A stretch of 64,000 bases of DNA, taken from positions 10,938 to 74,937 of the forward strand of contig JAVZTI010000005.1 of assembly GCA_038879595.1 (NCBI GenBank). The letters run 5' to 3'. Source of the stretch: Desulfurococcaceae archaeon (lineage in GTDB: Archaea > Thermoproteota > Thermoprotei_A > Sulfolobales > Desulfurococcaceae). Below the pieces are notes generated by a model. The model made no database searches. It worked only from the letters and a program-made list of their open reading frames with translations, and had not been told where the DNA came from. The first letter of the stretch is position 1, and each line of letters starts with the position of its first letter. Below, in pieces: positions 1 through 64,000 of the stretch. A program made the position numbers and the translations under genes.

Positions 1-133
1 TCCACAACCTGTTTACAGCTAGCTGAACAGCATCGCGGTACAGCCTCAGGAACTCAACTAGTGCGTCATGGTCGTCGCTACCCTTGGGGAGAGCCCTCAT
101 CTTAAGAGTCTCGACGAGCTCTTCACCCTTCAT
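1..133 (-). CDS. 5' end of a TnpB/OrfB-like gene running off the left edge (partial)
   Basis: Minus-strand ATG at 133-131 (alternative GTG at 148-146) opens MKGEELVETLKMRALPKGSDDHDALVEFLRLYRDAVQLAVNRLW.... The N-terminal pattern resembles the 27492..28586 protein, and the stretch is visibly G+C-richer than its neighbours. Too short for a firm call. Confidence 0.35.
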   Translation of the reverse strand, partial: MKGEELVETLKMRALPKGSDDHDALVEFLRLYRDAVQLAVNRLW

Positions 134-211
134 CGAGTAGCTCACCACATCTAGAACTATAGAGTTTAGTTTATAATCTTTTCTCTCCAGTATCTATATA
201 GGTGGATATAT

Positions 212-355
212 ATGGCTAGAGTTGAGCTGGTTAGGTGTAGCGTCATTAAGTATAGGAGAGGGGACTACGTCCTCTACCCACTCGGCAAAGACAAAGAGAA
301 GATCAAGCATCTCCACGGAAAAGAAGTATGCGTGCTAATCGTAGCAGAAGAATAA
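212..355 (+). CDS. 47-aa AbrB/SpoVT-like micro-protein (not in ORF track)
   Basis: ATG 212 to TAA 353-355: MARVELVRCSVIKYRRGDYVLYPLGKDKEKIKHLHGKEVCVLIVAEE. Aligns without gaps to the 48-aa ORF at 27353..27499 (shared G17, Y22, E29, KHLH 32-35, EV 38-39). Confidence 0.45.
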   Translation: MARVELVRCSVIKYRRGDYVLYPLGKDKEKIKHLHGKEVCVLIVAEE

Positions 356-465
356 CATCACCTGATACAAATCTATATGAAACCCGAAACAGTTGCGTTA
401 GGCTAAAGAGTATTTAAGCAAAGCGCACTCGCTCTTGAATCCACTGTAGCCGTTGCATAGGACTT

Positions 466-1140
466 CTAGATTATATGGTAATATTGCTTCTTTCGCAAAT
501 CTTCAACTATGAATAAGTCAAGTCTCTCCGGCCTAGAGCGCCTGGCTTCATTCACCAGCCTTTTTAATGCTTCCTTAGCGTCTCCCAGCAATTCATTAGC
601 TACAGCTACTATTTTACTTAACTCACTTACTGGTGTAATGAAGTCCTCTCCTTTCTTAACCATGTGGATTGCCTTTATTCCGGTCAGCATTTCCACTATT
701 ACCCCCTTGACTTTATGCATTGAAAGCACTCCACTGTGCTTAAATCCAGCTCTTCTAGCTATTCTAAGTAGTTCACCTGCTTCCCTAAGTGATGCTGTTG
801 AAGCATGTATTATTGGGCCTGACACTATGAGCCAAAGTGCTTCAGTGCAAGGCTCTTTAGCAACTCTCAACAGCTCTTCATGAGTTATCGGGGCATGCTT
901 CTTGAATACTACATTAGTCCCCCTCCTGGCCCAAGGCCTACTTGAATCAACTAGCGTTATTCTGCCGCTGCAACTACTTAGAGTATAGGTGTACGGCCTT
1001 AAGTTAAGCTCTATTAGTAGGGGGAGTAAGTCTCTATCCAAGTACCCTATCTCAAGATCTTCCCAAATCCTATTCCAAAAAGTCCTCTTTCTAATCCCCC
1101 ACTTCTCTAAGTCAACAGGCACTAAAAGCCCCCCAGTCAT
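466..1140 (-). CDS. taw3: tRNA wybutosine/wyosine-synthesizing protein 3 (Taw3/TYW3 family methyltransferase)
   Basis: TYW3 signature ...YTLSSCSGRITLVD... and archaeal Taw3 length (224 aa). Confidence 0.8.
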   Translation of the reverse strand: MTGGLLVPVDLEKWGIRKRTFWNRIWEDLEIGYLDRDLLPLLIELNLRPYTYTLSSCSGRITLVDSSRPWARRGTNVVFKKHAPITHEELLRVAKEPCTEALWLIVSGPIIHASTASLREAGELLRIARRAGFKHSGVLSMHKVKGVIVEMLTGIKAIHMVKKGEDFITPVSELSKIVAVANELLGDAKEALKRLVNEARRSRPERLDLFIVEDLRKKQYYHII

Positions 1141-1178
1141 TAGTAGCCTGAAAAGTTAATTATTTAACTTAGAGATGC

Positions 1179-1538
1179 ATGACAATAATAGGGGGCTCAA
1201 TGAATTCGCAAAGCTATATATCAATGGAGGAGTTCTCTAAGCTAGATATTAGAATTGGAGTAATTAAGGATGCTTCAACGATCCCAGGGTCATCGAAGCT
1301 CGTTAAGTTACTAATAGACTTAGGGGATTTAGGGATGAGACAAGTCATAGCTGGAATAGGCTTGTGGTATAAGCCGCAAGAGCTCATTGGCAAGCAAGTT
1401 GCTGTAGTAGTCAATATGCAGCCTAAGAAGATGCTCGGCTTTATAAGCGAAGGAATGATCTTGGCGGCAGATACAGCCAGCGGGCCAGTTCTATTAACAG
1501 TGGAAAAAAGCGTTGAACCAGGCTCTAAAGTTAGGTGA
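1179..1538 (+). CDS. tRNA-binding domain protein (Trbp111/CsaA/MetRS C-terminal-like)
   Basis: KLDIRIGVIKDA...KLVKLLIDLG...RQVIAGI...LIGKQVAVVVNMQPKKMLGFISEGMILAA is the OB-fold tRNA_bind pattern. Confidence 0.8.
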   Translation: MTIIGGSMNSQSYISMEEFSKLDIRIGVIKDASTIPGSSKLVKLLIDLGDLGMRQVIAGIGLWYKPQELIGKQVAVVVNMQPKKMLGFISEGMILAADTASGPVLLTVEKSVEPGSKVR

Positions 1539-1875
1539 AGCTATTGCTAAGGCCTTCGTCTATAAATTCTTCATCCTTAAATAATGCTAATATTGGGTGA
1601 ATCATGAAGGGCTTAAACTCTCTGCTTACTTCAAAAACAAAAGATGCGTTTAGTGAAACGCACTTAGCGTGTATCAAGTACACGCCGCTGCTCTTAGCGA
1701 CTCCATCCACAATTACTTCCTCACAAGCTTCTTCAATAGCGCTCCAACATGAAATAGGGTCATCACTAACTATTACTTCCACTCCATCTAAGGTAGCCGA
1801 CGCAGTGCAAGCATCATTAATGAGCCTCACAAGCCTACTAGCTAAATTATATGAGTACTCTCTGCCCTCACCCAT
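1531..1875 (-). CDS. hypothetical protein
   Basis: 114-aa ORF with balanced, charged composition. Preferred over the Ser/Thr/Leu-rich antisense ORF 1604..1918. Confidence 0.4.
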   Translation of the reverse strand: MGEGREYSYNLASRLVRLINDACTASATLDGVEVIVSDDPISCWSAIEEACEEVIVDGVAKSSGVYLIHAKCVSLNASFVFEVSREFKPFMIHPILALFKDEEFIDEGLSNSFT

Positions 1876-1943
1876 TGATATAACCCTCTCTGCTAAAAGA
1901 ATAGTTACACAACTCTAGAGCTTTATTTAGAGGGGTCAATTGC

Positions 1944-2306
1944 TTGGCCATTCACTTATTTGAGTTGAAAAATAAAGTTGTAAGAAGCCCTACAAGCTCA
2001 GAGTTATGTGAAGCTGTTTATACGTTGACACAATTGCTTAACTTAGGGGAAGTAACTTCATACAGTGACTTAGCTAAACTGCTGGGAGTTCATCCAAGGA
2101 TTGTAGCCACATGTCTTAAACACAATTACCATGTAATAGCTATACCATGCCATAGGGTTGTTTACAAAAACCTAATGCTAGGTGGATATAGCCTTGGGAA
2201 AGCATTGAAAGAGAAGTTATTGAAGCTAGAGGGCGTCTCAATAACTAATGGAAGAGCGTCAAAGAACTCGTATAGGTGTCTAAGCAAAGAGCTTCTTGAC
2301 GACTAA
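1944..2306 (+). CDS. MGMT-family protein (O6-alkylguanine-DNA alkyltransferase DNA-binding/active-site domain only)
   Basis: Active-site motif IPCHRVV plus the preceding helix-turn-helix (YSDLAKLLGVHPRIVATCLK). At 120 aa it lacks the N-terminal domain. Confidence 0.75.
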   Translation: MAIHLFELKNKVVRSPTSSELCEAVYTLTQLLNLGEVTSYSDLAKLLGVHPRIVATCLKHNYHVIAIPCHRVVYKNLMLGGYSLGKALKEKLLKLEGVSITNGRASKNSYRCLSKELLDD

Positions 2307-2369
2307 GCAAGTTTATTGAAGCATTCATTCAACATCTTTTTAAGCTGGCGGTAAGCTATAGTTATTTGG

Positions 2370-2618
2370 ATGACTAACTTGGCTAAAGTAATAGCCTATG
2401 TATTGGCAATAGTTACTACTGGAAAGGAGTACGAAGTTCTAGAAGTAATAAAGTCATTTCCACACGTTACTGAAGCCATAGCAGTCTTTGGAGAATTTGA
2501 CGTAGCTATTCGCTTAGAGGCAGATTCATTAAGTGACATAGACTCCATTGTGACAAGGATAAGGAGCATACCTGAAGTAAAGAGGACAGTGACTTTAGTT
2601 GGTTCAAAAGCTGCATAA
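2370..2618 (+). CDS. stand-alone Lrp/AsnC-type ligand-binding (RAM) domain protein
   Basis: 82 aa. VIAYVLAIVTTGKEYEVLEVIKSFPHVTEAIAVFGEFDVAIRLEA...IRSIPEVKRTVTLV matches the AsnC C-terminal domain layout. Confidence 0.7.
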   Translation: MTNLAKVIAYVLAIVTTGKEYEVLEVIKSFPHVTEAIAVFGEFDVAIRLEADSLSDIDSIVTRIRSIPEVKRTVTLVGSKAA

Positions 2619-2704
2619 ACAATAACGCGAACTTTAAGTACTTTAAGCAAAGAACACTTTACTTATAAGAATGAAGGCGGACTCGTTCTGGAATGAAATA
2701 AGTG

Positions 2705-3307
2705 CTAATACAACTCGTGGAGTTGTACATGGATTGAGTCATCTACGTCTATCAATGAGTAAAAGCCATGCATTAATGGACCGGGGTTTATGACGAGCGA
2801 TCCACTGTACTTGCTTACTCCTCTAGCTTCATGAATGTGCCCGTGAATTACTAGCCTAGGAGAGTACTTATCTACAAAGTCCCTCAAGATCTTTAGGCCT
2901 GCGTGAAGCCCTTTGTAAGTAAAGTCGTTTACTCCCTTCAAGGGGTGATGACTCAAGAGTATGTCAAGCCTCTTACCTCCTCCACTAATCTTCTTCTCAA
3001 CGATCTCTAAGTTAGTCCTTAATGACATTGCTCCAATACCTGCTATAGTTATGTTTTTAAAATCAACTACTTCGCCATCAATAGCTATGCCAGCTGACTT
3101 CATTGTTCTATACACGAAGACTTCATCCATGTTACCCGTTACTCCATAGATCTTAACGCCTGATTTAACTAACGCCTCAAGAGGCTCAATGCACTCTACA
3201 TCGCCAGCTAAAAGAATTAAGTCAGCTTCAATGGATAAAGCTTTACTTATGAGTAAAGTAGTGTAGTGATAGTTGCAGTGTAAATCACTTATACCAACGA
3301 TCTTCAC
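2705..3307 (-). CDS. metallophosphoesterase (calcineurin-like)
   Basis: Motifs GISDLH, GDVE, GNMD and HGHIHE in canonical order. Confidence 0.8.
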   Translation of the reverse strand: MKIVGISDLHCNYHYTTLLISKALSIEADLILLAGDVECIEPLEALVKSGVKIYGVTGNMDEVFVYRTMKSAGIAIDGEVVDFKNITIAGIGAMSLRTNLEIVEKKISGGGKRLDILLSHHPLKGVNDFTYKGLHAGLKILRDFVDKYSPRLVIHGHIHEARGVSKYSGSLVINPGPLMHGFYSLIDVDDSIHVQLHELY

Positions 3308-3310
3308 TAC

Positions 3311-3880
3311 TTACACCTCCAAGTACTTATCCAATAGCTTATTGAGAAGCTCTAGGCTTTTAGAGGAATCCCCGTAGTCGTATTCAATGAATTCTAGCCT
3401 TATGCCTCTGGCCTCCAGCTCCTTCATTAACTCATTTATAAAGACTCCTCTATTCTGCGCTTTTACGCTCAAAGAAGCCCTCCTCGGATCCCCCATCCAT
3501 TCACTTGATGAAGCTGTAGTAAGTACTCCACAGGAAGGGCTTCCAGCTATACCCACTATTCCCACGACCTTTACATAGTTCTTCAAGTACTCCTCTATGT
3601 AGTCAGCTATTTGTCTAGATAGCTTTCTACAAAACCTCCTATAACTTGGATTATCGTATTGTTCTTTAACGCTCCAGAATCTTCTGTATCCAGCGTAAAG
3701 TAGCTCTGGGCAAGGCATTTGTAACAGCCCAGCTCCCTTACTATAGGCTAATTCAACAACTTCCTTAACTAACGCAGTTTGTTTAGCTGCTCCATACACT
3801 CTACTGTTTTGGTTTAAGAGGCAGTGAGCTACTATAATGACTCTCCCTCCTCTAGCATCGTGTGAGCTCACTTTAAACAC
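3311..3880 (-). CDS. DUF523-family protein (2-thiouracil desulfurase-like Fe-S protein)
   Basis: HCLLNQNSRV..., MPCPE and GSPSCGV cysteine motifs in the DUF523 order. Confidence 0.6.
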   Translation of the reverse strand: MFKVSSHDARGGRVIIVAHCLLNQNSRVYGAAKQTALVKEVVELAYSKGAGLLQMPCPELLYAGYRRFWSVKEQYDNPSYRRFCRKLSRQIADYIEEYLKNYVKVVGIVGIAGSPSCGVLTTASSSEWMGDPRRASLSVKAQNRGVFINELMKELEARGIRLEFIEYDYGDSSKSLELLNKLLDKYLEV

Positions 3881-3895
3881 CCAGCCTCATGGGAT

Positions 3896-4789
3896 TTAAT
3901 TAACCTTGCTACAATAAGTATCTAATACTACTTGGTACTTCCTAGGCCCCACCATTCTAACCACTCTGCTGTAAATTACTTTGCAGTCAAGCCCGTACTC
4001 AATGCATTTACTGTAGAAAGCTTTTTCAGCAACTATCCTTGGATCTTCATTTATGATGGGTTTAACGTGTAGGTATAAGTGCACTATCCCACGATCTCTT
4101 AGTGCCTTAACTGCGTGAGGCAGATATGGTAGAGCTAGATCTGGTAGAGGCATGAGAACTCTATCACTTGTACTAACTAGCTTTTCATCAATTACTCTAG
4201 CTGCGTCACCCAGGTACGGCAGGACTATTCCCTCAACCTTATTTAACAACACGTTATCAACCATGTATTGATATGCTGCTGGATTTATATCTATACTATG
4301 TACAGCCCGCGGCTTAGAGTACTTAGCTATTACTATAGAGAAAGTTCCTACACCAGCAAACATGTTTGTAACTACTTCACCTTCTTTCACAAGCTTCGCC
4401 ACTCTCATATGTTCATAACTCAGCCTTGGAGTTAGAAAGACTTTAGTTATGTCTATTTTAAATAAACACCCATATTCTTTATAAATAGTTTCACTCCTCA
4501 TATCGCCAGCTAAATGGATATAGCTTCTAACTCTATATTCACCCCCTACTCCAGGAAAAGCAGCCCAAACACTCTTTACTCTAGGGACTTCTCTCAGCAG
4601 AGCTTCAGCTAAAGGCCTAAGATCTTTTGGTGAAAGACTGAAAGGCACTTTTATTACAGCAATATCGCCAATGAACTCTACTCTACTCCAAACTCTCTTA
4701 GCAAGATCTTCTCCAAGAACTTCTATAGCCAGCCTCTTAAGTAGAGGAATTCGCCTCCGCCCTTCCTTCACGCTTCCGCCCCTTTTCAC
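3896..4789 (-). CDS. trm5: tRNA (guanine37-N1)-methyltransferase Trm5/Taw22 family (Met-10+ like)
   Basis: Class I SAM methyltransferase motifs NMFAGVGTFSI and DINPAA. A 53-nt overlap with the upstream ORF suggests a later start. Confidence 0.8.
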   Translation of the reverse strand: MKRGGSVKEGRRRIPLLKRLAIEVLGEDLAKRVWSRVEFIGDIAVIKVPFSLSPKDLRPLAEALLREVPRVKSVWAAFPGVGGEYRVRSYIHLAGDMRSETIYKEYGCLFKIDITKVFLTPRLSYEHMRVAKLVKEGEVVTNMFAGVGTFSIVIAKYSKPRAVHSIDINPAAYQYMVDNVLLNKVEGIVLPYLGDAARVIDEKLVSTSDRVLMPLPDLALPYLPHAVKALRDRGIVHLYLHVKPIINEDPRIVAEKAFYSKCIEYGLDCKVIYSRVVRMVGPRKYQVVLDTYCSKVN

Positions 4790-5519
4790 TAAAATACTTA
4801 CACCAGGGCCTTAGTGAACAACTTATGCAGAGGGGTTTCCTAGATCTACATATCTGCCTCCCGTGAGTAATCAATAGGAGGTGGGCTTCAAGGTATTCAG
4901 CTGGCTTAAGGATCTCCATCCAAGTTCTTCTAACATCATAGTAGCTCCTCCTCGAGATCAATCCAAGCCTCTCAGTAATTCTAGCTATATGAGTGTCCAC
5001 TGGAAAAACGCTCTTCCCAAAGTACATCAGTAAGATGACGTCAGCAGTCTTAGGACCTATGCCAGGCATTTCCAGTAAAACCTTATGTGCTTCACTAGGG
5101 TCAGCAGCGCTTAGCAATTGCTTAAGCCTTTCCTCAAAACCTTCCTCTGAAAATAACTTAGCTAACTTAAGTATTACTCTAGCTCTCACGTTATTCATTC
5201 CAGCTGGCTTAATTACGTTAGCTAACTCCTCGACGCTGTAACTTAAGACATGCTTTGGCTCAACTACTCCTCCAAGAGCTCTACAGAGGCTTTCATATGC
5301 TCTAAATGCATTCTTATCACTTGTATTCTGGCTAAGCACTATTCCAACAATGAATTCATAGAGGCTCCTCTTCTTCACTCTAGACACTATGAATTCCTCA
5401 AGATTTATTCCTCCATGCATATCCCTAAGCTTCTCTAAGATAAGCGACCCTAGATCTTTGCTCAAAACAATCACTTTACGGATATATCTTTCCAGGCATT
5501 CTTGGGAAAGGAGTGGCAT
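4737..5519 (-). CDS. nth: endonuclease III-like HhH-GPD DNA glycosylase with 4Fe-4S cluster loop
   Basis: HhH motif LLEMPGIGPKTADVILL, VDTHIARITERLG, and the C-terminal motif CRSRKPLCISCSLRPWC. The start probably lies downstream of the AsnRS overlap. Confidence 0.8.
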   Translation of the reverse strand: MPLLSQECLERYIRKVIVLSKDLGSLILEKLRDMHGGINLEEFIVSRVKKRSLYEFIVGIVLSQNTSDKNAFRAYESLCRALGGVVEPKHVLSYSVEELANVIKPAGMNNVRARVILKLAKLFSEEGFEERLKQLLSAADPSEAHKVLLEMPGIGPKTADVILLMYFGKSVFPVDTHIARITERLGLISRRSYYDVRRTWMEILKPAEYLEAHLLLITHGRQICRSRKPLCISCSLRPWCKYFSEKGRKREGRAEANSST

Positions 5520-6813
5520 CCCTTATGTGCTCAAGACCGGCTATCCACATCACTAACCTCTCAATTCCTAATCCAAAGCCGCTGTGTGGAACACTGCCAT
5601 ACTTACGTAGATCTAGATACCATTTATATTCATCAATGCTGTAGCCTTCCTCAATTATCCTATTTAAAAGCTTTTGATAATCATCTTCCCTCTGGCTTCC
5701 ACCAATTATTTCTCCATAACCTTCTGGAGCCAGTAAGTCGAATCCAAGAGCAATCTCAGGGTTTTCCTCATCTAACTTCATGTAAAAGCTCTTCACTTTC
5801 TTTGGGAAGTGAGTAATGAAGAATGGTTTATCAAAGTACTCTGTGAGAACTCTCTCTTCATCTGCTCCAAAATCATCCCCCCACCTTATTTTAAAACCCC
5901 TTCTCTGAAGCATTTCAATAGCTTCATCATACCTAATCCTTGGGTAAGGAGTCTTAGTAGAGTTCTCCAGGATCCTGGTATCTCTCTTAAGGAATTGGAG
6001 TTGATCGGCGTTCTCCTCAAGGACTCTCTTAATTATGTATGATACAAGCTCTTCAGATACCTTCATTACGTCATCCATAGTGTACCAAGCTGCTTCAAGC
6101 TCTAAGTGCCAGTACTCAGTTAAGTGCCTCCTAGTTCTACTTAGTTCAGCTCTAAAGCTTGGCGTAAGACTCCACACTTTCTCCAAGCTGTAGATGAGTG
6201 CTTCAAGGTATAACTGAGCACTTTGGCTTAAGTAAGCCTTTCTATCAAAGTACTTTACTTCAAATAGAGTTGCTCCTCCTTCACACGCTGATGCTGTTAA
6301 TATTGGAGGCGTTGTCTCCCACCAACCGTTGTTGGTAAGCCACTCTCTAGCAGCCTTAAGCACAGTACTCTTGATCTTCATTACTTCAGTTAAATACCTA
6401 CTCCTAAGCCATAAGTGCCTGTTATCTAGTAAGTAATCTACTCCCTCCCCTCCTTTTATTGGAAAGTCACTTGAAACTCCACTTACTTTCAGCTCTACGA
6501 CCTCGACTTCGTATCCTGTTGGAGCCCTAGGTTCTTTCTTAACTCTACCGCGTACTTCAATACTTGTCTCTAAACCTAGTTTCTCAGCTAATGAATATAT
6601 TTTTGGAAGTAATGCACCATCAATAACGCACTGCACTATGTTAGTGCTATCCCTTAACACTATGAATACTTTTTTACCAACAACTCTATGTCTATACACC
6701 CAGCCCCTTAATGTAACCTCTAAGCCTACGGCTTCATCCTTAAGGATTTCCTTAACCTTGTAGACCACCATACGTACACCGTTAAAATCCATTAACCCCC
6801 TCTTTTCAAACAC
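5476..6813 (-). CDS. asnS: asparagine--tRNA ligase (class IIb)
   Basis: FRAE.SRTRRHLTEYWHLELE, PHSGFGLGIERLVMWI and a C-terminal FPR. These motifs fit AsnRS better than AspRS. Confidence 0.75.
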   Translation of the reverse strand: MFEKRGLMDFNGVRMVVYKVKEILKDEAVGLEVTLRGWVYRHRVVGKKVFIVLRDSTNIVQCVIDGALLPKIYSLAEKLGLETSIEVRGRVKKEPRAPTGYEVEVVELKVSGVSSDFPIKGGEGVDYLLDNRHLWLRSRYLTEVMKIKSTVLKAAREWLTNNGWWETTPPILTASACEGGATLFEVKYFDRKAYLSQSAQLYLEALIYSLEKVWSLTPSFRAELSRTRRHLTEYWHLELEAAWYTMDDVMKVSEELVSYIIKRVLEENADQLQFLKRDTRILENSTKTPYPRIRYDEAIEMLQRRGFKIRWGDDFGADEERVLTEYFDKPFFITHFPKKVKSFYMKLDEENPEIALGFDLLAPEGYGEIIGGSQREDDYQKLLNRIIEEGYSIDEYKWYLDLRKYGSVPHSGFGLGIERLVMWIAGLEHIRDATPFPRMPGKIYP

Positions 6814-6911
6814 TATGTTGTTAAGGCTTAAAAATAATTTCTACGTCTATAAAGTCATCAATTCCAACAATGAAGGAGGGTGCATTACAATACTTGCATT
6901 TTCTGGAAGCA

Positions 6912-7649
6912 TTAAACGCGGTTCTTTAACGCCATGAGTTCCCTGACGATCTCGAGGCTAGCTCTATCGCCAAGCATGTTCCAATAAATGCCCTTAGGCC
7001 TCCATCCACGTGCCTTAACTCTTATGAGCTTGCTTGGCGTAGAAATTACATCGACAGTCAAGTCGTGGAGTTCCATGGGTATGCCCTCTACAATCTGAAG
7101 ATCATGTACATTTGTAACTATAGGGGTTCTCTCATCTATAACACCTAACTCCCTTAAGATGCCGTATTCAAGTTCAGAATAACCTCCGCCTTTACCTAGT
7201 CTACGACCCTCTCGATCTACTGCTACGCAACCTGTTACCACTAAGTCTATTGCTGGAATCTCATTTAACTTCAACTTCCTTCCATAAGCAAGTGCACCTC
7301 TTATAGTTGAGGCATACTTAATTCTTGAGCTAGGTATACTCCTTGGATCAAGAATTACGAATCCATTCATCAATCTTGGAGTAGCCATTATAACTATTTT
7401 GCCCTCAGCTAAAGCCCTCTCCCTCAATATTCTTTGAGGAGAATCTGGATTGACTTTAACAACTCTAGCGCTCATCCATAGATCAGTTTTAACTATCCTT
7501 AAGCCAGCTTCTTCAGCCCCCATGAAGTTTGGTATCCTCCCATACACAGGCCTTGGAAATCTAGCTATATTTAATTCCTCAAGCATCCTCCATACAGCTT
7601 TACGTAGCTCAGCCTTTCTCTCCTTGACTGATTTCAAGTAATTCTCCAC
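6912..7649 (-). CDS. 5-formyltetrahydrofolate cyclo-ligase family protein
   Basis: N-terminal KERKAELRKAVW helix and GRRLGKGGGYSELEY motif. Confidence 0.7.
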   Translation of the reverse strand: MENYLKSVKERKAELRKAVWRMLEELNIARFPRPVYGRIPNFMGAEEAGLRIVKTDLWMSARVVKVNPDSPQRILRERALAEGKIVIMATPRLMNGFVILDPRSIPSSRIKYASTIRGALAYGRKLKLNEIPAIDLVVTGCVAVDREGRRLGKGGGYSELEYGILRELGVIDERTPIVTNVHDLQIVEGIPMELHDLTVDVISTPSKLIRVKARGWRPKGIYWNMLGDRASLEIVRELMALKNRV

Positions 7650-7770
7650 TTAAATACACCACTTACTTATTAATTACTTAGTTAAAACCAATATTTTCTT
7701 TCATTAATAGAAAAATTCATGTTTTTATGCAGGAGTCCATTGTTACTTAAATATTAGTAAGTTCATTCCT

Positions 7771-8460
7771 ATGCTATGGTGCTATAACTTGGTTGAATAC
7801 TTTATTGAGAAAGGACCTGCATACGCTATATTAAAGCTTAAACTGAGCCCTGGAGAAAGCATTACTCTAGAGCCAGGTGCGTACATTCTTCACAAAGGAG
7901 ATATTGAAGTTAAAACGAGCAGTGGAGGAGTTATGAAGGGGTTGGCTAGAGCCATGCTGGGCGGCGAAAGCTTATTTTTAAACACTCTGATTGCTAAGAG
8001 CTCAGCTGAAATATGGGCAACGCCAAGCTCTCCTGGAGACATAAGAGCCGTTGAATTAAGAGGTCAAGAACTCTTCATACAAGATACAAGCTACTTAGCT
8101 CACTATGGTGACATAGAGCTCACAGTTGGGTGGCGGGGCCTTAAAGGGCTCTTAGCTGAAGGACAACTCGTATGGTTGAAGGCCTATGGCAATGGCGTAG
8201 TATTCATAAACTCCTATGGAGCTATAGAAGAAGTAAACTTAGGGCCTGGTGAGAGAATAACTGTAGATAACAACCACTTCGTAGCCATGGACTCCAGCGT
8301 TAAGTGGAGAGCTAGGAAATTCGGTGGGTTAAAAACCTTCATACTTGGAGGCGAAGGCATAGTGTTCGACGTTGAAGGCCCTGGGAAAATATGGATTCAG
8401 ACAAGAACTCTTCCAGCATTAGCTCAACTGCTCCAGAGATTCCTTAAGCAAAGCAAGTAA
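7771..8460 (+). CDS. AIM24/TIGR00266-family protein
   Basis: GGESLFLNT..., GGEGIVFDVEGPGKIWIQTRTL and the repeated beta pattern typical of the family. Confidence 0.6.
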   Translation: MLWCYNLVEYFIEKGPAYAILKLKLSPGESITLEPGAYILHKGDIEVKTSSGGVMKGLARAMLGGESLFLNTLIAKSSAEIWATPSSPGDIRAVELRGQELFIQDTSYLAHYGDIELTVGWRGLKGLLAEGQLVWLKAYGNGVVFINSYGAIEEVNLGPGERITVDNNHFVAMDSSVKWRARKFGGLKTFILGGEGIVFDVEGPGKIWIQTRTLPALAQLLQRFLKQSK

Positions 8461-8474
8461 TTAATGTTTTTATG

Positions 8475-9227
8475 TTAAATGCTCTTAGGTGCAAGTAAGT
8501 ACTTTATAACTCCTTCTCCAGCTATCCTAAACTCAAGGTATAATGGTGCATCGCTAGAGAACTTGAGAGTTATTGACTCAGATACTCCAGTTAATGAAAG
8601 CACTTTTTCTAAGTATTCTAGGCTATAAGCAGATCTAGATGGCTTACTAACTGAAAGGCTTATTAATGAAGGCATGCTTGCAGTGATCTTTGTTTCAACT
8701 CTTGTAGCATTAACCCCCCTTATGATTAAAGTGCTCTCATCACTTGCCTCAAATTCAACTGTGTCTCCAACTACTTCAGCGTCCCTTATGGCGGTTTTAA
8801 ATGCTTCAGCAAGCAGCATTGCTTCAACGTCAAACTCAAGGCTTAGCTCAGGGATTTCAGGTACTTGTACATCAATGTTTCTAAAGGAGTACTTTCTCCT
8901 AAGCTGAGACTCTACAGCTATATTGATGTAGTCGCCCACGCTACTTATCTCCAATTGATCACCTTTCTTAAGCTTCTTAAGTACTTTAACTAAGTTAGCT
9001 ACGCTGACTCCAACAACTTCCTCTCCGCTAACTTCATATGTTACAAAACTGCCTGCAGGTAAAATTATGTCAATTAGGGATACTTTAGCTGGATCTAGCG
9101 CTTTTATTGATACCCCCTCCTCACTAATCCTAATGGCGACTTCATCAACTACTTTTGATACTGCTTCAATAATGCTTCTAAAGTACTTTGCTTCAGGATA
9201 GATGACTTTAAATGTCAATCGAAACAC
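8475..9227 (-). CDS. pcn: DNA polymerase sliding clamp (PCNA)
   Basis: 250 aa. N-terminus MFRLTFKVIYPEAKYFRSIIEAVSKVVDEVAIRISEEGVSIKALDPAKVSLIDI is the classic archaeal PCNA pattern. Confidence 0.85.
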   Translation of the reverse strand: MFRLTFKVIYPEAKYFRSIIEAVSKVVDEVAIRISEEGVSIKALDPAKVSLIDIILPAGSFVTYEVSGEEVVGVSVANLVKVLKKLKKGDQLEISSVGDYINIAVESQLRRKYSFRNIDVQVPEIPELSLEFDVEAMLLAEAFKTAIRDAEVVGDTVEFEASDESTLIIRGVNATRVETKITASMPSLISLSVSKPSRSAYSLEYLEKVLSLTGVSESITLKFSSDAPLYLEFRIAGEGVIKYLLAPKSI

Positions 9228-9284
9228 CTCTACTCATAGTGGAGGAATAAAGTTAAATAAATGTTTTGGAGTTAAGTAAGGAGG

Positions 9285-9833
9285 TCATGGGATAGTCGGC
9301 TTTAATACCTCTGGCTTAAATGTTGCAAACTCGTTTCTAGCTATATGCGCTAAGAACTCTGCCTTCAGTGAAGGCTTACCATATGGATAAGCATCTGCTC
9401 TATAACTGTAGTTAACTACTTCAGCTATGAATAGTGTGTGGTCTCCATAAGTCCTTGAGTCAATCACTTTACACTCTAAGTTGGCTAAAGCATTCCCTAT
9501 GCTTGGTGCATCAACTCTACTTGATGGAGTTAGCCTTAACTTAGTTTCACTAAGCTTCTTAGGCCCACTTCTTGAACCAACTATCCAAACATCATTAATT
9601 AAGTCGTAATTAGGGACACTAATGACGAATTCTCCATAGCTAGTTAAAAGCCTACTAGTGTACCTCTTTGGTGAAATACTTACAACAACTATAAATGGCT
9701 CCCAGGAAGCTATTGTAACCCAATCAGCAGCCATAACGTTTGACTCTCCCCCTCTACCAGATGCAATTAAGTATGTTCTTAAAGGATAAAGCAGTCTAGG
9801 AGGCTCCATACACAGCCACCACAGTAAGTTCAT
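9285..9833 (-). CDS. flavin reductase-like FMN-binding domain protein
   Basis: LYPLRTYLIASGRGGESNVMAADWVT...FVISVP pattern. Confidence 0.7.
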   Translation of the reverse strand: MNLLWWLCMEPPRLLYPLRTYLIASGRGGESNVMAADWVTIASWEPFIVVVSISPKRYTSRLLTSYGEFVISVPNYDLINDVWIVGSRSGPKKLSETKLRLTPSSRVDAPSIGNALANLECKVIDSRTYGDHTLFIAEVVNYSYRADAYPYGKPSLKAEFLAHIARNEFATFKPEVLKPTIP

Positions 9834-9950
9834 CTAATCTAGCTATTAACTACGTTGGTTTCACAAGAATTAAAGGCTATATGACTCATAAAAAGAGCTA
9901 AAGTAATATACCTCGCCTGAAAATACTAGAGCACGCCGTTGAAATAGGTA

Positions 9951-10943
9951 ATGGAAGTGCCTTCAGCTATAACTACGAGGAACTTGAGAAAAGTGTATAG
10001 AGTTAAGAAGAGGCTTAGCTTAATTAAGAGCCGGGAGGAAGTAGTTGAAGCTCTTAAAGGAATAAGCTTTGAAGTAAGGTATGGAGAAATAGTTGGATTA
10101 CTTGGACCAAATGGGGCCGGTAAGACAACTACTATAAAGATAATTTCAACACTCCTCATTCCAGATGCTGGTGAAGCATATGTCGATGGCTACGACGTTG
10201 TAAGGCAAGCCAATGAAGTGAGGAAGAGGATAGGGTTAATGCTTACCGTAGAAAAAGGTTTTTACGGTAAGCTGACTGGAAAGGAGAACTTAGAGTACTT
10301 CGCTGCACTATATGGCTTAAGTAGAAGTGAAGCAGAGAGGAGAATAAACCACCTCATAAAGGTACTTGAGCTAGATAAGCTTGGAGCTGTAGACAAATTG
10401 TTTGAAGAATATAGCTTGGGAATGAAGGCCAGGCTCTCTATAGCTAGAGCCCTCTTAAAGAATTCACCAGTCCTACTACTTGATGAACCAACGCTTGGAC
10501 TAGACCCTCCTAGCGCGAGGAAAATTCGAGAATTAGTCAAGTCACTCGCTAGAGAAGAGGGGAAGGCAGTACTATACACTACTCACAACATGTTTGAAGC
10601 AGAGCTTGTTTGCGATAAAATATTGCTCATTAATAAGGGATTGATAGTGGCTGAAGGAACCCCCGACGAGCTGAAGTCTAAGATACCTAAGCTACGCGTA
10701 ATCACTATTACTGTAAGGAATGGTGAGCGAGTAAAAATAGAGGAAGCTTTAGCTCCACTAGTAACTACGTATACTGTGACAAGCAATGAATTCGGAGAAA
10801 CTACAGTAAAAGTAAGTACGAAGAGCCCTGAGGAGATCTTGGGCGAAGTCATTAGGGCCTTAGTTGCATGCGGCTGCGATATTTCATCAGTGAGAATTGA
10901 AGAACCAACGCTTGAGGATGTATTCATATATTTCAGCCAGTAG
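9951..10943 (+). CDS. ABC transporter ATP-binding protein (ABC-2 exporter type)
   Basis: Walker A GPNGAGKTT, signature YSLGMKARL and Walker B LLLDEPTLGLD. Confidence 0.9.
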   Translation: MEVPSAITTRNLRKVYRVKKRLSLIKSREEVVEALKGISFEVRYGEIVGLLGPNGAGKTTTIKIISTLLIPDAGEAYVDGYDVVRQANEVRKRIGLMLTVEKGFYGKLTGKENLEYFAALYGLSRSEAERRINHLIKVLELDKLGAVDKLFEEYSLGMKARLSIARALLKNSPVLLLDEPTLGLDPPSARKIRELVKSLAREEGKAVLYTTHNMFEAELVCDKILLINKGLIVAEGTPDELKSKIPKLRVITITVRNGERVKIEEALAPLVTTYTVTSNEFGETTVKVSTKSPEEILGEVIRALVACGCDISSVRIEEPTLEDVFIYFSQ

Positions 10944-10954
10944 AGGTAGGAGGC

Positions 10955-11761
10955 ATGTGGTTTACAGAGATCCTTAGAGCTGAATACAAGCTTGTCTATG
11001 CTGAAATGTTTAGGAGGAAGAGCATGTTAGTAATGATGTTCCTCTATCCATACGTGTTAACAGGCTTTACACTATTCATAGGGTACTCCTTTGGCTCAAA
11101 ACAGGTATTCGTTGAGAGAACAGGAGTAGCGCCAGAGATATTCATGATTACTGCTAGCTTCATAATACTATCAATGCTTGCAAGCATTGACGACATGATA
11201 TGGAAGCCACTGATGGATCTTTGGCACGGGACTCTGCCTTACATAATTGCGAGCCCTGTTAGCAGAGTAATGCTTTATGCAGCCATACCTATTCCAAGAC
11301 TCACCGCAGTTATAATTATAGGTTCTACAAGCATTATACCAGTCTACGCACTATACTATGGGTTAAACGGCCTTCTTACAAGCCTTATAATAATTGGCTT
11401 AGCCTCCCTTGGAGCTGTATTCATGATTACGCCTGCAATGGTTATTACGGGTCTAGTGAATACTGTGGGGGAGAGCTGGAGAGTAATTAACGTAATTAGG
11501 CCTGTATTCATGATTCTTCTAGGAGCATACTATCCAAGGATCCTCATGCCTATAGCTGGCTTAATAGCGAGCTACGCACTCCCCCCTTCACACATAGTTG
11601 AGTTGATTCAAGCATTTTTAAGAAACGCCGCTAGTACACTCAACACACTTAGCTTGATTGGAATAGCTACAGCCCTCTTCGTAATTTATGCACCAGGCGG
11701 CTCTAGAAGCATTCTATTGTGGGAGAGGAAGAAAGTAAAGGAGGGAGTTAAGTATGATTAG
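10955..11761 (+). CDS. ABC-2 type transporter permease
   Basis: Polytopic hydrophobic protein immediately downstream of the ATPase. Confidence 0.7.
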   Translation: MWFTEILRAEYKLVYAEMFRRKSMLVMMFLYPYVLTGFTLFIGYSFGSKQVFVERTGVAPEIFMITASFIILSMLASIDDMIWKPLMDLWHGTLPYIIASPVSRVMLYAAIPIPRLTAVIIIGSTSIIPVYALYYGLNGLLTSLIIIGLASLGAVFMITPAMVITGLVNTVGESWRVINVIRPVFMILLGAYYPRILMPIAGLIASYALPPSHIVELIQAFLRNAASTLNTLSLIGIATALFVIYAPGGSRSILLWERKKVKEGVKYD

Positions 11762-12554
11762 AAAAGCTCTTGCAGTATTTAAGGCATACTTTCTATCTGA
11801 TTTCGTTAGAAGCAGTGGACTGTTGTACGGATTGTTAAGCATGTCTATGTGGATCCTCTTATTCATAGTTCCAATGAGTTTATTTGCTGGACCTGATGTG
11901 AAGGGCGAGGCTTTTTCAGCATATGCATTTACAGCAGTACTAGTATTTCTTTCGTATAACATGGCTACATGGGATTGGGCTGCTGAGCTTAGATGGCTCA
12001 TTAATAGAGGCATGCTTGAATACGTTATTGCAAGCGGTGCAGGCTTCATACCCTTATACTCTGGAATAATGCCTGTTTCACTGATCTGGATGGGGTTCTC
12101 ATTAACAGCTATATACGTGCTCCTGACGCTAGTGATGGGTCAACCTACACTGATAGTAGTTGACCCACTTGCTTTAGCAATAGGGTTAGCAATGCTGATA
12201 GTAGTCCTACTTGGATATGCATTGATTCTCGGTGGGACAGCTATTTCAACGGGCTCTGTAGGACCCGTAATGGAGATCATAAGTTGGATTCTCCCAATAG
12301 CTACCGGTGGATTAACTCCCCTCAGAAATGTACCTGAAGTACTTAGGAGAATAGCTTTAGCAACGCCATTCAGTTATCCAGCTGAATTAATTAGGTATTC
12401 GCTTCTTGGAATTAAGCCAGTAGTGGAGTTGAATTACGCAATCACTGTAGGAGCTCTTTATGCAGGAGCATTTATGTTAATAGCCATAGCTTACTTTAAG
12501 TTACAAATAAGGAAGATACTTAAGGAAGGAATAAAGACTATATCAATGTATTAA
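11754..12554 (+). CDS. ABC-2 type transporter permease (second subunit)
   Basis: Polytopic membrane protein with an 8-nt overlap on the preceding permease. Confidence 0.65.
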   Translation: MIRKALAVFKAYFLSDFVRSSGLLYGLLSMSMWILLFIVPMSLFAGPDVKGEAFSAYAFTAVLVFLSYNMATWDWAAELRWLINRGMLEYVIASGAGFIPLYSGIMPVSLIWMGFSLTAIYVLLTLVMGQPTLIVVDPLALAIGLAMLIVVLLGYALILGGTAISTGSVGPVMEIISWILPIATGGLTPLRNVPEVLRRIALATPFSYPAELIRYSLLGIKPVVELNYAITVGALYAGAFMLIAIAYFKLQIRKILKEGIKTISMY

Positions 12555-12636
12555 AGGATCTATGCAATGGACTTAACAACAGCCTCTAAATGATTTAAAA
12601 AGAGACGCTGATATTATAACAATGTTGGTGAATTAA

Positions 12637-13104
12637 TTGGAGTTTAAGCTAGGACGATTCTTTCTACTTAGAGTACCTAGTGGGAGTGAATTAATTAGCT
12701 ACATTAGAAAGTACGCTAAGGACTTAAGCATAAATACTGGTGTGCTATGGTTAATAGGATCGTTTCGTAGAACTAAAATAGGGTTCTTCATTGAAGAAGA
12801 AGGCTCATATAAAGTAATTGATGTAAATGAGTTTACTGAAGTAATTAATGCAAGCGGCAACATTAGTTTAGTGAATGGCGAACCATTTATACATGTACAT
12901 GTTGCTTTAGGGAGAGTGGATGGTTCTTGTATTGGGGGCCACTTAATTGAGGGAATAGTGTTTATAGCAGAAGTGTGGATACAGGAGTTGATTGATGGAG
13001 AGTTAAAGAGGGTGAGAGAAGGCTCTCTTTACTTATTGCCTCTAGAACAACCACGTAGTGAGCTAGGTGGAGAAAGTGTGCAGAATACTAATAGCGCACG
13101 TTGA
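12637..13104 (+). CDS. PPC (DUF296) domain protein
   Basis: EPFIHVHVALGRVDGSCIGGHLIEG is the PPC/DUF296 His-rich motif. Confidence 0.7.
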   Translation: MEFKLGRFFLLRVPSGSELISYIRKYAKDLSINTGVLWLIGSFRRTKIGFFIEEEGSYKVIDVNEFTEVINASGNISLVNGEPFIHVHVALGRVDGSCIGGHLIEGIVFIAEVWIQELIDGELKRVREGSLYLLPLEQPRSELGGESVQNTNSAR

Positions 13105-13885
13105 GGAGTGCTCTAAGGACTCCGTAAGGGTCATAGCTGAACTACTTAAAGCGCTAGTTACTGCAAGCAAGCTTCTAAGACAGCGGGATGGATGGGGGTA
13201 CATTGCATTAATTAGAGACAATCACGGCCGGCTTTCATATACACACTTCAGAAGTGAAGAACCGATCTATAAGCCCGACTCTAAAATACTTTTAGGGGAA
13301 TTCATTAAATTACTCAAGAGATCTAATGAAGCATGGATCATGGTGCATGCAAGGAAGGCTTCGAGAAGGAGCTTAATTGGACTACTGTATTCACATCCAT
13401 ACGCCTCTGAAACTAAGAACGGATTGCTATGGCTAATCCACAATGGCTCCCTTGATAGCGATAAGCTGGCTAAAGAGCTTAAAGTAGCTAACTCCACTAA
13501 GTATACTGACAGTGAATTGATGAGCAAGTATATTGCAAGTAGCTTAAGCGAGTGCGCGAAGAGCATTGATGAATGCGTTTTAGACTCTTATAATGAGTTA
13601 TTTAAAGAATACACTTCGACTGCATTAATAACTGGGGTATTAGTTCTAGAGAGGGGGCGTTCTCGTAGAAATGCCATATACATGTATTCATCAACGCTAT
13701 ACAAGAAGGCTCCTGTGAAATACCCTGACTACTATAGGACTTACTTAATTAAGGGAGATTCATTTAGCTCTGTAGTTTCTTCAACTGTTAAAGAACTAAC
13801 TAAGCACAAGTATTCTAGTTACTATATAGAAGACGCATCAAATAGAGTCATTAGGTTGTACCCTAACTTAAGTTACCTCCACTAA
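13076..13885 (+). CDS. class II (Ntn) glutamine amidotransferase-like protein, stand-alone
   Basis: GTG at 13076 places Cys directly after the initiator (M-CRILIAH), as Ntn amidotransferases require. Also has DGWGY, VHARKAS, SHPY and WLIHNGSL. The track start at 13067 is probably 9 nt too early. Confidence 0.65.
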   Translation: MCRILIAHVEECSKDSVRVIAELLKALVTASKLLRQRDGWGYIALIRDNHGRLSYTHFRSEEPIYKPDSKILLGEFIKLLKRSNEAWIMVHARKASRRSLIGLLYSHPYASETKNGLLWLIHNGSLDSDKLAKELKVANSTKYTDSELMSKYIASSLSECAKSIDECVLDSYNELFKEYTSTALITGVLVLERGRSRRNAIYMYSSTLYKKAPVKYPDYYRTYLIKGDSFSSVVSSTVKELTKHKYSSYYIEDASNRVIRLYPNLSYLH

Positions 13886-13939
13886 CTTTAACCACTACAC
13901 TCCGCTTAAATAGCGACCATGTTTAGTGAAGCTCTCTAC

Positions 13940-14914
13940 TTAAAGAAAGTCTGGTATAATCCTCGTTCCACTCTCTCCTCTTAAAGCTTCAATACCTTTA
14001 TAGAGATGTCCTATTATGGCTGCTTTACCTCCATTCCTAATGAACCTTATGCAGGCCAACACCTTTGGACCCATACTGCCTTCAGCAAAATGTCCCTCTA
14101 CCAAGTACTTCTCTGCTTCACTAACAGTAATAGTACTTAGGGGCGTTTGATTCATCTTACCGTAGTTTAAGTAGACTTTATCTACGTCAGTTAAAATCAT
14201 AAAGATCGATGCTCCAAGAGCTGAAGCAAGTCTTTCTCCAGCTAAATCTTTATCTATTACTGCTTCTACGCCGAACAATTTACCGTTTACTTCAACTACA
14301 GGTATTCCTCCTCCACCACTAGCGATTACTATAAAGCCTTCATTAACTAACTTCTTTATAGCACTTATCTCAACGTGGTTCACTGGATCAGGCGATGGAA
14401 CTACTCTTCTAAACCCCCCTCTAGGATCAGGCTTCATTACCCAACCATATTCATTCATTAGTTTCTCTGCATCATCCTCCTCATACCATGGACCAATGTA
14501 CTTAGTTGGATTTTTGAAGGCTGGGTCATCTTTATTAATAAGAACTTGAGTAATTACTGCTACAACCCCCTTCACTTTACTTCCCAACAAGTTTGCCTTC
14601 ACTAAACTATTATGTATTGTTTGCTGCAGCAAGTAGCCAAGCCACCCTTGAGTCATTGCTCCAGCTACGTCAAGAGTCATTGGAGGCAACTTCTTTAACT
14701 TTAAGCCAGCAAGCATCCATTCAGCTATTATCCCTACTTGAGGTCCATTTCCATGAGTGATCACTATCTTATATCCTTCGTTGACTAATTCTACGATCAA
14801 CTTAGATGCTCTTTCAGCATTTCTCCAGTACTCTTGTGGAGTGCCTCTATCACTCTTTGATTGAAAAGCGTTTCCTCCAAAAGCCACTACTAGCAGCTTT
14901 TCATCTCTGCTCAA
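13940..14914 (-). CDS. arcC: carbamate kinase
   Basis: LVVAFGGNAF, ITHGNGPQVG and ASGGGGIPV motifs. Confidence 0.85.
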   Translation of the reverse strand: MSRDEKLLVVAFGGNAFQSKSDRGTPQEYWRNAERASKLIVELVNEGYKIVITHGNGPQVGIIAEWMLAGLKLKKLPPMTLDVAGAMTQGWLGYLLQQTIHNSLVKANLLGSKVKGVVAVITQVLINKDDPAFKNPTKYIGPWYEEDDAEKLMNEYGWVMKPDPRGGFRRVVPSPDPVNHVEISAIKKLVNEGFIVIASGGGGIPVVEVNGKLFGVEAVIDKDLAGERLASALGASIFMILTDVDKVYLNYGKMNQTPLSTITVSEAEKYLVEGHFAEGSMGPKVLACIRFIRNGGKAAIIGHLYKGIEALRGESGTRIIPDFL

Positions 14915-14976
14915 TAAGACACCTCACTTAAGCTAGGTAGACGTATTAATAGGTTAGTTCACTATTTTTTAAAGCG

Positions 14977-15882
14977 TTGTATTCAAGAGAGTTAGGGGAT
15001 GAGTGCGTGGAGTCAATTTTAGTAATTACAGCATTGTTATTGATTGCTGCCCTAAGTATTTCATCTGCTTCAATACTCGTCCTCCTATCAAAAGCTGATG
15101 CCCTAGGATGCGTTTTCTGGAGGCTATCTATAACTAGCCTGCTTCTTACATCATATGCCAGTATTCAGTGTAGAGAGCTGTTTAAGCGCATTGCGTGCAA
15201 CAGGCAGTTGCTTAAAGTATCAGCGTTATCAGGCTTTGCTCTCTTCACTCACTTCGCTCTATGGATAGAGAGCTTATTCTATATACCAGTATCATACAGC
15301 ACCACTATAGTAGTTACATATCCAATGCAGTTGATTCTGCTTGACGCAACTCTAGGAGAAGCTCCAAACAAGAAACAAGTAGTTGGAATAGTATGCGGCT
15401 TCTCATTTCTCTTACTCCTATTGACACAGGGGGTTTTTGAATCACTAAATTTAAGGGGTGTATTATGCAGCTTACTAGCATCCACAGCTGCATCAGCTTA
15501 CTTCGGCATAGGGAGAATAGTGCGTAGGAGGGGGTTAAGTGTGCTGGAATACGCTATTCCTACATATGGATTCGCTTCATTAATAGCTCTCCTATATGCC
15601 TTAATTATTGGGAGAAACTTACTCAACTATACCCTTCATTCATACGCATTCTTCACCTTAATGTCCTTGGCTCCAATGATAGGTGGACATACAGTAATTA
15701 ACTACTTACTTAAGTACTTGAAGAGCAGTACAGCTACATCAATAGCTCTAATAGAGCCCATCGGTGCAAGCATTTTAGCATACTTATTACTAGGCCAAGA
15801 AGTATCCATTGTCAGTGCCATACTAATGATTATGGTGGTAGCTTCAACATGCCTAGTTGTATTAAGTGAAGAGAGTAGTTAG
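14977..15882 (+). CDS. EamA/DMT-family transporter
   Basis: About 10 hydrophobic spans in two repeated halves. Confidence 0.7.
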   Translation: MYSRELGDECVESILVITALLLIAALSISSASILVLLSKADALGCVFWRLSITSLLLTSYASIQCRELFKRIACNRQLLKVSALSGFALFTHFALWIESLFYIPVSYSTTIVVTYPMQLILLDATLGEAPNKKQVVGIVCGFSFLLLLLTQGVFESLNLRGVLCSLLASTAASAYFGIGRIVRRRGLSVLEYAIPTYGFASLIALLYALIIGRNLLNYTLHSYAFFTLMSLAPMIGGHTVINYLLKYLKSSTATSIALIEPIGASILAYLLLGQEVSIVSAILMIMVVASTCLVVLSEESS

Positions 15883-16016
15883 ATGAACTACATTCTCTAA
15901 GGGTTTCCCACGAAAGCTCTCATTCCCTCATCACATAAGCTATAGAAGCTTTAGGTAATCTTAAAGCCTTATATCTACTTAAGCTCTAAGAGCCAAGGTA
16001 TTTCTACTACAGCTTG

Positions 16017-16838
16017 TTAAGCAGCTCTAGAAAGCAGTGTTAAGTCATTTAAACTAAGCCTCCACCCCATGGAGCCCAGCAATTCCTCTACGTGCTTCTT
16101 TGACTCAGCTTTAGGGATAGCTATGACTCTAGGCCTTGAAATCAAGTAGTTTAGCGCTATTTGAATAGGCGTCTTACCGTACTTAAAGCTAAGATGCTTC
16201 AATACTTCTAAATCCTTTACAGCTCCTCTCTCTATTGGCGTATATGCTTGTACAGTGATTCCCTTGAGTATAGCGTAGGGCAGCAAGTCCTTCTCAATAT
16301 CTCTATGAACTATGCTGTAGTGTACTTGGTTTACAACTATATCAGCTTTCCTCACTGCTGTAATAGCTTCCTCAAGTTCAGTTAAGCTGAAGTTGCTTAC
16401 ACCAATATATCTAGCCAGCCCCTCTAAGTACACTGATTCAAAGTTTCTCACTTGCTGACTTATGCTAATAGATTTATTCGGCCAGTGTATGAGCATTAAG
16501 TCTACAGTGCTTACTCCAAGCCTTTTAATGGAAGACTTAGCTGCTTTCAATACCTCCTCCCGACTGATAAGCCTTTCAGGCAGGATCTTTGTAGTTATGA
16601 AAACTCTCTGCTTTCCAACTCTCTTCACTAATTCACCAACAAATTCCTCAGCTCTACCATTATGGTACATTTCAGCTGTATCAATATTGTCTACTCCATT
16701 CTCTATAGCGTATAGGTATGCCTCAAGACACTTTCTATAATCCTTTATTGCCCAAGTCCCAAGTCCTATCGCTGAGACGTACTCGCCTGTTCTACCAATC
16801 TCCTTTCTATCACTACGATCTATTTCTAAGAGACTCAC
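16017..16838 (-). CDS. aldo/keto reductase
   Basis: GLGTW, DTAEMY, LIHWP and GVSNF motifs. Confidence 0.85.
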   Translation of the reverse strand: MSLLEIDRSDRKEIGRTGEYVSAIGLGTWAIKDYRKCLEAYLYAIENGVDNIDTAEMYHNGRAEEFVGELVKRVGKQRVFITTKILPERLISREEVLKAAKSSIKRLGVSTVDLMLIHWPNKSISISQQVRNFESVYLEGLARYIGVSNFSLTELEEAITAVRKADIVVNQVHYSIVHRDIEKDLLPYAILKGITVQAYTPIERGAVKDLEVLKHLSFKYGKTPIQIALNYLISRPRVIAIPKAESKKHVEELLGSMGWRLSLNDLTLLSRAA

Positions 16839-17250
16839 TTACTTCACTCCCCTCTAAGTCAATCAATGCCTTCTTAAGTGCTTCAAGCCTATCCTTAATT
16901 GCGGGGTTTGAAAGAACTTTATTTCTATTAGGAAGCTTGCTATATGCTTTAAGCATTTGCGTAAGTATTGAAGCCATTTTAGCCGTATGTGGAAGCGTTT
17001 CATTGACTAACGCTTCTAATCCAGCGCTAGTTATTGCATAAGTAGTCCTTCCACTACTAACTCTTCTTTCAATGAGCCCTGACTTAACCATTTCACTTAG
17101 AACTCTATAGAAGGTACCTATTGAAGGCCTCCAAACATGTTCAACATGGTAGAGTATTTCCTTATACAATGCATATCCATGTAGCTCTCCTCTAGAGATA
17201 AGTGATGCAAGAACTAAGTACTTAATTACTGAGCTCCTTCTCTTAGGCAT
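16813..17250 (-). CDS. PadR-family transcriptional regulator
   Basis: Winged helix LASLISRGELHGYALYKEI...GTFYRVLSEMVKSGLIE. Confidence 0.75.
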   Translation of the reverse strand: MPKRRSSVIKYLVLASLISRGELHGYALYKEILYHVEHVWRPSIGTFYRVLSEMVKSGLIERRVSSGRTTYAITSAGLEALVNETLPHTAKMASILTQMLKAYSKLPNRNKVLSNPAIKDRLEALKKALIDLEGSEVSESLRNRS

Positions 17251-17323
17251 TAGAACACCTGTAAAGAAATATATTCTCGGGGAATATATTTCTTCGGAAT
17301 ATAGCTCTATAGCAGTGATTTAA

Positions 17324-18709
17324 GTGAAGCCATCTAGAGAAGTCGTTGAGAAGTATAGGGATAGGATACTCAATGGATCTGTAGTTACGACTATGCTTAA
17401 ACTAGGGGCTCCATTAATGGCTGTTCAAGCACTCTACGTATCATATAACATTGCTGATGCATACTGGCTCTCAGTGTACAGTCAATACGACATAGCTATC
17501 CCAAGACAAGTGTGGCCTATTCAAATGCTTTTCTTAGTGTTTACTCAAGGTATTGCAGCAGCTAACTTAGCGCTAATGTCTCAATACGTTGGCGCAGGAA
17601 ACTATGAGAAGACGGGTGAAACAGCATCAAAGTTTCTCACCATAAACGTTGCTGCATCAGTAGCTGCATTCACAGTCTACACAGCTCTTATCCCAGCAAT
17701 ATACAGCTACTTAGTAAACGTTCCTCAACTAATATATGAAGGAGTAGTGCTTTATGCAAAAATAATGGCTGTAGACCTCGTAGTAACTTGCTTCAACATG
17801 GTCTTTACAACAGTTCTACAGGCAATGGGGGATACCGTGAGGCCAAGCATTATTGGAGGAGTTGCATCAATAGTAAACATAGTCCTGGATCCATTCATGA
17901 TACTTGGAATCCCCCCATTCCCTGCAATGGGTGTTGCCGGTGCTGCACTAGCAACAGTATTAAGCAAGCTGGCTGGCACACTAGTGCTAGCATACTTATT
18001 GAAGAATTATCCAGGCGTCAAGCTAAAGTTCACTAAGAAAGTAGATCTAGAGTGGTTAATCAATAACTTTAAGATAGGGCTGCCAGTAATGCTATTCACA
18101 GCGTCCAACAGCTTGGCATTCGCCATGCAGACAAGGCTCATCAATGTTTTCGGTGAAGTAGCTGCAGCTGCATACTCCATAGGCTTCATAGTCATGGATG
18201 TAGCTGATGCCGCTCTATGGGGGCTTTCAAGCGCTGTATCAATAATGGTTGGGCAAAACCTTGGAGCAGGCAAAGTCTCTAGAGCTAGGGAAGTTGCAGG
18301 CAAATCTATGTATACAATACTAGCAGCCACTAGCGCTAGCTCCATAATAATCTACCCCATCAGGGGGCTACTTATAGATCCATTTACAGACGATCCCTCA
18401 ATATACGCAGAGGCGTCAACATTCATAGAGACATTTCTGTTTAGCCTACCGTTTTTTGCATCATTCTTCATAGCTCTCTCAGTTGGCAGAGGTTCTGGGC
18501 ATACAGCTGTACCGACAACTATAGGTGTTGTAAGGCTCTGGATTCTAAGAGTAGGCCTTGGATATTACTTAGCTCTACTACTGGGACTAGGATCGTATGG
18601 CATATGGCTAGCGATGGCAGTAAGTAATTACGCTAGTGGAGTGCTTTCAATAATATGGGTTAAATATGGTAGATGGGCTAAGCCAGTAATCAGTGTTTCT
18701 CAAAGCTAG
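17324..18709 (+). CDS. MATE-family efflux transporter
   Basis: 461 aa with 12 TM-like spans in two halves, and a MATE-type N-terminus (...ILNGSVVTTMLKLGAPLM). Confidence 0.8.
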   Translation: MKPSREVVEKYRDRILNGSVVTTMLKLGAPLMAVQALYVSYNIADAYWLSVYSQYDIAIPRQVWPIQMLFLVFTQGIAAANLALMSQYVGAGNYEKTGETASKFLTINVAASVAAFTVYTALIPAIYSYLVNVPQLIYEGVVLYAKIMAVDLVVTCFNMVFTTVLQAMGDTVRPSIIGGVASIVNIVLDPFMILGIPPFPAMGVAGAALATVLSKLAGTLVLAYLLKNYPGVKLKFTKKVDLEWLINNFKIGLPVMLFTASNSLAFAMQTRLINVFGEVAAAAYSIGFIVMDVADAALWGLSSAVSIMVGQNLGAGKVSRAREVAGKSMYTILAATSASSIIIYPIRGLLIDPFTDDPSIYAEASTFIETFLFSLPFFASFFIALSVGRGSGHTAVPTTIGVVRLWILRVGLGYYLALLLGLGSYGIWLAMAVSNYASGVLSIIWVKYGRWAKPVISVSQS

Positions 18710-20132
18710 TATTTATGTATTCAACGCATTCTTTTACACACTCTTTAAGGCTCTCTCCACTAATACTTATAGGTGCTCTATATTTGGGGTAAAGAGATAT
18801 TTTAACGCCATTTCTTAAAGCCTCATAGCGTATTGAATAATCACTTAGAGAAGCATTGTTCATAAATGTTTTCTCATCTGTAAATGTCCCTACTCTAAGT
18901 ACTGTTACTCCTTGATTCTTCATTAATATTAATTGGTTTCTAAGGAATGCGAGGTATTGATGTAGTTCCCTAGCTCCAATAGTCATCATTGGCGCATGAA
19001 CTTCCCAAAAGATGGCTATGCCAGGCCTAATAGTTTTAACTAAGCCTGCTTCTATCGCATATAGCTCTTCAATACTTAAGCCAGCTGGATTAACTGACTT
19101 AACTACGTAAACTTCTTCAATTACTCTTTCCACTAAGCTTTCATCAACTCCAGAGTCTTTTAAGGCTTCAGCGGATCGCAAAGCCCACTCCTCTGGAGAA
19201 GTGGTGTAGCTAACTACTAGCGCTTGGCGTTTATTGATTAATGCAGCTGCTGTAACTATAGGAATGAAGTTAGTCATGACGGGTCTTAAGTTTGCATAAC
19301 CAACGTATATGCTTTCGCCAGTTCTTAAACAATCTAGTGCTTCACTCAGCATCCTGCATGGAAGTTTAAATGTAGCAAGATCTTTAAACGATGCTTCAGG
19401 CATTAATTGTGGAGGATACCATAACTCAATGCCTACTCCACTCCTTATAGTAAATGGTACTTCAACTACTTGAGTCTCACCCCCTCTCACCTTCACAAAG
19501 CTCGCTCTCCTGTAAATGAAGCCTCTTCTAATGTAACTTCTTAAATTGATCACTAGCGAGCTTGGGTAGACAATGTCTAGAAGTACTTCTCTATACTCTT
19601 CTGCGCTACCTGGGTCTTCTACCACTAGGATTAATAGTCCATTAATGATCCTTGGAATGCTCTTGAAGAAATTTTGCATCCACGCTCTTCTCTCAGTAGA
19701 CTTAATTGCTCTAAGGAGGGGGTTAATGCTATCTATAACGATTACTTTGGGCTTAAATTCAGTTATTAATTCAGAGATCTGTTGAATTAAGTCTCTTGCT
19801 GCCTCCTCACCTGCTGGAATTAATGCATTCACAAACTTAAATGATTTGCCGCTTAATTCAGCAAAGTTCATGTTAAGCTTCTTCATGTAGTAAATGAATT
19901 CATCTTCAAACTCATTCATCGATATATAGAGGCACTTCGATTCCTTCAATGCATTCTTATAGCATATAAATGATGCAAGAACAGTCTTGCCACAGCCTGG
20001 TTTGCCAAAAATGACTATAGTGGTTCCAAATTTAAGTAGATCTCCATATCTTAAATCAAGATCTTCAATACCTAGCGTAATTTCATAAGTATTATTAGAC
20101 AAGGCTTTCACGAACCTCCATGTTTTAAACAC
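18690..20132 (-). CDS. KaiC/RecA-superfamily ATPase, two-domain (C-terminal domain degenerate)
   Basis: The N-terminal half has Walker A GKPGCGKTVLAS and Walker B-like VIVIDSI. The C-terminal half keeps KaiC-like length but I see no GxxxxGK[ST]. Confidence 0.65.
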   Translation of the reverse strand: MFKTWRFVKALSNNTYEITLGIEDLDLRYGDLLKFGTTIVIFGKPGCGKTVLASFICYKNALKESKCLYISMNEFEDEFIYYMKKLNMNFAELSGKSFKFVNALIPAGEEAARDLIQQISELITEFKPKVIVIDSINPLLRAIKSTERRAWMQNFFKSIPRIINGLLILVVEDPGSAEEYREVLLDIVYPSSLVINLRSYIRRGFIYRRASFVKVRGGETQVVEVPFTIRSGVGIELWYPPQLMPEASFKDLATFKLPCRMLSEALDCLRTGESIYVGYANLRPVMTNFIPIVTAAALINKRQALVVSYTTSPEEWALRSAEALKDSGVDESLVERVIEEVYVVKSVNPAGLSIEELYAIEAGLVKTIRPGIAIFWEVHAPMMTIGARELHQYLAFLRNQLILMKNQGVTVLRVGTFTDEKTFMNNASLSDYSIRYEALRNGVKISLYPKYRAPISISGESLKECVKECVEYINTSFEKH

Positions 20133-20550
20133 TCACATAACTTGAGTTTCTCTTCATTAGACTCCCGTATATAAATTAATAGTCAATACATCATTGATAT
20201 TTTTAATTTATTCTAAGTACAAGGCCTTGTTTTCCAGCTTTGCAATCGCTACATGTAATTAAGGCTGAAGGCTTATAGACTTTTCTTTACGGCGTGTTAG
20301 TAGTAACTTTGGCCTTGAGAGTTAAGGTAATCGTTGAAGCGAAAGCATGAGAACACTAACGTAGTATATAGCTGATGTAATTCAACTTTATCCCTGTACA
20401 AAAAGACTATGGTAAGCTACTTATGTCATAAGCTAGGGATGTAGTCATAAATCTATGGGGATCAAGCGAATTCATGAAATAAACTCCATGGAGATAAACT
20501 TTTTTTCTTGTCTTTTATCATGTATGTAGAAGCTTTACACTAATACTAAG

Positions 20551-20898
20551 GTGATAAAGGAGGTGAAGAATTTTAATTTAAATGAATTAGTCAAATACGT
20601 TAAGAACTATATAATGCAGCGTTCCCCTGGATTAATGGAGTCATTGGATATGATTGCTATGTTCAGTGGCATTAATGTGAGCAGTATTGTGGAGCTATTT
20701 TTTAAGGATCCTAACACAACCTTTCAGCTACTCGTGAAGCATTATGGAAGTATGGATACAGCTATCTTTATATTCACAAACTTCTTAGTAAAACCACTTC
20801 TAATAAGATTAAATAAGCTAGCACTCCTAGATCGAGTTGTTGAAGCTGCCATTAGGGATAAGGAGGAGTTCTATAGGCTAATAGAGTTAAGTCTATAG
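20551..20898 (+). CDS. hypothetical protein
   Basis: 115-aa ORF heading the pilus-like gene string. No motif recognised. Confidence 0.35.
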   Translation: MIKEVKNFNLNELVKYVKNYIMQRSPGLMESLDMIAMFSGINVSSIVELFFKDPNTTFQLLVKHYGSMDTAIFIFTNFLVKPLLIRLNKLALLDRVVEAAIRDKEEFYRLIELSL

Positions 20899-20967
20899 TC
20901 CTTAATACTCCTTTCACTTTACTTAATGAAATGCTTAAATACATTGCATGCATGAGTATTTTATTGG

Positions 20968-21405
20968 GTGAGCAATACGAAGGCTGTTTCACCAATAGTA
21001 GCAACCGTACTACTGATCGTTATTGCAATATCCACTGGAATACTCCTCTGGGTATGGATTTCTGGCTACATATCGAGAGATCATACTCAATCAACTGTAG
21101 CATTGGAGGAAAGGATTAGAGTTGAGGCAGTCCAAGTAAGCTCTACGGACAGCTCACTGAATATAACGATCTACGTTAGGAACATGGGTAATGTTGTTGC
21201 AGTCATTTCATCAGCCTATGTATTAGATGTAAATGGCAATTACATTACTGCAAGCATAAACATTAGTGAGGAAGTAGAGCAAGGTAAAGTAAGGGGTGTA
21301 ACAATAACTAGTTCAAATGCATCACTGACGCCAGGTCACATGTACATAGCTAAAGTAGTTACATCTAGAGGAACTGAGGCATCGTATTTATTTATAGCTC
21401 CATGA
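20968..21405 (+). CDS. archaeal type IV pilin-like protein (class III signal peptide, DUF1628-type)
   Basis: MSNTKA|VSPIVATVLLIVIAISTGILLWVW: short basic leader, a prepilin-peptidase-type site, then a hydrophobic helix. Confidence 0.75.
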   Translation: MSNTKAVSPIVATVLLIVIAISTGILLWVWISGYISRDHTQSTVALEERIRVEAVQVSSTDSSLNITIYVRNMGNVVAVISSAYVLDVNGNYITASINISEEVEQGKVRGVTITSSNASLTPGHMYIAKVVTSRGTEASYLFIAP

Positions 21406-21475
21406 ATTAAGCACTTATAAAAGCTAATTACCTTCTCAAACTGCATATCATATAGCGTCTGGGGTATAAGTAAGC

Positions 21476-23044
21476 TTGAGCACTAGAGTAGTGAGCAGCT
21501 ATAGTCTATCACAGTATGTAACTATAACTATTGTAGAGGGAATAGACGGTAAAATGAGATACATAGTTTATGAACCAGTGCTCAATGACTTAAGCAAGAG
21601 GATCCTCGCGGAATCAATAAATAGAGTATATAGTGACACCAAGTTACTCAAGAGCTTTTCACATGCATCAAAGGCAAATGACTTCAGTTACGCCTTAAGC
21701 TTAGCTAGGCTAGTTACTGAAAACGTAGCTAAATCTAGGCTTAGCGCTTTTAAAAAGATGTTGAAGGCCCCTATGCATAGTGGTTTAATAACTGAAAGTG
21801 AGTTAAGCAAAGTGGCTTACTACATTGCCAGGGATTTAGCGGGCTATGGACCAATAGACCCTTTACTAAGGGATCCTAGGATAGAGGACGTGACGTGTAA
21901 TGGCGTAGGCATACCAATATACGTCTTTCACAATGAGTACGAATGGCTTGAAACAAACATAGCTATGCCAAATGAAGAATCCATGGAGAGAGTTATTAGG
22001 AAGCTAAGCTATAGAACTGGCCGCGAGCCGTCAGTAGCTCAGCCAATAGTTGAAGGAGTGCTGAATCCTGAGGGATATAGAGTCCACATAGTTTTAGACA
22101 CTGTTTCAAGAAGGGGGCATAGCTTCACTATAAGGAAGTTTAGGGAGAAGCCTTTCACAATCATTGAGCTAATCAATAGAGGCACTATTGATCCATGTGT
22201 TTCAGCTCTTTTATGGCTTGCAGTAGACAATAAGCTTGGCGTAATATTTTACGGACCTACAGGCTCAGGAAAGACTACTCTAATGAATGCTATATCAATG
22301 CTCCTACCCTCAGAAATAAAAATAGTTAGCGTTGAAGACACTCCTGAGGTGAACCTCCCGTTTCACGACAATTGGGTTCCAATGACCACTAGGCTTAGTT
22401 ACGACTCTGCTGTGCAGAGTGTGACTCTACAAGTACAAGTCGAGAGCGCGTTAAGGCAGAGACCTGATGTGCTTATACTTGGGGAGATACGGTCAAGGGA
22501 GGCATACGCCTTCTTTCAAGCTGTTTCAACAGGACACGGGGGTCTCACGACAATACACTCTGAAAGCGTTGAATCATTAATTGAAAGACTTATAGCGCCG
22601 CCAATGAGTGTACCTAAATCACTGCTGCCTATTGCAAAGCTCTTAGTTAATGTAGTTAGGCTAGCTACTCCAAAAGGTGTCTTAAGGAAAGTCATGTATG
22701 TTCACGAACTAGAGGGGTATTCACCAGCCACAGACTCCTTAACTACAAAGATCTTGGTTAAGTGGTATAGGGAAGTAGATGAATGGAGAATTAATGTAAG
22801 GAACAACAGCTTATTTAAAGCTATTGCTGAACTTAATGCAGTAAGCTATGGAGACGTAGTAAATGAACTTGTTAGGAGGGCAACAGTCCTAGCTTATGCA
22901 GCTAAAAAAGAGTTTGATATAGCTTCATTACATGTATTGATTAGGCGATATAGGAGGGAGCCGGAGAAAGTGTTTGAGGAAGCGGTTGAGTACTTAAAGA
23001 AGCCCTATGAGGTTAAGGAACTTGTTGAAGCAGGCATTGCTTAA
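21476..23044 (+). CDS. type II/IV secretion family ATPase (FlaI/ArlI/PilB-like)
   Basis: Walker A GPTGSGKTT, EDTPE, GEIR and TGHGGLTTIH motifs. Confidence 0.85.
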   Translation: MSTRVVSSYSLSQYVTITIVEGIDGKMRYIVYEPVLNDLSKRILAESINRVYSDTKLLKSFSHASKANDFSYALSLARLVTENVAKSRLSAFKKMLKAPMHSGLITESELSKVAYYIARDLAGYGPIDPLLRDPRIEDVTCNGVGIPIYVFHNEYEWLETNIAMPNEESMERVIRKLSYRTGREPSVAQPIVEGVLNPEGYRVHIVLDTVSRRGHSFTIRKFREKPFTIIELINRGTIDPCVSALLWLAVDNKLGVIFYGPTGSGKTTLMNAISMLLPSEIKIVSVEDTPEVNLPFHDNWVPMTTRLSYDSAVQSVTLQVQVESALRQRPDVLILGEIRSREAYAFFQAVSTGHGGLTTIHSESVESLIERLIAPPMSVPKSLLPIAKLLVNVVRLATPKGVLRKVMYVHELEGYSPATDSLTTKILVKWYREVDEWRINVRNNSLFKAIAELNAVSYGDVVNELVRRATVLAYAAKKEFDIASLHVLIRRYRREPEKVFEEAVEYLKKPYEVKELVEAGIA

Positions 23045-23915
23045 GACTGTTAATGAACTTATACACACAGTTTACGCCCCCTTCTATAGGCTCTGCTTAA
23101 GCATTATTCCAAAAGGCGTTGAGCGCCTAGTCATAGGGTCTAAGTTATCTAGCAGCATTAATAAGTATGTTGAAACAGTGTCCATCATATCATTAGTGGC
23201 TACAATTATTGGAGGATCAACCTCTGGCTACATGCTATGGATGTCAACGAGAGATATTCTCCTAAGCTATATGGTTGGCCTAGCTGCATCAATAGCGATA
23301 TTCTTGGCATCAATAGCTTTCTCAATATGGGTTCCAGCAGCTAAGTACAGTGATAGAGGGAGCTTGTTAGAAGCAAAGATGCCGATTTTCCTCTCATATC
23401 TATCACTGCTCTTAGCTTCTAGAGTTGACTTAAGTAAGGCATTTATGGAATTAGAGGGCCTTTTAAAGGAACTAAGGGTTTTTGACGTTGAATTATCGCT
23501 GATAAATTCACTTACAAGCACTGGAGTTCCATTAAGTGAAGCGCTGGTAACTGCTGCTCAAGTAACTCCATCGTTAACTATGAGGGAGCTCTTGCTTGGC
23601 CTAACATCAATAGCCAAGGCTGGAGGAGATCCTATGCCTCTACTTAACTCAATGATGGAGAGCTACGCTAGTAGGTATAACATGAGAGTTGAAAGAGCCA
23701 TAAGTGATTTAGCCATAATACTTGAATTCTATGTAGCTTTCTCAATACTTTTGCCAATAGCGCTAAGCTCATTAGCTCTACTATTCGCTATTCAGCCTAT
23801 ACATGGCCTTCCATTCGAGCTACTACTATTCATATCTACATTCGTGTTAGCTCCACTAATGCTTTTAAGCACTCTAATCATAGCTGACGCCATAGTATCT
23901 AAGCTGAGGCTGTGA
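23007..23915 (+). CDS. TadC/ArlJ/PilC-like membrane protein, first half-size subunit
   Basis: One T2SSF-like unit (cytoplasmic helical block flanked by TM helices). Likely start is the TTG at 23037, overlapping the ATPase stop. Confidence 0.6.
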   Translation: MRLRNLLKQALLKTVNELIHTVYAPFYRLCLSIIPKGVERLVIGSKLSSSINKYVETVSIISLVATIIGGSTSGYMLWMSTRDILLSYMVGLAASIAIFLASIAFSIWVPAAKYSDRGSLLEAKMPIFLSYLSLLLASRVDLSKAFMELEGLLKELRVFDVELSLINSLTSTGVPLSEALVTAAQVTPSLTMRELLLGLTSIAKAGGDPMPLLNSMMESYASRYNMRVERAISDLAIILEFYVAFSILLPIALSSLALLFAIQPIHGLPFELLLFISTFVLAPLMLLSTLIIADAIVSKLRL

Positions 23916-24805
23916 GCATGAAGTTGAAGAAGATCCTTCTACCGCTACTGCTCTTCGCCTTAATATCGCTTCTCACACCTATTTTCATACAGTACTTCAT
24001 GGGGGAAGCGCTTACTGCAAGCTTCTTAGTTAAGTTAGAGGAGTCTCCACTAATGCCTTTCCCAATTCCAGTCCTATCTCAGGGAGCATACTTAACCATT
24101 GGAATGATTATTTCAGGCGCTTCCCTAAGTCTCTACACTTACTACAGTGGGAAGCTTACTGAGGAAAGAGAGTTGAAGAGACAGGCATTAGAGCTTCTAT
24201 CAATAGTTATAGCTTACGTTAAAGCAGGCTCATCAATGCTTGACGCTTTAGAGAAGTCTACGAGGCACATTGATAGGCCATTGCTGGATCCTCTTGAGAG
24301 GTTTGTTGAAGCAGTAAAGCTAGGCGCAGCTCCTGATGAAGCCTATAGAAAGGCTTTTAAGAATCCTCCAAGTGAAGTGGAAATGGTGTTTTCTTCAATA
24401 ACTATAGGAATGAAGAGTGGGGGGCAGTATGCTGACATACTTATGCAGGGTGAGAATTACTTAATGCAAGTATTGAGAATGGATGAACTTAGGAGGAGTA
24501 GGCTTGCAGACTATAAGGCTATAGTGCTTTTAGCAGTAATAGCATTCGCTATATCAGCTTTAGCATCTCTTAAATTAGTTGAATACATAGTTACTGCACC
24601 AACTATACTTCCTGCAATAAGTGGAGTTAACTTAGAGCTCATAAAATCCAGTTACTACATTTCAGTGCTGATAATAGCCGTTCTGTCAAGTGTAGTCATT
24701 GGTAGAATAGTAATAGGATCAGTAATAGCATCCCTTAAGTACATATCGTTTTTAACGGCAGTAACAGCTCTTATATTTACTCTATATCCACTGATTCATA
24801 TATAA
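23912..24805 (+). CDS. TadC/ArlJ/PilC-like membrane protein, second half-size subunit
   Basis: Same TM-helical-TM layout, with a 4-nt overlap on the preceding gene. Confidence 0.6.
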   Translation: MSMKLKKILLPLLLFALISLLTPIFIQYFMGEALTASFLVKLEESPLMPFPIPVLSQGAYLTIGMIISGASLSLYTYYSGKLTEERELKRQALELLSIVIAYVKAGSSMLDALEKSTRHIDRPLLDPLERFVEAVKLGAAPDEAYRKAFKNPPSEVEMVFSSITIGMKSGGQYADILMQGENYLMQVLRMDELRRSRLADYKAIVLLAVIAFAISALASLKLVEYIVTAPTILPAISGVNLELIKSSYYISVLIIAVLSSVVIGRIVIGSVIASLKYISFLTAVTALIFTLYPLIHI

Positions 24806-24874
24806 TCTACGGTACTTCATTAAATCTATTAAGGCATAATAGATATAAGTAAGGCTTGTTAACAACGGGAGTAG

Positions 24875-25795
24875 GTGCATTACTTGGAGTTAGCTAAGCT
24901 GTTGAGCGACGTATTATTCTATAGCTACGTAATGCTTAAAGGCGAACTTGCCGACAGCTTTACTTCAATTGGGTTTGAAGAAGCTTTCAATAGGATTAAA
25001 AATTCTTTTAGTAAAGGAATCTATTTAGCCAGCATTAAGTTTGATGAAGTATTAGTTAGAGCCTTAATAATTGATGGCAATATAGTTAGTTTAATAGAAG
25101 TTCAAGGAGGTAGATCTATTGAAATCGGGGAATTAAGTAGGCTTTCAGCTTCAAAGACCCTATTTATAAGCCTGCATAAAGTTCCTGAAGAAGCTGTAGA
25201 AGCGTATGGAGTTCTTAAAGAAGTTGTTAAAAGTATTAGATGGGGGGAGGGCGTAGCTCCTGCAATACCTCCTCCTTCAAAAGACGTTGGAAGGTTCATA
25301 AAGGACTTCTTAAGCTCTATCAATGTGTTAGTGGAGGAAGTGGCATTCAATGAGTCAACAGACTTTATTCAAATCAATGTAAGAGGCATAGGGCAGGGCA
25401 TTGAATACAAGCTCTTGTTATGGCTAATAGCATATGCTTTAACGGAGCATAAACTTAACGAGTTATTTGCAAAAAACGTTGAAATATACCTTGAATCCCC
25501 AAGAGGGAAGACTCATTACTCGCTTTTAAGTGAACTTGATAAGGCTTCAGCAATAATTAATGGAGCTATTGCTGCAAAGTTCGTAAATACAACCATTGAT
25601 AAGCAAAAGATCTCAATAAATCCAGCTGTAGGTGAAGTGAGGGCTGAATATACGTTGAGATCCAGTAAGCAGATGAGCAGAGAGTTCATTGAAAGATCGG
25701 CTAAAGAGGTTTCCACAATAATTTCAAAGATCTTGGGAGCCAAAGTGCACTTAAAGATCTCTATAGGAAAGATCTCTGTAAGCGTCAAGGCTTAA
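24875..25795 (+). CDS. hypothetical protein (pilus-locus associated)
   Basis: 306-aa soluble ORF, same strand as and directly after the membrane subunits. No motif recognised. Confidence 0.4.
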   Translation: MHYLELAKLLSDVLFYSYVMLKGELADSFTSIGFEEAFNRIKNSFSKGIYLASIKFDEVLVRALIIDGNIVSLIEVQGGRSIEIGELSRLSASKTLFISLHKVPEEAVEAYGVLKEVVKSIRWGEGVAPAIPPPSKDVGRFIKDFLSSINVLVEEVAFNESTDFIQINVRGIGQGIEYKLLLWLIAYALTEHKLNELFAKNVEIYLESPRGKTHYSLLSELDKASAIINGAIAAKFVNTTIDKQKISINPAVGEVRAEYTLRSSKQMSREFIERSAKEVSTIISKILGAKVHLKISIGKISVSVKA

Positions 25796-26044
25796 AAGTA
25801 GTGTATTCATTTCAGCAATTGCTTTATCACGCCAATATTTAGTTTCACTTAAATGCTTCTAGCCACACGATCCTTAGAGAAATCTTAAGTGAATACGCGC
25901 TGTGTGAAGAGATTAAGAAACGGAATCAACTAAAAAATGCCTGTAAATTATTAAATTTATTTAAGGAAGCTCGCTTAACTCAAGTCTACTTAAATACCTA
26001 GAAGCATTTATAGCAGAAGCAGAAAGCTGAGTTGAGGTGGTTGA

Positions 26045-26527
26045 ATGTCTCAAAAGCAGTCTTCGACATCTACGACTAAAAGTAAGGAGTTGAAAATCGT
26101 TACTAAATACGTTGCAACACTTGATGATGTAAAGAATGATTTAAGGAAGTTAAAAGTGCTTTATATAATTAGCTTCTTTAACGACATATCTGAGAAAGCC
26201 TTACAGCATCTCATATATAATATGAAAGAACGCGGCTACCAGCTCTATCAAGACTTTATGGTGATTAGCGGCGCTCCATTCAGCAAAGCCCTTAAGAACG
26301 ATCTAACGATCTTGCTTTATGTGGGCTTGCTTGAAACTAATGTTAAGAAAAAGTTGTCTCTCACAAGCTTAGGTAAGGAAGTTATTCGAGAATGCTTAGA
26401 GAAAGTTCCCGGCATAGACAAGGACTCTATATCAAAGTTAGTTAGTGAATTAAAGCCTAAGATAGCTTTAATAGATGCTGAAGTTGAATTAGCGTTTAGA
26501 GGGGCTAAGAGGAGGAGGTCTAAGTAG
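26045..26527 (+). CDS. hypothetical protein, possible winged-helix
   Basis: GGTGG Shine-Dalgarno 6 nt upstream and a basic C-terminal tail (GAKRRRSK). Fold guess only. Confidence 0.4.
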   Translation: MSQKQSSTSTTKSKELKIVTKYVATLDDVKNDLRKLKVLYIISFFNDISEKALQHLIYNMKERGYQLYQDFMVISGAPFSKALKNDLTILLYVGLLETNVKKKLSLTSLGKEVIRECLEKVPGIDKDSISKLVSELKPKIALIDAEVELAFRGAKRRRSK

Positions 26528-26539
26528 TAATTTGTGGAG

Positions 26540-26956
26540 TTAAATAGTTGTTTGAGGTGTAGGCTTTCGCTCGCTTTTACTTACTTGAGCTAGTATAGGG
26601 TTTAGCCTTCCTTCAACACTAAGCTTTTCTATCAACTCTTTGAATGCAGATGTATGCTTAATGTCTAATTCAAGGAGCTCGTAGAGTATCTTCCTTGAAG
26701 CCTGCCAGACTTCCGCCAGCATTTCCCTAGGCATATGGCTAATTATAAATGGATCCTGAAGCCATTGATCGAAGGCGCTCAGAGTCCTAGCCATGTGTTG
26801 AAACGCAGCTCTAGTTAAAACTATTAACTCAAGTCTATCTGCATCCTTTGCAGATTCTTCAACTTGTTTAAATGCATCTAAAGTAATTTTCTGTCTCTTA
26901 ACCCACGCTTCTAAGTTATGGACAAATGAATCTGACACTGCTTCCACCTCTAGCAT
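26540..26956 (-). CDS. hypothetical helical protein
   Basis: 138-aa ORF with normal composition. No motif recognised with confidence. Confidence 0.4.
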   Translation of the reverse strand: MLEVEAVSDSFVHNLEAWVKRQKITLDAFKQVEESAKDADRLELIVLTRAAFQHMARTLSAFDQWLQDPFIISHMPREMLAEVWQASRKILYELLELDIKHTSAFKELIEKLSVEGRLNPILAQVSKSERKPTPQTTI

Positions 26957-27069
26957 TACATGCTAGCATCTTACCCTAAGGACAATTATATACTTTAGTG
27001 CTCTATGAATCCACATGCCTTCAGCTATGGAAACATTTGTTGCAACCAGATAGATTCATTTACTCTACA

Positions 27070-27292
27070 ACCATTGCATAAGCCGCTTCTCGGTGGATGG
27101 CTGTTCATTGGCTTTCACTTTCTTTCGTATCCAGCCTCCCAGCCGTCCACTTCTCAACGGCTTGTTCTTACCCAGCCCCGCCTGCGGGAGCGTGTCTCCA
27201 GCGGTTGCCCGTGGTTCATCCAGCTCCCTGCGGTGAAGCTGGGTGCACGAGGTGTCCCCCTCGCCATGCTCATCGAGTTCATCCCTACTCCA
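27070..27292 (-). ncRNA. candidate structured non-coding RNA (unclassified)
   Basis: Hand count gives 106/170 G+C (62%) for 27121-27290, against AT-rich flanks. Several nested helices, including a hairpin whose loop reads GCAA (GNRA) on the minus strand. The G+C-rich block starts about 26 nt from the palindromic TATA box at 27315-27320. ORFs here look non-protein-like. Strand and ends are uncertain. Confidence 0.3.
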
Positions 27293-27314
27293 ATATTGTC
27301 ATACATGTAAATAC

Positions 27315-27320
27315 TTATAA
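27315..27320. promoter_or_regulatory. palindromic TATA box (TTATAA), possible bidirectional promoter
   Basis: TTATAA lies about 26 nt from the minus-strand G+C island edge (about 27291) and about 33-38 nt upstream of the TTG start at 27353. Confidence 0.3.
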
Positions 27321-27352
27321 GCTTTTCTGCAGTATGTTGCAATGGTGGTGGT

Positions 27353-27499
27353 TTGCCAGAGGAGTATGTGTTCCACGTGAGGATCTCGAGGACAAGCCAC
27401 GGCTTGCTCTGCATCTACATACCCAAGCGTCTCAGCGAGAGAATGAAGCACCTGCACAGAAGAGAGGTTGTTGTGCGTGTCACAGTACCAGATGCATAG
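27353..27499 (+). CDS. 48-aa AbrB/SpoVT-like micro-protein (not in ORF track)
   Basis: TTG 27353 (GGTGGTGG just upstream) to TAG 27497-27499: MPEEYVFHVRISRTSHGLLCIYIPKRLSERMKHLHRREVVVRVTVPDA. The I-x-IPK...EV-V-V pattern is AbrB-like, and it is a paralogue of 212..355. Confidence 0.5.
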   Translation: MPEEYVFHVRISRTSHGLLCIYIPKRLSERMKHLHRREVVVRVTVPDA

Positions 27500-28586
27500 A
27501 GTCAGGGATGCGTCAAAGCTAGTAGAGTACGTAACGATAGTTGGGAGGCTTGAACCACTCACCGAAGAAGACTACGTGAAGCTTGTGAGACTAGCACACG
27601 AGTTCAGGAAAGCCGCAACCTACGCTACGAGAATGATTGCTAAGGGCATAGACCCAAATACCGTTCTCAGAGAACTGCGCTCAATGCTTAACAAAGCGTA
27701 CGGGGATTCAGCGTTCAAGCTTGCTAAAGCCATAGTGGAGAGTGCTAGATCAAACAACGGAAACCCGCTGAAGATAGAAATTAGGAGGCTCTTCATAGTA
27801 TCGGAGGGTGAAGCAGGCAGGCTAGGTAACAGAAACGTGAGGTTGGATGACTCCAGCACCGTGAGGATCAGGTATCCGTACGAAAGATCGTGGCTCAGTT
27901 TCAGAGCAAGATTCGGAGAAAACCATGTACCGCTCGTCAAGGAGCTATCAGAGCTTGCTAAATCGAGGAAGTGTAGCTACGGTGCGAAAATAGTTTTCAG
28001 GAAGGGTAGAGTTTACCTTCACTTATCTGTACCCGTAGAGCTCTACTTGAAGTACTTCGGGAGGGGCGAAGCCATAGGGAGCTTAATTGCAGGCTTCGAC
28101 CTGAACAGCGACAGGGTAAACATGGTGATAGTGGATAAGTACGGAAGAGTAGTGGATGTGAGAACAGCTTGGTTCCCCGAGGTAACATCCCCGGGTTACC
28201 CGGGGAGCAAAGCTATGGTTGTTAGGCTTCGAGCTCTAGCAGAGCTACTCAACTACGCATACCACCACGGTGTTGGTGTAGTCGTGTTCGAAGACCTCGA
28301 CAAGATCAAGCAGAGAAGGTTCACCAGTTCACCCACAGCCAACAGGAAGATAACCAGATTCGCAAAGAAACAACTACTAACTCACGCAGTAGTCATGGCT
28401 TTGAAGTACGGGTTGAAACCTGTTCTAGTCGATCCACGAGGAACCACGAGCTCACCCGTACACAGCACTGTGATGAAGAAGCATGGTTTAGATAGGCACA
28501 CAGCGTCAGCTTACCTAATAGCACTCAGATATCTTCAGGACGAAAAGACCGTGAACGGTCACAAAGCACATAAACAATACAAATGA
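27492..28586 (+). CDS. TnpB/OrfB-like RuvC-fold protein lacking the zinc-ribbon insert
   Basis: Motif order GFDLNSD ... VVFEDLD ... VDPRGTTSS ... GLDRHTASAYLIA matches the TnpB split RuvC layout. Only about 12 residues with no Cys pairs sit where CxxC..CxxC normally lies. The ATG at 27492 overlaps the micro-ORF stop (ATGCATAG). Confidence 0.65.
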   Translation: MHRVRDASKLVEYVTIVGRLEPLTEEDYVKLVRLAHEFRKAATYATRMIAKGIDPNTVLRELRSMLNKAYGDSAFKLAKAIVESARSNNGNPLKIEIRRLFIVSEGEAGRLGNRNVRLDDSSTVRIRYPYERSWLSFRARFGENHVPLVKELSELAKSRKCSYGAKIVFRKGRVYLHLSVPVELYLKYFGRGEAIGSLIAGFDLNSDRVNMVIVDKYGRVVDVRTAWFPEVTSPGYPGSKAMVVRLRALAELLNYAYHHGVGVVVFEDLDKIKQRRFTSSPTANRKITRFAKKQLLTHAVVMALKYGLKPVLVDPRGTTSSPVHSTVMKKHGLDRHTASAYLIALRYLQDEKTVNGHKAHKQYK

Positions 28587-28721
28587 ATATCAAAAAGAAA
28601 ACAGCCCATTCATAATTTCTTGACTCTATTAAGTGCATAATGGAGATCTAATAAAGCTGTGTAGGTAAGGTTTAAAAGTATTGCTCATTGATAGTTTTCT
28701 GGAGTACATGGGGTTGCATAA

Positions 28722-29123
28722 GTGAGCTTAGAGGAATTAGTTAGATCAAAGCTTAGTGAAGCCGATCTCATAGTAAGAACTCAGCGCGGAAAAATACTGG
28801 GGATCCATAGAGAACTCCCAATACTTCTTTCAGTATCTCTTAGGAAGAATGGAGCATTAATAAGGATTGAAGCTATGGAGGGTCTTAGGAGTGCTCTCGA
28901 TGAATTAATTTCTTTAGGTGAAGACGCTAAGTCAGTTGTTGATGATGTATTGACTGAGCTGAGGGATATAGCAATAGACTTAAAGAACTCTCTTGAAGCA
29001 AGAGGAGTTAACGTATCCCTTGAATTAAGGAGTGGGGAAAGTGATGTAAGGGAAATTCTAGAAGAAATAATTGAAGAGTACGGAGAACTCATTGGAGAAG
29101 AGGAATTATTTGAGGGGGAGTAG
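28722..29123 (+). CDS. hypothetical acidic protein
   Basis: 133-aa Glu-rich ORF. Its stop immediately precedes the mutase start. Confidence 0.45.
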   Translation: MSLEELVRSKLSEADLIVRTQRGKILGIHRELPILLSVSLRKNGALIRIEAMEGLRSALDELISLGEDAKSVVDDVLTELRDIAIDLKNSLEARGVNVSLELRSGESDVREILEEIIEEYGELIGEEELFEGE

Positions 29124-29124
29124 T

Positions 29125-30486
29125 TTGAGTCAATTGTTTGGAACGGATGGTATAAGAGGGATCATTAATGAAGAGCTATCGCCAATGCTTGCTTTAAAAA
29201 TAGGGCTAGCAACAGGGACGTTATTCGGAGCTGGAGCTAGAGTACTTATTGGAAGAGACTCTAGAGCTGGTGGAGAAATGCTGTCTAAAGCAATAGAGGC
29301 AGGCCTCTTAGCTACTGGAGTTAAAGTATATGATGCTGGGCTCATCCCTACTCCAGCACTACAGTACGTTGTTAAAGAAGATGGATTCGATGGTGGAATA
29401 ATTATTACTGCAAGCCACAATCCCCCTGAATACAATGGTATAAAAGTCATTGATTTCGATGGAGTTGAGCTTCCTAGAGAGAAAGAAGTCATTATTGAAG
29501 AACTAGTTTTTACAGAAAAGTATAAGATGGCTTCATGGGCTTCACTGACGCAAGACGTAAAGCCGTATCCACATGCATTGGAGAAGTATGTTAAAGCTAT
29601 AGTGAGCCATGTCGATGCAGAACTCATTAAGAGAAAAAGCTTTAGAGTCCTCATAGATCCAGCTAACAGCGTTGGTGCTCTAGCTTCACCTAGAGTTGCT
29701 CAAATGCTGGGCGCAAAAGTATGGACAATAAATGGAGATCTTAGTCCCTACTTTCTAGGGAGACATCCAGAGCCTACGCCTGAAACTCTTGTAGAGACAG
29801 CTAAAGTAGCTAAGAGCTTAAATGTTGATTTAGCGATCGCTCACGATGCTGATGCCGATAGAGCTATCGTAATAGATGATCAAGCCAATGTTCAGTGGGG
29901 GGATAGGACTGCTGCAGTACTAGCTAAGTACCTTGCTGAAAAACATCTAGATCTCCCCAGAAGAGTCTTTACAGCCGTTTCATCAAGTAACTTAGTTGAA
30001 GAATACCTTAAGCCTATAGGTGTAGAAGTAGTGTGGCTAAAGGTGGGCAGTATAGGTATAGCAAGAGCTTTAATGAGTAAGGGAGGTATTTGCGGCTTTG
30101 AAGAGAACGGAGGCTTCATGTACCCACTTCACCATCCCGTGAGAGATGGAGCCATGACTTTAGCACTGCTCCTAGAACTCATGGCTGTTGAAGGAAGGAA
30201 GTTAAGCGAGATCTATGGAGATTTACCCAAGTACTATGCTCTAAAGACTAAGTTCAGGATGGATAAAGCGAAGGCTTTTAAAGCAGTTGAAGCAGTAAGG
30301 GAGTACTTTAAGAACTATAGGCAGGTTAACATTGATGGCGTTAGAGTAGTTGGCGACGATTTCTGGCTTCTCGTAAGGCCTAGTGGAACTGAGCCTCTTC
30401 TTAGAGTAATGATAGAGGCGAGAAGTGTTGATAGAGCTAAGGAGCTCTTGAGAGAAGTAGAATCAATTGTGGGTGGATTAAGTTGA
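29125..30486 (+). CDS. glmM: phosphoglucosamine/phosphomannomutase family protein
   Basis: FGTDGIRG, TASHNPPEYNGIK and GFEENGG motifs. The TTG at 29125 gives M-SQLFGTDGIRG right after the upstream stop, so the track start 29071 is probably too early. Confidence 0.85.
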   Translation: MSQLFGTDGIRGIINEELSPMLALKIGLATGTLFGAGARVLIGRDSRAGGEMLSKAIEAGLLATGVKVYDAGLIPTPALQYVVKEDGFDGGIIITASHNPPEYNGIKVIDFDGVELPREKEVIIEELVFTEKYKMASWASLTQDVKPYPHALEKYVKAIVSHVDAELIKRKSFRVLIDPANSVGALASPRVAQMLGAKVWTINGDLSPYFLGRHPEPTPETLVETAKVAKSLNVDLAIAHDADADRAIVIDDQANVQWGDRTAAVLAKYLAEKHLDLPRRVFTAVSSSNLVEEYLKPIGVEVVWLKVGSIGIARALMSKGGICGFEENGGFMYPLHHPVRDGAMTLALLLELMAVEGRKLSEIYGDLPKYYALKTKFRMDKAKAFKAVEAVREYFKNYRQVNIDGVRVVGDDFWLLVRPSGTEPLLRVMIEARSVDRAKELLREVESIVGGLS

Positions 30487-30896
30487 GGTACTGGGGGCTT
30501 GATGTATTAGCCTGTATCTACTGCAAACAATTCCCCCTGAGAATTCATGTCCTAAATACTATTGTTGAAGAATTGAGAGTAGAAGATATACCAATACCCT
30601 ATTGCAAGACTTACTGCGGCTACTTAAACACCCAAGTAACAGAAGGCAGGGAGTATCCATGCAGGGAATGCCTTAAGATAGAAGTTAGTGAAGCAGTCCT
30701 CTACTGTATTAACTGTAAGCATTGGTATCCAGTGAAGAATGGCATAGTAATAATGATGCCTGATAATAGGAGGAGGCCTGAAGCAGACATAGAGTTCTTA
30801 AAGAAGTATGCTGATAAGCTGCCTAATGAAATAGTTTATGAAGGATTGCCGCATAACTTGTCTAGAGAAGTAAATCAACGTAGAACTCATAAATGA
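30483..30896 (+). CDS. Trm112-like zinc-ribbon protein (DUF343-type), extended
   Basis: LACIYCKQFPL ... LYCINCKHWYPVKNGIVIMMPD matches the Trm112 pattern, with extra Cys pairs in between. Confidence 0.55.
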   Translation: MRYWGLDVLACIYCKQFPLRIHVLNTIVEELRVEDIPIPYCKTYCGYLNTQVTEGREYPCRECLKIEVSEAVLYCINCKHWYPVKNGIVIMMPDNRRRPEADIEFLKKYADKLPNEIVYEGLPHNLSREVNQRRTHK

Positions 30897-31089
30897 AGCA
30901 CTAGACAGGCTCTGCCCTTATGAGTCCCTAAGTCTCATTCACTAGACCGTCATTGCTATATCTTTAAGATTTTTAAAGCGTCTAAAATCAATATGTTATG
31001 TTAATTTGCCAATAGTATTTTGCTACAAGATCTTTTAACGCCTCGTGTAGCTGTTTCGGTTTTCATATCTGTTTATATTGATTGAAATA

Positions 31090-31096
31090 TTTATAA
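31090..31096 (+). promoter_or_regulatory. TATA box candidate (TTTATAA)
   Basis: Lies about 25 nt upstream of the abrupt start of the G+C-rich island at about 31116. Confidence 0.3.
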
Positions 31097-31108
31097 GAAC
31101 TCTATACA
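31094..31108 (+). repeat. direct repeat copy 1 (TAAGAACTCTATACA)
   Basis: 14/15 identical to 31334..31348. The pair brackets the G+C island. Confidence 0.5.
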
Positions 31109-31116
31109 GCGATATG

Positions 31117-31293
31117 CCTGGATGAGGGTTCGAGAGCCCATCGAGGCTCTCTCCGAGATACTCAAGATGTGGGGTGCCCGGAGTCGCCCTGAAAGCCCCT
31201 AAGGGTTATGCAAACCCAAGACTGATGCAGGGGAAAAGAGATGAAGCAATGAAGTCAACAGATATAAAACTACATAAGAGCTGAACCCCTTTT
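31117..31293 (+). ncRNA. candidate small structured RNA (unclassified)
   Basis: Hand count gives 73/130 G+C (56%) for 31111-31240 inside a very AT-rich ORF-free region. It has a perfect hairpin GAGAGCC-CATCGA-GGCTCTC (31132-31151) and ends in CCCC+TTTT (31286-31293). The 3' part has a C-box-like GAGATGA (31238-31244) and a D-box CTGA (31281-31284) bracketed by GGGG/CCCC. Confidence 0.25.
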
Positions 31294-31333
31294 AAATACC
31301 CCTATATTCTCTTCAAGATCTTTTCTGCCTCCT

Positions 31334-31348
31334 TAAGTACTCTATACA
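31334..31348 (+). repeat. direct repeat copy 2 (TAAGTACTCTATACA)
   Basis: 14/15 identical to 31094..31108. Confidence 0.5.
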
Positions 31349-32231
31349 TTTATGTGTCAAAGAATTCTTCAATGAACTTCCTTACTTCACTGCATTCTTT
31401 ATATTAATAACGTCTTATAAAATACCTTGAGCCTATGTATGCATCTTCAAGTATGTCTACAATGCACTACCTCTCATTTGCCAGTTATTTAAGGCACTGA
31501 TTCTCAGTGATCTCTATTAAGTCTCATAGAGAATGTAGTTTAGAGAAGTCGCTTACGGCTTTTAATATGTAGGCTTTTAAAACTGGCTAAACTGCTTGTT
31601 CAAGATGAAATGATGCAATATCGTATTCGCTAACTCTATAGAAGTGCTTGGCTCATTAATCATTTCCCTATAGAGCATGCTACTTGCAAAACACTGGCTT
31701 TAACGCATTAAGTCATGTGATGAATGCGCTGTGCAACTTAGTATATGCTATGCACTCCTATACAAGGTTCTCTACACAGATAGCCTATTTTTTCTCAATA
31801 TAGGAAAGCTTTTCTTCGCTTTAAATTCTCTAATTAATGATGTTTCTAAGCACCTATGACTTTACTTTGCTATTGATTCAACTGAACGCTAACGTCATGA
31901 AATATCTAATTATGTGGGAGTACTTTAGATCAGTGTTGATTGCTTTAGCAGTACTGTTTTCAGTAATTACAGTTAAAAACCCTATATAGGCTTTTATTCT
32001 CTAGCATAGTACTCAATGTAGGTCACTAGAAGGAGTTAGTGAAAACACTGTTTTAACCAACTATCATTGATGAATAATTCGTAAGATAACAAAATAAACC
32101 CGGAGAACTTATTAGGGATAGGGTTTTTAAAGGGGGGTGCAGAGGGAGTATGAGAGGGGGTAGCTCTGAAAACTAGGACGCTGGTAGTAATATCTCTACT
32201 AATAGTTATAGCTGTAGCGCTCATTTTCCTA

Positions 32232-33779
32232 TTGACATATAAGCCCACCCCTAGCGTTAAGAGAGTGGTTGCTTATGCCTATAGAGATGCTATTACAGGC
32301 ATAGATCCAGGAGTAGAGTTCGATACTGGAGTAGTCGTTCTACACTTAATTTATGAACCGTTATTAAAGTATGATCCTTTGAAAAACGAATTCACACCTC
32401 TACTAGCTGTAAGCTGGGAAAAGATAAATGATACTGCATGGCTCTTTGTGCTAAGAGATGGAGTGAAGTTTCAAGACGGCACTCCTCTCGATGCTGAAGC
32501 AGTGAAATTCAGCATAGAGAGGACAAGGGATATATATAGTGAGACTGGGAGAGGACCTGGATACATATGGAGTTGTGTTGAAGAAGTCATTGTAGTAAAT
32601 AGGACTGCAGTACTCTTTAAGCTCAGCTACCCGGCTAGAGTGGACTTAATAGCTTCTGGAGCCTATGGAGCATTCATATATAGTCCAAAGGTCGTTGAGT
32701 ATAGTGGTGCAACAAGCCCCATAGACCCCAGGCTAGAGGAGTGGTTTAATGAAGGAAACGCTATTGGAACAGGACCCTATAAGTTGGCTTCATATAGGCC
32801 TGAGTCAGAAGTAAGGTTAGTTAAAAACGATGAATGGTGGGGTTGGAAGGAGGTAAATAATCCAAGTCCTCCAGACGAAGTCATAGTTAAGATAATTGAA
32901 ACACCTGAAGCACAGGAAAGCGGGCTGAGAGCTAAGAGCATAGACATAGCTACAAACATACCTAGAGTAAGCATTCCAGGGCTAGAGTCCCAAGGATATA
33001 GTAAAGTAGTTATATCATCATACCACAACTTCATATTAGTATTCAATACACGGAGGTATCCTACAAACATAGTTGAAGTGAGAAAAGCGATAGCTTACGC
33101 AATACCATATGATGAATTAATTAATACAGTTCTTAGAGGCTATGGTAGAATTGGAAGTGGTCTTGTCCCATGCGGCTTCCCAGGCTACATAGAGAACCTT
33201 ACATACAAACATGATCTTAGTTTAGCGCAAAAACTCCTTGAAGAAGCTGGCTTAGCTGGAAGAATAAGTTTAGAGATCGTGATTACGGCAGGCTATGAAG
33301 AGGAGGAGAAGTTTGCGAGCTTACTTAAGGACTCGCTAGCTAAGCTAGGTATAGAGCTTACAATAACTTCCCTTCCATGGGAGTTCGTAAAGGAGAGAGG
33401 CGCTAGTGTCTGGGTTAACCCCAATGAAGCTCCACACTTAATAATTAATGATTGGTGGCCTACATATCCATCACCCTATGAATACTACTACATATTCCAC
33501 AAGGATGATAAGGAATGGAATTGGGCTGGCTATGAAGATGAAGAGTATTCTCAAATAATAGATGAAGCCTTTGTATTAGAGGGAGTGGATTGGGCTAAAT
33601 CCATGGAGCTTTATGCAGAGGCTGCACAAAAGATATTCAACAATGCTATAGCGATCAATCTATGGGACATGATGCACATATATGTATATGATGGAGGTAA
33701 GCTAGTGTTTAGGGAAGAAGCCTTTAATCCACTGTACTCTTACGTGATCTTCTTCCAATACGTTGAGGTGAAGACTTAA
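32232..33779 (+). CDS. ABC transporter substrate-binding protein, family 5 (oligo/dipeptide type)
   Basis: SBP_bac_5-like sequence (GTGPYKL, WWP.YP). The frame is open from 32154 and encodes a signal-anchor (KTRTLVVISLLIVIAVALIFLL) upstream of the listed TTG, but no canonical start is in frame. Confidence 0.8.
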   Translation: MTYKPTPSVKRVVAYAYRDAITGIDPGVEFDTGVVVLHLIYEPLLKYDPLKNEFTPLLAVSWEKINDTAWLFVLRDGVKFQDGTPLDAEAVKFSIERTRDIYSETGRGPGYIWSCVEEVIVVNRTAVLFKLSYPARVDLIASGAYGAFIYSPKVVEYSGATSPIDPRLEEWFNEGNAIGTGPYKLASYRPESEVRLVKNDEWWGWKEVNNPSPPDEVIVKIIETPEAQESGLRAKSIDIATNIPRVSIPGLESQGYSKVVISSYHNFILVFNTRRYPTNIVEVRKAIAYAIPYDELINTVLRGYGRIGSGLVPCGFPGYIENLTYKHDLSLAQKLLEEAGLAGRISLEIVITAGYEEEEKFASLLKDSLAKLGIELTITSLPWEFVKERGASVWVNPNEAPHLIINDWWPTYPSPYEYYYIFHKDDKEWNWAGYEDEEYSQIIDEAFVLEGVDWAKSMELYAEAAQKIFNNAIAINLWDMMHIYVYDGGKLVFREEAFNPLYSYVIFFQYVEVKT

Positions 33780-33782
33780 GAA

Positions 33783-34802
33783 ATGGGTATAACTCTTAAC
33801 TACGTAGTTAAGAGGATTGTTTTCTCAACAGCCATAGTCCTTGGTATTTCAATAATAACATATGTATTCATATACTTAGCCCCCGGGGATCCAGCCTATG
33901 TATGGGCTGGCAGACCCAGAGGGCCTCTAGCTAGTGAAGCTATAGCTAAGGCTAGAGTTGAGCTCGGCCTAGATCAGCCTATTTACGTTCAATTCTCCTT
34001 ACACGTGTTTAGATTCTTCAGTGGCAACTGGGGTTTATCGATTCGATTTAAGCAAAGTGTTTTCTCATTAGTTATGAGGAACTTCGCCAGTACGCTAGAG
34101 CTACTGCTAGTAAGCTTCACTATATCGATACCCATAGGGCTACTTCTTGGGATATATTCATCCCTCTATAGAGGGAGTAGAATTGATGCAGCCATAAATT
34201 CTCTATCCATAGTTCTTTCAAATACTCCTCGGTTTTGGATAGGTTTAGCCATGCTCCTGGCATTTACTTCACTTAATATTCCAACCTATGGCAGGATATC
34301 TGATAACTTTAGGGGGGAGCTAATAGAGCGCATTGGATTGTACTTAGTTGATAGCCTGCTTCAAGGTAGGTTAGACATATTTCTAGATGTCCTCATAAGG
34401 ATCATTCCTCCAGCACTAGCGCTATCCCTCTACCCCATTGGAGCAATAGCTAGAGTGACTAGGATAAGTCTATCGGAAGCTCTTCAAGAGGAGTTTGTTA
34501 GAGAAGCTGTATCTCTTGGATTGCCTAGAAACATAGTAGTCTATGGATATGCATTAAGAGGGCTTATACCAAGCTTAGTGCAAGCAATTGGGCTATTCTT
34601 TTCATACAGCCTCATAGAAGCTATGGCTGTTGAGTACGTCTTTGGAAGAGAAGGCTTAGGCAATCTACTAGTGAAAGCTATTCCAGCAAACGACTTTCCA
34701 TTAGTTACAGCAGCTCTTGTAATAGTTGCATTAGTGTATGTAGTCACTAATACTGTAGCAGACATAGTGCAAGCCTTAATAAATCCAAGGGTGACTATGT
34801 AG
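33783..34802 (+). CDS. ABC transporter permease (DppB/OppB-like)
   Basis: N-terminal YVVKRI...PGDPA motif and multiple TM spans. Confidence 0.85.
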   Translation: MGITLNYVVKRIVFSTAIVLGISIITYVFIYLAPGDPAYVWAGRPRGPLASEAIAKARVELGLDQPIYVQFSLHVFRFFSGNWGLSIRFKQSVFSLVMRNFASTLELLLVSFTISIPIGLLLGIYSSLYRGSRIDAAINSLSIVLSNTPRFWIGLAMLLAFTSLNIPTYGRISDNFRGELIERIGLYLVDSLLQGRLDIFLDVLIRIIPPALALSLYPIGAIARVTRISLSEALQEEFVREAVSLGLPRNIVVYGYALRGLIPSLVQAIGLFFSYSLIEAMAVEYVFGREGLGNLLVKAIPANDFPLVTAALVIVALVYVVTNTVADIVQALINPRVTM

Positions 34803-35698
34803 TGATTAAAAGAGTTCTTAAATCAATTAATTCACTGGCATTTCCAATTAGTGTGTGGAGGAAGAGAATTACATTTAGAATAGGTTTAATAATAACTACC
34901 GCTATTTTATTGGCAGGAGCTGCTGGAGGTCTACTTCCATTAATATATGGATGGGACATAGGCTTTAGAATAGTTGGTGAAAGCTTTCAACCTCCTTCAC
35001 TAGGACATGTATTTGGAACAGACGATCTTGGAAGAGACATGTTTATAAGAATACTTATGGGGACTTCTAGGGCTCTAGCTCAAACAACTATAGTGATAGT
35101 TTTAAGTCTCTTCATAGGTCTATTTGTTGGAGCAATAACGGCGTATTATAAGGGGTTTGTTGAAAAGGCTTTACTGTATGTTACTGAGCTCTTTTTAGCA
35201 ATACCAAGCATTCTACTAGCCTTAGTTTTCGTCATATTGTTTGGACGCGGCGCCTTAACTGTTTCCTTAGCCCTTGTCGTAAGCTGGTGGTCTTGGTATG
35301 GTAGGTTCGCGTATTTACAAGCTAGAGCAGTAAGGGACTTGGACTTCATAGTTTTAGCTGAACACTATGGACTGCCAGGCATATACATCATATTTAGACA
35401 CATAGTGCCAAATATAATGAGCCCTATATTCATTCAAGCACTTACAGACGCTGGCTCCGTAGTAATAGAGTTAGCAACAATAAACTTTCTTATAGGAGTG
35501 GGCACTACATCCATAGAGGAGCCCGATTGGGGGCTCATGCTGGGTTATGGAGTTCGATACATATTTAACTATTGGTGGATCCCGCTTCTACCGGGATTAT
35601 TTATAGTACTCATGGCTTTAGGCTTTGCCTTAATTGGAGACTCACTCTATGAGGAAATGCATCCTCAATTGAAGAGGAGGTGGAAGTTGTGGTTTTAG
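34802..35698 (+). CDS. ABC transporter permease (DppC/OppC-like)
   Basis: GTDDLGRDMF motif and multiple TM spans. Confidence 0.85.
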   Translation: MIKRVLKSINSLAFPISVWRKRITFRIGLIITTAILLAGAAGGLLPLIYGWDIGFRIVGESFQPPSLGHVFGTDDLGRDMFIRILMGTSRALAQTTIVIVLSLFIGLFVGAITAYYKGFVEKALLYVTELFLAIPSILLALVFVILFGRGALTVSLALVVSWWSWYGRFAYLQARAVRDLDFIVLAEHYGLPGIYIIFRHIVPNIMSPIFIQALTDAGSVVIELATINFLIGVGTTSIEEPDWGLMLGYGVRYIFNYWWIPLLPGLFIVLMALGFALIGDSLYEEMHPQLKRRWKLWF

Positions 35699-36639
35699 AA
35701 GCATCAATAAAGTCCATAGATTTAAGCATAGGCTATGAGTATGACTATGGAGTACTATGGGTTGTGAATTCAGTAAACATCGTTGTCTGGAGGAATACTA
35801 CCTACTGTATCATAGGTGAAAGTGGGTGTGGAAAGAGCACTCTAGGTAATGCCATGGCAGGTCTTCTACCCACATATGCTTACACTAATGGATATCTAGA
35901 GGTTGAGGGACGCATTGTAGTTAGAGGAGACGAGACTAACTACAATGGTGTTCGAGGAAGGATAGTGACGAGGATACCTCAAGATCCTTCCAGTGCCTTA
36001 AACCCTTATGTAACCATAGGTGAACAGTTAGTAAAAGTGATCAAGCATCACTATGGAGTGAGGGAGAATCCATTAGAAAAAGCTGGAAAACTATTAAAGC
36101 TAGTTAAATTACCTCTGGAAGTCATTGATTACTATCCCCATGAATTAAGCGGCGGGATGAAGCAGAGGGCTGCTATAGCATTAGCCTTAGCTCCAATGCC
36201 TAAAGTTATTGTAGCTGATGAACCCACCAGTAGCCTTGACGCATACTTAAGGGGGGTTGTAGCTAGCTTATTGAAGAGAGTTCAGAGAGAGCTTAATTTA
36301 ACGTTAGTATTCATAACTCATGACATTGCGTTGGCAAGCACTATATGTGACTACATAACTGTAATGTACGCTGGCACAATAGTTGAAGAAGGCGCCTCTG
36401 ACAAAGTACTTCACAACCCTCTACATCCATACACTCAACTACTTTTCAAAGCAATACCTAAGCTTGGCTCTCGAGAGACCTTAAGCACGATCCCAGGATC
36501 TCCTCCGTCACCTACATCGTATCCAGAGGGCTGTAGGTTCAGACCTAGGTGTCCAGTAGGATTTAGTGAATGCTATAAAGCGCCCAAGCTCATTGAAGTT
36601 GAGCCCCAGCATAAAGTATCATGCTGGAGGTATGCTTAG
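35680..36639 (+). CDS. ABC transporter ATP-binding protein (DppD/OppD-like)
   Basis: GESGCGKST, LSGGMKQR, VADEPTSSLD and a C-terminal oligopeptide-type Cys region. Confidence 0.9.
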   Translation: MEVVVLEASIKSIDLSIGYEYDYGVLWVVNSVNIVVWRNTTYCIIGESGCGKSTLGNAMAGLLPTYAYTNGYLEVEGRIVVRGDETNYNGVRGRIVTRIPQDPSSALNPYVTIGEQLVKVIKHHYGVRENPLEKAGKLLKLVKLPLEVIDYYPHELSGGMKQRAAIALALAPMPKVIVADEPTSSLDAYLRGVVASLLKRVQRELNLTLVFITHDIALASTICDYITVMYAGTIVEEGASDKVLHNPLHPYTQLLFKAIPKLGSRETLSTIPGSPPSPTSYPEGCRFRPRCPVGFSECYKAPKLIEVEPQHKVSCWRYA

Positions 36640-37574
36640 TGAGCAATAGTGCGTTACTTCAAGTAATAGATCTCTATGTAAACTATAGAATTGTAAGAAA
36701 GTTCACTGATATAATATCGAGAGTGAGAAGCGCTGTCGCTGATGTAAGCTTTACGCTAAATGAAGGAGAAACTCTTGGGGTAGTTGGCGGTAGCGGTAGT
36801 GGGAAAACTACTTTGCTTAAAACTATAGTGGGCATTCTCAAGCCCTCTAAGGGCGAAGTAGTATATAGAGGGGTGAGCGTCCATAACGCAAGAGGTGAGT
36901 TGAAAAAGAAAATTATGGCTGAAATAGGCTACGTGCCTCAAGAGCCCAGTCAATCACTTGACCCTCGGATGAAGATCTCTAGTAGTGTGACAGAGCCGTT
37001 AAGAGCTCTAAGAATAAGTAAGAGCGATAGATATGAGAGGGCTAAACATATTTTAAAGGTAGTTGGACTCCCAGAAGAAGTTCTAGAACTATATCCAAGG
37101 GATTTAAGCATAGGCATGCTTCAGAGGGTAGCTATAGCTAGAGCGCTTATAACTAAGCCGAAGCTAGTATTACTTGATGAACCCACTTCATCTCTAGACA
37201 TATCAACTCAAGCCCAAATACTCAACTTCCTCAGAGAAATGAGGGAGGTATTCAACTTATCCTACATACTGGTTACTCACGACATAAGTGTTGCAAGTTA
37301 CTTAAGTGAAAGACTTGCAGTAATGTCTCATGGAACTATAGTAGAGGAAGGGCCCGCGAATGAAGTACTGGAGGAACCCCTTCACCCATACACTAAAGTA
37401 CTCATTGAAGCATCTAAACTTAGAGAAATTGAGGAATCCCTTGAAGAGGCGTCAGCGGGTTGCCCATTCATTAACTTATGTACATTTAAGACTAGTACTT
37501 GCTTTAGAGAACTCCCTCCACAAATAGTCATTGGTGCAAGAAGGGTGAAGTGCTGGAGGTATAGCAATAAGTGA
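36621..37574 (+). CDS. ABC transporter ATP-binding protein (DppF/OppF-like)
   Basis: GGSGSGKTT, LSIGMLQR and LLDEPTSSLD. Confidence 0.9.
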   Translation: MLEVCLVSNSALLQVIDLYVNYRIVRKFTDIISRVRSAVADVSFTLNEGETLGVVGGSGSGKTTLLKTIVGILKPSKGEVVYRGVSVHNARGELKKKIMAEIGYVPQEPSQSLDPRMKISSSVTEPLRALRISKSDRYERAKHILKVVGLPEEVLELYPRDLSIGMLQRVAIARALITKPKLVLLDEPTSSLDISTQAQILNFLREMREVFNLSYILVTHDISVASYLSERLAVMSHGTIVEEGPANEVLEEPLHPYTKVLIEASKLREIEESLEEASAGCPFINLCTFKTSTCFRELPPQIVIGARRVKCWRYSNK

Positions 37575-38026
37575 TGAATTCTGCACTAATGGTGCTTGGA
37601 ACACCAGTGAAAAATTTACATTACTTCATAGAACAATTTCTCAGTATTTCTAATGGAACTCTAGTTCTCCACCTAGTGCTGTCAAGGAAAAATAAGGGGA
37701 TTGAAGCAGCATACTTTAAAGAATTCCTTAAGCAGGGCTTATTGAGGCTCCACGTGCTCAAACATGGAAGCATTGATGAAGCTATGGAGTTATTCGTAGA
37801 TATAGATCCAAGCATACTCATATTATTTCTAGCTGATAGCTGTGGAGGCTTATTCATACCTTTAGCTAGATCTAGGAGTATACCCATATACTCTTATGCG
37901 CTTAACTGCTTTAACTACGTATGCGAAGGCTTTTATTCATCGAATATCGACATACTATTAAGTGCATTGAGGAGGGAGTTTGATTACGCCAAGCGTGGGA
38001 ATCTCTATATGGTATGGAACTGTTAA
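37571..38026 (+). CDS. hypothetical protein
   Basis: 151-aa ORF with a 4-nt overlap on the upstream ATPase. No motif recognised. Confidence 0.4.
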   Translation: MMNSALMVLGTPVKNLHYFIEQFLSISNGTLVLHLVLSRKNKGIEAAYFKEFLKQGLLRLHVLKHGSIDEAMELFVDIDPSILILFLADSCGGLFIPLARSRSIPIYSYALNCFNYVCEGFYSSNIDILLSALRREFDYAKRGNLYMVWNC

Positions 38027-38879
38027 AGGAGTTGTTGGCAGTGAGCAAAGGATCTCGGATTTCATAAGGATCCTTATTGAACAAGGCTACAACTTATATG
38101 AAGTAAGCCTTGACTATCCATGGCCTTTCAGTGAACGAGAATTACTTGAAGCACTTCTTAGAGCACTTGCGGAAAACGGTGGCTTAATAGCTCTTCACGC
38201 TCCATGGAGGGATCTAGCGCTAGCTTCTCCTATGGAAGATGTTAGGAGGACTTCAGTAGATGTAATGACTAAGAACTTAGATCTAGTGGTGGGTAGACAT
38301 GATGTTAAGTATATAGTCGTGCATTTACATAGCCAGACATCAATGGGTAAAGTACTAACTAAAGCAAATTGGGACAAAGTAGTTGAATCAGCGGCAAAAT
38401 CACTATATGAACTCAGTGAGTGGAGTAAGAGCAGTGGAGTCCCTATTTGTGTAGAAAACATGCCTAGGGGGGCCTCATCATACTTAGAATTCTTATCTCA
38501 ACTCTCTAATTCTATTAGGTGTCTTGCACTAGATATAGGTCATTTCTATACGTCTTACATAGATCTATATGAAGAACGTTATAGCGACTACTATAGTGCT
38601 CTTACACATGTCTTAAGTACTTTCAATGAGAAGGCCAAGGTAGTGCACTTACATGACGTCATAGTTGTTAATTCAAAGCCTTTTAAAGACATTGTAGACC
38701 ACGTAGTCCCAGGACAGGGGGTTTTAGACTATAGGAGAGTACTCAAGATTGTTTCAGGGTTTAAAGTAGAGCATGTAATTGTTGAAGCATTTATTGCTAG
38801 TGATGGGAGGCACATTAAGTTAAGCGATCTACCTAATTATTTGAGGGAGTATACCACTTGGGTGAAGGTATATCTCTAA
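37980..38879 (+). CDS. sugar phosphate isomerase/epimerase (xylose isomerase-like TIM barrel)
   Basis: ALHAPW, VVHLH, CVENMP, LDIGH and a trailing HLHD follow the AP_endonuc_2-type pattern. Confidence 0.6.
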   Translation: MITPSVGISIWYGTVKGVVGSEQRISDFIRILIEQGYNLYEVSLDYPWPFSERELLEALLRALAENGGLIALHAPWRDLALASPMEDVRRTSVDVMTKNLDLVVGRHDVKYIVVHLHSQTSMGKVLTKANWDKVVESAAKSLYELSEWSKSSGVPICVENMPRGASSYLEFLSQLSNSIRCLALDIGHFYTSYIDLYEERYSDYYSALTHVLSTFNEKAKVVHLHDVIVVNSKPFKDIVDHVVPGQGVLDYRRVLKIVSGFKVEHVIVEAFIASDGRHIKLSDLPNYLREYTTWVKVYL

Positions 38880-39583
38880 CGATAGGAGTTGATGAAGCTG
38901 GAAGAGGCCCAGTAATAGGGGAAATGTTTATAGCCCTAGTGGCGATCCCTCTTGATAGCCTAAAGTATTTAAAGGATCTTGGAGTAATGGACAGTAAACT
39001 CTTAACTCCTCAAATGCGCTCACAACTAGTTCCAAGCATAATAAAGCAATCCCTCGCTACGTTAATAATAAGTGCTTCCCCCATTGAAATAGATCTTTGG
39101 AACTTAAATGAGCTAGAATGGAAGAAGATCCTGGTGGGCATCACTGCATTAGCTATGGCTATCAATGCAAACTCCGTTAAAAGAGTTGTTATAGATATGG
39201 TTAAGGGCTTTAAAGAAAGCATTGAGTACATAAAGAAGATCTATCCATGCGCTGAAGTAATAGTTGAAGAAAGAGCTGATTATAAGTACATTGAAGTTTC
39301 TGCAGCAAGCATTATAGCAAAGTACTATAGGGATCTAGCTATATCTGGGCTAAAAGAAGCCTATGGCGACATAGGCAGCGGCTATTCCAGCGATCCGAAG
39401 ACTATTAAATGGTTGAGGAAAGCGTATGAAACATATGAAAACCCTCCTCAAATCATTAGGAGAAGTTGGAGTTCTATAAAGAATGTAGCTCCAAAATGGT
39501 ATTTAGCTAAAAAAGTCAGAGCCCGCAGTAGGCAGAGAAGCTTGTTGGAATTCATGCGCTATAGTGAGAAGTATTTAGCTTAA
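38858..39583 (+). CDS. rnhB: ribonuclease HII
   Basis: IGVDEAGRGPVIGEMF, DSK and ASIIAK motifs. Confidence 0.85.
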   Translation: MGEGISLTIGVDEAGRGPVIGEMFIALVAIPLDSLKYLKDLGVMDSKLLTPQMRSQLVPSIIKQSLATLIISASPIEIDLWNLNELEWKKILVGITALAMAINANSVKRVVIDMVKGFKESIEYIKKIYPCAEVIVEERADYKYIEVSAASIIAKYYRDLAISGLKEAYGDIGSGYSSDPKTIKWLRKAYETYENPPQIIRRSWSSIKNVAPKWYLAKKVRARSRQRSLLEFMRYSEKYLA

Positions 39584-39619
39584 TAAGAGTTCATCAATAC
39601 GCATTAATAATTGACTGGC

Positions 39620-40627
39620 TTAAGATCTTGGTCTTAGTAGCTTCATTGAAGGCTTGGGGGAGTTCATTATTAAACATTTAATAGGATCTATTGAGTTTAC
39701 GCACTCACTGTATAGATTCATTGAAATAGCCTTTCCCTCAAGAACTTTATTAGCTATTGATGTTTTAAAAGCCATTAATGCTTCAAATCTCTCATCCTGG
39801 TATATGTAATTTGTTAATAGAAGGAGTTCTCTAACTTCGCTCAATATATTTCTAGTTAAACCACTTGAAGAAAGCCTGACTCTTATTCCATGTCTTACAG
39901 CTAGCTCGTATACTGGGGCAAAGCCCCCTGCTCCAGACACCATGGTTTTTGATGGGGACACTAGTACTTCGATATTATTTGAGTACCTCGAGATGATCTC
40001 TATCTCTCTAGAAGTTATATAATTTGCGTAAACTAACTTGAAAGGCCTTCCATTAAGTAGGCCTTTTTCATTTAAGAACTCGAGAGGCCATCGCCCAGTC
40101 CTTTTTCTAAAGATTATTGGAGTGCTCTTAGTTAGCGATAGCTTTAAATATACCTCCCTTGCATCACTTATTAGTTCAATAAGCTCGCTTGGCTCTACGA
40201 AATCTAAGTCAATTGCTTTAGCTGTCGCTGACTCACTTGAAATGAGCTTTAAGTTAATGTGCCTACACTCTTTCAATAAATCAACTAAGTTCTGATCAGC
40301 TGCTCGTTCTAGCTCAACAGCAGCCTCAGTTACTCCATGTGTGGATTCTTCAAGACACACTATCTTAAGGAGCTTAATGTAATCATTGTTAGATAAGTTG
40401 TCTGCAGTTAAGCCAAGTCTACTGGCTACATCAATTAAGGATACGTAGCTATCAGCTAAAGATGGAGTTGCCACAAGCTTTTTATCAATGACTCTGCCTT
40501 TGCTAATACATTGTGATCCAATGCATTCAATCACTCCACTGCTTACCACAATCTTTACTCCTCTAACAATGCTTTCTCCATCAAAAAGTGCAGCTATGTT
40601 AGTTAAAGTAGCTGTAATTGACTTCAC
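39620..40627 (-). CDS. amidohydrolase-fold-like protein, metal ligands apparently lost
   Basis: The N-terminus follows the amidohydrolase beta-sandwich pattern (...IVVSSGVIECIG...RVIDKKLVATPSLADSYVSL), but SY stands where HxH is expected. Confidence 0.35.
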   Translation of the reverse strand: MKSITATLTNIAALFDGESIVRGVKIVVSSGVIECIGSQCISKGRVIDKKLVATPSLADSYVSLIDVASRLGLTADNLSNNDYIKLLKIVCLEESTHGVTEAAVELERAADQNLVDLLKECRHINLKLISSESATAKAIDLDFVEPSELIELISDAREVYLKLSLTKSTPIIFRKRTGRWPLEFLNEKGLLNGRPFKLVYANYITSREIEIISRYSNNIEVLVSPSKTMVSGAGGFAPVYELAVRHGIRVRLSSSGLTRNILSEVRELLLLTNYIYQDERFEALMAFKTSIANKVLEGKAISMNLYSECVNSIDPIKCLIMNSPKPSMKLLRPRS

Positions 40628-40719
40628 ATTACTTCACCACTTTAATACTCTAGCTGCAGAGTGTTTTGGAGATAACTTTTTACTGCTTTTAACCTAATGC
40701 TAGCTTTAGGTGGACTTAG

Positions 40720-41574
40720 TTGAAGCTAAAGTCTGCTGAAAGGCCTGAAAGCGAAGAGGGCCTTCAGTATCATTTAAGAATTAAGCCAGGCGATGTATCT
40801 AGATACGTTCTCCTCCCAGGAGATCCTGAGAGAGTTAAGAGAATAGCTAGCTTCTGGGATGAGGCATGGCATGTCTCATCCCACAGAGAGTTCACTACTT
40901 ATACTGGGAGGTATAGAGGCATTTTAATTAGCTCTACCAGCACTGGCATAGGGGCTCCTTCAACAGCTATAGCCATTGAGGAGTTGCTTAGAGTGGGGGC
41001 TGATACATTCATAAGAGTTGGTACGACAGGCTCTCTTCACAAATGGATTGGAGTCGGCGACATAGTTATATCTACTGGTGCAGTAAGGCTTGAGGGCACA
41101 AGCAAGCTTTATGTAATGCCTGAATACCCGGCTTTAGCTAGTTACGAAGTAGTCTTAGCCCTTATAGAAGCTGCTGAAAGCATTGGAGCAAGATATCACG
41201 TGGGGCTATCTGCATCAAGTGATTCATTTTATGTAGGACAGGAGAGGCCTGGCTTTGGAGACTACGTTCCTCCAACATCAAGAGGGCTTGTAGAGCATTT
41301 AAAGAGAGTTAATGTATTGAACTTTGAAATGGAGGCATCCCTAATATTCACTCTATCCAACTTATACGGCTTTAGAGCTGGAATGGTTTGTGCAGTAGTA
41401 GCTAATAGAGATACAGGAGAATTCATTCCTGATGCAGGAGTTGATGAAGCCATAAGAGTAGCTAATGAAGCAATAAAAATAATTAGTGAATGGGATCTAG
41501 TTAAGGAGAGGAAGGGCAGGAAATACATTTATCCATCACTACTCAAGGAGTGGCTTGTGGGAGGAGGCAAGTGA
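40720..41574 (+). CDS. nucleoside phosphorylase, PNP/UDP family 1 (uridine phosphorylase-like)
   Basis: YHLRIKPGDVSRYVLLPGDPERV, GIGAPS, RVGTTGS and the FEME motif. Confidence 0.8.
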   Translation: MKLKSAERPESEEGLQYHLRIKPGDVSRYVLLPGDPERVKRIASFWDEAWHVSSHREFTTYTGRYRGILISSTSTGIGAPSTAIAIEELLRVGADTFIRVGTTGSLHKWIGVGDIVISTGAVRLEGTSKLYVMPEYPALASYEVVLALIEAAESIGARYHVGLSASSDSFYVGQERPGFGDYVPPTSRGLVEHLKRVNVLNFEMEASLIFTLSNLYGFRAGMVCAVVANRDTGEFIPDAGVDEAIRVANEAIKIISEWDLVKERKGRKYIYPSLLKEWLVGGGK

Positions 41575-42518
41575 AGGAAGCTAAGTACGCTCAAGTAGCT
41601 GTAGGCAATATAAATGTAGACATATACCTATACTTAGGCAAATATCCAAGCAGTGGTGACTCAACTATAGCTAATGAAGCCATACTGAGTCCAGGGGGCT
41701 CTGCACTAAACTATGCTACGGCTGTAGCAAGCTATGGACATGCCTCTTACTTAGTTGGAGTAACTTCAGCTAATCCATTCATGGACTACGTACTATCCGA
41801 AGTCGTAGATAGAGGAGTTAACATAACTTATGTTAGAAGAATTGATGGATTGCCAGGCTTAGTTATAGCATTAGTTGTAGAGGGTAAGGCAGAAAACACA
41901 TTGATTAGGTATAGAGGAGTCAACACTTTTCTTACACCCAATGATGTTCCAAAGGATTTGTTGAGCAGCGTTAGCTTAATACATATAGCTGGAGCTGATC
42001 CAAATGTATCTTTAGAGATCCTTAGAAGATCCATGAGTCTTGGAGTACTTTCAACATACGATCCTGGAGTTGGATTAATGATTAATAGGGAGAAAGTCCT
42101 GGAGGCTGTTAAGTCATCTAGCATAGTTTTCTTAAATAGGAGGGAGGCGCTGGATTTAACTAAGGGAGATCCGCAGAAGCTCATAGACATGGGCGTTGAA
42201 GTAGTCGTCATAAAGAAAGGAGCTGCTGGAGCATACGCTATAACTAGCAGCGAAGTATTTTATGCTATAGCTAAGCCTATCCATAGAGTAGTTAATACTA
42301 CTGGTGCCGGGGACGCTCTTGCAGCATTCTTTAACTCAGTTTTTCTAGAGAGCAAGGATGTTGGGAAAGCACTGCAGTACGGTGTTGCAGCTGCTTCACT
42401 TAAGACATCGTGTGCTTGGAGCATCATATGCTTTAACAAAAGCGCGCTTAATAAGCAATTGAGGGAATCGATGGTTGAACGCCTCCGTGAACCTCCAAGC
42501 TGGGTACTAGAGGACTAG
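41550..42518 (+). CDS. PfkB-family carbohydrate/nucleoside kinase
   Basis: GGSALN near the N-terminus and NTTGAGDA near the C-terminus. Confidence 0.8.
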   Translation: MACGRRQVKEAKYAQVAVGNINVDIYLYLGKYPSSGDSTIANEAILSPGGSALNYATAVASYGHASYLVGVTSANPFMDYVLSEVVDRGVNITYVRRIDGLPGLVIALVVEGKAENTLIRYRGVNTFLTPNDVPKDLLSSVSLIHIAGADPNVSLEILRRSMSLGVLSTYDPGVGLMINREKVLEAVKSSSIVFLNRREALDLTKGDPQKLIDMGVEVVVIKKGAAGAYAITSSEVFYAIAKPIHRVVNTTGAGDALAAFFNSVFLESKDVGKALQYGVAAASLKTSCAWSIICFNKSALNKQLRESMVERLREPPSWVLED

Positions 42519-42527
42519 GTGGTGTAA

Positions 42528-44504
42528 GTGAATCCGCAAAATCCTTATAATTCAATAGTGGAGGAGCTCTCATTAAGGATCCATAGATCCTTATTCCTGA
42601 GGGGTCTAACTATAGATCTCAGTGAATTAATGAGTGAAGTAATTGAACCTCCAAGTAGGGAGATGGGCGATCTAGGTATAGCTCTACATAAGTATGCTAA
42701 GAGACTTGGCCTTAAGCCTGATCAACTAGCTGAAGAAACTAAGGACTTTTTAAATGACTTACCTGGCTTACTATGTGCTAAAGCTATTTCAGGCTACTTA
42801 AATGTAACCTACAATCCAGAGTACATTGCTAAGGTAACGATAAGCTCTGTGAAAAACGTTGAAAACTACGGCTATGTACCAAGTAAAAAGACTCTTAAAA
42901 TAGTTGTTGAACATACTAGCGCTAATCCTATACATCCACTTCACATAGGGCACGGTAGAAATGCTCTCCTTGGAGACACTCTGTATAGATTGCTCACTAA
43001 TAGGGGGCACTTAGTTCAAAGAAGATTTTACATAAATGATACTGGAAGACAAGTGGCGCTCCTAGCCTTTGGGTATAAGTTAATAGGTAGGAGGCCTCCT
43101 GAAAACGCTAAGCCTGATGAGTGGCTGGGCAAGCTTTACGCACTTACAAACCTCCTCATTGAGTTAAGAAGCATTGAGAGTACATTAAGTAAGCTAAGGA
43201 ATGAATCTAAATCACGTGAACTCAGCGAATTAGAAGAAGAGAAATATAGAGAACTATTGAGGAAGGCCGATGAAATTGCGGCAAGTCTAGGCAGGCTGTG
43301 GGAGGAGGACAAAGAGCTCTTCGATGAAGTGAGCAAGGCTTTAATGGAGCATAAGGGGGATCCTGAAGAAGAGATCCTGAAGATAATGTCATCCTATGAG
43401 AGGGGGGAAGAGTGGGCTAAGAGCCTCGTTAGGGAAGTAGTTGATAGAGCTTTAGCAGGGATTCGCGAGACCTTAAGTAAGCTTGGGGTAGAATTCGATA
43501 AATGGGACTATGAAAGCGATCTGGTTTGGAGTGGGCTAGTTAATGAAGTAGTCTCTAAGGCTCTTAGCTCACCTCTTTACATAAAGTACAAGGGCGCTGA
43601 CGCCCTTGATGTTCAGAGAATTGCTTCACAGCAAGTCCTAGGGAAACTCAATATAGACATTAGAGGCGAGATCCCTCCATTAGTCATTAGGAGAAGTGAT
43701 GGAACTCTCTTGTATACAACTAAAGATATAGCATATAGCATCTATAAATTCGCAGACTTTAACGCAGACTTAGTAATTAACGTTATTGGTGCTGAGCAGA
43801 AGCTTCCACAAACGCAGTTGAAGCTGGCTCTTCTAGCGCTAGGATATGTAAGGGAAGCTGAAAACTTAGTTACTTACATATATGAAATGGTTATAGTGCC
43901 TGGCTTAAAGATGAGCAGTAGAAGATACCAAATAGTAACTCTAGACTGGCTCTTAGAAGAACTCTACAGGAAAGCTAAAGATGAAGTTGATAAGAGGAGG
44001 CAGGACTTAAGTGAAAGCGATAGAGCTAGAATAGCCTGGACTATTGCTGTTGCAGCAACGCGATTCTCCATGACTAGCTACGATCCTCTTAAACCATTAA
44101 ACTTCAACCTCAATAAGGTCCTCGACTTAAGCGGTAGTAGTGCCCCATACGTATTATACACTCACGCCCGTGCATCAAATATACTTAAGAAGGCTGGCAG
44201 TATTGAATGGGATCTAATAGATTATAGCTATGCAAGGAATGAAGCAATCAAAGAGCTCGCCTGGCTAGTAATGAAGTATCCACAAATAGCGGTAGAAGCA
44301 GCCGATAAATTAAGCCCAGAGATTCTTGGCAACTACATCGTAAAGATGGCCGATTACTTCAATAAATGGTATGAGAGTGAGCGTATAATAGATGAAGAAG
44401 ATAAATCATATAGAGCTCTTAAGCTAGCAATAGTCCTTGGAGTGAAGAAGTCTCTAGCACACGGCCTCAAGATGTTTGGGGTAACGCCTCTAGATAACAT
44501 TTAA
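42528..44504 (+). CDS. argS: arginine--tRNA ligase
   Basis: SANPIHPLHIGHGRN (HIGH region), a class I layout, and a C-terminal anticodon-binding DALR-type domain. Confidence 0.85.
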   Translation: MNPQNPYNSIVEELSLRIHRSLFLRGLTIDLSELMSEVIEPPSREMGDLGIALHKYAKRLGLKPDQLAEETKDFLNDLPGLLCAKAISGYLNVTYNPEYIAKVTISSVKNVENYGYVPSKKTLKIVVEHTSANPIHPLHIGHGRNALLGDTLYRLLTNRGHLVQRRFYINDTGRQVALLAFGYKLIGRRPPENAKPDEWLGKLYALTNLLIELRSIESTLSKLRNESKSRELSELEEEKYRELLRKADEIAASLGRLWEEDKELFDEVSKALMEHKGDPEEEILKIMSSYERGEEWAKSLVREVVDRALAGIRETLSKLGVEFDKWDYESDLVWSGLVNEVVSKALSSPLYIKYKGADALDVQRIASQQVLGKLNIDIRGEIPPLVIRRSDGTLLYTTKDIAYSIYKFADFNADLVINVIGAEQKLPQTQLKLALLALGYVREAENLVTYIYEMVIVPGLKMSSRRYQIVTLDWLLEELYRKAKDEVDKRRQDLSESDRARIAWTIAVAATRFSMTSYDPLKPLNFNLNKVLDLSGSSAPYVLYTHARASNILKKAGSIEWDLIDYSYARNEAIKELAWLVMKYPQIAVEAADKLSPEILGNYIVKMADYFNKWYESERIIDEEDKSYRALKLAIVLGVKKSLAHGLKMFGVTPLDNI

Positions 44505-44569
44505 TCATTTAGGGATCGATAAATGTACTTCAACATCTCTAGAATAAGTAAGGATAGCGGCTTTGAGAA

Positions 44570-45031
44570 GTGTGTGAAGGAATCAGACGAAGGAGATATC
44601 GCTATCTATTAACAATTATAGTTAGCAAAGATATCATTGTTTATACAAGAAGCATGTCGTTTTCATTAAAAGTAGGTCTTTACATATATGTAGGCTCAGC
44701 ATTCATTAAAGGGGGGCTATATAGCAGAGTTAGGAGGCATTTTAAGAAATTTAAGAAGATACACCGGCATATCGACTATCTTACTGCTGAACCTAGTGTG
44801 TCAATAGTTGGCTTTTACGCCATACCCTGGCGTAGAGATAAGGATTGTGAGCAGTTTTTAACCTCTGCTCTCTTGAGGAAGTTTAAATCAGTGGTTGGCT
44901 TTGGGGCAACCGATAAGCGTGGGGATTCATTTCACTTGTTTTACTGCGGTCTAAGTACAATATACTGCATAAATGAGCTTAATGAGCTACTATACGAAGA
45001 ATTAATTAGTTTTCGGTGGTTTAACAGCTAG
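44570..45031 (+). CDS. GIY-YIG superfamily nuclease-like protein (DUF123)
   Basis: GLYIYVGSAF...LYSRVRRH...HRHIDYL matches the DUF123 signature (HWHIDYL). Confidence 0.7.
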   Translation: MCEGIRRRRYRYLLTIIVSKDIIVYTRSMSFSLKVGLYIYVGSAFIKGGLYSRVRRHFKKFKKIHRHIDYLTAEPSVSIVGFYAIPWRRDKDCEQFLTSALLRKFKSVVGFGATDKRGDSFHLFYCGLSTIYCINELNELLYEELISFRWFNS

Positions 45032-45060
45032 CTAATGATGTATGGTGTTTTCTTGTCGAA

Positions 45061-45558
45061 CTAGGGCGCTTTCCCTTTAAACTCTTCCTTAAGTAATTTA
45101 TACATCTCAGTTAGAGCTATTGGAAGAGATTTATAGCCTGATGTCACTGGCATAAAGTTACTATCTCCAATCCATCGTGGAACTACGTGAATGTGTACGT
45201 GTCCTTCAACTCCGGCTCCAGCTGCTTTACCTATGTTTACTCCAATATTTACTCCATCTGTTTTCAAAGCATTCTTTAATACTTTAACACAAAGCTTCAT
45301 CAGCTTAGCTACTTCAATTAATTCTTCATCATCTAATTCATCTACGCTTGCTGCATGCCTATAGGGAGCTATCATTAAGTGCCCGCAATTATATGGGTAA
45401 GCATTTAGCACTACATAAGCTTTATTACCTCTGTAGAGTACGTAAGCAACATCATCACTTAATTGAGCTAATTTGCAAAATAAGCACTCGTAAATTATTC
45501 CTTCAGAGAATGACTTAATGTACTCATGCCTCCACGGACTCCACAATACTTTACTCAA
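45061..45558 (-). CDS. HIT-family (histidine triad) protein
   Basis: HVHIHVVPR histidine triad and an N-terminal CLFC. Confidence 0.85.
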   Translation of the reverse strand: MSKVLWSPWRHEYIKSFSEGIIYECLFCKLAQLSDDVAYVLYRGNKAYVVLNAYPYNCGHLMIAPYRHAASVDELDDEELIEVAKLMKLCVKVLKNALKTDGVNIGVNIGKAAGAGVEGHVHIHVVPRWIGDSNFMPVTSGYKSLPIALTEMYKLLKEEFKGKAP

Positions 45559-45626
45559 CTAAGCTCACCTTCCTTTCAATGAATTGAAAGCTCCTCCCTT
45601 AAGTACTTAAGTGTTTCACTAATTAT

Positions 45627-45911
45627 TCATCCACCCATTTCAGGAGTTAAGAAAATTATCCTTGAGTTATCAGTCAATTTATAGTTCCAGTCACTTACTG
45701 GAACTCCATTAACTAATATGCTAAGGATTAGTTTAGAAGTCAACAAGCCCTCTCCCAATCTTTTACTAACGTTATTTCTAATGTATTGAATTAAGTCCTT
45801 TAGAGTAGCTTCATCATTTAAATCTATTAGTAGAACCCTCTTATTTTCACCAACAATTTCCCCAGATCTATGTAGAAATACTACAGTGACCTTCAATTTA
45901 CAGTACACCAA
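45627..45911 (-). CDS. MoaD/ThiS-family ubiquitin-like small protein with C-terminal GG
   Basis: 94 aa ending ...FLTPEMGG, with beta-grasp-like alternation. Confidence 0.65.
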   Translation of the reverse strand: MVYCKLKVTVVFLHRSGEIVGENKRVLLIDLNDEATLKDLIQYIRNNVSKRLGEGLLTSKLILSILVNGVPVSDWNYKLTDNSRIIFLTPEMGG

Positions 45912-45953
45912 TTCTGCAGAATTAATAAAGTATTTGTATTAATAAGTGAATAG

Positions 45954-47789
45954 CTAGCTGAAGTAATTAAAGCTAGGTCTTTGGCTTACTAATATTGGAA
46001 GAGTCTGTGGAACTTGCGGATAACCTTCAATTTCTTTACTTATCAATTCATACAGTTCGCTTACTCTCATCACTCTTTGATCATTAGTCCTTCTCTCTAT
46101 AACATTTACAGTCTTTGTTTCAAGCTCTCTTCTACCTATTACAGCTATGTATGGTATCCATTCCCGGCCAGCATCACGGATCTTTTTCCCAAGGGATTCA
46201 TCTCTATCATCTACATCAATTCTCAACCCTCTCCCAGCTAACTCTTGAGCTACATCAATTGCATAGCTCAATACTTCTCTTGATACAGGGATTACTCTAA
46301 CCTGTATTGGAGACATCCAAGTGGGTATGTATGGAGTTTCTCCACTTTTTTCAGCTTTAGCAGCAGTGTCAAGAACCATGTATATATACCTCTCAATAGA
46401 TCCTATTAATGCAGTATGTATTATTACTGGGTGCCTCTTCCTTCCTCCTTCATCAACGTAAGTTATTCCGAATCTCTCACCATTGCCGACATCTATTTGG
46501 AATGTAGCTATCTCCCTAGGTCTGCCAACATTATCTATTATATGGTACTCTACATTTAACACCCAGTAGTATATGCCTTCAGGCACTAGGCATAGTAGTA
46601 CAGGTCTTTCCTCTCTCTCTACGAATTTAACTAAATAGTCGAAGTGTTCTTTAAAGAAGTCTTTAGTGACATTGTATAGTGCTACATATCTTCTACCTAC
46701 TTTAACAGCTTCTTCACGTATCTTGCCTTGTACCTTAAACGATTCTTCAACCGCTTGTTCAAGATCTTTAGTTAATATATGAAGATCAGGCATGTAGAAC
46801 TTCCTAGTCCTAAAGCATAAGTTTAACTCACCGCGCTGCTCAAGCCTATAGCTATCGGCTACTTCAAATATTCCTAAGGGTAGATTTCTATAGCTAATGA
46901 CCCAGTCCTTTATCATTGAGAACTGCTGATGACATGCTGCATAGCGTAGTACGTACTTTCTTCCATCTACATCAAGGCTGTAGAGCCTATCGCCAAATAG
47001 CTTAGCGTGTTCGTAGACTGGTTTAAGTGATAAGTCAAATGTGTTAGTACCCTTAACTCTCAATATAGGTATCCCAAGGCTTCTCGCCACAGTCCACGAG
47101 TACTCCTCAACGGCCTCCATGATTGCTGCTGCATGAGGCCCATACCTCATGTGTCCATAGTCACTATAGGATTCCCATTCAAAGCCATATTTCTTACAGT
47201 AGTCATTTACTCTATTTTCTCCGCCTTCAAGCTCCCTTCCATGAACTTCCTTTTCAACTAACACCTTTAGTTCGCTGTCTTTAGAGTAATCGAATTCCTC
47301 TGGACTAAAGACCTCCCCACTTGGAGTGAGCACTAAGTACTCCTTCCTTACTTCAGGTCTACGGACTTCCCCTACTTCAGAACTAATAGTTTTTGATAGC
47401 TCGCTAAGTGGGTGTCCATAGCACTCAAGCTGAAATGCCTTATACCATCCGAACGGAGCTCTATGTACTCTTATTAATAGAGTTGATGAAAGCTCTTTGT
47501 TTAGCAATTCAAGTACTTCAAGTGCTTTAAAAGGGGGGGCTAAGTTGCTCGATAAGTGGGCGTATGGATAGATAACTACTTCAGTTGGCTTAACTACGTT
47601 TACAACATTAACTACTTCATTTACTGCTTTCTTAACTACACTTAAGTCATCTCCATCTTCAACTGTAGTGAAGATCACTAGAGCATTGTTGAACTCTCCG
47701 CTGCCTACATCAGCCTCTTCAGCCTCTTCATATGCTTTCTCAGTAACTCTGTATGAAAACCTTTTTGAATGAATGAGCAGTAACCTCAA
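45954..47789 (-). CDS. thrS: threonine--tRNA ligase (archaeal type with N-terminal editing domain)
   Basis: MRLLLIHSKRFSYRV... is the archaeal editing domain. Class II core (FRTRKFYMPDLH, HTALIGSIERY) and a C-terminal anticodon-binding domain follow. Confidence 0.85.
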   Translation of the reverse strand: MRLLLIHSKRFSYRVTEKAYEEAEEADVGSGEFNNALVIFTTVEDGDDLSVVKKAVNEVVNVVNVVKPTEVVIYPYAHLSSNLAPPFKALEVLELLNKELSSTLLIRVHRAPFGWYKAFQLECYGHPLSELSKTISSEVGEVRRPEVRKEYLVLTPSGEVFSPEEFDYSKDSELKVLVEKEVHGRELEGGENRVNDYCKKYGFEWESYSDYGHMRYGPHAAAIMEAVEEYSWTVARSLGIPILRVKGTNTFDLSLKPVYEHAKLFGDRLYSLDVDGRKYVLRYAACHQQFSMIKDWVISYRNLPLGIFEVADSYRLEQRGELNLCFRTRKFYMPDLHILTKDLEQAVEESFKVQGKIREEAVKVGRRYVALYNVTKDFFKEHFDYLVKFVEREERPVLLCLVPEGIYYWVLNVEYHIIDNVGRPREIATFQIDVGNGERFGITYVDEGGRKRHPVIIHTALIGSIERYIYMVLDTAAKAEKSGETPYIPTWMSPIQVRVIPVSREVLSYAIDVAQELAGRGLRIDVDDRDESLGKKIRDAGREWIPYIAVIGRRELETKTVNVIERRTNDQRVMRVSELYELISKEIEGYPQVPQTLPILVSQRPSFNYFS

Positions 47790-47812
47790 CTCAACTACCT
47801 CTACTTAAAGCA

Positions 47813-48244
47813 TTATTGTATTGGCGAGTACCTCTGTTCCTTCTCGCCTGCCTGTTGCATAGCTTGTTGGAATAGTGGTGGAAGAGGTGGAGGCACGCCG
47901 AGAGTTTTACTGATAATTACTACATCGGCCAGCACATTCATGAAAGCTGTTTGAATGAATTGTGCTGGAACTTTCTTTTCACTAATTATTTGATTACACA
48001 ACTTCTTGCCTTCATCGCTCCTTGGGACAATCATAGTCTGCCCCTTCAAGCTTATGTGAACAACTGGCGGAATAGTTGATATAGTTAGTGCAAAAGGAAT
48101 TACGACTGCTTCATCCCTTCTATAGGGCTGTGAAGAAGGCATGTGTAAGTTTACTTGGAACTGTATTTGTGGAGGCAGTACTTCAGTTAACTTTTCTGCA
48201 GTAATGCTTGAAACGCTTGATAAGATTGTATACACGTAGCACAC
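47813..48244 (-). CDS. hypothetical protein (weak SecB-like resemblance)
   Basis: First gene of the ThrRS string. The C-terminal ...VPAQFIQTAFMNVLADVVIISKTLGVPPPLPPLFQQAMQQAGEKE resembles, by eye, the SecB C-terminal segment. Unverified. Confidence 0.4.
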   Translation of the reverse strand: MCYVYTILSSVSSITAEKLTEVLPPQIQFQVNLHMPSSQPYRRDEAVVIPFALTISTIPPVVHISLKGQTMIVPRSDEGKKLCNQIISEKKVPAQFIQTAFMNVLADVVIISKTLGVPPPLPPLFQQAMQQAGEKEQRYSPIQ

Positions 48245-48376
48245 CTCTATTCAACACTTACTCATAAAATCTCACTATTGTTAATATATTGTTTTGCCCT
48301 CCATCTATTACTTAATCATTTTATTAATAGCTTCATTTAATAAAATAATAATGAAGCTGTAGGCAAGCTTGTTGAG

Positions 48377-49147
48377 GTGGTTGGAGTGAACGTGTTAATT
48401 GTATCAGATATTCATGGAAATTTGACTGCTTTAAAAACCGTTCTTGAAAACTCCAAGGGATGGAGTGATATATGGGTTTTAGGTGACTTAGTGGACTATG
48501 GTCCTGAGCCTCACTTAGTTGTGGATTTAATTAAGGATTTAGAGCCAAGCATTATTGTTATGGGGAACCACGATTATGCTGTAGCATACAACGTTGACTG
48601 TAGATGTGGAGAAGAAATACATGAACTCAGTGTTTACACTAGGATGAATATATCCTTTAAGCTTTTATCAAAGGAGCAAATTGATTGGTTGAAGAAATTA
48701 AGGATGTCTGCTGATACTAACTTATCTGGTAGAAGGGCTTACATAGTACATGGAAGCCCGAGCGATCCATTGTATGGTTACATGAAGCCCAGCTTACCCC
48801 ACGACGTCTTACTTAACATGCTTTCACTAAAGCAATCTAAATATAGTTTAAGCAGTAAAACTGTAAATGCAGATGTAATTATAGCTGGACATACTCATAT
48901 ACCTATGAAAATAATGGTGTATAATACAGTAGTCTTTAACCCTGGAAGCGTTGGCCAGCCTAGAGATGGAGATCCAAGGGCATCCTATGGATTGCTGGAT
49001 CCTGATAGCTTTGAGTTTAAAGTTATTCGAGTTAAGTATGACATAGACAGCGTTGTAAGCAAGCTTAAGTGCCTTAACTTAGAATGGAGGTATTTGTCAT
49101 GGCTTGAGAGAATACTTAGACAAGGAAGTACGTATATAGGTCAATAA
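48377..49147 (+). CDS. metallophosphoesterase (YfcE/MJ0936-like)
   Basis: VSDIHGN, GDLVDYGP, GNHD and GHTH motifs. Confidence 0.8.
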   Translation: MVGVNVLIVSDIHGNLTALKTVLENSKGWSDIWVLGDLVDYGPEPHLVVDLIKDLEPSIIVMGNHDYAVAYNVDCRCGEEIHELSVYTRMNISFKLLSKEQIDWLKKLRMSADTNLSGRRAYIVHGSPSDPLYGYMKPSLPHDVLLNMLSLKQSKYSLSSKTVNADVIIAGHTHIPMKIMVYNTVVFNPGSVGQPRDGDPRASYGLLDPDSFEFKVIRVKYDIDSVVSKLKCLNLEWRYLSWLERILRQGSTYIGQ

Positions 49148-49272
49148 AATCCCTCCGTATCTCCTATAACAACGTACTTAACTACACTAAGAATTGAAGA
49201 GAGTGCTTTATTCATTAACACTTTTTAGCTTAACAAAGTTTACAGTAATTCGTAGAAGAAATTGCGCAATAG

Positions 49273-49887
49273 ATGATATTTATGAGTAATAATAGTGGAG
49301 TTAGCATTGAAGAGAGGCACTTAGCGTATAAAACGAAGATCTATAACTATGATGTCACCGTCATTCACGCTAAATGTCCTACTTCTAAGTATTTCATAAG
49401 TATTGAAGCTAAGTCTCAAGAAGCCTTTGGAGATGTCATTAAAGGTCTTACATACGTAGTGCCTATACAAAAAATAGCATTTGATGAAGAAATGAATTGC
49501 GCAACACTTAAGTTATTCGATAGATTAATAGGTATCTATAGTGATGGAAGGATATCCTTCTGTGCAGAAAACCTTAATGATGCTGCAGAAGTTCTTAGAG
49601 GAATTGATGAAGCGTTACGTAAAGCTAGAGAATACGTAAAGCTCCACGGCACTCCAAGCAATAGCGATATAAAGAGACTCCTCAAACTCAACGCCATAGA
49701 GCTGTACAAGTACCTCCCAAAGACTAATTGCAGAAAATGTGGTGAATCAACATGCCTCGCTTTTGCAGTCAAAGTTCTTTTGGGCGATAGAAAGCTCAGG
49801 GAATGCCCATTGTTATCAGAAAAAGACTTTGATGGAATAAAAAAGACATATGGAACTGTGGCATCAATAGCCCTTGGAATAGCTTGA
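49273..49887 (+). CDS. protein with C-terminal putative Fe-S cluster domain (corrinoid Fe-S protein N-terminal-like)
   Basis: LYKYLPKTNCRKCGESTCLAFAVKVLLGDRKLRECPLL matches the LPKTNCG.CG..TC.AFA....C motif. Confidence 0.55.
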   Translation: MIFMSNNSGVSIEERHLAYKTKIYNYDVTVIHAKCPTSKYFISIEAKSQEAFGDVIKGLTYVVPIQKIAFDEEMNCATLKLFDRLIGIYSDGRISFCAENLNDAAEVLRGIDEALRKAREYVKLHGTPSNSDIKRLLKLNAIELYKYLPKTNCRKCGESTCLAFAVKVLLGDRKLRECPLLSEKDFDGIKKTYGTVASIALGIA

Positions 49888-50410
49888 CTCCACCTTCATT
49901 ACTAAAAATCTCCTAGGAAATGTTCAACAGCTCTAATAGTTGTAGCCATGCTTAAAGTGCATTGAGTAGAGCGTTTCAGCCGGCAAACGTTAATTTATGA
50001 ATGGCATTCTCTTACAAAGTGGTGGGCTGAGCGCTTGAGTTAATGACTTGGAGCATATAAATAACTGGAAATAGACAAGTGACTTACTGCAGGCTTGGAT
50101 AGACTCAAGGTGTTCCACAAGATGGAGTACAACTCTTGCATAGCCATTATAAAAGCCTTTAAACTTAAGGATTTAGCTTTATTCAGTCAATTTAAGTTTA
50201 AACGTGATCTATCTTGTAAGTAATCGTTCATCAATGTGTTCACGTTTTGAAGCAAGCCAAAATTATTGGACAGCTTACTTAAGATCAATGTATATGGGAA
50301 TTTATGCGCTAGTAACGGAAGCAAAGACTTTAGTGAAAAGAATGTCAGGGGACTACAGATTCAACAATTCTCCAACTCATCATTGATTGCAGTTGCTTTC
50401 AATACCGTGG

Positions 50411-50941
50411 TCACAGCTTAGTCCGGAAGTACTTCCAGAGATATATTGGAGTGAATGAAGCTATTGATACGAGCTCCGGTATCGCTGCCCCCCTGGGGAT
50501 TCTGTAAGCATAGTGGATGCACCAGGATGTAATGGATGCAGCTAGAAGAACTAGTGAGGCAATCTTAATGTATAACTCCTTTTCACAAATGACAGCGATT
50601 GTTAGGAAGGAGGCAAGACCTATGAAGAACATAATGGATACAGCGAAGTGCAGAAATCCATAGACTTCATCAAAAGCTCCAATTAATATGAGGAAGAGTC
50701 CAGAGTACGCTAATACAACATTATATGCCTTGCCAACCTGAGGGCTCCTCAAAGATACAGTAAAGGCAAGTAAACCGCCGAGAATTAAGCCAAGATTAAA
50801 CAGAGGCGCTGAATTACTCTTAACTGCATGACCCAAATCACTCAATGCATTATTAAACAAATTAAACCAAGGTGAGAATATTGCAGCTAAACCAATGAAT
50901 AATAAAGGAATAATAACAGATAGTAAAACAACTGGCCTCAA
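50411..50941 (-). CDS. DUF998-like integral membrane protein
   Basis: 176 aa with about 6 TM spans and an ...ALSDLGH motif after TM1. Confidence 0.55.
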   Translation of the reverse strand: MRPVVLLSVIIPLLFIGLAAIFSPWFNLFNNALSDLGHAVKSNSAPLFNLGLILGGLLAFTVSLRSPQVGKAYNVVLAYSGLFLILIGAFDEVYGFLHFAVSIMFFIGLASFLTIAVICEKELYIKIASLVLLAASITSWCIHYAYRIPRGAAIPELVSIASFTPIYLWKYFRTKL

Positions 50942-51673
50942 ACTAAATACCCCATAGAAATATTCTAAGGGACTAAATATAATTCTGCCGCTAACTACTA
51001 AGAAGTGTCTTCATAAAGTGTGAAACACTTTCGACTCATTTCCCCGCTAGCTTTCCATAATCTCCGTAGGTAGCGCTTGCCGCCTCCTTCAAAATGCTAT
51101 CCTTCAATAGTTTTAGCTTACTGCCTCTAGCTAGATCACTGTTATATGATGTTGCTGAGGAAGTTAAGAAAATTGTTGGGGGGCATGACATGGAGAGAAT
51201 ATTTGGAGTAAAGATAAGTACATACTTATGGAAGTTCAATGTAACCTGTATTTCTCAATAAGTGATGTCTCACCGTCATTCACGTTTTCAACATTTAAGC
51301 CCCACACGCTTACTTCTTCAACGATCTCTCTGAAGAGTCTAACAACTCGATCTCGTCACTAAGATCTTCATAGCACTATAGGTCTCAGAACTCATAGCCT
51401 ATAAGCTTTTCAAAAGTAATCAAAAACACTGTATACAAGATAACCACGGGGGAAATAGAGAGGAAAACAGCTCAGAGACCATATGAATTGCTCAATTAGC
51501 TATGTATGTGAAAAGGAGAAAGCGTTAAATGAAAGAAGCACATGACAATGTAGATAAGTACAACGAGTGAATTTCACGACGCCTCTAGTGACTAGAGGTA
51601 CTTGTTTGAGCAACGACCATAGGAATGATGAGTTTTTATATCGGTTAAACCACACCATAGTGGGGGATGATAT

Positions 51674-53241
51674 GTGTGCAGTAAAGGAATATTAGTAGTG
51701 TTTTTACTATCAGTACTATCAGTAAGTGTATTCCTACATGTAACTCCTATTAGTCTGGGACAGGCATTAAACTCTACACATTCCTCTAGCTGTCCATATA
51801 GACCAATAGGGCTGGGCCCGAGGAACGTTATCTTGTTAATTGGAGATGGGATGAGCTATAATCACATATTCGCCACATTACTTATGCATGGCTCATTAAA
51901 CTTAACGCTACTTAATACAACAGGCATAGCGTTTACGTACTCTGCTGATAGTATTGTAACAGACTCAGCTGCAGCAGCAACAGCTATGGCAACTGGATTT
52001 AGAACATTAAATGTAATGGTGTCTATGGTGGAAGTAAATGGCGTAAAACACCTGTTATGACTATATTGGAACTTGCGAAAAAGCTCAATATGTCGACAGG
52101 CTTAGTAACAACGACAAGAGTTACGCATGCAACACCTGCAGCATTTGCTGCACACGTACTTCACAGAGACATGGAAAGCGCTATAGCAACTCAACTTATT
52201 GAAAACGAAGTAGATGTCATATTGGGTGGTGGAAAGACCTATTTTCCACAAGATCTGCTTGAAGCAGCTGAGCAGAAGGGGTATACAATATTATTTAGCC
52301 GAAGCGAACTCATGAATGCATCGATTAATGCAACAAAATTATTAGGGTTATTTGACGATAGCCACTTACCGTATGTTCCTCAAAGACCTCCACATATACC
52401 AAGCCTTCTCGAAATGACAATAAAGGCTGTGGAGATCTTAGAGAGAAACCCCTGCGGCTTCTTCCTAATGATTGAAGGTGGTAGAATAGATCATGCTGCA
52501 CACGACAATAAACTAGACCTAGTTGTTGCTGAAACCAGGGAATTTGATGACGTTGTAGGCTTTACACTACTTTACGCTATGGGAAGAGAAGACACTTTGA
52601 TCGTGGTTATAGGCGATCATGAAACAGGGGGGCTCACTATTACTAAGGGCAATATGCCTTCAACCATTAACCTTACATTTAGCGTTACGTGGGCATCAAG
52701 AGATCACACAGCTCATCCAGTACCTGTATTCACTTATGGCCTCGGAGCAGATTTGTTTAGCGGGGTTTATCATTTAACAGATATAGCTAGAAAACTCTCG
52801 AGACTAATGATGCTAGGGACACTTCATGTAGGAATGAACTTAGGTTCAAATGTTTATGAAATGGGGGATTTGAACGGCAATGGCTTCATAGATGTAGAGG
52901 ACGTTGCCATAGCTACCACCCTCCTAGGGGGGGCATCTGATGGAGTTAAAGCTTATGCTGACATGAATTCTAATGGCATTGTAGATCTTGAAGATGTTTA
53001 TGCAATCTTCATAGAGGCTTTGAAGAATCCGCTGCCTACATCACCGACTCCAACAACGCCTGTCGTAGTTGAAACTGTGACTGAGACTGTAGCTATAACT
53101 AAAACTACAGCTGAGACTATAACAACAACTAGAGTTACAGCAACTCCAGTACCAGATTACACATCTACAGTTCTCGTTGGCATAATTGGCACCATTATAA
53201 TTGCTGCATTAGCCTATGCATTGTTTAGAAAGAAGTATTAA
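51674..53241 (+). pseudogene. alkaline phosphatase (PhoA family) split by a -1 frameshift; C-terminal dockerin, Thr/Pro linker and TM anchor
   Basis: ORF1 (51674..52060) carries LLIGDGMS and the nucleophile motif DSAAAATA. ORF2 (52057..53241) continues with TILELAKK...THATPAAF...EGGRIDHAAH...GDHETGG. The junction (TTATGA) falls inside a normally contiguous conserved segment. Confidence 0.7.
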
Positions 53242-53592
53242 CTGTTTTCACGATTTCATGTCTAGAGACTCATATTCTGCCCACAGATGTTTAGGGAAAG
53301 CTGCAAGCTTAACTAAGCCTAATGACCAGGGCCTCCATTTAAACATAGATCCATGTGGCTTAGAGTAGTTCTCCATAGATATCCAGAGCTCTAAATAAAA
53401 GGATTGTTACAAAGCTCAGGGCATTTCTGCTAAAAACTAAAAAGGACAGCTTATTACTACAAGCAATGTTATCTACTTGTAGAGCGTTGTAACATAAGCA
53501 TAGGTACAATCAATACCTGTAGACTGCTTGAGCGGCATTTTCGACTTCTTTTTAAACTCCTATATAAAAGTTCCTAGTGTTAAAGGAGGCGA

Positions 53593-55752
53593 GTGTATTT
53601 GCCAGCGTTGATGCGTAAGTGCATTTTAGTTCTATTTGTATTAACAATAGCGTTCTCTACAATGATCTTCTCTTCTTCACAGAGCAGTGAATTCGCTATC
53701 TACTTGGATGAGACTGTAGACTTTACCCATGATCCACTAGATCCTGTATACCTTTCTATTGCAGACGGTAATGTAGTATTTAGAATTAAAGTTAAAAGCA
53801 ACTTAAATTTAGAATCTGTCTACTTAATAGTAGGAAATACAGAGATCTTGATGAAGCCCCAACTCTACTTAATTAATTCTACAATATGGTATGGAGCAAT
53901 ACATTACACTGGTGTCAACTTTACATACTACTTTAAAGCAATACTGAGAAACAGGACTGTAATCTGGGTTTACAGCGATAGGACTAATAAGGAGTTCTAC
54001 TTTGATGGTGTTGATCGTTATCCACAGATATATTGGGTTAGAAGCCGCGTTGGCTATGAAATATTTCCAGACAGGTTCTATAATGGCAACCCAGGAAACG
54101 ACTATTACGCATTAATATACGATAATCTTCTATACAATAACGTTACTAAAGGTACACCCATACTCTCTAATTGGACAGATCCACCATACTTACCACATCA
54201 CTGCTGTAATCAATATTTTGGTGGAGACATTCATGGCATAATAATGAAGTTAGACTATTTGAAAGAACTAGGTGTAGGCTTGATTTATTTAACACCTGTG
54301 TTTCTGTGCGGTAGCACGCATTGCTACGATACATATGATTATTACCAAATACACCCTAGACTTGGTACATTAGAAGACTTACACATACTACTTGAAGAAG
54401 CAGATAAACGGGGTATAAAGGTTATATTTGACTTTGTACCAGACCATGTAGGTCTCGGCTTCTGGGCTTTTCAAGATGTTTACATTAATGGACCTAGCAG
54501 TAGGTACTGGCATTGGTTCACGATATATAAGTGGCCTCTTACACCAGGTAACGCAAGTCACTACAGATGTTGGTGGAACATTGGTTCTATGCCACAATTA
54601 AATACCACTAACCCTGAAGTTAAAGAGTACTTGATTAATGTCGTGCTTCACTGGCTTGAACTCGGTTTTAGTGGCGTAAGAATAGATACTCCACTAGACT
54701 TACTAAATTCATTGGAATTCTTCAAAGAGCTACGTGAAGCCATTAAATTAAAGTTCCCTAAAGCATACATTATAGGTGAAATATGGGAGCAGCGCCCTGA
54801 GTGGGTTAATAAAGGTCCCTTTGACTCTCTCATGAATTACGCTTTAGGGAGTATCCTTGTAAATTACGTTAATGGAAAAATTTCAGACGCATCTCTAAGG
54901 CTTTCAGAGTACTATGCAAATTATAGTGTTGCTATTGCCGGCATGGGTTTCAACATTATTAGTTCACATGATACTGATAGAGCATTAACAATGGTTGGCG
55001 GTGGAAGGCTCTTCCCTAAACCAAATCCTAGCAAAGAGTCCGTCGAGAGGTTGAAACTACTATCAACACTTCAGTATACTCAACCCGGTATACCAGTCGT
55101 GTTTCAAGGAGATGAACGCGGTATTCCAGGTGTAAGGACTCACCCGTGGGAAGAGCATAGATATCCTATTCAGTGGGATCAGCTAAATGAAGAAGTCTTT
55201 GAACACTATAAGAAGCTTGGATGGCTTAAAAACCACTTAAAACCACTACACAGCAGCATTATAAAAGTACTCAATGCTAGCGGAGCTATCTTAGCGTATA
55301 CTCGTGGCTACAATGACGAGGTAATGGTTATAGCAAATAACTGGCTTGAACCAGCAGTCTTCGAGTTACCGCAAGACCTTGCAACAGTTGAGTGGCTCAT
55401 TCTTTACACTTCTTCAGGAAGAGAGCCAGTGATTACTGATAGAGAGGTTGTAGTGCCGCCACTTACAGCTATAGTACTGTTAAATAAGGAATATGAGCAA
55501 TCAGCATTCACAGAAATGCCGGCAACAGAGATCCCTACAACAAGCCCTACATCAACTCCCATTTCAACACCTACATCACCTACTGAAACACCTATTACTC
55601 CACCACCTACATCTACGCTAATTCCGACAACATTTACTCAAATAGAGACAGAGGTCGCCGATATAACGGGTAGGTGGTTACTGCTCGCAGCTACACTCAT
55701 TATTGTCGTTCTAAGTGCGCTCATTGCTTTTACAGCGATGAAGAAAAAGTGA
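53593..55752 (+). CDS. GH13 alpha-amylase-family glycoside hydrolase, membrane-anchored
   Basis: Signal peptide, then GH13 regions DFVPDH, GVRIDTP, GEIWE and SSHDTDR. C-terminal Thr/Pro-rich linker plus TM helix plus KKK. Confidence 0.85.
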   Translation: MYLPALMRKCILVLFVLTIAFSTMIFSSSQSSEFAIYLDETVDFTHDPLDPVYLSIADGNVVFRIKVKSNLNLESVYLIVGNTEILMKPQLYLINSTIWYGAIHYTGVNFTYYFKAILRNRTVIWVYSDRTNKEFYFDGVDRYPQIYWVRSRVGYEIFPDRFYNGNPGNDYYALIYDNLLYNNVTKGTPILSNWTDPPYLPHHCCNQYFGGDIHGIIMKLDYLKELGVGLIYLTPVFLCGSTHCYDTYDYYQIHPRLGTLEDLHILLEEADKRGIKVIFDFVPDHVGLGFWAFQDVYINGPSSRYWHWFTIYKWPLTPGNASHYRCWWNIGSMPQLNTTNPEVKEYLINVVLHWLELGFSGVRIDTPLDLLNSLEFFKELREAIKLKFPKAYIIGEIWEQRPEWVNKGPFDSLMNYALGSILVNYVNGKISDASLRLSEYYANYSVAIAGMGFNIISSHDTDRALTMVGGGRLFPKPNPSKESVERLKLLSTLQYTQPGIPVVFQGDERGIPGVRTHPWEEHRYPIQWDQLNEEVFEHYKKLGWLKNHLKPLHSSIIKVLNASGAILAYTRGYNDEVMVIANNWLEPAVFELPQDLATVEWLILYTSSGREPVITDREVVVPPLTAIVLLNKEYEQSAFTEMPATEIPTTSPTSTPISTPTSPTETPITPPPTSTLIPTTFTQIETEVADITGRWLLLAATLIIVVLSALIAFTAMKKK

Positions 55753-55864
55753 ACTTTCAAAACTCTCTCGTTAAGCTTAAAAGAATAAAAACTAAGCCCC
55801 TTAACTAAGACCTGATTATGCAATAACTAAGTATCTTTATGACGCACAGTAAGTGAGTTAGAAG

Positions 55865-55940
55865 TGCGGCGGCCGGGATTTGAACCCGGGATCTCCGGCG
55901 TGGCAGGCCGGCGTCCTAGTCCAGGCTAGACGACCGCCGC
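55865..55940 (-). tRNA. tRNA-Gly (anticodon GCC)
   Basis: Cloverleaf GCGGCGG...CCGGC-CUGCCAC-GCCGG...CCGGG-UUCAAAU-CCCGG-CCGCCGC-A. No encoded CCA and no intron. Confidence 0.9.
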
Positions 55941-56039
55941 TCAATTGTTTTAACTAAGTTAATTAGATTAAAATACTTTAATTAAGACTTCTGTAAGTAA
56001 GTTATTTTTAGGTGTAGTTAAGTGTGGCTTTAGTAGTGA

Positions 56040-56114
56040 GCCGCCGTAGTATAGCCCGGTCAAGTATGCGGGCCTTTCGAGCCCGTGACCCGGGTTCAAA
56101 TCCCGGCGGCGGCA
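56040..56114 (+). tRNA. tRNA-Glu (anticodon UUC)
   Basis: GCCGCCG...CGGGC-CUUUCGA-GCCCG...CCGGG-UUCAAAU-CCCGG-CGGCGGC-A. No encoded CCA, followed by a T-run. Confidence 0.9.
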
Positions 56115-56116
56115 GA

Positions 56117-56124
56117 TTCTTTTT
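56117..56124 (+). terminator. T-rich stretch after tRNA-Glu
   Basis: TTCTTTTT directly 3' of the tRNA. Archaeal terminators are oligo-T tracts. Confidence 0.3.
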
Positions 56125-56159
56125 ACTGCTCACTTACTGTTTAAATAGGGTAGAAGTGT

Positions 56160-57443
56160 TTGGAGTTAGCTGAGTTAATTAATGAATTACTTGCTTTACT
56201 AAGGAGTAAAGTCTCTATAGTTAATGGTAGAGTGAAGTTTATTGAAGAAACACATGAAGATCTCTTGGATGAATTGAAGAAAGCCACAATTAATGCCTTC
56301 ATTAGTTCAGAGAGCCTTAGAGAGGCGCGGGAGTGGATTAAAGTACTGCAGGAGTCTCTTAATAAAGCCGGGAGATCAGTTGGTGCTTTGGGGTGGACCA
56401 TCTCTAAGGAACTTAAGAGCTTCATTAATGATCCTCAGGCACACTTAAAGAAGAAGCTATTCCTATACTCATTTGACTTACTTAGAAATAGAATTACAGT
56501 TAATGAATACTTAGAGAAATCTAGAGCTGCATTAACTACAAGTCTTAAGACAAATATGAGGAGCATATATCAGACCTGGGTATTTGCAGCAATACTGAAT
56601 TGCATGGGGCGTCTTGAGGGAAGACTTGTCTACCCAGAGCATGGATACATACCTCTTGAGAGAAGCGGTAAGCAGAAAGCTGGATCAATACCTCCAAATG
56701 CAATAATTAAAATACCTGGAAGAGGGGAAGTAAGTTTCTTCATAGAAGCTCCAAGGCCCATAGGGTGGGAAGATACAAGAGACCTTAAAAGCGTTTGGAA
56801 ACTATACATAAGCCTAAGGCCGGATATAATGGTTTACTCAGGTAGAGTATTAAACATAGTTAAATTAGATAGCCAGGATGCACCTATACTGAGGCCAAAT
56901 ATGATAATTGAATGTAAGGAATTAAGCGATTGGTTTAACAAGGTGAGAGAGCTTAAGGGCCCCGTAGCAAAACCATTGACTGCAGAGGAATGGATGTCTA
57001 AGTGGATTGATGGTCTCTGGACAGGATTGGCTGATGCCTTAGGAGTAGGTGAGAGAGCCTTCAATGAATTCATTGAAGGTGAGAGAAGAGGGCTTAGAAT
57101 AACTGAGCCCAGGCTAATAGCTCTGTATAAGCAGGTTTATAAACCAGATCGCTTTACACTAGTGTCACTACCAAGAATCCCAGAGTACTTAAAGAAAGAT
57201 CTTGAATCGTGGGGCGTGAATGTAATTGATGGAGTCTCAATAGGATGCGATAGTTGTTTAAAGGAATTAGTTGAAGAAGTAGTTGCTCTAGCTAAGTACA
57301 GTGGCTCAATGGACGTAATTGAAGAACTGAGATCGTTGTTAAAGTCAAGGGGGGTTGAGGTAAGTAGAGCTAAGCTTGAGGAAGCACTACTATCTCTAGC
57401 TATTGATAAAATAGATGATTTAGTTTCAATGATTGCTCAGTGA
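56160..57443 (+). CDS. PD-(D/E)xK nuclease-like protein with helical N-terminal domain
   Basis: FFIEAP ... RPDIMVY ... MIIECKE gives E / PD / ExK in the canonical order. N-terminal 150 aa are helical. The start codon is uncertain, because the TTG at 56160 lies very close to the TTTAAATA box. Confidence 0.5.
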   Translation: MELAELINELLALLRSKVSIVNGRVKFIEETHEDLLDELKKATINAFISSESLREAREWIKVLQESLNKAGRSVGALGWTISKELKSFINDPQAHLKKKLFLYSFDLLRNRITVNEYLEKSRAALTTSLKTNMRSIYQTWVFAAILNCMGRLEGRLVYPEHGYIPLERSGKQKAGSIPPNAIIKIPGRGEVSFFIEAPRPIGWEDTRDLKSVWKLYISLRPDIMVYSGRVLNIVKLDSQDAPILRPNMIIECKELSDWFNKVRELKGPVAKPLTAEEWMSKWIDGLWTGLADALGVGERAFNEFIEGERRGLRITEPRLIALYKQVYKPDRFTLVSLPRIPEYLKKDLESWGVNVIDGVSIGCDSCLKELVEEVVALAKYSGSMDVIEELRSLLKSRGVEVSRAKLEEALLSLAIDKIDDLVSMIAQ

Positions 57444-57925
57444 AGCGCTGTTCCTAGCGAAACCAGCGATAAATGATGTAGTAGTACCGCAACTTGAGCT
57501 ACTGGAGGAAGCTTAGGTGGAATTTCCTTAAACCACACTGGCTTACCATACTGTGCCTCACTTCTAGTAAAGTCTTCGTCTCCTCCATGGAAAACCACTG
57601 CTATGGCGCGCTCTAGAGGTAGGTTTCCAATATCTAGCGATAGGCCTTTTTCACTTACCAAGAATACTTCATTTAAGCCAACGACTTCAGCTAAATCCTT
57701 TATGTCTGGAAGCACTATGAATGGCTTGCCGTTTTTATACGCTATCTTATGTGCTTCAGGGATACCCACTTGAGCAGCCGCTCCAACAGGCTTAATGACT
57801 ACAGGTACTCCAATATTATATGCATAGACAGTCTTAATGAAGTCGAGGAGCCTTTGAACACTGCTCACACTGTATATAGCTAGTATCAGTTTAATCAACT
57901 TCGCCGCCCCTAAGTTTTTCAGCAA
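57437..57925 (-). CDS. conserved-looking alpha/beta protein of unknown function (possibly SPOUT-like)
   Basis: Last gene of the Trm56-TFE-methyltransferase string. A likely TTG start overlaps the methyltransferase stop (TTGATTAA). The VVFHGGDEDF motif gives only a tentative family assignment. Confidence 0.45.
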   Translation of the reverse strand: MLKNLGAAKLIKLILAIYSVSSVQRLLDFIKTVYAYNIGVPVVIKPVGAAAQVGIPEAHKIAYKNGKPFIVLPDIKDLAEVVGLNEVFLVSEKGLSLDIGNLPLERAIAVVFHGGDEDFTRSEAQYGKPVWFKEIPPKLPPVAQVAVLLHHLSLVSLGTALH

Positions 57926-58871
57926 TGCATTCAGCTATAGCTTTAGCTAAAGGTGGAGGAACAGCTTCTCCAACCATATTGTACTCCACTTCTCTTCCTC
58001 CAATGAATATAAATGAGTCGGGAAACCCCATTAACCTAGCTTGCTCTCTTACTGTAAGCAATCTGTTTTCAAACGGGTGAATAAACCTCGATGAACCTTG
58101 AACTGTTGGAGCAATTTTGTTTGGATGAAGCCTGATGTAATTTGGATACCTAGTTGAGGAACCATTATAGTAGATCAGTGCTTTCCCCCAGCGGAGGAGA
58201 GCCAACTTCTTTAACTTCTCCTCGGATATAGGTGAGTGTTCGTGATTCGGCGGGTAACTGGAGCCTGGCTCAGGTAAGTCGCTGAGTGCTTCAGCTACTG
58301 TAATCCTTCTATTGATCTTCTTAGGCTTTATTTCAACGTTTGATATGAAGACCCTCAGCCTATGGCTTGGCACACCATAGTCTTCTGCAAGCAGTAAATT
58401 AAAGAATATCCTTGGGTAGCCAGCTCTAGAGAACTCCTTTATTAAGGCCTTCTTTAGCTCGCCATCCATTATGGCTGGCACATTCTCCATAACGAAGACC
58501 TCGGGCCTTATTTCAGCAACGTACTTTATGAAGTATAGAGTGAGCAAACCTAAGGGGTCTTTATATAATCTATCGAGAGGCCTCTTCTCTCTCCTAGGGT
58601 TTGAGCCAGTGAAAGCCTCACATGGAGGCCCGCCTATAATTACATTTATCTCTCCATCAGTTAAGTTAAGCAACGCCCTTGGGCTTACGTACTTTATATC
58701 TTCTGCTATTACTATTGCTCTAGGGAAATTGACCTTATAGGTCTTTGCAACACTAGGCATGTTGTCAAGACCTGCCACTACTTCATATGAGCCTGCCTGG
58801 CTAAAGCCTAAAGAGAATCCTCCTGCTCCACAGAATAGATCTACTACTTTATACGTAGGCTTCAAAATCAC
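57891..58871 (-). CDS. DNA (cytosine-5)-methyltransferase
   Basis: Motif I DLFCGAGGFSLGF, IV GGPPCEAFT (PCE rather than PCQ), VI ENVP, VIII HRLRVF, IX TVREQARLMGFPD, X GEAVPPPLA. Confidence 0.85.
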   Translation of the reverse strand: MILKPTYKVVDLFCGAGGFSLGFSQAGSYEVVAGLDNMPSVAKTYKVNFPRAIVIAEDIKYVSPRALLNLTDGEINVIIGGPPCEAFTGSNPRREKRPLDRLYKDPLGLLTLYFIKYVAEIRPEVFVMENVPAIMDGELKKALIKEFSRAGYPRIFFNLLLAEDYGVPSHRLRVFISNVEIKPKKINRRITVAEALSDLPEPGSSYPPNHEHSPISEEKLKKLALLRWGKALIYYNGSSTRYPNYIRLHPNKIAPTVQGSSRFIHPFENRLLTVREQARLMGFPDSFIFIGGREVEYNMVGEAVPPPLAKAIAECIAEKLRGGEVD

Positions 58872-59404
58872 TCTCCTTTTAAGAATGCTTCAACATCCTC
58901 AATGTTTTTCTTTAAGAACTCAACGGCTTTACTACCACTATATTCCTCCAATACCATTCCACACCTAGGGCATGTGAACTCATACTCCATTGCTTCATCA
59001 ATAGTATACTTGCTTCCATCATGTGGACAGTAGTAGAATTGTACACTTGATTCAGCCTCTATTTTTGTCTTAAGTTTTTCAAGTACTTTCTCAAGCCTAA
59101 CTTTAATTACGTGCTCTAAGTTCTCTACGTCTATATACCACCCCTGTCTCTCCCTATCTCTGTTGGCCACTCTTCTAAACGAAATTAATCCATGCTCTGA
59201 TAGTACTTGAAGCACTTTTCTAACGTCATTTGATCTAGCGTTTAAGCTCCTACTTATTACTTCCTCTGGAATTATGGGGCCATTGTCGATTAGATAGTCT
59301 ATTACTTGGCTAGCTATCTCTCCAAAGCCCTGGTGATACATGTCCAACATTTTGACGGCAAACATTTTCAGCTTTCTAGCTCCATTAATTGTCTTCTTTG
59401 GCAA
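58868..59404 (-). CDS. tfe: transcription factor E (TFIIE alpha homologue)
   Basis: N-terminal winged helix (...VRKVLQVLSEHGLISFRR...) and C-terminal zinc ribbon YYCPHDG...FTCPRCG. Confidence 0.8.
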   Translation of the reverse strand: MPKKTINGARKLKMFAVKMLDMYHQGFGEIASQVIDYLIDNGPIIPEEVISRSLNARSNDVRKVLQVLSEHGLISFRRVANRDRERQGWYIDVENLEHVIKVRLEKVLEKLKTKIEAESSVQFYYCPHDGSKYTIDEAMEYEFTCPRCGMVLEEYSGSKAVEFLKKNIEDVEAFLKGE

Positions 59405-59987
59405 CTCTGACCACCTTTTTACCTCTGCGCGAAGGCTCTATTACTAGCTTTGCTCCCTCAAAAGTACTGTATAGCTCAGAACCCATATAATACCTATCGA
59501 GAAATATAGCTAGAGCAGCTACTTCAGAGTGAGGTTGATTGCCTATAGCTATATTGTAGTCAGATTCCGTGTAGAAGAATGGAGGGACTTTTTCAGCGCC
59601 CACTACTACTAGGATGTCTTTCCCTAAAGATCTAAGCTCATCGATGATTTTATCTACGTGAATACCATACATAGTTAAGTGAACTACTATCCCGCCCCTC
59701 TTCTTCCATTCAACAACATACTTCATTGAATCAACTCCCTGTTCTATGTGCATTACTCCACCCCAAGTCTTAAGCACTTTACTTAGTGACTCAACAACCC
59801 TTTGATCGACTACATCGCCTAGTATGAATCCATGGGCTCCGAAAGCTCTTGCAACAAGGGCTACGTGGGTAGTAACTCTTCTATCTCTACCAGGTCTATG
59901 GCCTATTCTTAGAACGTAGATTTTAGATGCATATCCGCGGAACCCCATGATACTTGCCCCTCCTCTAAAACATAGTTCTTGATGCAT
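59385..59987 (-). CDS. trm56: tRNA (cytidine56-2'-O)-methyltransferase aTrm56 (SPOUT)
   Basis: VLRIGHRPGRDRRVTTHVALVARAFGA... is the aTrm56 N-terminal signature. Confidence 0.8.
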   Translation of the reverse strand: MHQELCFRGGASIMGFRGYASKIYVLRIGHRPGRDRRVTTHVALVARAFGAHGFILGDVVDQRVVESLSKVLKTWGGVMHIEQGVDSMKYVVEWKKRGGIVVHLTMYGIHVDKIIDELRSLGKDILVVVGAEKVPPFFYTESDYNIAIGNQPHSEVAALAIFLDRYYMGSELYSTFEGAKLVIEPSRRGKKVVRVAKEDN

Positions 59988-59990
59988 GGC

Positions 59991-61052
59991 CTACTTTGGG
60001 AGGGATTCAATGACTTTCTCCATGAGTTTCTCAATGTTTACTCCCTTTGCTGCCGATATTGGAACTACATTGTCTAGATCAATCTTAAGTTTGCTGCCTA
60101 AGAATTCTACTATTTCTTCAACTCTACTAGTGGTAACTAAGTCTATTTTATTTAGGGCTATTACTGCTTGTTTTCCATGAGCCCCTATAGATTCAAGGAT
60201 GTTATTCGTTGAAGTTATTGAGGCTTTTATTTCACTTAACCTCTTAGATGCATCAACAGTCACTATTATTACATCAGAGTAAACTATTTCCTCTAAAGTA
60301 GCATAGAATGCCTCTACAAGCTGTGGAGGAAGATCTCTAATAAATCCTACCGTATCTATGAAGACTAACTTAACCCCATTGTAGCATGCTGAAGAGGCTT
60401 TTGGAGTAAAAGTTGTAAAAGGCTCAGGACCAACTGGCCTATAGTTCTTAGTTATGTAATTAAATAATGTTGTCTTACCTGCACAAGTGTATCCAACTAT
60501 GGCTACATGCGGATACCCAAGCTTCTCCCTATTTTTTCTCCTTATTTCACGCAAATTCCTTAAATGCTCTATTTCCCTCCTAAGTCTTGCAACCCTCCTT
60601 ACAGCCATAGTATAGTATTTTTCGTAGCCATATTCTCCTCCCCCTAGGTATCCATGGAGCTCCCCCATTTTGGCTCTTCTCACAGCCTCCTTAATTATTG
60701 ATAGTTCGTAGCGAAGCTTAGCTAATTCTATCTGTATTTGTGCTTCCTTACTACCGGCGTGTTGAACGAATATTTCAAGTATTACCTGCATTCTATCTAA
60801 TACGTTTGCTCTAAGTTCTTTAAGTAAGTTAAAGTACTGTCTAGGCTTCAGTAAATCCATTACTACTAATTCTTTCACTTCATCCTCCTTAAGCTTCTTA
60901 ACGATATCGCTAGATAAGTAAGTCTTTGGGTTTCCCCCCTTTATGACGATTACGTCTATATTGCTGTGATTATATATAGCTTTAACTAAACCCACTTCTT
61001 CATCTATGAAGTCACTGTACTTCTTTGGAATAGCTACTACTACTTTGCTCAA
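59991..61052 (-). CDS. hflX: GTPase HflX
   Basis: HflX N-terminal domain plus coiled linker, then G-domain VAIVGYTCAGKTTLFN, DTVGF and NKID. Confidence 0.85.
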   Translation of the reverse strand: MSKVVVAIPKKYSDFIDEEVGLVKAIYNHSNIDVIVIKGGNPKTYLSSDIVKKLKEDEVKELVVMDLLKPRQYFNLLKELRANVLDRMQVILEIFVQHAGSKEAQIQIELAKLRYELSIIKEAVRRAKMGELHGYLGGGEYGYEKYYTMAVRRVARLRREIEHLRNLREIRRKNREKLGYPHVAIVGYTCAGKTTLFNYITKNYRPVGPEPFTTFTPKASSACYNGVKLVFIDTVGFIRDLPPQLVEAFYATLEEIVYSDVIIVTVDASKRLSEIKASITSTNNILESIGAHGKQAVIALNKIDLVTTSRVEEIVEFLGSKLKIDLDNVVPISAAKGVNIEKLMEKVIESLPK

Positions 61053-61073
61053 CTCATGATCCTCCGCAAGTCT

Positions 61074-61586
61074 CTACTTTTTGTCTCTCACCTTTATTAG
61101 ATCTCCTATAGTGAAATAGTTGCTATCTCCCTCACTATAACTCGTTGGCTTCAATTCATCAACTATAGGCTGCAGTAGAGTTATTTTAAGAATTCTTTCA
61201 AGTCTTTGAGCTAGGCTTATCGATGGAGTAAGCTTACCTGACTCTATTCTCTTAATTACTGACTCACTCTCCTTAACTTTCTCCGCTAGGGCTTTAGTAC
61301 TCCACCCAAACTTCTCTCTTGCCTCCCTTATTCTCTTAGCGTAATCTGGGACTACTTCATAGTCTTCTTCAATTACTCTCCTAGCAATGCTTTTCTTAGG
61401 CTCTCTCTTCACTACTTCTTGAAGTACAGGTTGCTTTAAATGCTTAGTAGGCGTAGTTCTACTTCTAACTACAACCTTAATGTAGCACTCAGGACATAGC
61501 GTTAGCTCAACTCCTTCAACAAACGCCTTCCTACAGCTTCTATCATTCTCCACTCTTCTTCCACAGACTTCGCAATAGCATGGCAA
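61074..61586 (-). CDS. mbf1: archaeal multiprotein-bridging factor 1 (zinc ribbon + HTH)
   Basis: N-terminal CEVCG...CPEC ribbon and C-terminal Xre-type HTH (IREAREKFGWSTKALAEKV). Confidence 0.8.
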   Translation of the reverse strand: MPCYCEVCGRRVENDRSCRKAFVEGVELTLCPECYIKVVVRSRTTPTKHLKQPVLQEVVKREPKKSIARRVIEEDYEVVPDYAKRIREAREKFGWSTKALAEKVKESESVIKRIESGKLTPSISLAQRLERILKITLLQPIVDELKPTSYSEGDSNYFTIGDLIKVRDKK

Positions 61587-61649
61587 GCTTATCGCCTGAG
61601 TAGATATATTGTGGTAGAGCTATTTTAGGCCTAATTTAATTCAATACTT

Positions 61650-62900
61650 ATGTTGGGTGCATGTGCTTTGAGCGTTGAACCAAGTGAAAAAAATGAAACA
61701 AAGTTAAGCTTAGGAGACTACGTTAAAGTCCTTGAGGCTAAGCTGGAGCAACTAGTCTTTGAGAATAAGTCTCTTGAATACAAGTACAATAAGTTGCTTA
61801 TGGATTTTGAGAAACTTCAAAGACAGGTAGAGTATTATAAGAGCCAGATTGAAAAACTAATTACTCCACCACTTATAGAGGCTACAGTAGTAGATGTACT
61901 TAAAGATGGAAGAGTTATTGTAAGAAGCTCCACTGGTCCAAACCTCGTTGTACAAGCTCTAGACTCAATAGACCTATCGCTTTTAAGACCTGGGGCTAGA
62001 GTAGCGTTGAATCAAAGAGGATCAGCAGTAGTTGAAGCACTACCTGAATCAGAGGATCCATTAGTCAAAAGCATGGAGATTGTAGAAAGGCCTAACGTTA
62101 AGTACAGTGATGTAGGTGGTTTAAGTGAGCAAATAATGGAGCTAAGAGAAGTTATTGAACTACCGTTGAAGAAGCCGGAATTATTTAAGGAGATCGGGGT
62201 AGAGCCTCCTAAAGGCATATTACTCTACGGACCCCCGGGCTGTGGAAAAACCCTCTTAGCAAAGGCTGTTGCTAGTGAAGCTGAAGCAGCATTCATAAGT
62301 ATTGTTGGAAGCGAACTCGTCCAAAAATTCATTGGGGAAGGAGCTAGGATCGTTAGAGAGCTATTTCAATTAGCTAGGAGAAAAGCTCCAGCAATAGTAT
62401 TCATAGATGAACTCGATTCAATAGCTTCAAGGAGGATAGACATAGGGACTAGTGGTGAGAGAGAAGTACAGAGAACTCTAATGCAATTGCTGGCTGAAAT
62501 AGACGGCTTCAAGCCTCTTGATGGAGTCAAAATAATTGCTGCAACTAATAGAGTTGACATACTTGATCCAGCGATATTAAGGCCCGGCAGACTCGATAGG
62601 CTGATAGAAATACCTCCTCCAAACCTCAGCGGAAGAATAGAGATATTCAAAATACACACTAAGAGAATGAAGCTAGCGAACGACGTAAATTTAGAGGAGC
62701 TGGCTAAAGTCACTGAAGGATTATGCGGAGCTGAAATAAAGGCTATATGTACTGAGGCAGGGTACTTCGCGATAAGAAGTGGAAGAAACGTTGTCTCAAT
62801 GAATGATTTCATTAATGCAGTGAAAAAGACTTTGGCTAAAAGAGATGTAAGAGGGAGGCCTAAGGAAATAGAACAAGGCTTGTTAAATGTTTACCAGTAG
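61650..62900 (+). CDS. pan: proteasome-activating nucleotidase (PAN, AAA+ ATPase)
   Basis: Coiled-coil N-terminus, OB segment ([18 protein letters not shown]), [17 protein letters not shown] and the second region of homology. Confidence 0.85.
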
Positions 62901-63029
62901 TTAAGTAATGGGAGCTACTTTACTCCAAGGAACTTGATTTTCATGTCCATTGATGGAGTCACAATAATGCTTACGGAGTTCATTAATGCTTAACTTGTTT
63001 CATAGATCTCTTACTAGTTTATAAAAGAG

Positions 63030-63323
63030 TTAATCTGTGCTAGACTCAGATTCTTCTTCAGCTAGCTCTTCAAGAAGTATTTCATAGTACTCTTGAAGCA
63101 TTTCGCGTTCCTCAGGAGTTATTCCTCCACGGGATGCTTGAGACGCCTTAGCAGTTACAACTTTTTTCTCACTGCTAACTTCATAGCTTAATTTATACTT
63201 ATTTTTATCCTCTATCTCTAACTCCATTTTATAGTTGCATTTCGTGCAGACTAAGTACTTCTTTTCATTCTCCTCTCTTGGAAGCATTATTCCTCCGCAC
63301 TTAGGGCAAAACTTCACTTCCAC
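63030..63323 (-). CDS. zinc-ribbon protein (RpoM/TFS N-terminal-like) with acidic tail
   Basis: FCPKCGGIMLP...LVCTKCNY ribbon and an acidic C-terminus EELAEEESESSTD. Exact family not determined. Confidence 0.45.
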   Translation of the reverse strand: MEVKFCPKCGGIMLPREENEKKYLVCTKCNYKMELEIEDKNKYKLSYEVSSEKKVVTAKASQASRGGITPEEREMLQEYYEILLEELAEEESESSTD

Positions 63324-63452
63324 TTACCTCCTTAAGCTAGTGTTCTGAAGTGATATGTACTCCCTAATAATGTTTTCCCTCAGCACATAGGGGGTAATTA
63401 TTTTAAACCCAGGAGATTCAGAGATGTAGTGAATGACTATAGGTGAGTAGAC

Positions 63453-63533
63453 ATGATATTGCGATATGAGGAGGAAGAATGGTGGGAAGAAGAGGAAGAA
63501 GAGGAGTGGTGGGAAGAAGAAGAGGAGTGGTAG
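63453..63533 (+). CDS. 26-codon Glu/Trp micro-ORF (speculative)
   Basis: GGTGA (63442-63446) lies 6 nt before the ATG at 63453. It encodes MILRYEEEEWWEEEEEEEWWEEEEEW. The purine-rich repeat also reads as a Lys/Arg-rich peptide in another frame, so coding is unproven. Confidence 0.25.
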   Translation: MILRYEEEEWWEEEEEEEWWEEEEEW

Positions 63534-63535
63534 TG

Positions 63536-63886
63536 CTATAGCTCCTGTAGGTACGCCTTATTGATGGTTGTTAGAAGGTTTTTTATGAGAGCAACACGCT
63601 CCTCTGAAGGCGGTTCTTCACACTTCTCATAGCGGCAAATTGCATACTTTGAGCACGTGTTGAAAACTTTACTGCTTACTTCAGCGTAAGATTCCTGGCT
63701 TGTGATTATGATTACGCTGACTTCGCTACTTAGGTGAGAAGTTAAAAGATCTATGACTTCATCTATTTGTTTTTTTGCGTAAAGTATTTTGAGGAGAAGT
63801 AACGCTGGATTACGTATTTTCTTTACATGCCTCAACTTCTTTAATGCATAGAGGCTAGCTACAATAACTGCCTCCAATGGTGGCAT
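63536..63886 (-). CDS. hypothetical protein
   Basis: 116-aa ORF with normal composition. No motif recognised. Confidence 0.4.
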   Translation of the reverse strand: MPPLEAVIVASLYALKKLRHVKKIRNPALLLLKILYAKKQIDEVIDLLTSHLSSEVSVIIITSQESYAEVSSKVFNTCSKYAICRYEKCEEPPSEERVALIKNLLTTINKAYLQEL

Positions 63887-64000
63887 AAGGCTTTGCGGAA
63901 CCAGTGCTACAATGGTTGAACCCGTAGTTAAACTATTTACTTCACTAAGTAACTCACTGAATACAACGTTGGAGAACAGCTTACATGAAATTATTGAAAC

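Follow-up and report, generated by a model that had tools for sequence, protein, structure and literature searches.

A micro-protein family encoded beside canonical and RIIIr-4 tnpB genes in archaeal transposons, with a candidate role as repressor of its own element

The 64,000-nucleotide stretch of Desulfurococcaceae DNA analysed here (hereafter the window) carries two tiny open reading frames, ORF47 (212..355, plus strand; 47 aa) and ORF48 (27353..27499, plus strand; 48 aa), each next to a gene resembling tnpB, once head-to-head and once in tandem. The preliminary description, made from the letters of the window, took this double adjacency as a sign of a functional link, such as a repressor or partner, and called the micro-proteins AbrB-like; its coordinates for both ORFs and its other statements on the sequence were all verified. 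The locus raises the question of what these micro-proteins are and what they may do for the elements that carry them. Cas12 descends from TnpB nucleases, which are under development as compact genome editors. How transposons restrain TnpB is only lately being clarified, with the work on Arc in 2026.

At the left edge of the window, the minus-strand frame from ATG 133 translates as MKGEELVETLKMRALPKGSDDHDALVEFLRLYRDAVQLAVNRLW and supplies the first 44 codons of a gene (1..133, minus strand) whose remainder lies to the left; this 44-aa fragment gave no match in Pfam or NCBIfam. Positions 1-400 of the window are 100% identical to contig L001 from 9790 onwards, and L001 thus extends the contig leftwards. 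The complete gene, read from this identical contig (L001 8699-9922), encodes a protein of 407 aa. In Pfam, this protein passed the gathering cut-off of PF07282 (Cas12f1-like TNB domain; E = 2.6e-14), so that the proposal of a TnpB-like gene at the left edge held for the full-length protein. The catalytic residues D181, E275, and D356 and the zinc-finger cysteines C329/332/346/349 (C4) were invariant in 8/8 copies, and RuvC-III reads GDRDVVACINL. The gene is classed as a canonical TnpB of the typical clade, with a D-E-D triad and a C4 zinc finger. Two starts had been offered for it, ATG 133 and GTG 148; homologues back ATG 133, so that the spacer to ORF47 is 78 nt and not 63 nt. The gene had also been called G+C-rich, which is correct for bases 1-133 (0.53) but not for the whole tnpB (0.436, compared with a window mean of 0.405).

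The second large gene (27477..28586, plus strand) encodes a 369-aa TnpB relative that was assigned by homology, motifs, and hhalign to clade RIIIr-4 and to Pfam PF27229 (SSO2105_N); a literature search for SSO2105 by name found nothing. Its earlier reading as a TnpB relative stands, but homology places its start at GTG 27477 (MSQYQ...) rather than at 27492 or 27468. The family is large, with members 55-87% identical across the Desulfurococcales and others in Vulcanisaeta, Caldivirga, Ignisphaera, and further genera, and a second paralogue (P0008) is encoded in the source MAG. The protein reached only below-threshold scores with TnpB models and had no PF07282 match. In hhalign, its family gave a 271-column alignment with that of the canonical TnpB, stopping at residue 327 (Prob 94%, E = 8.5e-8), with the N-termini, RuvC-I (GFDLNSD/TIDVNFD), and RuvC-II (VVFEDL/IVLENL) all in register, in agreement with the N-terminal likeness first seen between the two large genes. 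The RuvC-I D and the RuvC-II E are kept. In RuvC-III, DRH replaces DRD (GLDRHTASAY; D339 and H341 invariant in 17 relatives), an Asp-to-His call that is a motif-level alignment lying beyond the end of the hhalign match. The protein has no C4 zinc finger, being cysteine-free between VDPRGTTSS and GLDRH. A RuvC-III Asp-to-His change and the lack of a C4 zinc finger characterise clade RIIIr-4, of which the archaeal 'RHH/MazE-TnpB' branch is a part (Altae-Tran et al., PNAS 2023; PMC10691335).

ORF47 and ORF48 align without gaps, as had been claimed, with 11/47 identities (M1, G17, Y22, E29, K32, H33, L34, H35, E38, V39, and V41). Pairwise BLASTP was weak (an 8-aa HSP, E = 0.009), and each ORF was the best non-self match of the other in the six-frame translation of the window (E about 0.02). 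The in-register BLOSUM62 score of 44 was matched by 1/200,000 shuffles, and hhalign of the two family profiles gave Prob 93% and E = 2.7e-7, again in register, so that the similarity is significant under a proper alignment statistic. MAFFT aligned the two families without internal gaps. A joint HMM of both retrieved 45 clusters (50% identity), whose sequences look intermediate between the types, and the consensus is close to vYvFea.VvK..gryvIYPpKeyqeKlkkLHGkkVkViVi.E. ORF47 and ORF48 are judged homologous on this evidence.

Both ORFs are also identified as true coding genes under purifying selection, ORF47 from a coding test, an exact look-up, and a cluster survey, and ORF48 from a codon test and profile comparison. 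The exact ORF47 sequence is present on 21 contigs, and its homologues comprise 18 protein clusters at 67-89% identity and 41 metagenome loci; an exact-sequence look-up of the 224-aa TYW3 neighbour protein returned no record. Among 26 distinct copies of ORF47, variable columns numbered 16/20/37 by codon position with a pN/pS of 0.18, compared with 1.3-1.7 in 4/5 of the other frames; the wobble-matched antisense frame, interrupted by stops, gave 0.28. For ORF48, the corresponding values were 13/10/36 and 0.11, with 1.6-2.1 in 4/5 of the other frames. The ORF47 frame was unbroken in every examined copy except two frameshifted ones, and a codon is inserted in frame in one paralogue. GGTG-type ribosome-binding motifs precede both genes.

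The setting of ORF47 was surveyed at 46 loci. In most of them, a spacer of 75-96 nt separates ORF47 from a divergently oriented tnpB belonging to the same family, or from the decayed relic of such a gene, and the tnpB genes beside ORF47 homologues are 67-100% identical within the family. Where tnpB has decayed, an N-terminal relic persists beside an intact ORF47; at a few loci ORF47 stands in a solo cassette or at a contig edge. The conserved block of DNA takes in tnpB, the spacer, and ORF47 and continues for a further 48 nt, to ...CAGTTGCGTKAGGC, where the flanks diverge; in the window, this conserved 48-nt terminus (...TATATGAAACCCGAAACAGTTGCGTTAGGC) occupies 356..403 (plus strand). The opposite end lies 7 nt past the tnpB stop codon. 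The unit is multi-copy, with dozens of copies at many genomic sites, and is termed the tnpB407 IS here. Because the conserved block spans tnpB through ORF47 to defined ends, ORF47 is recognised as a gene internal to a multi-copy IS. The constant spacing and orientation inside the IS boundaries at most of the 46 loci bear out the original view that the adjacency of micro-gene and TnpB is not due to chance.

The divergent spacer between tnpB and ORF47 (134..211), a putative promoter and operator region, is conserved across copies. It contains a TATA-like TTTATAAT at 170-177 within an imperfect 36-nt palindrome (156-191) and has Shine-Dalgarno-like GGTG motifs on both sides. Copy L009 carries GAGAtAAGCTTATAAGCTTtTCTC, and the palindrome is nearly perfect there. 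At the other side of the element, tnpB shares its 3' end with a putative omega-RNA-like region, with covarying positions in the 3' coding part recognised by eye only. An inverted subterminal motif, AATAYAAACCTATAT, is located ~17-25 nt inside both IS ends (L001 about 8690-8730 and about 10150-10195; window about 365-380); inverted repeats are not the norm at IS200/IS605 ends.

A miniature derivative of the tnpB407 IS, ~250 bp long, was found by blastn, tblastn, and sequence reading at 31040..31290 (plus strand). Both termini are still there, as are the TATA region and the omega-RNA-like 3' part, whereas tnpB and ORF47 are missing. Further miniatures lie at about 6790-7067 of contig L005 and about 5270-5547 of contig L004, and the size range is about 250-290 bp. 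The miniatures are probably non-autonomous guide-RNA-bearing elements, and their lack of ORF47 shows that this gene is dispensable in cis. No clear target-adjacent motif was found in the flanks of the tnpB407 IS or of the second element of the window (27082-28608).

This second element, 1.53 kb in length, contains ORF48, the 3' end of which overlaps the start of the 27477 gene by 23 nt. It is 99% identical to L004 5716-7240, an unrelated locus. The right terminus (28587..28608, plus strand; ...AAAAGAAAACAGCC) is placed where the identity to L004 ends and by an empty site on the sister contig L005 (about 7235-7245), which reads AACTGAAAC-T-CCTATATC compared with AACTGAAAC[element]CCTATATC; comparison with this empty site revealed no target-site duplication. 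Two 99%-identical loci together with an empty site indicate that the RIIIr-4 unit is, or recently was, mobile, at odds with its characterisation as 'immobilised'.

The left end of the second element is a structured non-coding region (27082..27300) with a G+C content of 0.59, conserved upstream of all relatives, including those that carry an RHH-like micro-gene. Its helices show strong covariation, for example ACCCAGC/GCTGGGT, CTCTCCACG/CGTGGAGAG, and TCCAAG/CTTGGA. The region had no Rfam match at gathering or E-value thresholds; the sole Rfam or ARAGORN matches in the window were the divergent tRNA-Gly(GCC) and tRNA-Glu(TTC) genes at 55864-56114. A lower MFE in 13/13 sequences, GNRA loops (the hairpin loop being GCAA, GUAA, or GUGA on the minus strand), and promoter geometry point to the minus strand, while the wobble counts of the shared helices were neutral on this matter (9 vs 7; 11 vs 7) and the duplex energies mixed. 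The region could represent a guide-type RNA with divergent transcription, or else a 5' leader. Between it and ORF48 lies a promoter-like A+T-rich stretch (27305..27352, plus strand), with CTTATAAG at 27314-27321 followed by CTTTTCTGCAGTAT; this stretch is conserved in all AbrB-type relatives and resembles the ORF47 promoter.

The gene slot occupied by ORF48 is a constant feature of the RIIIr-4 relatives. A small upstream gene was present in 26/26 RIIIr-4 loci examined and overlapped the start region of the large gene in 25/26, by approximate coordinates. Its types are ORF48-like, more AbrB-looking variants, MazE/AbrB, and RHH-like: at L089, a bona fide MazE/AbrB protein (PF04014, E = 2e-12) fills the slot, and at 8 loci it is filled by an RHH-like protein (group C) with sub-threshold matches to RHH_3 and RHH_6. 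The displacement of the micro-gene by MazE and RHH types was reported by Altae-Tran et al. (2023). As the slot is filled by differing folds, it seems to require a small DNA-binding dimer and not one fold.

The two element types also resemble each other outside their genes. The promoters of ORF47 and ORF48 resemble one another (TTATAAkCTTTTCT..CAGTAT), RIIIr-4 elements have 3' termini matching the one that follows ORF47 (ATGAAACCCGAAACAG...AGGC), and the ATGAAnACCGAAACAG motif of the 356..403 terminus also ends RIIIr-4 elements, suggesting that the two types share an end-plus-promoter module. Beyond the TATA-proximal similarity, no operator motif common to the two promoters was found. A common motif can be followed in the 356-403 terminus (TATGAAACCCGAAACAGTTGCGTTAGGC) and in the RIIIr-4 3' termini (ATTATGAAGACCGAAACAGCCC, AAACCGAAACAGCTACATAAGGCG; 28560-28608, L068-L089).

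The label AbrB-like was plausible by position and pattern, but neither ORF47 nor ORF48 gave a significant match in Pfam, the PDB, or Foldseek. Neither matched any Pfam or NCBIfam model, and searches of PDB sequences and profiles, run with three alignments, returned nothing relevant, the best being YggU/DUF167 (1n91) at E = 0.11. Foldseek searches of both AlphaFold models against the PDB and BFVD gave nothing significant (E of 0.7 or higher); the top matches were VapB AbrB-type domains for ORF47 (E = 0.7) and the dimeric DZBB barrel 8jvp for ORF48 (TM 0.50, E = 1.2). PF04014 matched 1/42 members of the micro-protein family, weakly (E = 0.022), and hhalign of the family profile with the canonical MazE neighbour at L089 gave no match. 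No RHH Pfam match was obtained for ORF47 or ORF48, and their predicted structure is not strand-helix-helix. Secondary structure was predicted as strand-strand-helix for ORF47 and strand-helix-strand for ORF48, and the AlphaFold models had pLDDT values of 82.5 and 87, these being monomers that cannot show a dimeric barrel. The models and predictions suggest a beta-beta-alpha-beta family.

The micro-protein family is not confined to TnpB elements, as a distant member, P0193 (46 aa), lies at L096. At L096 652-2647, P0193 is located directly 5' of a 612-aa DUF5906 gene, with an HTH gene nearby, and this setting looks plasmid- or virus-like. The layout recalls plasmid pRN1, in which a small CopG-type regulator gene stands upstream of the replicase gene. 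The best explanation of the family as a whole is that it comprises ~47-60-aa proteins of predicted beta-beta-alpha-beta fold carried in TnpB transposons of hyperthermophilic archaea.

Considering these results, we propose, as the best supported of the readings, the following scenario, which we regard as about evenly balanced between right and wrong: the micro-protein may be an element-encoded, small, dimeric DNA-binding repressor of the promoter of its element. The micro-protein would dimerise and bind the promoter of its own element, which for ORF47 would be the palindromic, TATA-centred divergent promoter and for ORF48 the tandem promoter. Once bound, it would repress both itself and tnpB, and hence the guide RNA derived from the tnpB transcript, so that the RNA-guided nuclease would stay at levels low enough to be tolerated. 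That the micro-protein binds DNA, has an operator, and represses is what we infer from several features of the elements. Other small DNA-binding folds displace the micro-gene in its slot, and dyad symmetry surrounds the TATA box of the divergent promoter. The micro-proteins, at 47-48 aa, are about as long as the AbrB/MazE core (~45 aa; the PF04014 profile has 48 positions), whereas typical MazE/VapB-type antitoxins are roughly 70-85 aa and have a toxin-binding tail, for which 47-48 aa leaves no space. The dispensability of ORF47 in cis fits a trans-acting product, and the distant member P0193 adjoins a DUF5906 gene with an HTH-protein neighbour. Repression also has a precedent in Arc of bacterial IS605 elements. 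Pure autoregulation of tnpB does not explain why ORF47 is intact beside decayed tnpB genes and in solo cassettes.

A serious alternative, above all where ORF48 and tnpB overlap, is the model proposed by Altae-Tran et al. (2023) for RHH/MazE-TnpB: the micro-protein would act as an antitoxin-like partner which binds TnpB and blocks RNA-guided DNA cleavage, the two forming a toxin-antitoxin-type module; we consider this unlikely overall. With a small upstream gene and a 23-nt overlap, ORF48 and tnpB are laid out like a type II toxin-antitoxin system, and the overlap is also compatible with a stoichiometric protein partner, but ORF47 is transcribed divergently, without the co-transcription and layout of such a system. 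MazE and RHH are both classic antitoxin folds, and a published AlphaFold co-fold puts an RHH protein where the guide-target duplex would be blocked (Altae-Tran et al., 2023); however, both micro-proteins are tailless, with no toxin-binding extension. An intact ORF47 beside a decayed tnpB could reflect anti-addiction against other copies. The miniature copies manage without the micro-protein. Moreover, the 27082-28608 unit, with its defined ends and empty site, behaves as a mobile IS and not as a fixed module.

Rather improbable, in our view, is a role as a transposition accessory factor, in which the micro-protein would bind the element ends and assist or regulate a trans-supplied transposase in excision or integration. 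The micro-gene adjoins an IS terminus, both ends of the tnpB407 IS bear the inverted subterminal motif, and the terminus on the ORF47 side is common to RIIIr-4 elements. However, the shared motif could equally be a feature of a transposase or of an RNA, and the displacement by RHH and MazE types, together with the promoter changes, points to promoter control.

Scarcely credible is the view that the ORFs are non-functional, either chance ORFs in transposon-end or RNA sequence that is conserved anyway as part of the IS, or relics of tnpA (Y1 HUH), whose slot in IS605 ORF47 occupies and which its KYRR and HLH strings might suggest, since third codon positions gather substitutions, pN/pS is 0.11-0.18 solely in the ORF frame, and the ORF is unbroken in nearly every copy. 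The tnpA candidate was examined separately and rejected: the micro-ORFs had no Pfam Y1_Tnp (PF01797) match even at E = 10, and the first His of 'HLH' varies across the wider micro-protein family.

If the repressor reading holds, the locus would provide an archaeal, non-RHH counterpart of Arc in two distant TnpB clades and a natural promoter/regulator pair to test. The results also indicate that at least some 'RHH/MazE-TnpB' units called immobile toxin-antitoxin modules still move and carry a structured region, possibly a guide RNA. A broader proposal, which we offer tentatively and regard as doubtful, is that one micro-protein family is the element-encoded controller common to the canonical and the RIIIr-4 TnpB lineages, themselves deeply divergent. 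The 'RHH/MazE-TnpB modules' would then be active ISs built on one plan, in which a bidirectional promoter lies between the micro-gene and either tnpB with a guide RNA or a ~210-nt structured RNA that is maybe a divergent guide RNA for a zinc-finger-less nuclease.

Among known systems, the tnpB407 IS resembles the tnpB-only elements of the IS200/IS605 family, which we take to be the 'IS1341-type' group of ISfinder, in being multi-copy with defined ends, in the omega-RNA-like region over the tnpB 3' end, in the boundary 7 nt past the stop codon, and in its miniature derivatives. It differs from them in that one more conserved protein gene lies between tnpB and the opposite end. The micro-proteins resemble the SpoVT/AbrB family (MazE_antitoxin, PF04014) in size, in the order of strands and helix, and in an I/Y-P-K ... 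L-x-G-x-x-V-x-V pattern, and in the distant relative L089 their place is taken by a true PF04014 protein; they differ from it in that ORF47 and ORF48 have no significant match to it and the fourth strand is not evident.

The tandem pair at 27353-28586 is identified as the published archaeal RHH/MazE-TnpB system of clade RIIIr-4, which it resembles in its RuvC-III His, its lack of a zinc finger, its archaeal host, and the small AbrB/MazE- or RHH-type gene upstream. That system was treated as a non-mobile toxin-antitoxin module with a possible 3' guide RNA (Altae-Tran et al., 2023). In contrast, 27082-28608 is a 1.53-kb element with defined ends, two loci, and an empty site; the stop of the 27477 gene is trailed by only 22 nt, and the conserved structured region is on the 5' side. 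The mobility of RIIIr-4 units, the structured 5' region, and the termini common to both element types go beyond the literature found.

Arc is an RHH repressor inside bacterial IS605 elements; its gene is often divergent from tnpB, and it was shown experimentally to bind and repress the bidirectional tnpA/tnpB promoter (Moon, Zedaveinyte, Wiegand, Sternberg, bioRxiv 2026; 10.64898/2026.09.24.754181). ORF47 is also a tiny gene within an IS, divergent from tnpB by a palindromic, promoter-like spacer. Arc, however, is an RHH protein, bacterial, and usually accompanied by tnpA, whereas ORF47 and ORF48 are predicted to be beta-beta-alpha-beta proteins, archaeal, and without tnpA; the Arc preprint makes no mention of AbrB or MazE. 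The suggestion of a repressor or partner in the preliminary description fits both the RHH/MazE-TnpB proposal (PMC10691335) and Arc by analogy. The tandem ORF48/tnpB arrangement is already published, whereas the divergent arrangement of ORF47 with a canonical tnpB, described in neither Altae-Tran et al. (2023) nor Moon et al. (2026), is new. By analogy, the ORF47 system is best filed as a counterpart of Arc that is archaeal and not of the RHH type, and that is related to the RIIIr-4 'MazE'.

Follow-up and report, generated by a model that had tools for sequence, protein, structure and literature searches.

A structured RNA gene divergent from an archaeal TnpB-like gene is part of a mobile element and a possible guide RNA

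What is the GC-rich island that lies upstream of, and divergent from, a gene for a TnpB-like protein in this archaeal contig? An original prediction, made from the letters of the sequence, took the island for a structural RNA and raised the possibility of a dedicated RNA partner of the TnpB-like protein, in a divergent 5′ position that would be noncanonical. Among the checks that it proposed were a search of Rfam and covariation across homologous loci. We analyzed the island within a window of 64 kb (the whole stretch of DNA studied) and in homologous loci of other archaea. Coordinates of all features are given in Table 1.

Results

The island is GC rich and noncoding

Positions 27121 to 27290 contain 106 G+C in 170 nt by direct count, as had been counted before. 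We scanned the whole 64 kb in 150-nt windows (mean G+C, 0.405; standard deviation, 0.042) and found a single stretch with at least 0.56 G+C, from 27060 to 27325 (peak, 0.653). The spike is thus unique within the window. A repeat search of the same 64 kb found no second copy of the island or of the TnpB-like gene, and a partial covariance-model match at 51251 to 51321 (18.8 bits; 39% G+C) looks like chance. The segment from 27070 to 27320 was compared with dinucleotide-shuffled sequences; fold z scores were −5.5 for the minus strand and −5.8 for the plus strand, and none of 200 shuffles equaled the native fold on either strand.

Four open reading frames (ORFs) overlap the island, and their translations had been described as unlike proteins. 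In an alignment of homologues, column entropy in the island was 0.64, 0.67, and 0.64 at the three codon positions, i.e., without periodicity, while the adjoining micro-ORF (0.25, 0.18, and 0.94) was clearly periodic. Length differences of the island among homologues were not multiples of three, no ORF within it was conserved among them, and a protein family search with the island ORFs returned nothing above chance. We concluded that the island is noncoding. The four mechanical ORFs could be read as a decayed remnant of a protein-coding gene, a reading with practically no chance of being right given the lack of periodicity, the out-of-frame indels, the absence of any conserved or family-matched ORF, and the compensatory nature of the island's substitutions. 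The original prediction had weighed just such a remnant, lacking covariation, against itself; the island covaries and keeps no reading frame.

Table 1. Features of the locus (positions are those of the 64-kb window)
Feature	Position	Strand	Remarks
Structured noncoding RNA scaffold, ~210 nt	27082..27292	-	5′ end estimated at ~27292; last helix ends at 27082
Hairpin H2, GCGAGG...CCUCGU	27247..27264	-	27258-27264 pairs with 27247-27254
Long helix P3	27170..27244	-	Core 27232-27238 with 27176-27182; encloses P4 and P5
P3 extension	27239-27244 with 27170-27175	-	Covaries
Helix P4, GGGAGC/GCUCCC	27186..27228	-	27223-27228 pairs with 27186-27191
Hairpin P5	27199..27214	-	GCAA (GNRA) tetraloop at 27205-27208
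3′ terminal domain	27082..27161	-	P6a, 27156-27161 with 27082-27087; P6b, 27140-27151 with 27092-27103
Flank 3′ of scaffold, putative guide segment	27063..27084	-	Similarity between independent copies stops here
Palindromic TATA box, TTATAA	27316..27321	.	Proposed to be common to two divergent transcription units
AbrB/MazE-like small DNA-binding protein gene (micro-ORF), 48 aa	27353..27499	+	Codon periodicity
TnpB-like gene, 369 aa from GTG 27474	27474..28586	+	Pfam PF27229 SSO2105_N; overlaps end of small ORF
Mobile element, 1521 nt	27085..28605	.	From empty versus filled sites; alternative, 27084-28604 (1-nt ambiguity)
Right-flank CC (GG in RNA sense), candidate target-adjacent motif	28606..28607	.	

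The island has a conserved, covarying RNA structure

Covariance model R1, which was built from Desulfurococcales sequences only, matched the window at 27080 to 27288 on the minus strand (218 bits). In the RNA alignment, 40 of 47 base pairs showed compensatory changes. Paired cells amounted to 91.9%, a share somewhat inflated by the fitting of the alignment to the model, versus 74.2% after shuffling and 39 to 52% after sliding; on each of five covariation measures, all 500 shuffles fell short of the observed value. We concluded that the island has a conserved RNA structure, the outcome sought by the proposed covariation check.

The P3 core was paired in 97.5% of cells, with compensatory change in five of its seven pairs and with two conserved, almost invariant U·G pairs, and its extension had a mean of 4.77 stacked pairs versus 2.64 ± 0.2 for shuffled partners. 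RNAalifold, run on a 29-sequence MAFFT alignment, had proposed the pairing GGCGAGG/CUUCGCC; we dropped it in favor of CUUCGCC/GGCGGGG because the latter shows compensatory changes and has a covarying extension. P4 was paired in 96.8% of cells, all six of its pairs were compensatory, and other subfamilies have GGCUC/GAGCC in its place. Five of the six pairs of P5 covary. P4 and P5 are joined by a GA-rich internal loop that looks K-turn-like by eye. In the 3′ terminal domain, compensatory changes were seen in 12 of 12 pairs of P6b and 4 of 6 pairs of P6a, and in the window copy the two are separated by a symmetric UGAGAA/CGAGAA loop. Hairpin H2 is the least well supported helix (76 to 85% of cells paired), and its loop carries an invariant GAGGGGGAC motif.

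Three of the five pairings picked out by the original prediction recur in this structure. GGGAGC/GCTCCC (27186-27191/27223-27228) is P4, and the hairpin enclosed by it (27198-27214), with GCAA on the minus strand, is P5, both conserved and covarying; CGAGG/CCTCG (27248-27252/27259-27263) matches H2. The other two, 27141-27146/27157-27162 and 27095-27103/27132-27139, are not conserved, and comparative data instead support P6a and P6b.

The RNA gene is on the minus strand, behind a conserved TATA box

Wherever P5 is present in the alignment (42 rows), its loop reads GNRA on the minus strand, and the minus-strand reading contains 403 G·U cells versus 104 A·C cells. The GNRA loops and the conserved U·G pairs fit the minus strand only. 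We concluded that the RNA gene is on the minus strand, the strand on which the GNRA loop had originally been read and also that of the Rfam matches described below.

A TTATAA box had been placed at 27315 to 27320; the box is present, starting one base further right. It occurs in 39 of 40 loci of the AbrB type. In these loci the TATA box is flanked by inverted-repeat arms that match at 7 to 9 of 12 positions on average, and at 3 of 12 in the window. Across all subfamilies, ~30 nt lie between the TATA box and the start of the first conserved RNA motif. A scan for sigma-70 promoters was uninformative for an archaeon. The conservation of the box, the constant spacing, and the retention of promoter and RNA in a mini-element (see below) argue for the bidirectional promoter suggested earlier, from which transcription of the RNA would start.

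The RNA is part of a mobile element with exact boundaries

In strain-level empty sites (contigs L119 to L126), the two genes that flank the element lie 245 nt from each other, and both the element and its RNA are absent. Alignment of empty and filled sites gave the junction CATTGCATAAGCC^CCATTCATAA, with no target duplication. RNA gene and promoter were inserted together with the AbrB-like and TnpB-like genes, as one element. Independent copies (L039, L001, L002, L041, and L042) have exactly the same span within unrelated flanks, and several copies of the element are near-identical in unrelated flanks. The insertion-site consensus is RCC^YY, and in every copy R-C-C stands before the end of the island. 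A mini-element without genes (L014) retains both ends, the promoter, and the RNA. The element has no terminal inverted repeats, and no Y1 transposase was found inside it or among the called neighbors of L119 to L131. We concluded that the element is mobile, that the RNA moves with it, and that its boundaries are exact.

The last RNA helix closes at 27082 to 27087, and the insertion boundary is at 27084/27085; bases 27082 to 27084, within P6a, are target DNA rather than element. The flank always starts with GGY in the RNA sense. At the other end, the first position after the element is C or T in 20 of 20 tabulated insertions, and the second is in 18 of 20, suggestive of a weak target-adjacent motif (RR in the RNA sense, a pyrimidine pair on the plus strand). 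From the stop codon to the end of the element there are only ~19 nt, leaving no room for an RNA downstream. A hairpin near the right end (28547 to 28560) was dropped because it is not conserved in L001 or L002.

The RNA is linked to the TnpB-like gene and related to Sso133

A G+C peak at −350 to −200 relative to the TnpB-like gene was present in 78 of 81 loci. The RNA lies upstream of nearly every TnpB-like homologue at the same offset (~80 loci), 180 to 400 nt from the gene and on the opposite strand in all loci. Searches with R1 gave 83 matches in one case and 11 in another, and gene-adjacent matches were always on the strand opposite to the gene. The pairing of RNA and gene was found in Desulfurococcales, Sulfolobales, Thermoproteales, Thermococci, and others, and the RNA diversifies in parallel with the protein subfamilies. 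Cultured organisms with the element include Saccharolobus islandicus, S. solfataricus (SSO2105 locus), Acidianus ambivalens, and Vulcanisaeta souniana. A scan of viral contigs found no relatives. We concluded that the RNA and the gene are linked. The position is noncanonical, as the original prediction cautioned, and the suggestion of a dedicated RNA partner agrees with the ~80 syntenic loci and with joint insertion; the TnpB-like protein would bind the RNA.

At gathering thresholds, Rfam detected two tRNAs and nothing else in the window. The proposed Rfam check thus revealed no housekeeping RNA at the island, and no C/D, H/ACA, or other family matched it; Sso133 (RF02814), an orphan Sulfolobus sRNA, gave 16.6 bits (E = 8.2) at 27168 to 27258 on the minus strand, below the gathering cutoff of 44. 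This weak match gained meaning only once relatives had been scanned. Sso133 lies upstream of PF27229 genes in Acidianus ambivalens (L129; 91.3 bits), Saccharolobus islandicus (L128; 91.0 bits), and A. brierleyi (L131; 65.9 bits), and it matched a Desulfurococcus locus (L024) with 57.9 bits. Subthreshold matches of 34, 29, and 28 bits (L054, L096, and L046) form a chain from these relatives to the window. The matches are on the same strand throughout and coincide with helices P3 and P4. Conversely, R1 matched the Sulfolobales Sso133 loci at the same places, with E values of 7.5e-9 to 6e-7. A locus of S. shibatae (L127) has the same layout and no Sso133 match. Judged by these similarities, the RNA core belongs to Sso133. 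Covariation, the lack of codon periodicity, and the above-threshold Rfam matches of homologous islands together bear out the structural RNA foreseen from composition.

The two proteins of the element

The TnpB-like protein is 100% identical to a 369-aa protein (P0001). Its assignment to PF27229 is that of a precomputed family, and a local Pfam search returned no match. Scores were below cutoff for NCBIfam guided_TnpB (30.5 bits; cutoff, 100) and TIGR01766 (26.1 bits; cutoff, 32), and a sequence search of the PDB gave one marginal match, Cas12X. An exact look-up of protein P0143 found nothing. We used AlphaFold2 to model the TnpB-like protein (pLDDT, 87.9; pTM, 0.80) and Foldseek to compare the model with solved structures. 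Matches included Cas12k (7n3o; 5e-9), AsCas12f (8j12; 6e-9), ISFba1 TnpB (8iaz; 1e-6), and ISDra2 TnpB (8bf8; 5e-5), with query TM scores up to 0.59. The predicted structure thus shares the WED-REC-RuvC fold of solved TnpB and Cas12 proteins. Residues D203 (GFDLN), E267 (VFEDL), and D334 (GLDRH), candidates for the catalytic Asp-Glu-Asp triad of RuvC, are invariant in 27 sequences, and E267 aligns to the VVEDL motif in the RuvC-II glutamate region of Cas12X. The zinc finger (CxxC...CxxC) usual in TnpB, inserted between RuvC-II and RuvC-III, is absent; the stretch from DPRGTTSS to GLDRH has only ~15 residues, none of them cysteine.

The micro-ORF is highly conserved in sequence across loci, and its codon periodicity indicates a real gene. 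An RHH-like 50-aa protein takes its place in other subfamilies. Pfam matches of its relatives were weak and below cutoff (PF04014, E = 0.047; RHH families, ~0.02 to 0.04). Repression of the shared promoter is the probable role of the small DNA-binding protein; a precedent is Arc, an RHH protein by which promoters of IS605 elements are repressed (Moon et al. 2026, bioRxiv 10.64898/2026.09.24.754181).

Discussion

A guide RNA in an unusual position

The explanation that we consider most likely is that the island RNA is the guide RNA of the adjoining nuclease, unusually placed. In full, the island would be a ~210-nt structured RNA gene of a mobile module, acting as an omega-RNA-like guide for the TnpB-like nuclease, and we put this at somewhat better than an even chance. 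The module would combine the RNA and a shared TATA promoter with two genes, one for a small AbrB- or RHH-type regulator and one for the TnpB-like RuvC nuclease. Leftward transcription of the minus strand from the TATA box would yield an RNA that folds into a multihelix scaffold (H2, P3-P4-P5, and P6) rich in GA and K-turn-like motifs. Because the final helix closes right at the edge of the element, read-through would copy adjacent host DNA into the RNA as a guide, as in omega RNAs. With this flank-derived extension, the TnpB-like protein would recognize the same sequence at an unoccupied site, preceded by a purine-purine (mostly GG) motif, and the AbrB/RHH protein would repress the common promoter.

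Several points count against a guide. The first 2 to 3 nt of the proposed guide (GGY) are invariant and paired inside P6a; they may be part of the scaffold or a transposase target site rather than free guide. In addition, a terminator scan found no terminator-like site downstream of the RNA gene in the window. The candidate target-adjacent motif is weak, the window copy falls far short of the Sso133 cutoff, the protein lacks a zinc finger and scores below the guided_TnpB cutoff, and the clade has been described as nonmobile, with a rearranged catalytic site (Altae-Tran et al. 2023, PMC10691335).

Sequestration of the first flank nucleotides in P6a would also suit a toxin-antitoxin or addiction unit, in which the nuclease is a toxin, the AbrB/RHH protein is its antitoxin, and the RNA restrains the nuclease or the regulator, with no DNA targeting. 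Such a role was proposed for this clade from its patchy distribution and antitoxin-type partner (Altae-Tran et al. 2023, PMC10691335). The gene order and the overlap of the small ORF with the nuclease gene are as in type II toxin-antitoxin operons, with Pfam support for the folds that is below cutoff. We nevertheless regard this as unlikely. The whole unit, including the RNA, is an insertion with IS200/IS605-like junctions that multiplies to new sites, and the mini-element retains the RNA without either protein. A purely internal regulator would have no reason to end its scaffold at the element boundary, and AbrB/RHH partners also occur as plain promoter repressors in IS605 elements (10.64898/2026.09.24.754181).

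The junctions themselves raise another alternative, that the pairings mainly represent the single-stranded DNA structure of an IS200/IS605-type left end, recognized by a Y1 transposase acting in trans, with any transcript incidental. Insertion without target duplication or terminal inverted repeats, beside the fixed motif RCC, would be expected of such an end, as would the pairing of the flank-derived RCC with an internal GGY across the hairpin formed by P6a and P6b, which resembles cleavage-site recognition in IS608. However, with ~210 nt and six helices the structure far exceeds the transposase hairpins that are known; it has features of RNA, namely GNRA tetraloops, GA/K-turn-like loops, and invariant U·G pairs; homologues are listed in Rfam as an sRNA gene; a TATA box is conserved at a fixed distance of ~30 nt; and neither the element nor its called neighbors contain a Y1 transposase. 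We therefore think it quite improbable that transposon-end structure is the main role, and P6 could serve both as RNA scaffold and as transposon end.

It is very unlikely that the island is a host-type sRNA, L7Ae bound or antisense, that was captured or merely lies nearby and is functionally unconnected with the nuclease. In Rfam, Sso133 has no status beyond that of an orphan sRNA, and the GAUGA motifs recall box C elements; yet synteny with the gene is strict across distant archaeal orders, RNA and protein subfamilies diversify in parallel, the RNA is missing from empty sites, and neither C/D, H/ACA, nor other Rfam families match.

A more far-reaching version of the guide RNA interpretation is that the element represents a distinct RNA-guided TnpB lineage of hyperthermophilic archaea. 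This would combine five features: a guide RNA with a gene of its own, divergently transcribed and located at the opposite end of the transposon; a scaffold built on K-turns and therefore assembled with host L7Ae; a transposase target motif that forms part of the closing helix of the RNA; RNA-only mini-elements that supply extra guides in trans; and an effector that is compact (369 aa), zinc-finger-less, heat stable, and under AbrB/RHH control. As a joint reading we regard it as tentative, with well under an even chance of holding in all its parts. Our search of the literature on PF27229, SSO2105, Sso133, and TnpB with L7Ae found no account of the island RNA, and a paper on L7Ae RIP-seq made no mention of RNAs from transposons.

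If the RNA is a guide, TnpB elements are flexible in architecture: their RNA gene can be reversed in orientation, provided with a promoter of its own, and relocated to the opposite end. This bears on the origin of guide genes, both tracrRNA-like and stand-alone, in the evolution toward Cas12. A zinc-finger-less nuclease of this size with a defined RNA partner, from organisms living near 80 to 90°C, may also be a candidate for a compact, thermostable editing tool.

Comparison with known systems

The element resembles the TnpB-omega RNA (OMEGA) systems of IS200/IS605 elements such as ISDra2 and ISFba1 in the predicted RuvC nuclease fold (Foldseek 8iaz and 8bf8) and in having a structured RNA within the element, whose scaffold ends at the boundary, as omega RNA scaffolds do, which would allow flanking DNA to serve as guide. 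Insertion without target duplication beside a short fixed motif, by which the IS200/IS605 type is recognized, and gene-less mini derivatives are further likenesses. Unlike omega RNAs, which lie on the tnpB strand and overlap or follow the tnpB 3′ end, the RNA here is upstream, divergent, on the opposite strand, and at the other element end, with its own TATA promoter. The protein lacks a zinc finger, a small AbrB/RHH partner gene is present and TnpA is not, and the scaffold has no similarity to known omega RNA families (Sso133 being the only Rfam relative).

In its gene order, with a small AbrB/MazE or RHH gene followed directly by an archaeal TnpB-like gene, the element almost certainly belongs to the RHH/MazE-TnpB clade of Altae-Tran et al. 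2023 (PNAS, PMC10691335). That study described the clade as nonmobile, with a rearranged catalytic site, favored a toxin-antitoxin role, and searched a long 3′ untranslated region for a guide RNA. In contrast, the element analyzed here is mobile, only the short stretch noted above follows the stop codon, and a conserved RNA lies upstream on the other strand. Our results would thus supply the missing RNA for a clade earlier read as a nonmobile toxin-antitoxin pair. Likewise, the orphan Sso133 now has a gene partner and a probable function. The likeness to Sso133 consists in the P3/P4 core, CUCGAAGGGAG...CUCCCGUAGACGG, on the same strand and in the same place upstream of PF27229 genes; the Rfam model covers 73 nt of the ~210-nt RNA and gives no function or gene linkage.

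The Arc (RHH) repressors likewise are small DNA-binding proteins within a TnpB element, and they act on their own element's promoter in a bacterial system that includes TnpA (Moon et al. 2026, 10.64898/2026.09.24.754181). Promoter binding by the small protein here is suggested by the inverted-repeat arms on either side of the TATA box in loci of the AbrB type.

Archaeal RNAs with L7Ae-bound K-turns, such as box C/D sRNAs and RNase P RNA, have a C-stem, a 3-nt bulge, tandem sheared G·A pairs, and an NC-stem. Sequence signatures of this kind were recognized by eye where P4 joins P5; subfamilies B and C also have them at the base of the 3′ domain (GCCGU-GAU-GA-A... with ...U-GA-ACGGU in subfamily B), and some copies deviate. 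K-turns and L7Ae may be involved. Unlike box C/D sRNAs, the island RNA lacks a D box and a guide-to-rRNA architecture; at the base of the 3′ domain, the window copy has the symmetric UGAGAA/CGAGAA loop.

The omega RNA of IscB (HEARO RNA) is also a large structured guide RNA encoded upstream of the nuclease gene. It differs from the RNA described here in lying on the same strand as the gene, in carrying its guide at the 5′ end, and in serving a protein family with RuvC plus HNH.

A non-coding island beside a TnpB-like gene

The G+C-rich island at about 27070-27320 stands out in the 64-kb Desulfurococcaceae window, whose overall G+C content is 40.5%: 27060-27325 is the sole stretch with at least 56% G+C (peak, 65.3% in 150-nt windows). 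The original prediction had counted 106 G+C in the 170 nt of 27121-27290, a figure that we reproduced exactly. Both strands of the island folded far below dinucleotide shuffles (z, about -5.5 to -5.8). In an alignment of homologues, column entropy by codon phase was flat across the island (0.64/0.67/0.64) and was 0.25/0.18/0.94 in the adjacent small ORF (micro-ORF). Length differences among homologous islands were not multiples of three, and the mechanical ORFs across the island had no meaningful family matches. The island is non-coding, and the micro-ORF is a genuine gene.

Features of the element and helices of the minus-strand RNA
Feature	Position	Strand	Remarks
TATA box (TTATAA)	27316-27321		Right of the island
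Small ORF, 48 aa	27353-27499	+	Strongly conserved; clear codon periodicity
TnpB-like gene, 369 aa	27474-28586	+	Probable GTG start at 27474, overlapped by the final 26 nt of the small ORF
H2	27258-27264 with 27247-27254	-	
P3	27232-27238 with 27176-27182	-	Plus extension
P4	27223-27228 with 27186-27191	-	
P5	27209-27214 with 27199-27204	-	GCAA loop
P6a	27156-27161 with 27082-27087	-	
P6b	27140-27151 with 27092-27103	-	

The micro-ORF product is AbrB/MazE-like in sequence and highly conserved among loci. In other subfamilies its position is taken by an unrelated RHH-like (ribbon-helix-helix-like) protein of 50 aa; Pfam support is weak for both folds. The TnpB-like protein has a 100% identical, annotated counterpart in a Desulfurococcaceae metagenome-assembled genome and belongs, by precomputed assignment, to Pfam family PF27229 (SSO2105_N). 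Curated TnpB models gave only sub-threshold scores. Foldseek searches with an AlphaFold2 model (pLDDT, 87.9) retrieved Cas12k, Cas12f, and TnpB structures (E, 5e-9 to 5e-5). Residues D203, E267, and D334 were unchanged in 27 diverse homologues and, judged from sequence, occupy canonical-looking motifs. The zinc finger usual between RuvC-II and RuvC-III is missing. Within the 3' end of the coding sequence, about 45 nt from the right end of the element, lies a small, perfect palindrome, GACCGTGAACGGTC (28547-28560), that is not kept in two related loci, L001 and L002.

The RNA gene accompanies the TnpB-like gene

We gathered 118 loci with relatives of the TnpB-like protein from genome and metagenome collections. 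A G+C peak was present at about -350 to -200 from the gene in 78 of the 81 loci with sufficient upstream sequence, and BLAST and alignment revealed conserved blocks at the island position. Seven minus-strand sequences belonging to the window's subfamily served to build a covariance model, R1. A search of the window plus the first 99 loci gave 83 matches, to which the other loci, together with four Sulfolobales loci fetched later, added 11. Wherever a match adjoined the TnpB-like gene, it was on the strand opposite to that gene. Elsewhere in the window, the 3' domain of R1 had a weak partial match to a 39% G+C stretch at 51251-51321 on the minus strand (18.8 bits; E, about 0.002), which is probably due to chance. 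Extra RNA copies were seen in L094 (1276-1452), L087 (3746-3976), L072 (1745-1942), L088 (1513-1685), L065 (2964-3161), and L005 (4794-4978). The L087 copy, on the plus strand, faces a TnpB-like ORF at 4186-5019 on the minus strand in convergent orientation; this ORF is a different one and is shorter (277 aa, truncated at the contig end).

Covariation supports a minus-strand RNA

Pairing was assessed in 74 distinct sequences. Standard pairs filled 91.9% of pair cells, compared with 74.2% for shuffled partners and 39 to 52% for partners slid by 1 to 3 columns, in a model-guided alignment whose fitting favors pairing. Compensatory double changes occurred at 40 of 47 pairs. On none of five pairing measures, including the two least sensitive to relatedness, did any of 500 shuffles attain the observed value. 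The P3 extension also covaries (mean of 4.77 stacked pairs, versus 2.64 ± 0.2 for shuffled partners). Three helices of the original prediction were confirmed or nearly so; its two pairings in the 3' domain gave way to the long-range helices P6a and P6b.

Every one of the 42 rows with the P5 hairpin has a GNRA loop when read on the minus strand. In that reading, G·U cells are more numerous than A·C cells (403 versus 104), and P3 contains two near-invariant U·G pairs; together, these features settle the strand. By eye, recurrent (R)UGA(A/G) strands face NGA strands in a K-turn-like arrangement, which fails in some copies and is clearest in subfamilies B (AbrB-type) and C (RHH-type), where it lies at the base of the 3' domain.

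Sso133 is the core of the RNA family

At the island, Rfam gave a single signal: Sso133 (RF02814), matched weakly on the minus strand (16.6 bits, E = 8). This entry describes an sRNA gene and gives no function. The island of a Desulfurococcus locus scored 57.9 bits (cutoff, 44), and six further islands had sub-threshold matches at the same place. We fetched the loci of Sulfolobales members of the protein family, and three exceeded the cutoff: Saccharolobus islandicus (91.0 bits), Acidianus ambivalens (91.3), and A. brierleyi (65.9). In all three, Sso133 lies 250 to 320 nt upstream of the TnpB-like gene on the opposite strand, and R1 matches coincide with it. Since relatives carry Sso133 at the same place and R1 agrees, we conclude that Sso133 is part of the same RNA family, namely its 73-nt P3/P4 core.

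Saccharolobus shibatae B12 (L127, 1620-1810, minus strand) has the same gene layout and the recognizable motifs GAUGAACCCGAGGAGC, GAGGGGGAGG, and GGGAGG...CUCCC. Its island had no Sso133 match at E ≤ 1 and no R1 match at E ≤ 0.01; hence, the diversity of the family exceeds both models. The only window matches over Rfam thresholds were two divergent tRNA genes about 100 nt apart, at 55865-55940 (minus strand) and 56040-56114 (plus strand).

A candidate bidirectional promoter

TTATAA was found in 39 of 40 AbrB-type loci. In all subfamilies the first conserved RNA motif starts about 30 nt from the TATA box, a spacing that suits an archaeal start site 22 to 26 nt downstream. In AbrB-type loci the box is at the center of an inverted repeat, ACAGAAAAGCTTATAAGCTTTTCTGT, whose arms match at a mean of 7 to 9 of 12 positions (maximum, 12 of 12); the repeat in the window is degenerate (3 of 12). 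The extended repeat is limited to loci with an AbrB-like partner (subfamilies A and B, e.g., L005 and L051). RHH-type loci (subfamily C, e.g., L017 and L093) lack it and have the TATA variants TTATAT, ATATAA, and TTAAAT. This pattern suggests that the operator changes along with the regulator type. The TATA box, its spacing, and the repeat would fit a common bidirectional promoter under regulator control.

The RNA gene forms one end of a mobile element

The window resembles its close relatives L001, L002, L039, L041, and L042 only within about 27083-28606; its flanks are unrelated to theirs. In L119 to L126, which encode the window's exact DUF2153 protein, the same two flanking genes are 245 nt apart and the element is absent. 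Alignment of filled and empty sites defined an insertion of 1521 nt (27085-28605, or one base shifted) at CATTGCATAAGCC^CCATTCATAA, with no target duplication. The plus-strand consensus over independent insertions is R-C-C^element^Y-Y. From this boundary and consensus it follows that the end of the RNA scaffold coincides exactly with that of the element, that the outer two or three P6a pairs use target-derived nucleotides, and that the flank after the scaffold always starts with GGY (RNA sense). Only about 19 nt separate the TnpB-like stop codon from the far end, leaving no space for a downstream RNA.

In at least eight public contigs, an identical DUF2153 gene neighbors the 133-aa gene and the element is missing; this strain-level polymorphism (26957-28721) points to a recent insertion in the strain of the window. 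A mini-element of about 300 nt that lacks the protein genes occurs in L014 (1776-2076), with a full element about 480 nt away to which it is convergent. It combines 42 nt of right-end sequence with the TATA region and the RNA gene. The element is demonstrably mobile.

Discussion

The original interpretation is supported: the island very probably encodes a structured RNA partner of the TnpB-like module. By analogy with TnpB, the RNA may also act as a guide, a reading that we favor only slightly. The scaffold would lie within the element, and the guide would be copied from the host flank past the boundary; recognition of an unoccupied site would then depend on the motif at the other side (RR, RNA sense). 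Weak points of this guide model are that the first "guide" nucleotides are paired and invariant, that the flank motif is feeble, and that the zinc finger is missing. The probable role of the small AbrB/RHH-type protein is promoter repression, the function that Arc has in IS605 elements of bacteria (10.64898/2026.09.24.754181).

The protein clade is already known, as is an RNA fragment catalogued as an orphan sRNA. Altae-Tran et al. (2023; PMC10691335) described an archaeal "RHH/MazE-TnpB" clade that matches this module. They regarded the clade as non-mobile, with a rearranged catalytic site, suggested that it acts as a toxin-antitoxin system, and assigned its guide RNA to a long 3' untranslated region. 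In contrast, the element here is mobile, the conserved RNA is encoded upstream on the antisense strand, and the three acidic residues appear to occupy canonical motifs. Literature searches on PF27229, SSO2105, Sso133, and TnpB with L7Ae turned up no account of the RNA-gene link. What appears to be new is the linkage of the clade with an Sso133-type RNA, the full structure of about 210 nt, the place of the RNA at one end of an element that is demonstrably mobile, and the inverted arrangement of an RNA gene with its own promoter.

The anatomical logic is that of the TnpB omega RNA, with an internal scaffold, a boundary, and a putative flank-derived guide. Unlike in canonical TnpB systems, the RNA and nuclease genes point in opposite directions, and the RNA gene has its own promoter and lies at the end bearing the fixed target motif.

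Follow-up and report, generated by a model that had tools for sequence, protein, structure and literature searches.

Gene content of the locus

According to our analysis, the 64,000-nt window, by which we mean the whole stretch of Desulfurococcaceae DNA analyzed here, carries a discrete mobile insertion with two overlapping genes on the plus strand and a putative RNA gene upstream of them on the minus strand. Its features are as follows:

About 27084-28605: mobile element of 1.5 kb with three conserved parts, its operon on the plus strand
27353..27499, plus strand: small protein gene, 48 aa, TTG 27353 to TAG 27497-27499
27477..28586, plus strand: TnpB-like RuvC nuclease gene, 369 aa from GTG 27477, stop TGA 28584-28586
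27301..27334, no strand assigned: predicted palindromic promoter/operator region, TATA box TTATAA at 27315-27320, A-rich arms on both sides
27082..27291, minus strand: putative structured non-coding RNA scaffold, candidate omega-RNA, running from about 27291 down to 27082, about 210 nt
27171..27243, minus strand: helix P2, long hairpin; apical extension 27198-27214 variable, GGGAGC...GCUCCCGYAG conserved
27082..27161, minus strand: helix P1, terminal stem-loop; 5' arm 27161-27140, 3' arm 27103-27082
27062..27081, minus strand: candidate guide segment in the host flank 3' of the scaffold, 5'-UUAUGCAAUGGUUGUAGAGU, of assumed length
28587..28604, plus strand: conserved tail after the stop codon, the other element end, ATATCAAAAAGAAAACAG
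28605..28607, no strand assigned: right part of the split CCCC target run, whose left part is 27083-27084

The large gene ends at TGA 28584-28586 and encodes the motifs GFDLNSD, VVFEDLD, GTTSS and GLDRHTASAY, as given in the initial annotation. Its start has to be moved from ATG 27492, which implied an overlap of 8 nt with the small gene, to GTG 27477. This GTG is kept in 17/17 loci (N-terminal MSQYQ), L001 carries ACG at the position of the ATG, and the NCBI copy of the protein likewise has 369 aa; the overlap of the two genes is therefore 23 nt (27477-27499). With residues counted from ATG 27492, D203, E267, D334 and H336 are all invariant in the 24 aligned relatives and the window. The Asp of the GLD motif, previously taken as the RuvC-III residue, is thus conserved (D334), but it lies two residues before the position of the canonical DRDxN catalytic Asp, which is occupied by the invariant His336. 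D203 and E267 are kept, and the third position of the canonical D-E-D RuvC triad is a His. Nuclease activity with a His at RuvC-III is presumed for this candidate enzyme. The segment between GTTSS and GLD contains no Cys in the window and no CxxC pair in any of the 24 aligned relatives, one of which has a single Cys there, in agreement with the reported absence of a zinc ribbon.

The AlphaFold2 (AF2) model of the large protein (pLDDT 87, pTM 0.80) bears out its description as a TnpB-like RuvC protein. The top match of Foldseek in the PDB was Cas12k (7n3o, E 7e-10, TM 0.58), followed by Cas12f (9n9c and 8j12) and ISFba1 TnpB (8iaz, E 4.5e-7), and on the basis of this model the protein has a TnpB/Cas12 fold consisting of WED/REC and RuvC (RNase H-like) parts. 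A check by OrfB/TnpB profiles, as had been proposed, remained below all curated cut-offs (guided_TnpB NF040570, 30.6 bits vs 100; TIGR01766, 26.1 vs 32; TIGR01765, 36.4 vs 47.25), and a Pfam search including the OrfB models gave no match. The precomputed annotation of the protein is PF27229 SSO2105_N, and a literature search on 'SSO2105' retrieved nothing. When compared with PDB sequences by phmmer, the large protein matched nothing but AAA-ATPases, and these by chance. Relatives of the large protein are spread over Desulfurococcales, Thermoproteales, Thermococci and others; the viral contig collection contained none, and comparison with PHROGs yielded nothing meaningful.

The small gene is encoded as initially annotated and shows the signature of a coding sequence in 17 loci. 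Its variable columns are distributed 16/12/37 over the three codon positions, and codon differences in frame are 2106 synonymous vs 778 non-synonymous, whereas the two other frames give 232/2704 and 239/2643. The micro-ORF is therefore more than a chance reading frame. Protein clusters with an identity of 77-89% number 25, and among 1.84 billion proteins a profile search retrieved no more than 20 small relatives. In related loci a small overlapping gene always precedes the large gene, which supports the suggested linkage to TnpB-like genes lacking a zinc finger. The partner differs among these loci, being either an AbrB-like or a ribbon-helix-helix (RHH) protein, the latter for example in L025.

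The AbrB fold assigned to the 48-aa protein could not be confirmed statistically. Pfam had no match, a PDB profile search was non-significant, hhalign against the MazE-type protein of L034 gave a probability <1%, and the best Foldseek match of its AF2 model (pLDDT 77, beta-helix-beta layout) was a designed cradle-loop barrel at a non-significant E of 0.31. Indirectly, distant relatives of the 48-aa protein have sub-threshold matches to DUF1905 (0.0025) and MazE (0.0011), and a distantly related locus, L034, encodes a genuine MazE/AbrB protein at the equivalent position (PF04014, E 2.2e-12). We refer to the 48-aa protein as a putative AbrB/MazE-like DNA-binding protein.

A precisely bounded mobile element

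In strains whose DUF2153 neighbor gene is 100% identical, the element is absent from a 244-nt intergenic region. The empty site reads CATAAGCCCCATTCATAA and the occupied site CATAAGCC/G...CAG/CCCATTC (slashes mark the joins), so that the join is exact within the CCCC run and no target duplication is seen (0-1 bp), with the exact cut position ambiguous by 1-2 nt. Homology between loci in different contexts stops at the end of the conserved tail, in agreement with the empty-site comparison, and only about 18-21 conserved nt follow the nuclease stop codon. In the metagenome containing the empty allele, a 99.1%-identical copy (L051) occupies another site and shows the same R-CC/.../CCC-T arrangement. 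In other loci CCC or CCCC borders the right end, and C residues border both ends. The element thus inserts in the manner of IS200/IS605, beside a fixed short motif and without terminal inverted repeats or target duplication. The G+C content of the cassette (0.47-0.585) exceeds that of the flanks (0.33-0.43), as had been noted before.

On the strand of the RNA, the empty site reads 5'-GAAATTATGAATGGGGCTTATGCAATGGTTGTAGAGTAAATG, the predicted target form is 5'-GGGGC-TTATGCAATGGTTGTAGAG, and the occupied junction reads ..GAGAAGCGGC-TTATGC... The right part of the C run is GGG on this strand and lies next to the element's far end; we regard it as a candidate target-adjacent motif (TAM). This reading of the target motif draws on one empty site, one near-identical copy and the conserved flanking C residues.

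Further evidence for mobility comes from L017, where an ORF-less miniature of 300 bp has kept nothing but the far end, a remnant of the promoter and the RNA, and from the surroundings of the related loci, which comprise 50 distinct flanks and no conserved neighbor genes. These observations bear on the possibility that the unit is a domesticated, immobile RNA-guided regulator or defense gene with a fixed guide and the small protein as co-regulator. The group has indeed been placed among non-mobile, possibly exapted TnpBs (Altae-Tran et al., 2023), and the window and L003 share their insertion site. Empty alleles in near-identical strains, the 99% copy elsewhere, the 50 unrelated flanks and the variable neighborhood nevertheless speak against domestication, as do the miniature derivative and the lack of PADLOC matches. 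We consider this reading, which the initial annotation had also raised, highly improbable and largely refuted by the empty alleles, the second copy and the diversity of flanks.

A weak search for a transposase in the element, the window and the related loci was negative: the gene tables of L001-L003 list no Y1 TnpA, and tblastn with an IS608 TnpA sequence, a query of low sensitivity, retrieved nothing from the window or the loci. Two other insertion models, a 3-bp target duplication (GCC) and a 2-bp crossover of the serine-recombinase type, were rejected because L001 and L004 do not fit either of them and the number of C residues differs by one from the expected. The hairpin GACCG-TGAA-CGGTC at 28547-28560 is present as annotated, but it is conserved in neither L001 nor L002 and was discarded as a subterminal end hairpin. 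The initial annotation could not find terminal hairpins of the IS200/IS605 type; the left end does, however, form a covarying stem-loop (27082-27103 with 27140-27161).

A predicted shared palindromic promoter

Between the operon and the RNA lies a palindrome centered on the TATA box. Its consensus in relatives is TACAGAAAnnCTTATAAGCTTTTCTGTA, of which the window holds an imperfect copy. The arrangement is kept among relatives and the arms change with the type of small protein, for example GTTAGA...TCTAAC in L028 and ATATCTAGATAT in the RHH-type L025. The position of the palindrome agrees with transcription starts near 27344 on the plus strand and near 27291 on the minus strand, and the distance from the center of the TATA box to the beginning of the conserved RNA block is about 26 nt. 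From this arrangement we predict a promoter/operator function for the palindrome. The small protein is likely a repressor, since the palindrome is centered on the TATA box, its arms co-vary with the partner type and a precedent exists in Arc (see below); repression itself is deduced from these features.

As a separate observation, a palindromic operator and overlapping genes suit a toxin-antitoxin module equally well.

A conserved, putative structured RNA on the opposite strand

The initial annotation missed a third component of the locus, the conserved structured RNA that lies upstream on the opposite strand. Within its approximately 210 nt, three helices are combined with long invariant single-stranded stretches. 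Compensatory changes occur in 41 of the 48 pairs, paired cells amount to 90.5% as against 37-49% in slid controls, and the folding z-score of the region is -5.8. P1 (helices 7 and 8; changes on both sides in 16/17 pairs) closes the scaffold at the end of the element, where its last pairs use target-derived bases, namely the final 2-3 nt of the scaffold (27082-27084). P2 comprises helices 4-6. Two of its pairs are U.G in 25-30 sequences and have Watson-Crick alternates, a pattern that fixes the strand. On the minus strand G.U pairs outnumber A.C combinations by 136 to 47, counted in an alignment that had been fitted to the minus-strand model, and at four covarying pairs most sequences have G.U. 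A covariance model located the RNA upstream of the operon in almost all relatives, RHH-type subclades included, and in 54/59 metagenomic loci with enough upstream sequence.

Other readings of this region fared less well. A plus-strand RNA is disfavored by the G.U and A.C counts, by the lack of a promoter upstream of it within the element and by the family's rule of a 3' guide. Coding minus-strand ORFs (27154-27414; an 89-aa call in L002) are contradicted by the covariation of the helices and by an apical deletion of about 30 nt in one subgroup. At gathering thresholds, Rfam recognized only two tRNAs in the window, leaving the cassette without a significant match. The full 73-nt model of RF02814 (Sso133) matched the RNA-sense strand of four loci below its threshold of 44 bits (window 16.6, L006 28.9, L022 26.0, L014 25.5), the match falling within the P2 hairpin and a 5' AUGAA motif.

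In TnpB and Cas12 systems, the RNA consists of a scaffold followed by a 3' guide, and the TAM lies 5' of the target. In our alignment of 50 distinct flanks, conservation falls from 1.0-1.9 bits to about 0.1 bit exactly at the element boundary, and such locus-specific flanks after a sharp boundary correspond to the geometry of an omega-RNA. The approximately 18 conserved nt after the nuclease gene leave no room for a separate RNA gene downstream. The existence, ends and strand of the putative RNA are computed from sequence; it is probably the guide RNA of the nuclease, with transcription and guide function both predicted.

The same region could instead be a transposon end at the DNA level, with hairpins read by an in-trans transposase as in IS200/IS605 and the guide RNA supplied from elsewhere, for example by the 3' part of the tnpB mRNA. 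P1 is situated exactly at the terminus with its last pairs taken from target bases, the mode of insertion is IS200/IS605-like, and covariation alone cannot separate RNA from DNA helices, all of which speaks for this reading. It accounts poorly for the extent of the structure, whose three helices, long invariant single strands and length of about 210 nt go far beyond known end hairpins, and for the G.U majority at four covarying pairs. It is further opposed by the start of the conserved block at promoter distance from the TATA box, by the matches to an Rfam sRNA family that recur on the RNA strand and by the 3' end of tnpB, which has no comparable conserved structure and whose sole hairpin is not conserved. 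We therefore hold a purely DNA-level function to be quite unlikely.

Proposed model of a self-regulated homing element

Taken together, we posit that the locus is a self-regulated, RNA-guided homing transposon consisting of a nuclease operon, a minus-strand RNA gene and two short ends, a model to which we assign a probability of roughly 60%. The minus-strand RNA would be the omega-RNA of the nuclease, its scaffold encoded by the element and its guide copied from the flank (27081 downwards) by a 3' extension. It would start about 25 nt from the palindromic TATA/BRE element of the operon and run outward through the element end into host DNA. In the occupied site the target motif is split by 1.5 kb and the host would therefore not be cut. 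On a chromosome that never had the element or no longer has it, a GGGG(Y) motif would stand directly 5' of the flank that matches the guide; the candidate guide sequence is unchanged in the empty-site alleles L041-L046. The TnpB-RNA complex may cut such an empty site, upon which the element would be re-copied by recombination, resulting in homing or maintenance. A dimer of the small protein may bind the palindrome over the shared TATA box and hold down both transcripts. The element encodes no transposase, and an agent of transposition is presumed.

Alternatively, the operon has been proposed to be a toxin-antitoxin module, in which the guided TnpB is the toxin and the small AbrB or RHH protein a labile antitoxin which, by binding TnpB, keeps the guide-target duplex from being engaged, so that the unit persists by addiction. 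This proposal builds on an AlphaFold co-fold of RHH and TnpB, in which the small protein is modeled as binding TnpB directly, and on a patchy distribution (Altae-Tran et al., 2023; PMC10691335). Our data add a small first gene that overlaps the second, an operator-like palindrome at the promoter, a partner that swaps between AbrB-like and RHH folds as antitoxins do, and several diverged copies per genome (L016/L017, L020/L033). Insertion with exact boundaries, alleles with an empty site and 50 different flanks are, however, the behavior of a transposon. Moreover, the sole conserved non-coding RNA reads into the flank, which would leave the carrier genome without an intact target, and the miniature keeps the RNA and the ends but neither 'toxin' nor 'antitoxin'. 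Toxin-antitoxin function thus appears unlikely as the account of this locus. It does not exclude homing, since cleavage of the empty site in a cell that has lost the element would in itself resemble addiction, and the ideas of a regulated nuclease and of addiction put forward in the initial annotation are both compatible with the data.

Whether the homing model can be extended to the entire RHH/MazE-TnpB clade is, in our view, an even bet. The clade would then represent active archaeal transposons with an independent, divergent omega-RNA gene, a promoter controlled by a mini-repressor, a GGGG-Y TAM and a zinc-finger-less nuclease with His at RuvC-III.

Significance

The RIIIr-4 clade, one of five major TnpB clades, is known from sequences and models. 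The window now defines a set of parts for it: a 369-aa thermostable candidate nuclease, an RNA of about 210 nt whose proposed guide is 3', the empty site of sister strains as natural target, a predicted TAM and a predicted operator for the 48-aa protein. What looks new is a 1.5-kb mobile element with a conserved structured RNA gene in opposite direction; archaeal pairs of a small protein and a zinc-finger-less TnpB had been published in 2023, although the initial annotation had considered the layout undescribed.

If the homing model holds, a TnpB guide RNA would be separable from its nuclease mRNA and could come under a repressor common to both, which would bring it closer to the independent RNA genes of CRISPR-Cas12 loci, and the published reading as a non-mobile toxin-antitoxin pair would need revision. 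If the model also extends to the clade, this would be the first lineage of TnpB whose guide RNA gene is antisense and separately promoted, and a natural three-part, self-regulated RNA-guided system of hyperthermophiles. A zinc-finger-less nuclease with a His active site from organisms living at very high temperature could also be tried out for editing. Should the model fail, the locus would still be an ordinary member of a catalogued family.

Comparison with known systems

The closest described system is the archaeal RHH/MazE-TnpB group, assigned to clade RIIIr-4 (Altae-Tran et al., 2023, PNAS). Its members have no zinc finger, carry His in place of the RuvC-III Asp and are preceded by a small AbrB/MazE or RHH gene; they were scored as non-mobile and proposed to form a toxin-antitoxin pair whose possible guide lies in a long 3' untranslated region. 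A review of September 2026 still labels the toxin-antitoxin idea 'proposed'. Matched by features rather than by the authors' tree, the window nuclease belongs to this clade: it is archaeal and compact, lacks a C4 zinc finger, combines His at RuvC-III with the RuvC-I Asp and RuvC-II Glu, and is encoded directly downstream of a small AbrB/MazE-like gene, with both partner types present among its relatives. It departs from the published description in its 3' tail of about 18-21 nt, in the RNA that lies upstream on the opposite strand and in the transposon-like nature of the unit.

Part of the RNA resembles Sso133 (RF02814; Sulfolobus sRNA133), which matches P2 and the AUGAA motif in four loci on the same strand. 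Unlike our RNA, the Rfam family covers one hairpin only, and all scores are below the gathering threshold.

For the small protein, a precedent is provided by Arc, an RHH protein of bacterial IS605 elements that represses the transposon promoter (Moon et al., 2026; bioRxiv 10.64898/2026.09.24.754181). Arc is likewise a tiny dimeric DNA-binding protein inside a TnpB element, located by an intergenic promoter that possibly acts both ways, and it sets a precedent for the repression of transposon genes. The Arc elements differ from the window in being bacterial and in carrying TnpA and a canonical TnpB, and the window protein is AbrB-like at best rather than RHH. Many of these elements are described as transcribing arc together with tnpA and carrying tnpB on the other strand, whereas the small gene of the window lies upstream of tnpB and overlaps it.

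The omega-RNA of IscB and IsrB is, as in the window, encoded upstream of the nuclease gene at the element end. The IscB omega-RNA lies on the same strand as its gene and has a 5' guide, in contrast to the antisense RNA of the window, whose guide would be 3'.

Compared with IS200/IS605 TnpB elements of the ISDra2 and IS608 type, the RNA of the window would be a separate opposite-strand gene at a shared palindromic promoter instead of the 3' UTR or 3' end of tnpB. The window element further differs in that no Y1 TnpA was found, in lacking the zinc finger, in having DRH for DRD in RuvC-III and in its target motif consisting of G/C only (GGGG). Shared with these elements are the RuvC nuclease fold, insertion by a fixed short motif without target duplication, a structured RNA that ends at the element boundary and would take its 3' part from the flank, ORF-less miniatures and the proposed logic of cutting the empty site.

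Two overlapping genes

The initial annotation was largely right about this locus: the window has the 48-aa ORF as well as the long one that terminates at 28586, with the motifs quoted, and the cassette is richer in G+C (0.47-0.585 in 27000-28550) than its surroundings (0.33-0.43). The two genes are:

27353-27499, plus strand: small gene, 48 aa, TTG 27353 to TAG 27497-27499 (ORF reading of the window)
27477-28586, plus strand: large gene, 369 aa, from GTG 27477 (start conserved in 17 of 17 loci)

The small ORF is a real gene, and the conservation that the initial annotation had left to be checked is present. Across 17 loci, its variable columns are distributed 16/12/37 by codon position, with 2106 synonymous vs 778 non-synonymous codon differences in frame, compared with 232/2704 and 239/2643 in the other two frames. 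Its product is represented by 25 protein clusters at 77-89% identity. The large gene had been assigned to ATG 27492, a position that reads ACG in the related locus L001, whereas GTG 27477 (MSQYQ...) is kept in all 17 loci; the small and the large gene thus share 23 nt.

The large protein is 100% identical to a 369-aa protein of a Desulfurococcaceae MAG, and its 682 relatives are all annotated as PF27229 (SSO2105_N). Its proposed kinship with TnpB received only sub-threshold matches from curated HMMs, and the local Pfam copy gave no match, but the kinship was borne out by the predicted fold: an AlphaFold2 model (pLDDT 87, pTM 0.80) matched Cas12k, Cas12f and ISFba1 TnpB with E from 7e-10 to 4.5e-7. 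The absence of a zinc ribbon also held, with no CxxC pair between GTT-S and GLD in 24 aligned relatives. D203, E267, D334 and H336 (counted from ATG 27492) are invariant in the same alignment, and His336 occupies the position of the canonical RuvC-III Asp (motif alignment, DRDxN vs DRHTA).

Lack of the C4 zinc finger and replacement of the RuvC-III Asp by His characterize RIIIr-4, a major TnpB clade (Altae-Tran et al., 2023, PMC10691335). The layout, thought to be undescribed, is already known from that study as the archaeal RHH/MazE-TnpB group of RIIIr-4, in which a small AbrB/MazE or RHH gene precedes tnpB. The partner swap of that group recurs among our loci, with the 48-aa protein in close relatives and an RHH protein of ~50 aa in other subclades; the partner in locus L034 is a genuine MazE/AbrB protein (PF04014, 2.2e-12). 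An AbrB assignment of the window's own 48-aa protein was not confirmed by Pfam, profile comparison, or AlphaFold2 modelling with fold searches. A distant relative, P0273 (96 aa), carries the 48-aa domain tandemly duplicated in one polypeptide, as would fit a protein that works as a dimer, and matches MazE_antitoxin below threshold (1.1e-3).

Insertion polymorphism and further copies

Between loci in unrelated contexts, homology extends from ~27083 (..CCGYTTCTC) to ~28607 (..AAAACAGCCC) and is confined to this interval. Six contigs of closely related strains carry a DUF2153 gene at 100% identity to the window's copy, and there it adjoins the 133-aa gene directly, without the element (empty site, CATAAGCCCCATTCATAA; occupied site, CATAAGCC/GCTTCTC......AAAACAG/CCCATTC). 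The element is thus an insertion of ~1521 bp that interrupts a CCCC run and duplicates no more than 1 bp. In locus L051 the element is found again at another site, with 99.1% identity (..GAAACC/G...CAG/CCCTATATC); this locus derives from the same hot-spring metagenome (3300025090) as the empty allele L041, which indicates population-level insertion polymorphism. Locus L017 contains a derivative of ~300 bp, reduced to the RNA region, what is left of a promoter and the element's far end:

L017:1775-2074, plus strand: miniature derivative without ORFs (element homology)

It retains the tnpB-distal end over 43 nt (79% identity) and the full RNA scaffold over 206 nt (78% identity). Its orientation is inverted relative to a full copy 480 nt away, and the RNAs of the pair run towards a 139-aa gene from opposite sides. 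Judged from these comparisons, the unit is a mobile element; the empty sites, the copy elsewhere and the miniature contradict the suggestion that it is domesticated. No transposase was found in the gene tables of related loci or in a low-sensitivity search of the window and the related loci.

Locus L003 carries the element at the same site as the window, with host flanks 99-100% and the RNA region 95-100% identical, whereas the tnpB body (27500-28240) shows only 78-88% DNA identity, which suggests mosaicism or gene conversion between copies.

A predicted structured RNA upstream of the small gene

The segment 27082-27300 shows no ORF conservation, and both of its strands are predicted to fold stably (z-scores -6.4 and -5.8). 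With a covariance model derived from ten loci, the RNA was located immediately 5' of the small gene in nearly every relative, among them those of RHH type and the most divergent, and in 54 of the 59 metagenomic loci whose upstream sequence was long enough. Compensatory changes occur at 41 of 48 pairs in a 35-sequence alignment, with 90.5% of cells paired, against 37-49% in slid controls.

Several lines point to a transcript reading on the minus strand from ~27291 to the element end: the G.U excess, matches to Sulfolobus sRNA133 (RF02814), the TATA distance and the rule that in TnpB and Cas12 the guide lies 3' of the scaffold. G.U outnumber A.C pairs by 136 to 47 on this strand, to whose model the alignment was fitted, and G.U is the majority state at four covarying pairs. 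A symmetric TATA box (27315-27320), flanked on both sides by A-rich BRE-like arms, is centred ~26 nt from where the conserved block starts. The long hairpin P2 matches the full RF02814 model below threshold on the RNA strand of four loci, and this Rfam family may be a fragment of the element's RNA from Sulfolobus:

Window 27171-27258 (minus strand); L006:2683-2745, L022:2696-2778 and L014:2681-2764 (same RNA strand): sub-threshold RF02814 matches

When 50 different flanks are compared, the RNA end (...AACGG-Y) holds 1.0-1.9 bits and the next base ~0.1 bit; such a sharp drop is the field's criterion for the scaffold-guide boundary (PMC10278001 Methods).

Besides the operon-upstream copy, further scaffold copies occur at L099:3742-3973, L100:1500-1684, L084:1736-1940, L077:2955-3159 and L106:1278-1500, several in opposite orientation; these could be additional miniatures or relics. 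A second G+C-rich, conserved non-coding block lies at 31040-31290 of the window and has a separate TATA-like box (ATTTATAAGAAC). Its identity to L051:1150-1409 is 82.7%, with differences that look compensatory; there is no ORF of at least 40 aa in 30897-31730 and no Rfam match to the block, which could represent either a structured RNA that has escaped annotation or a further small mobile element.

Proposed mechanism and comparison with known systems

Read on the RNA strand, the sequence of the empty site is 5'-..ATGAAT-GGGG-C-TTATGCAATGGTTG... Upon insertion, GGG is left at the element's far end (28607-28605), G-G-Y closes helix P1, the terminal stem-loop, and the adjoining flank is the putative guide. 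The shared TATA box lies within a palindrome whose sequence varies with small-protein type, which suggests that the small protein represses both transcripts as a dimer. A precedent for repression is Arc, an RHH protein of bacterial IS605 (bioRxiv 10.64898/2026.09.24.754181). We infer guide function, nuclease activity and repression alike, and both the regulated-nuclease and the addiction ideas put forward for the locus are compatible with the data.

The locus is a fresh case of an already described kind that lacks characterization, and what is gained here is a concrete, testable mechanism. Its geometry is that of vacant-site recognition and cutting by IS200/IS605 TnpB, whose RNA comes from the tnpB mRNA at its 3' end, whereas in the model the RNA is a separate gene transcribed divergently. 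The published reading of the RHH/MazE-TnpB group, a toxin-antitoxin pair that does not move and whose guide RNA lies 3', is still a proposal according to a 2026 review, and ours departs from it on three points: whether the unit moves, where the RNA lies and what the small protein does.
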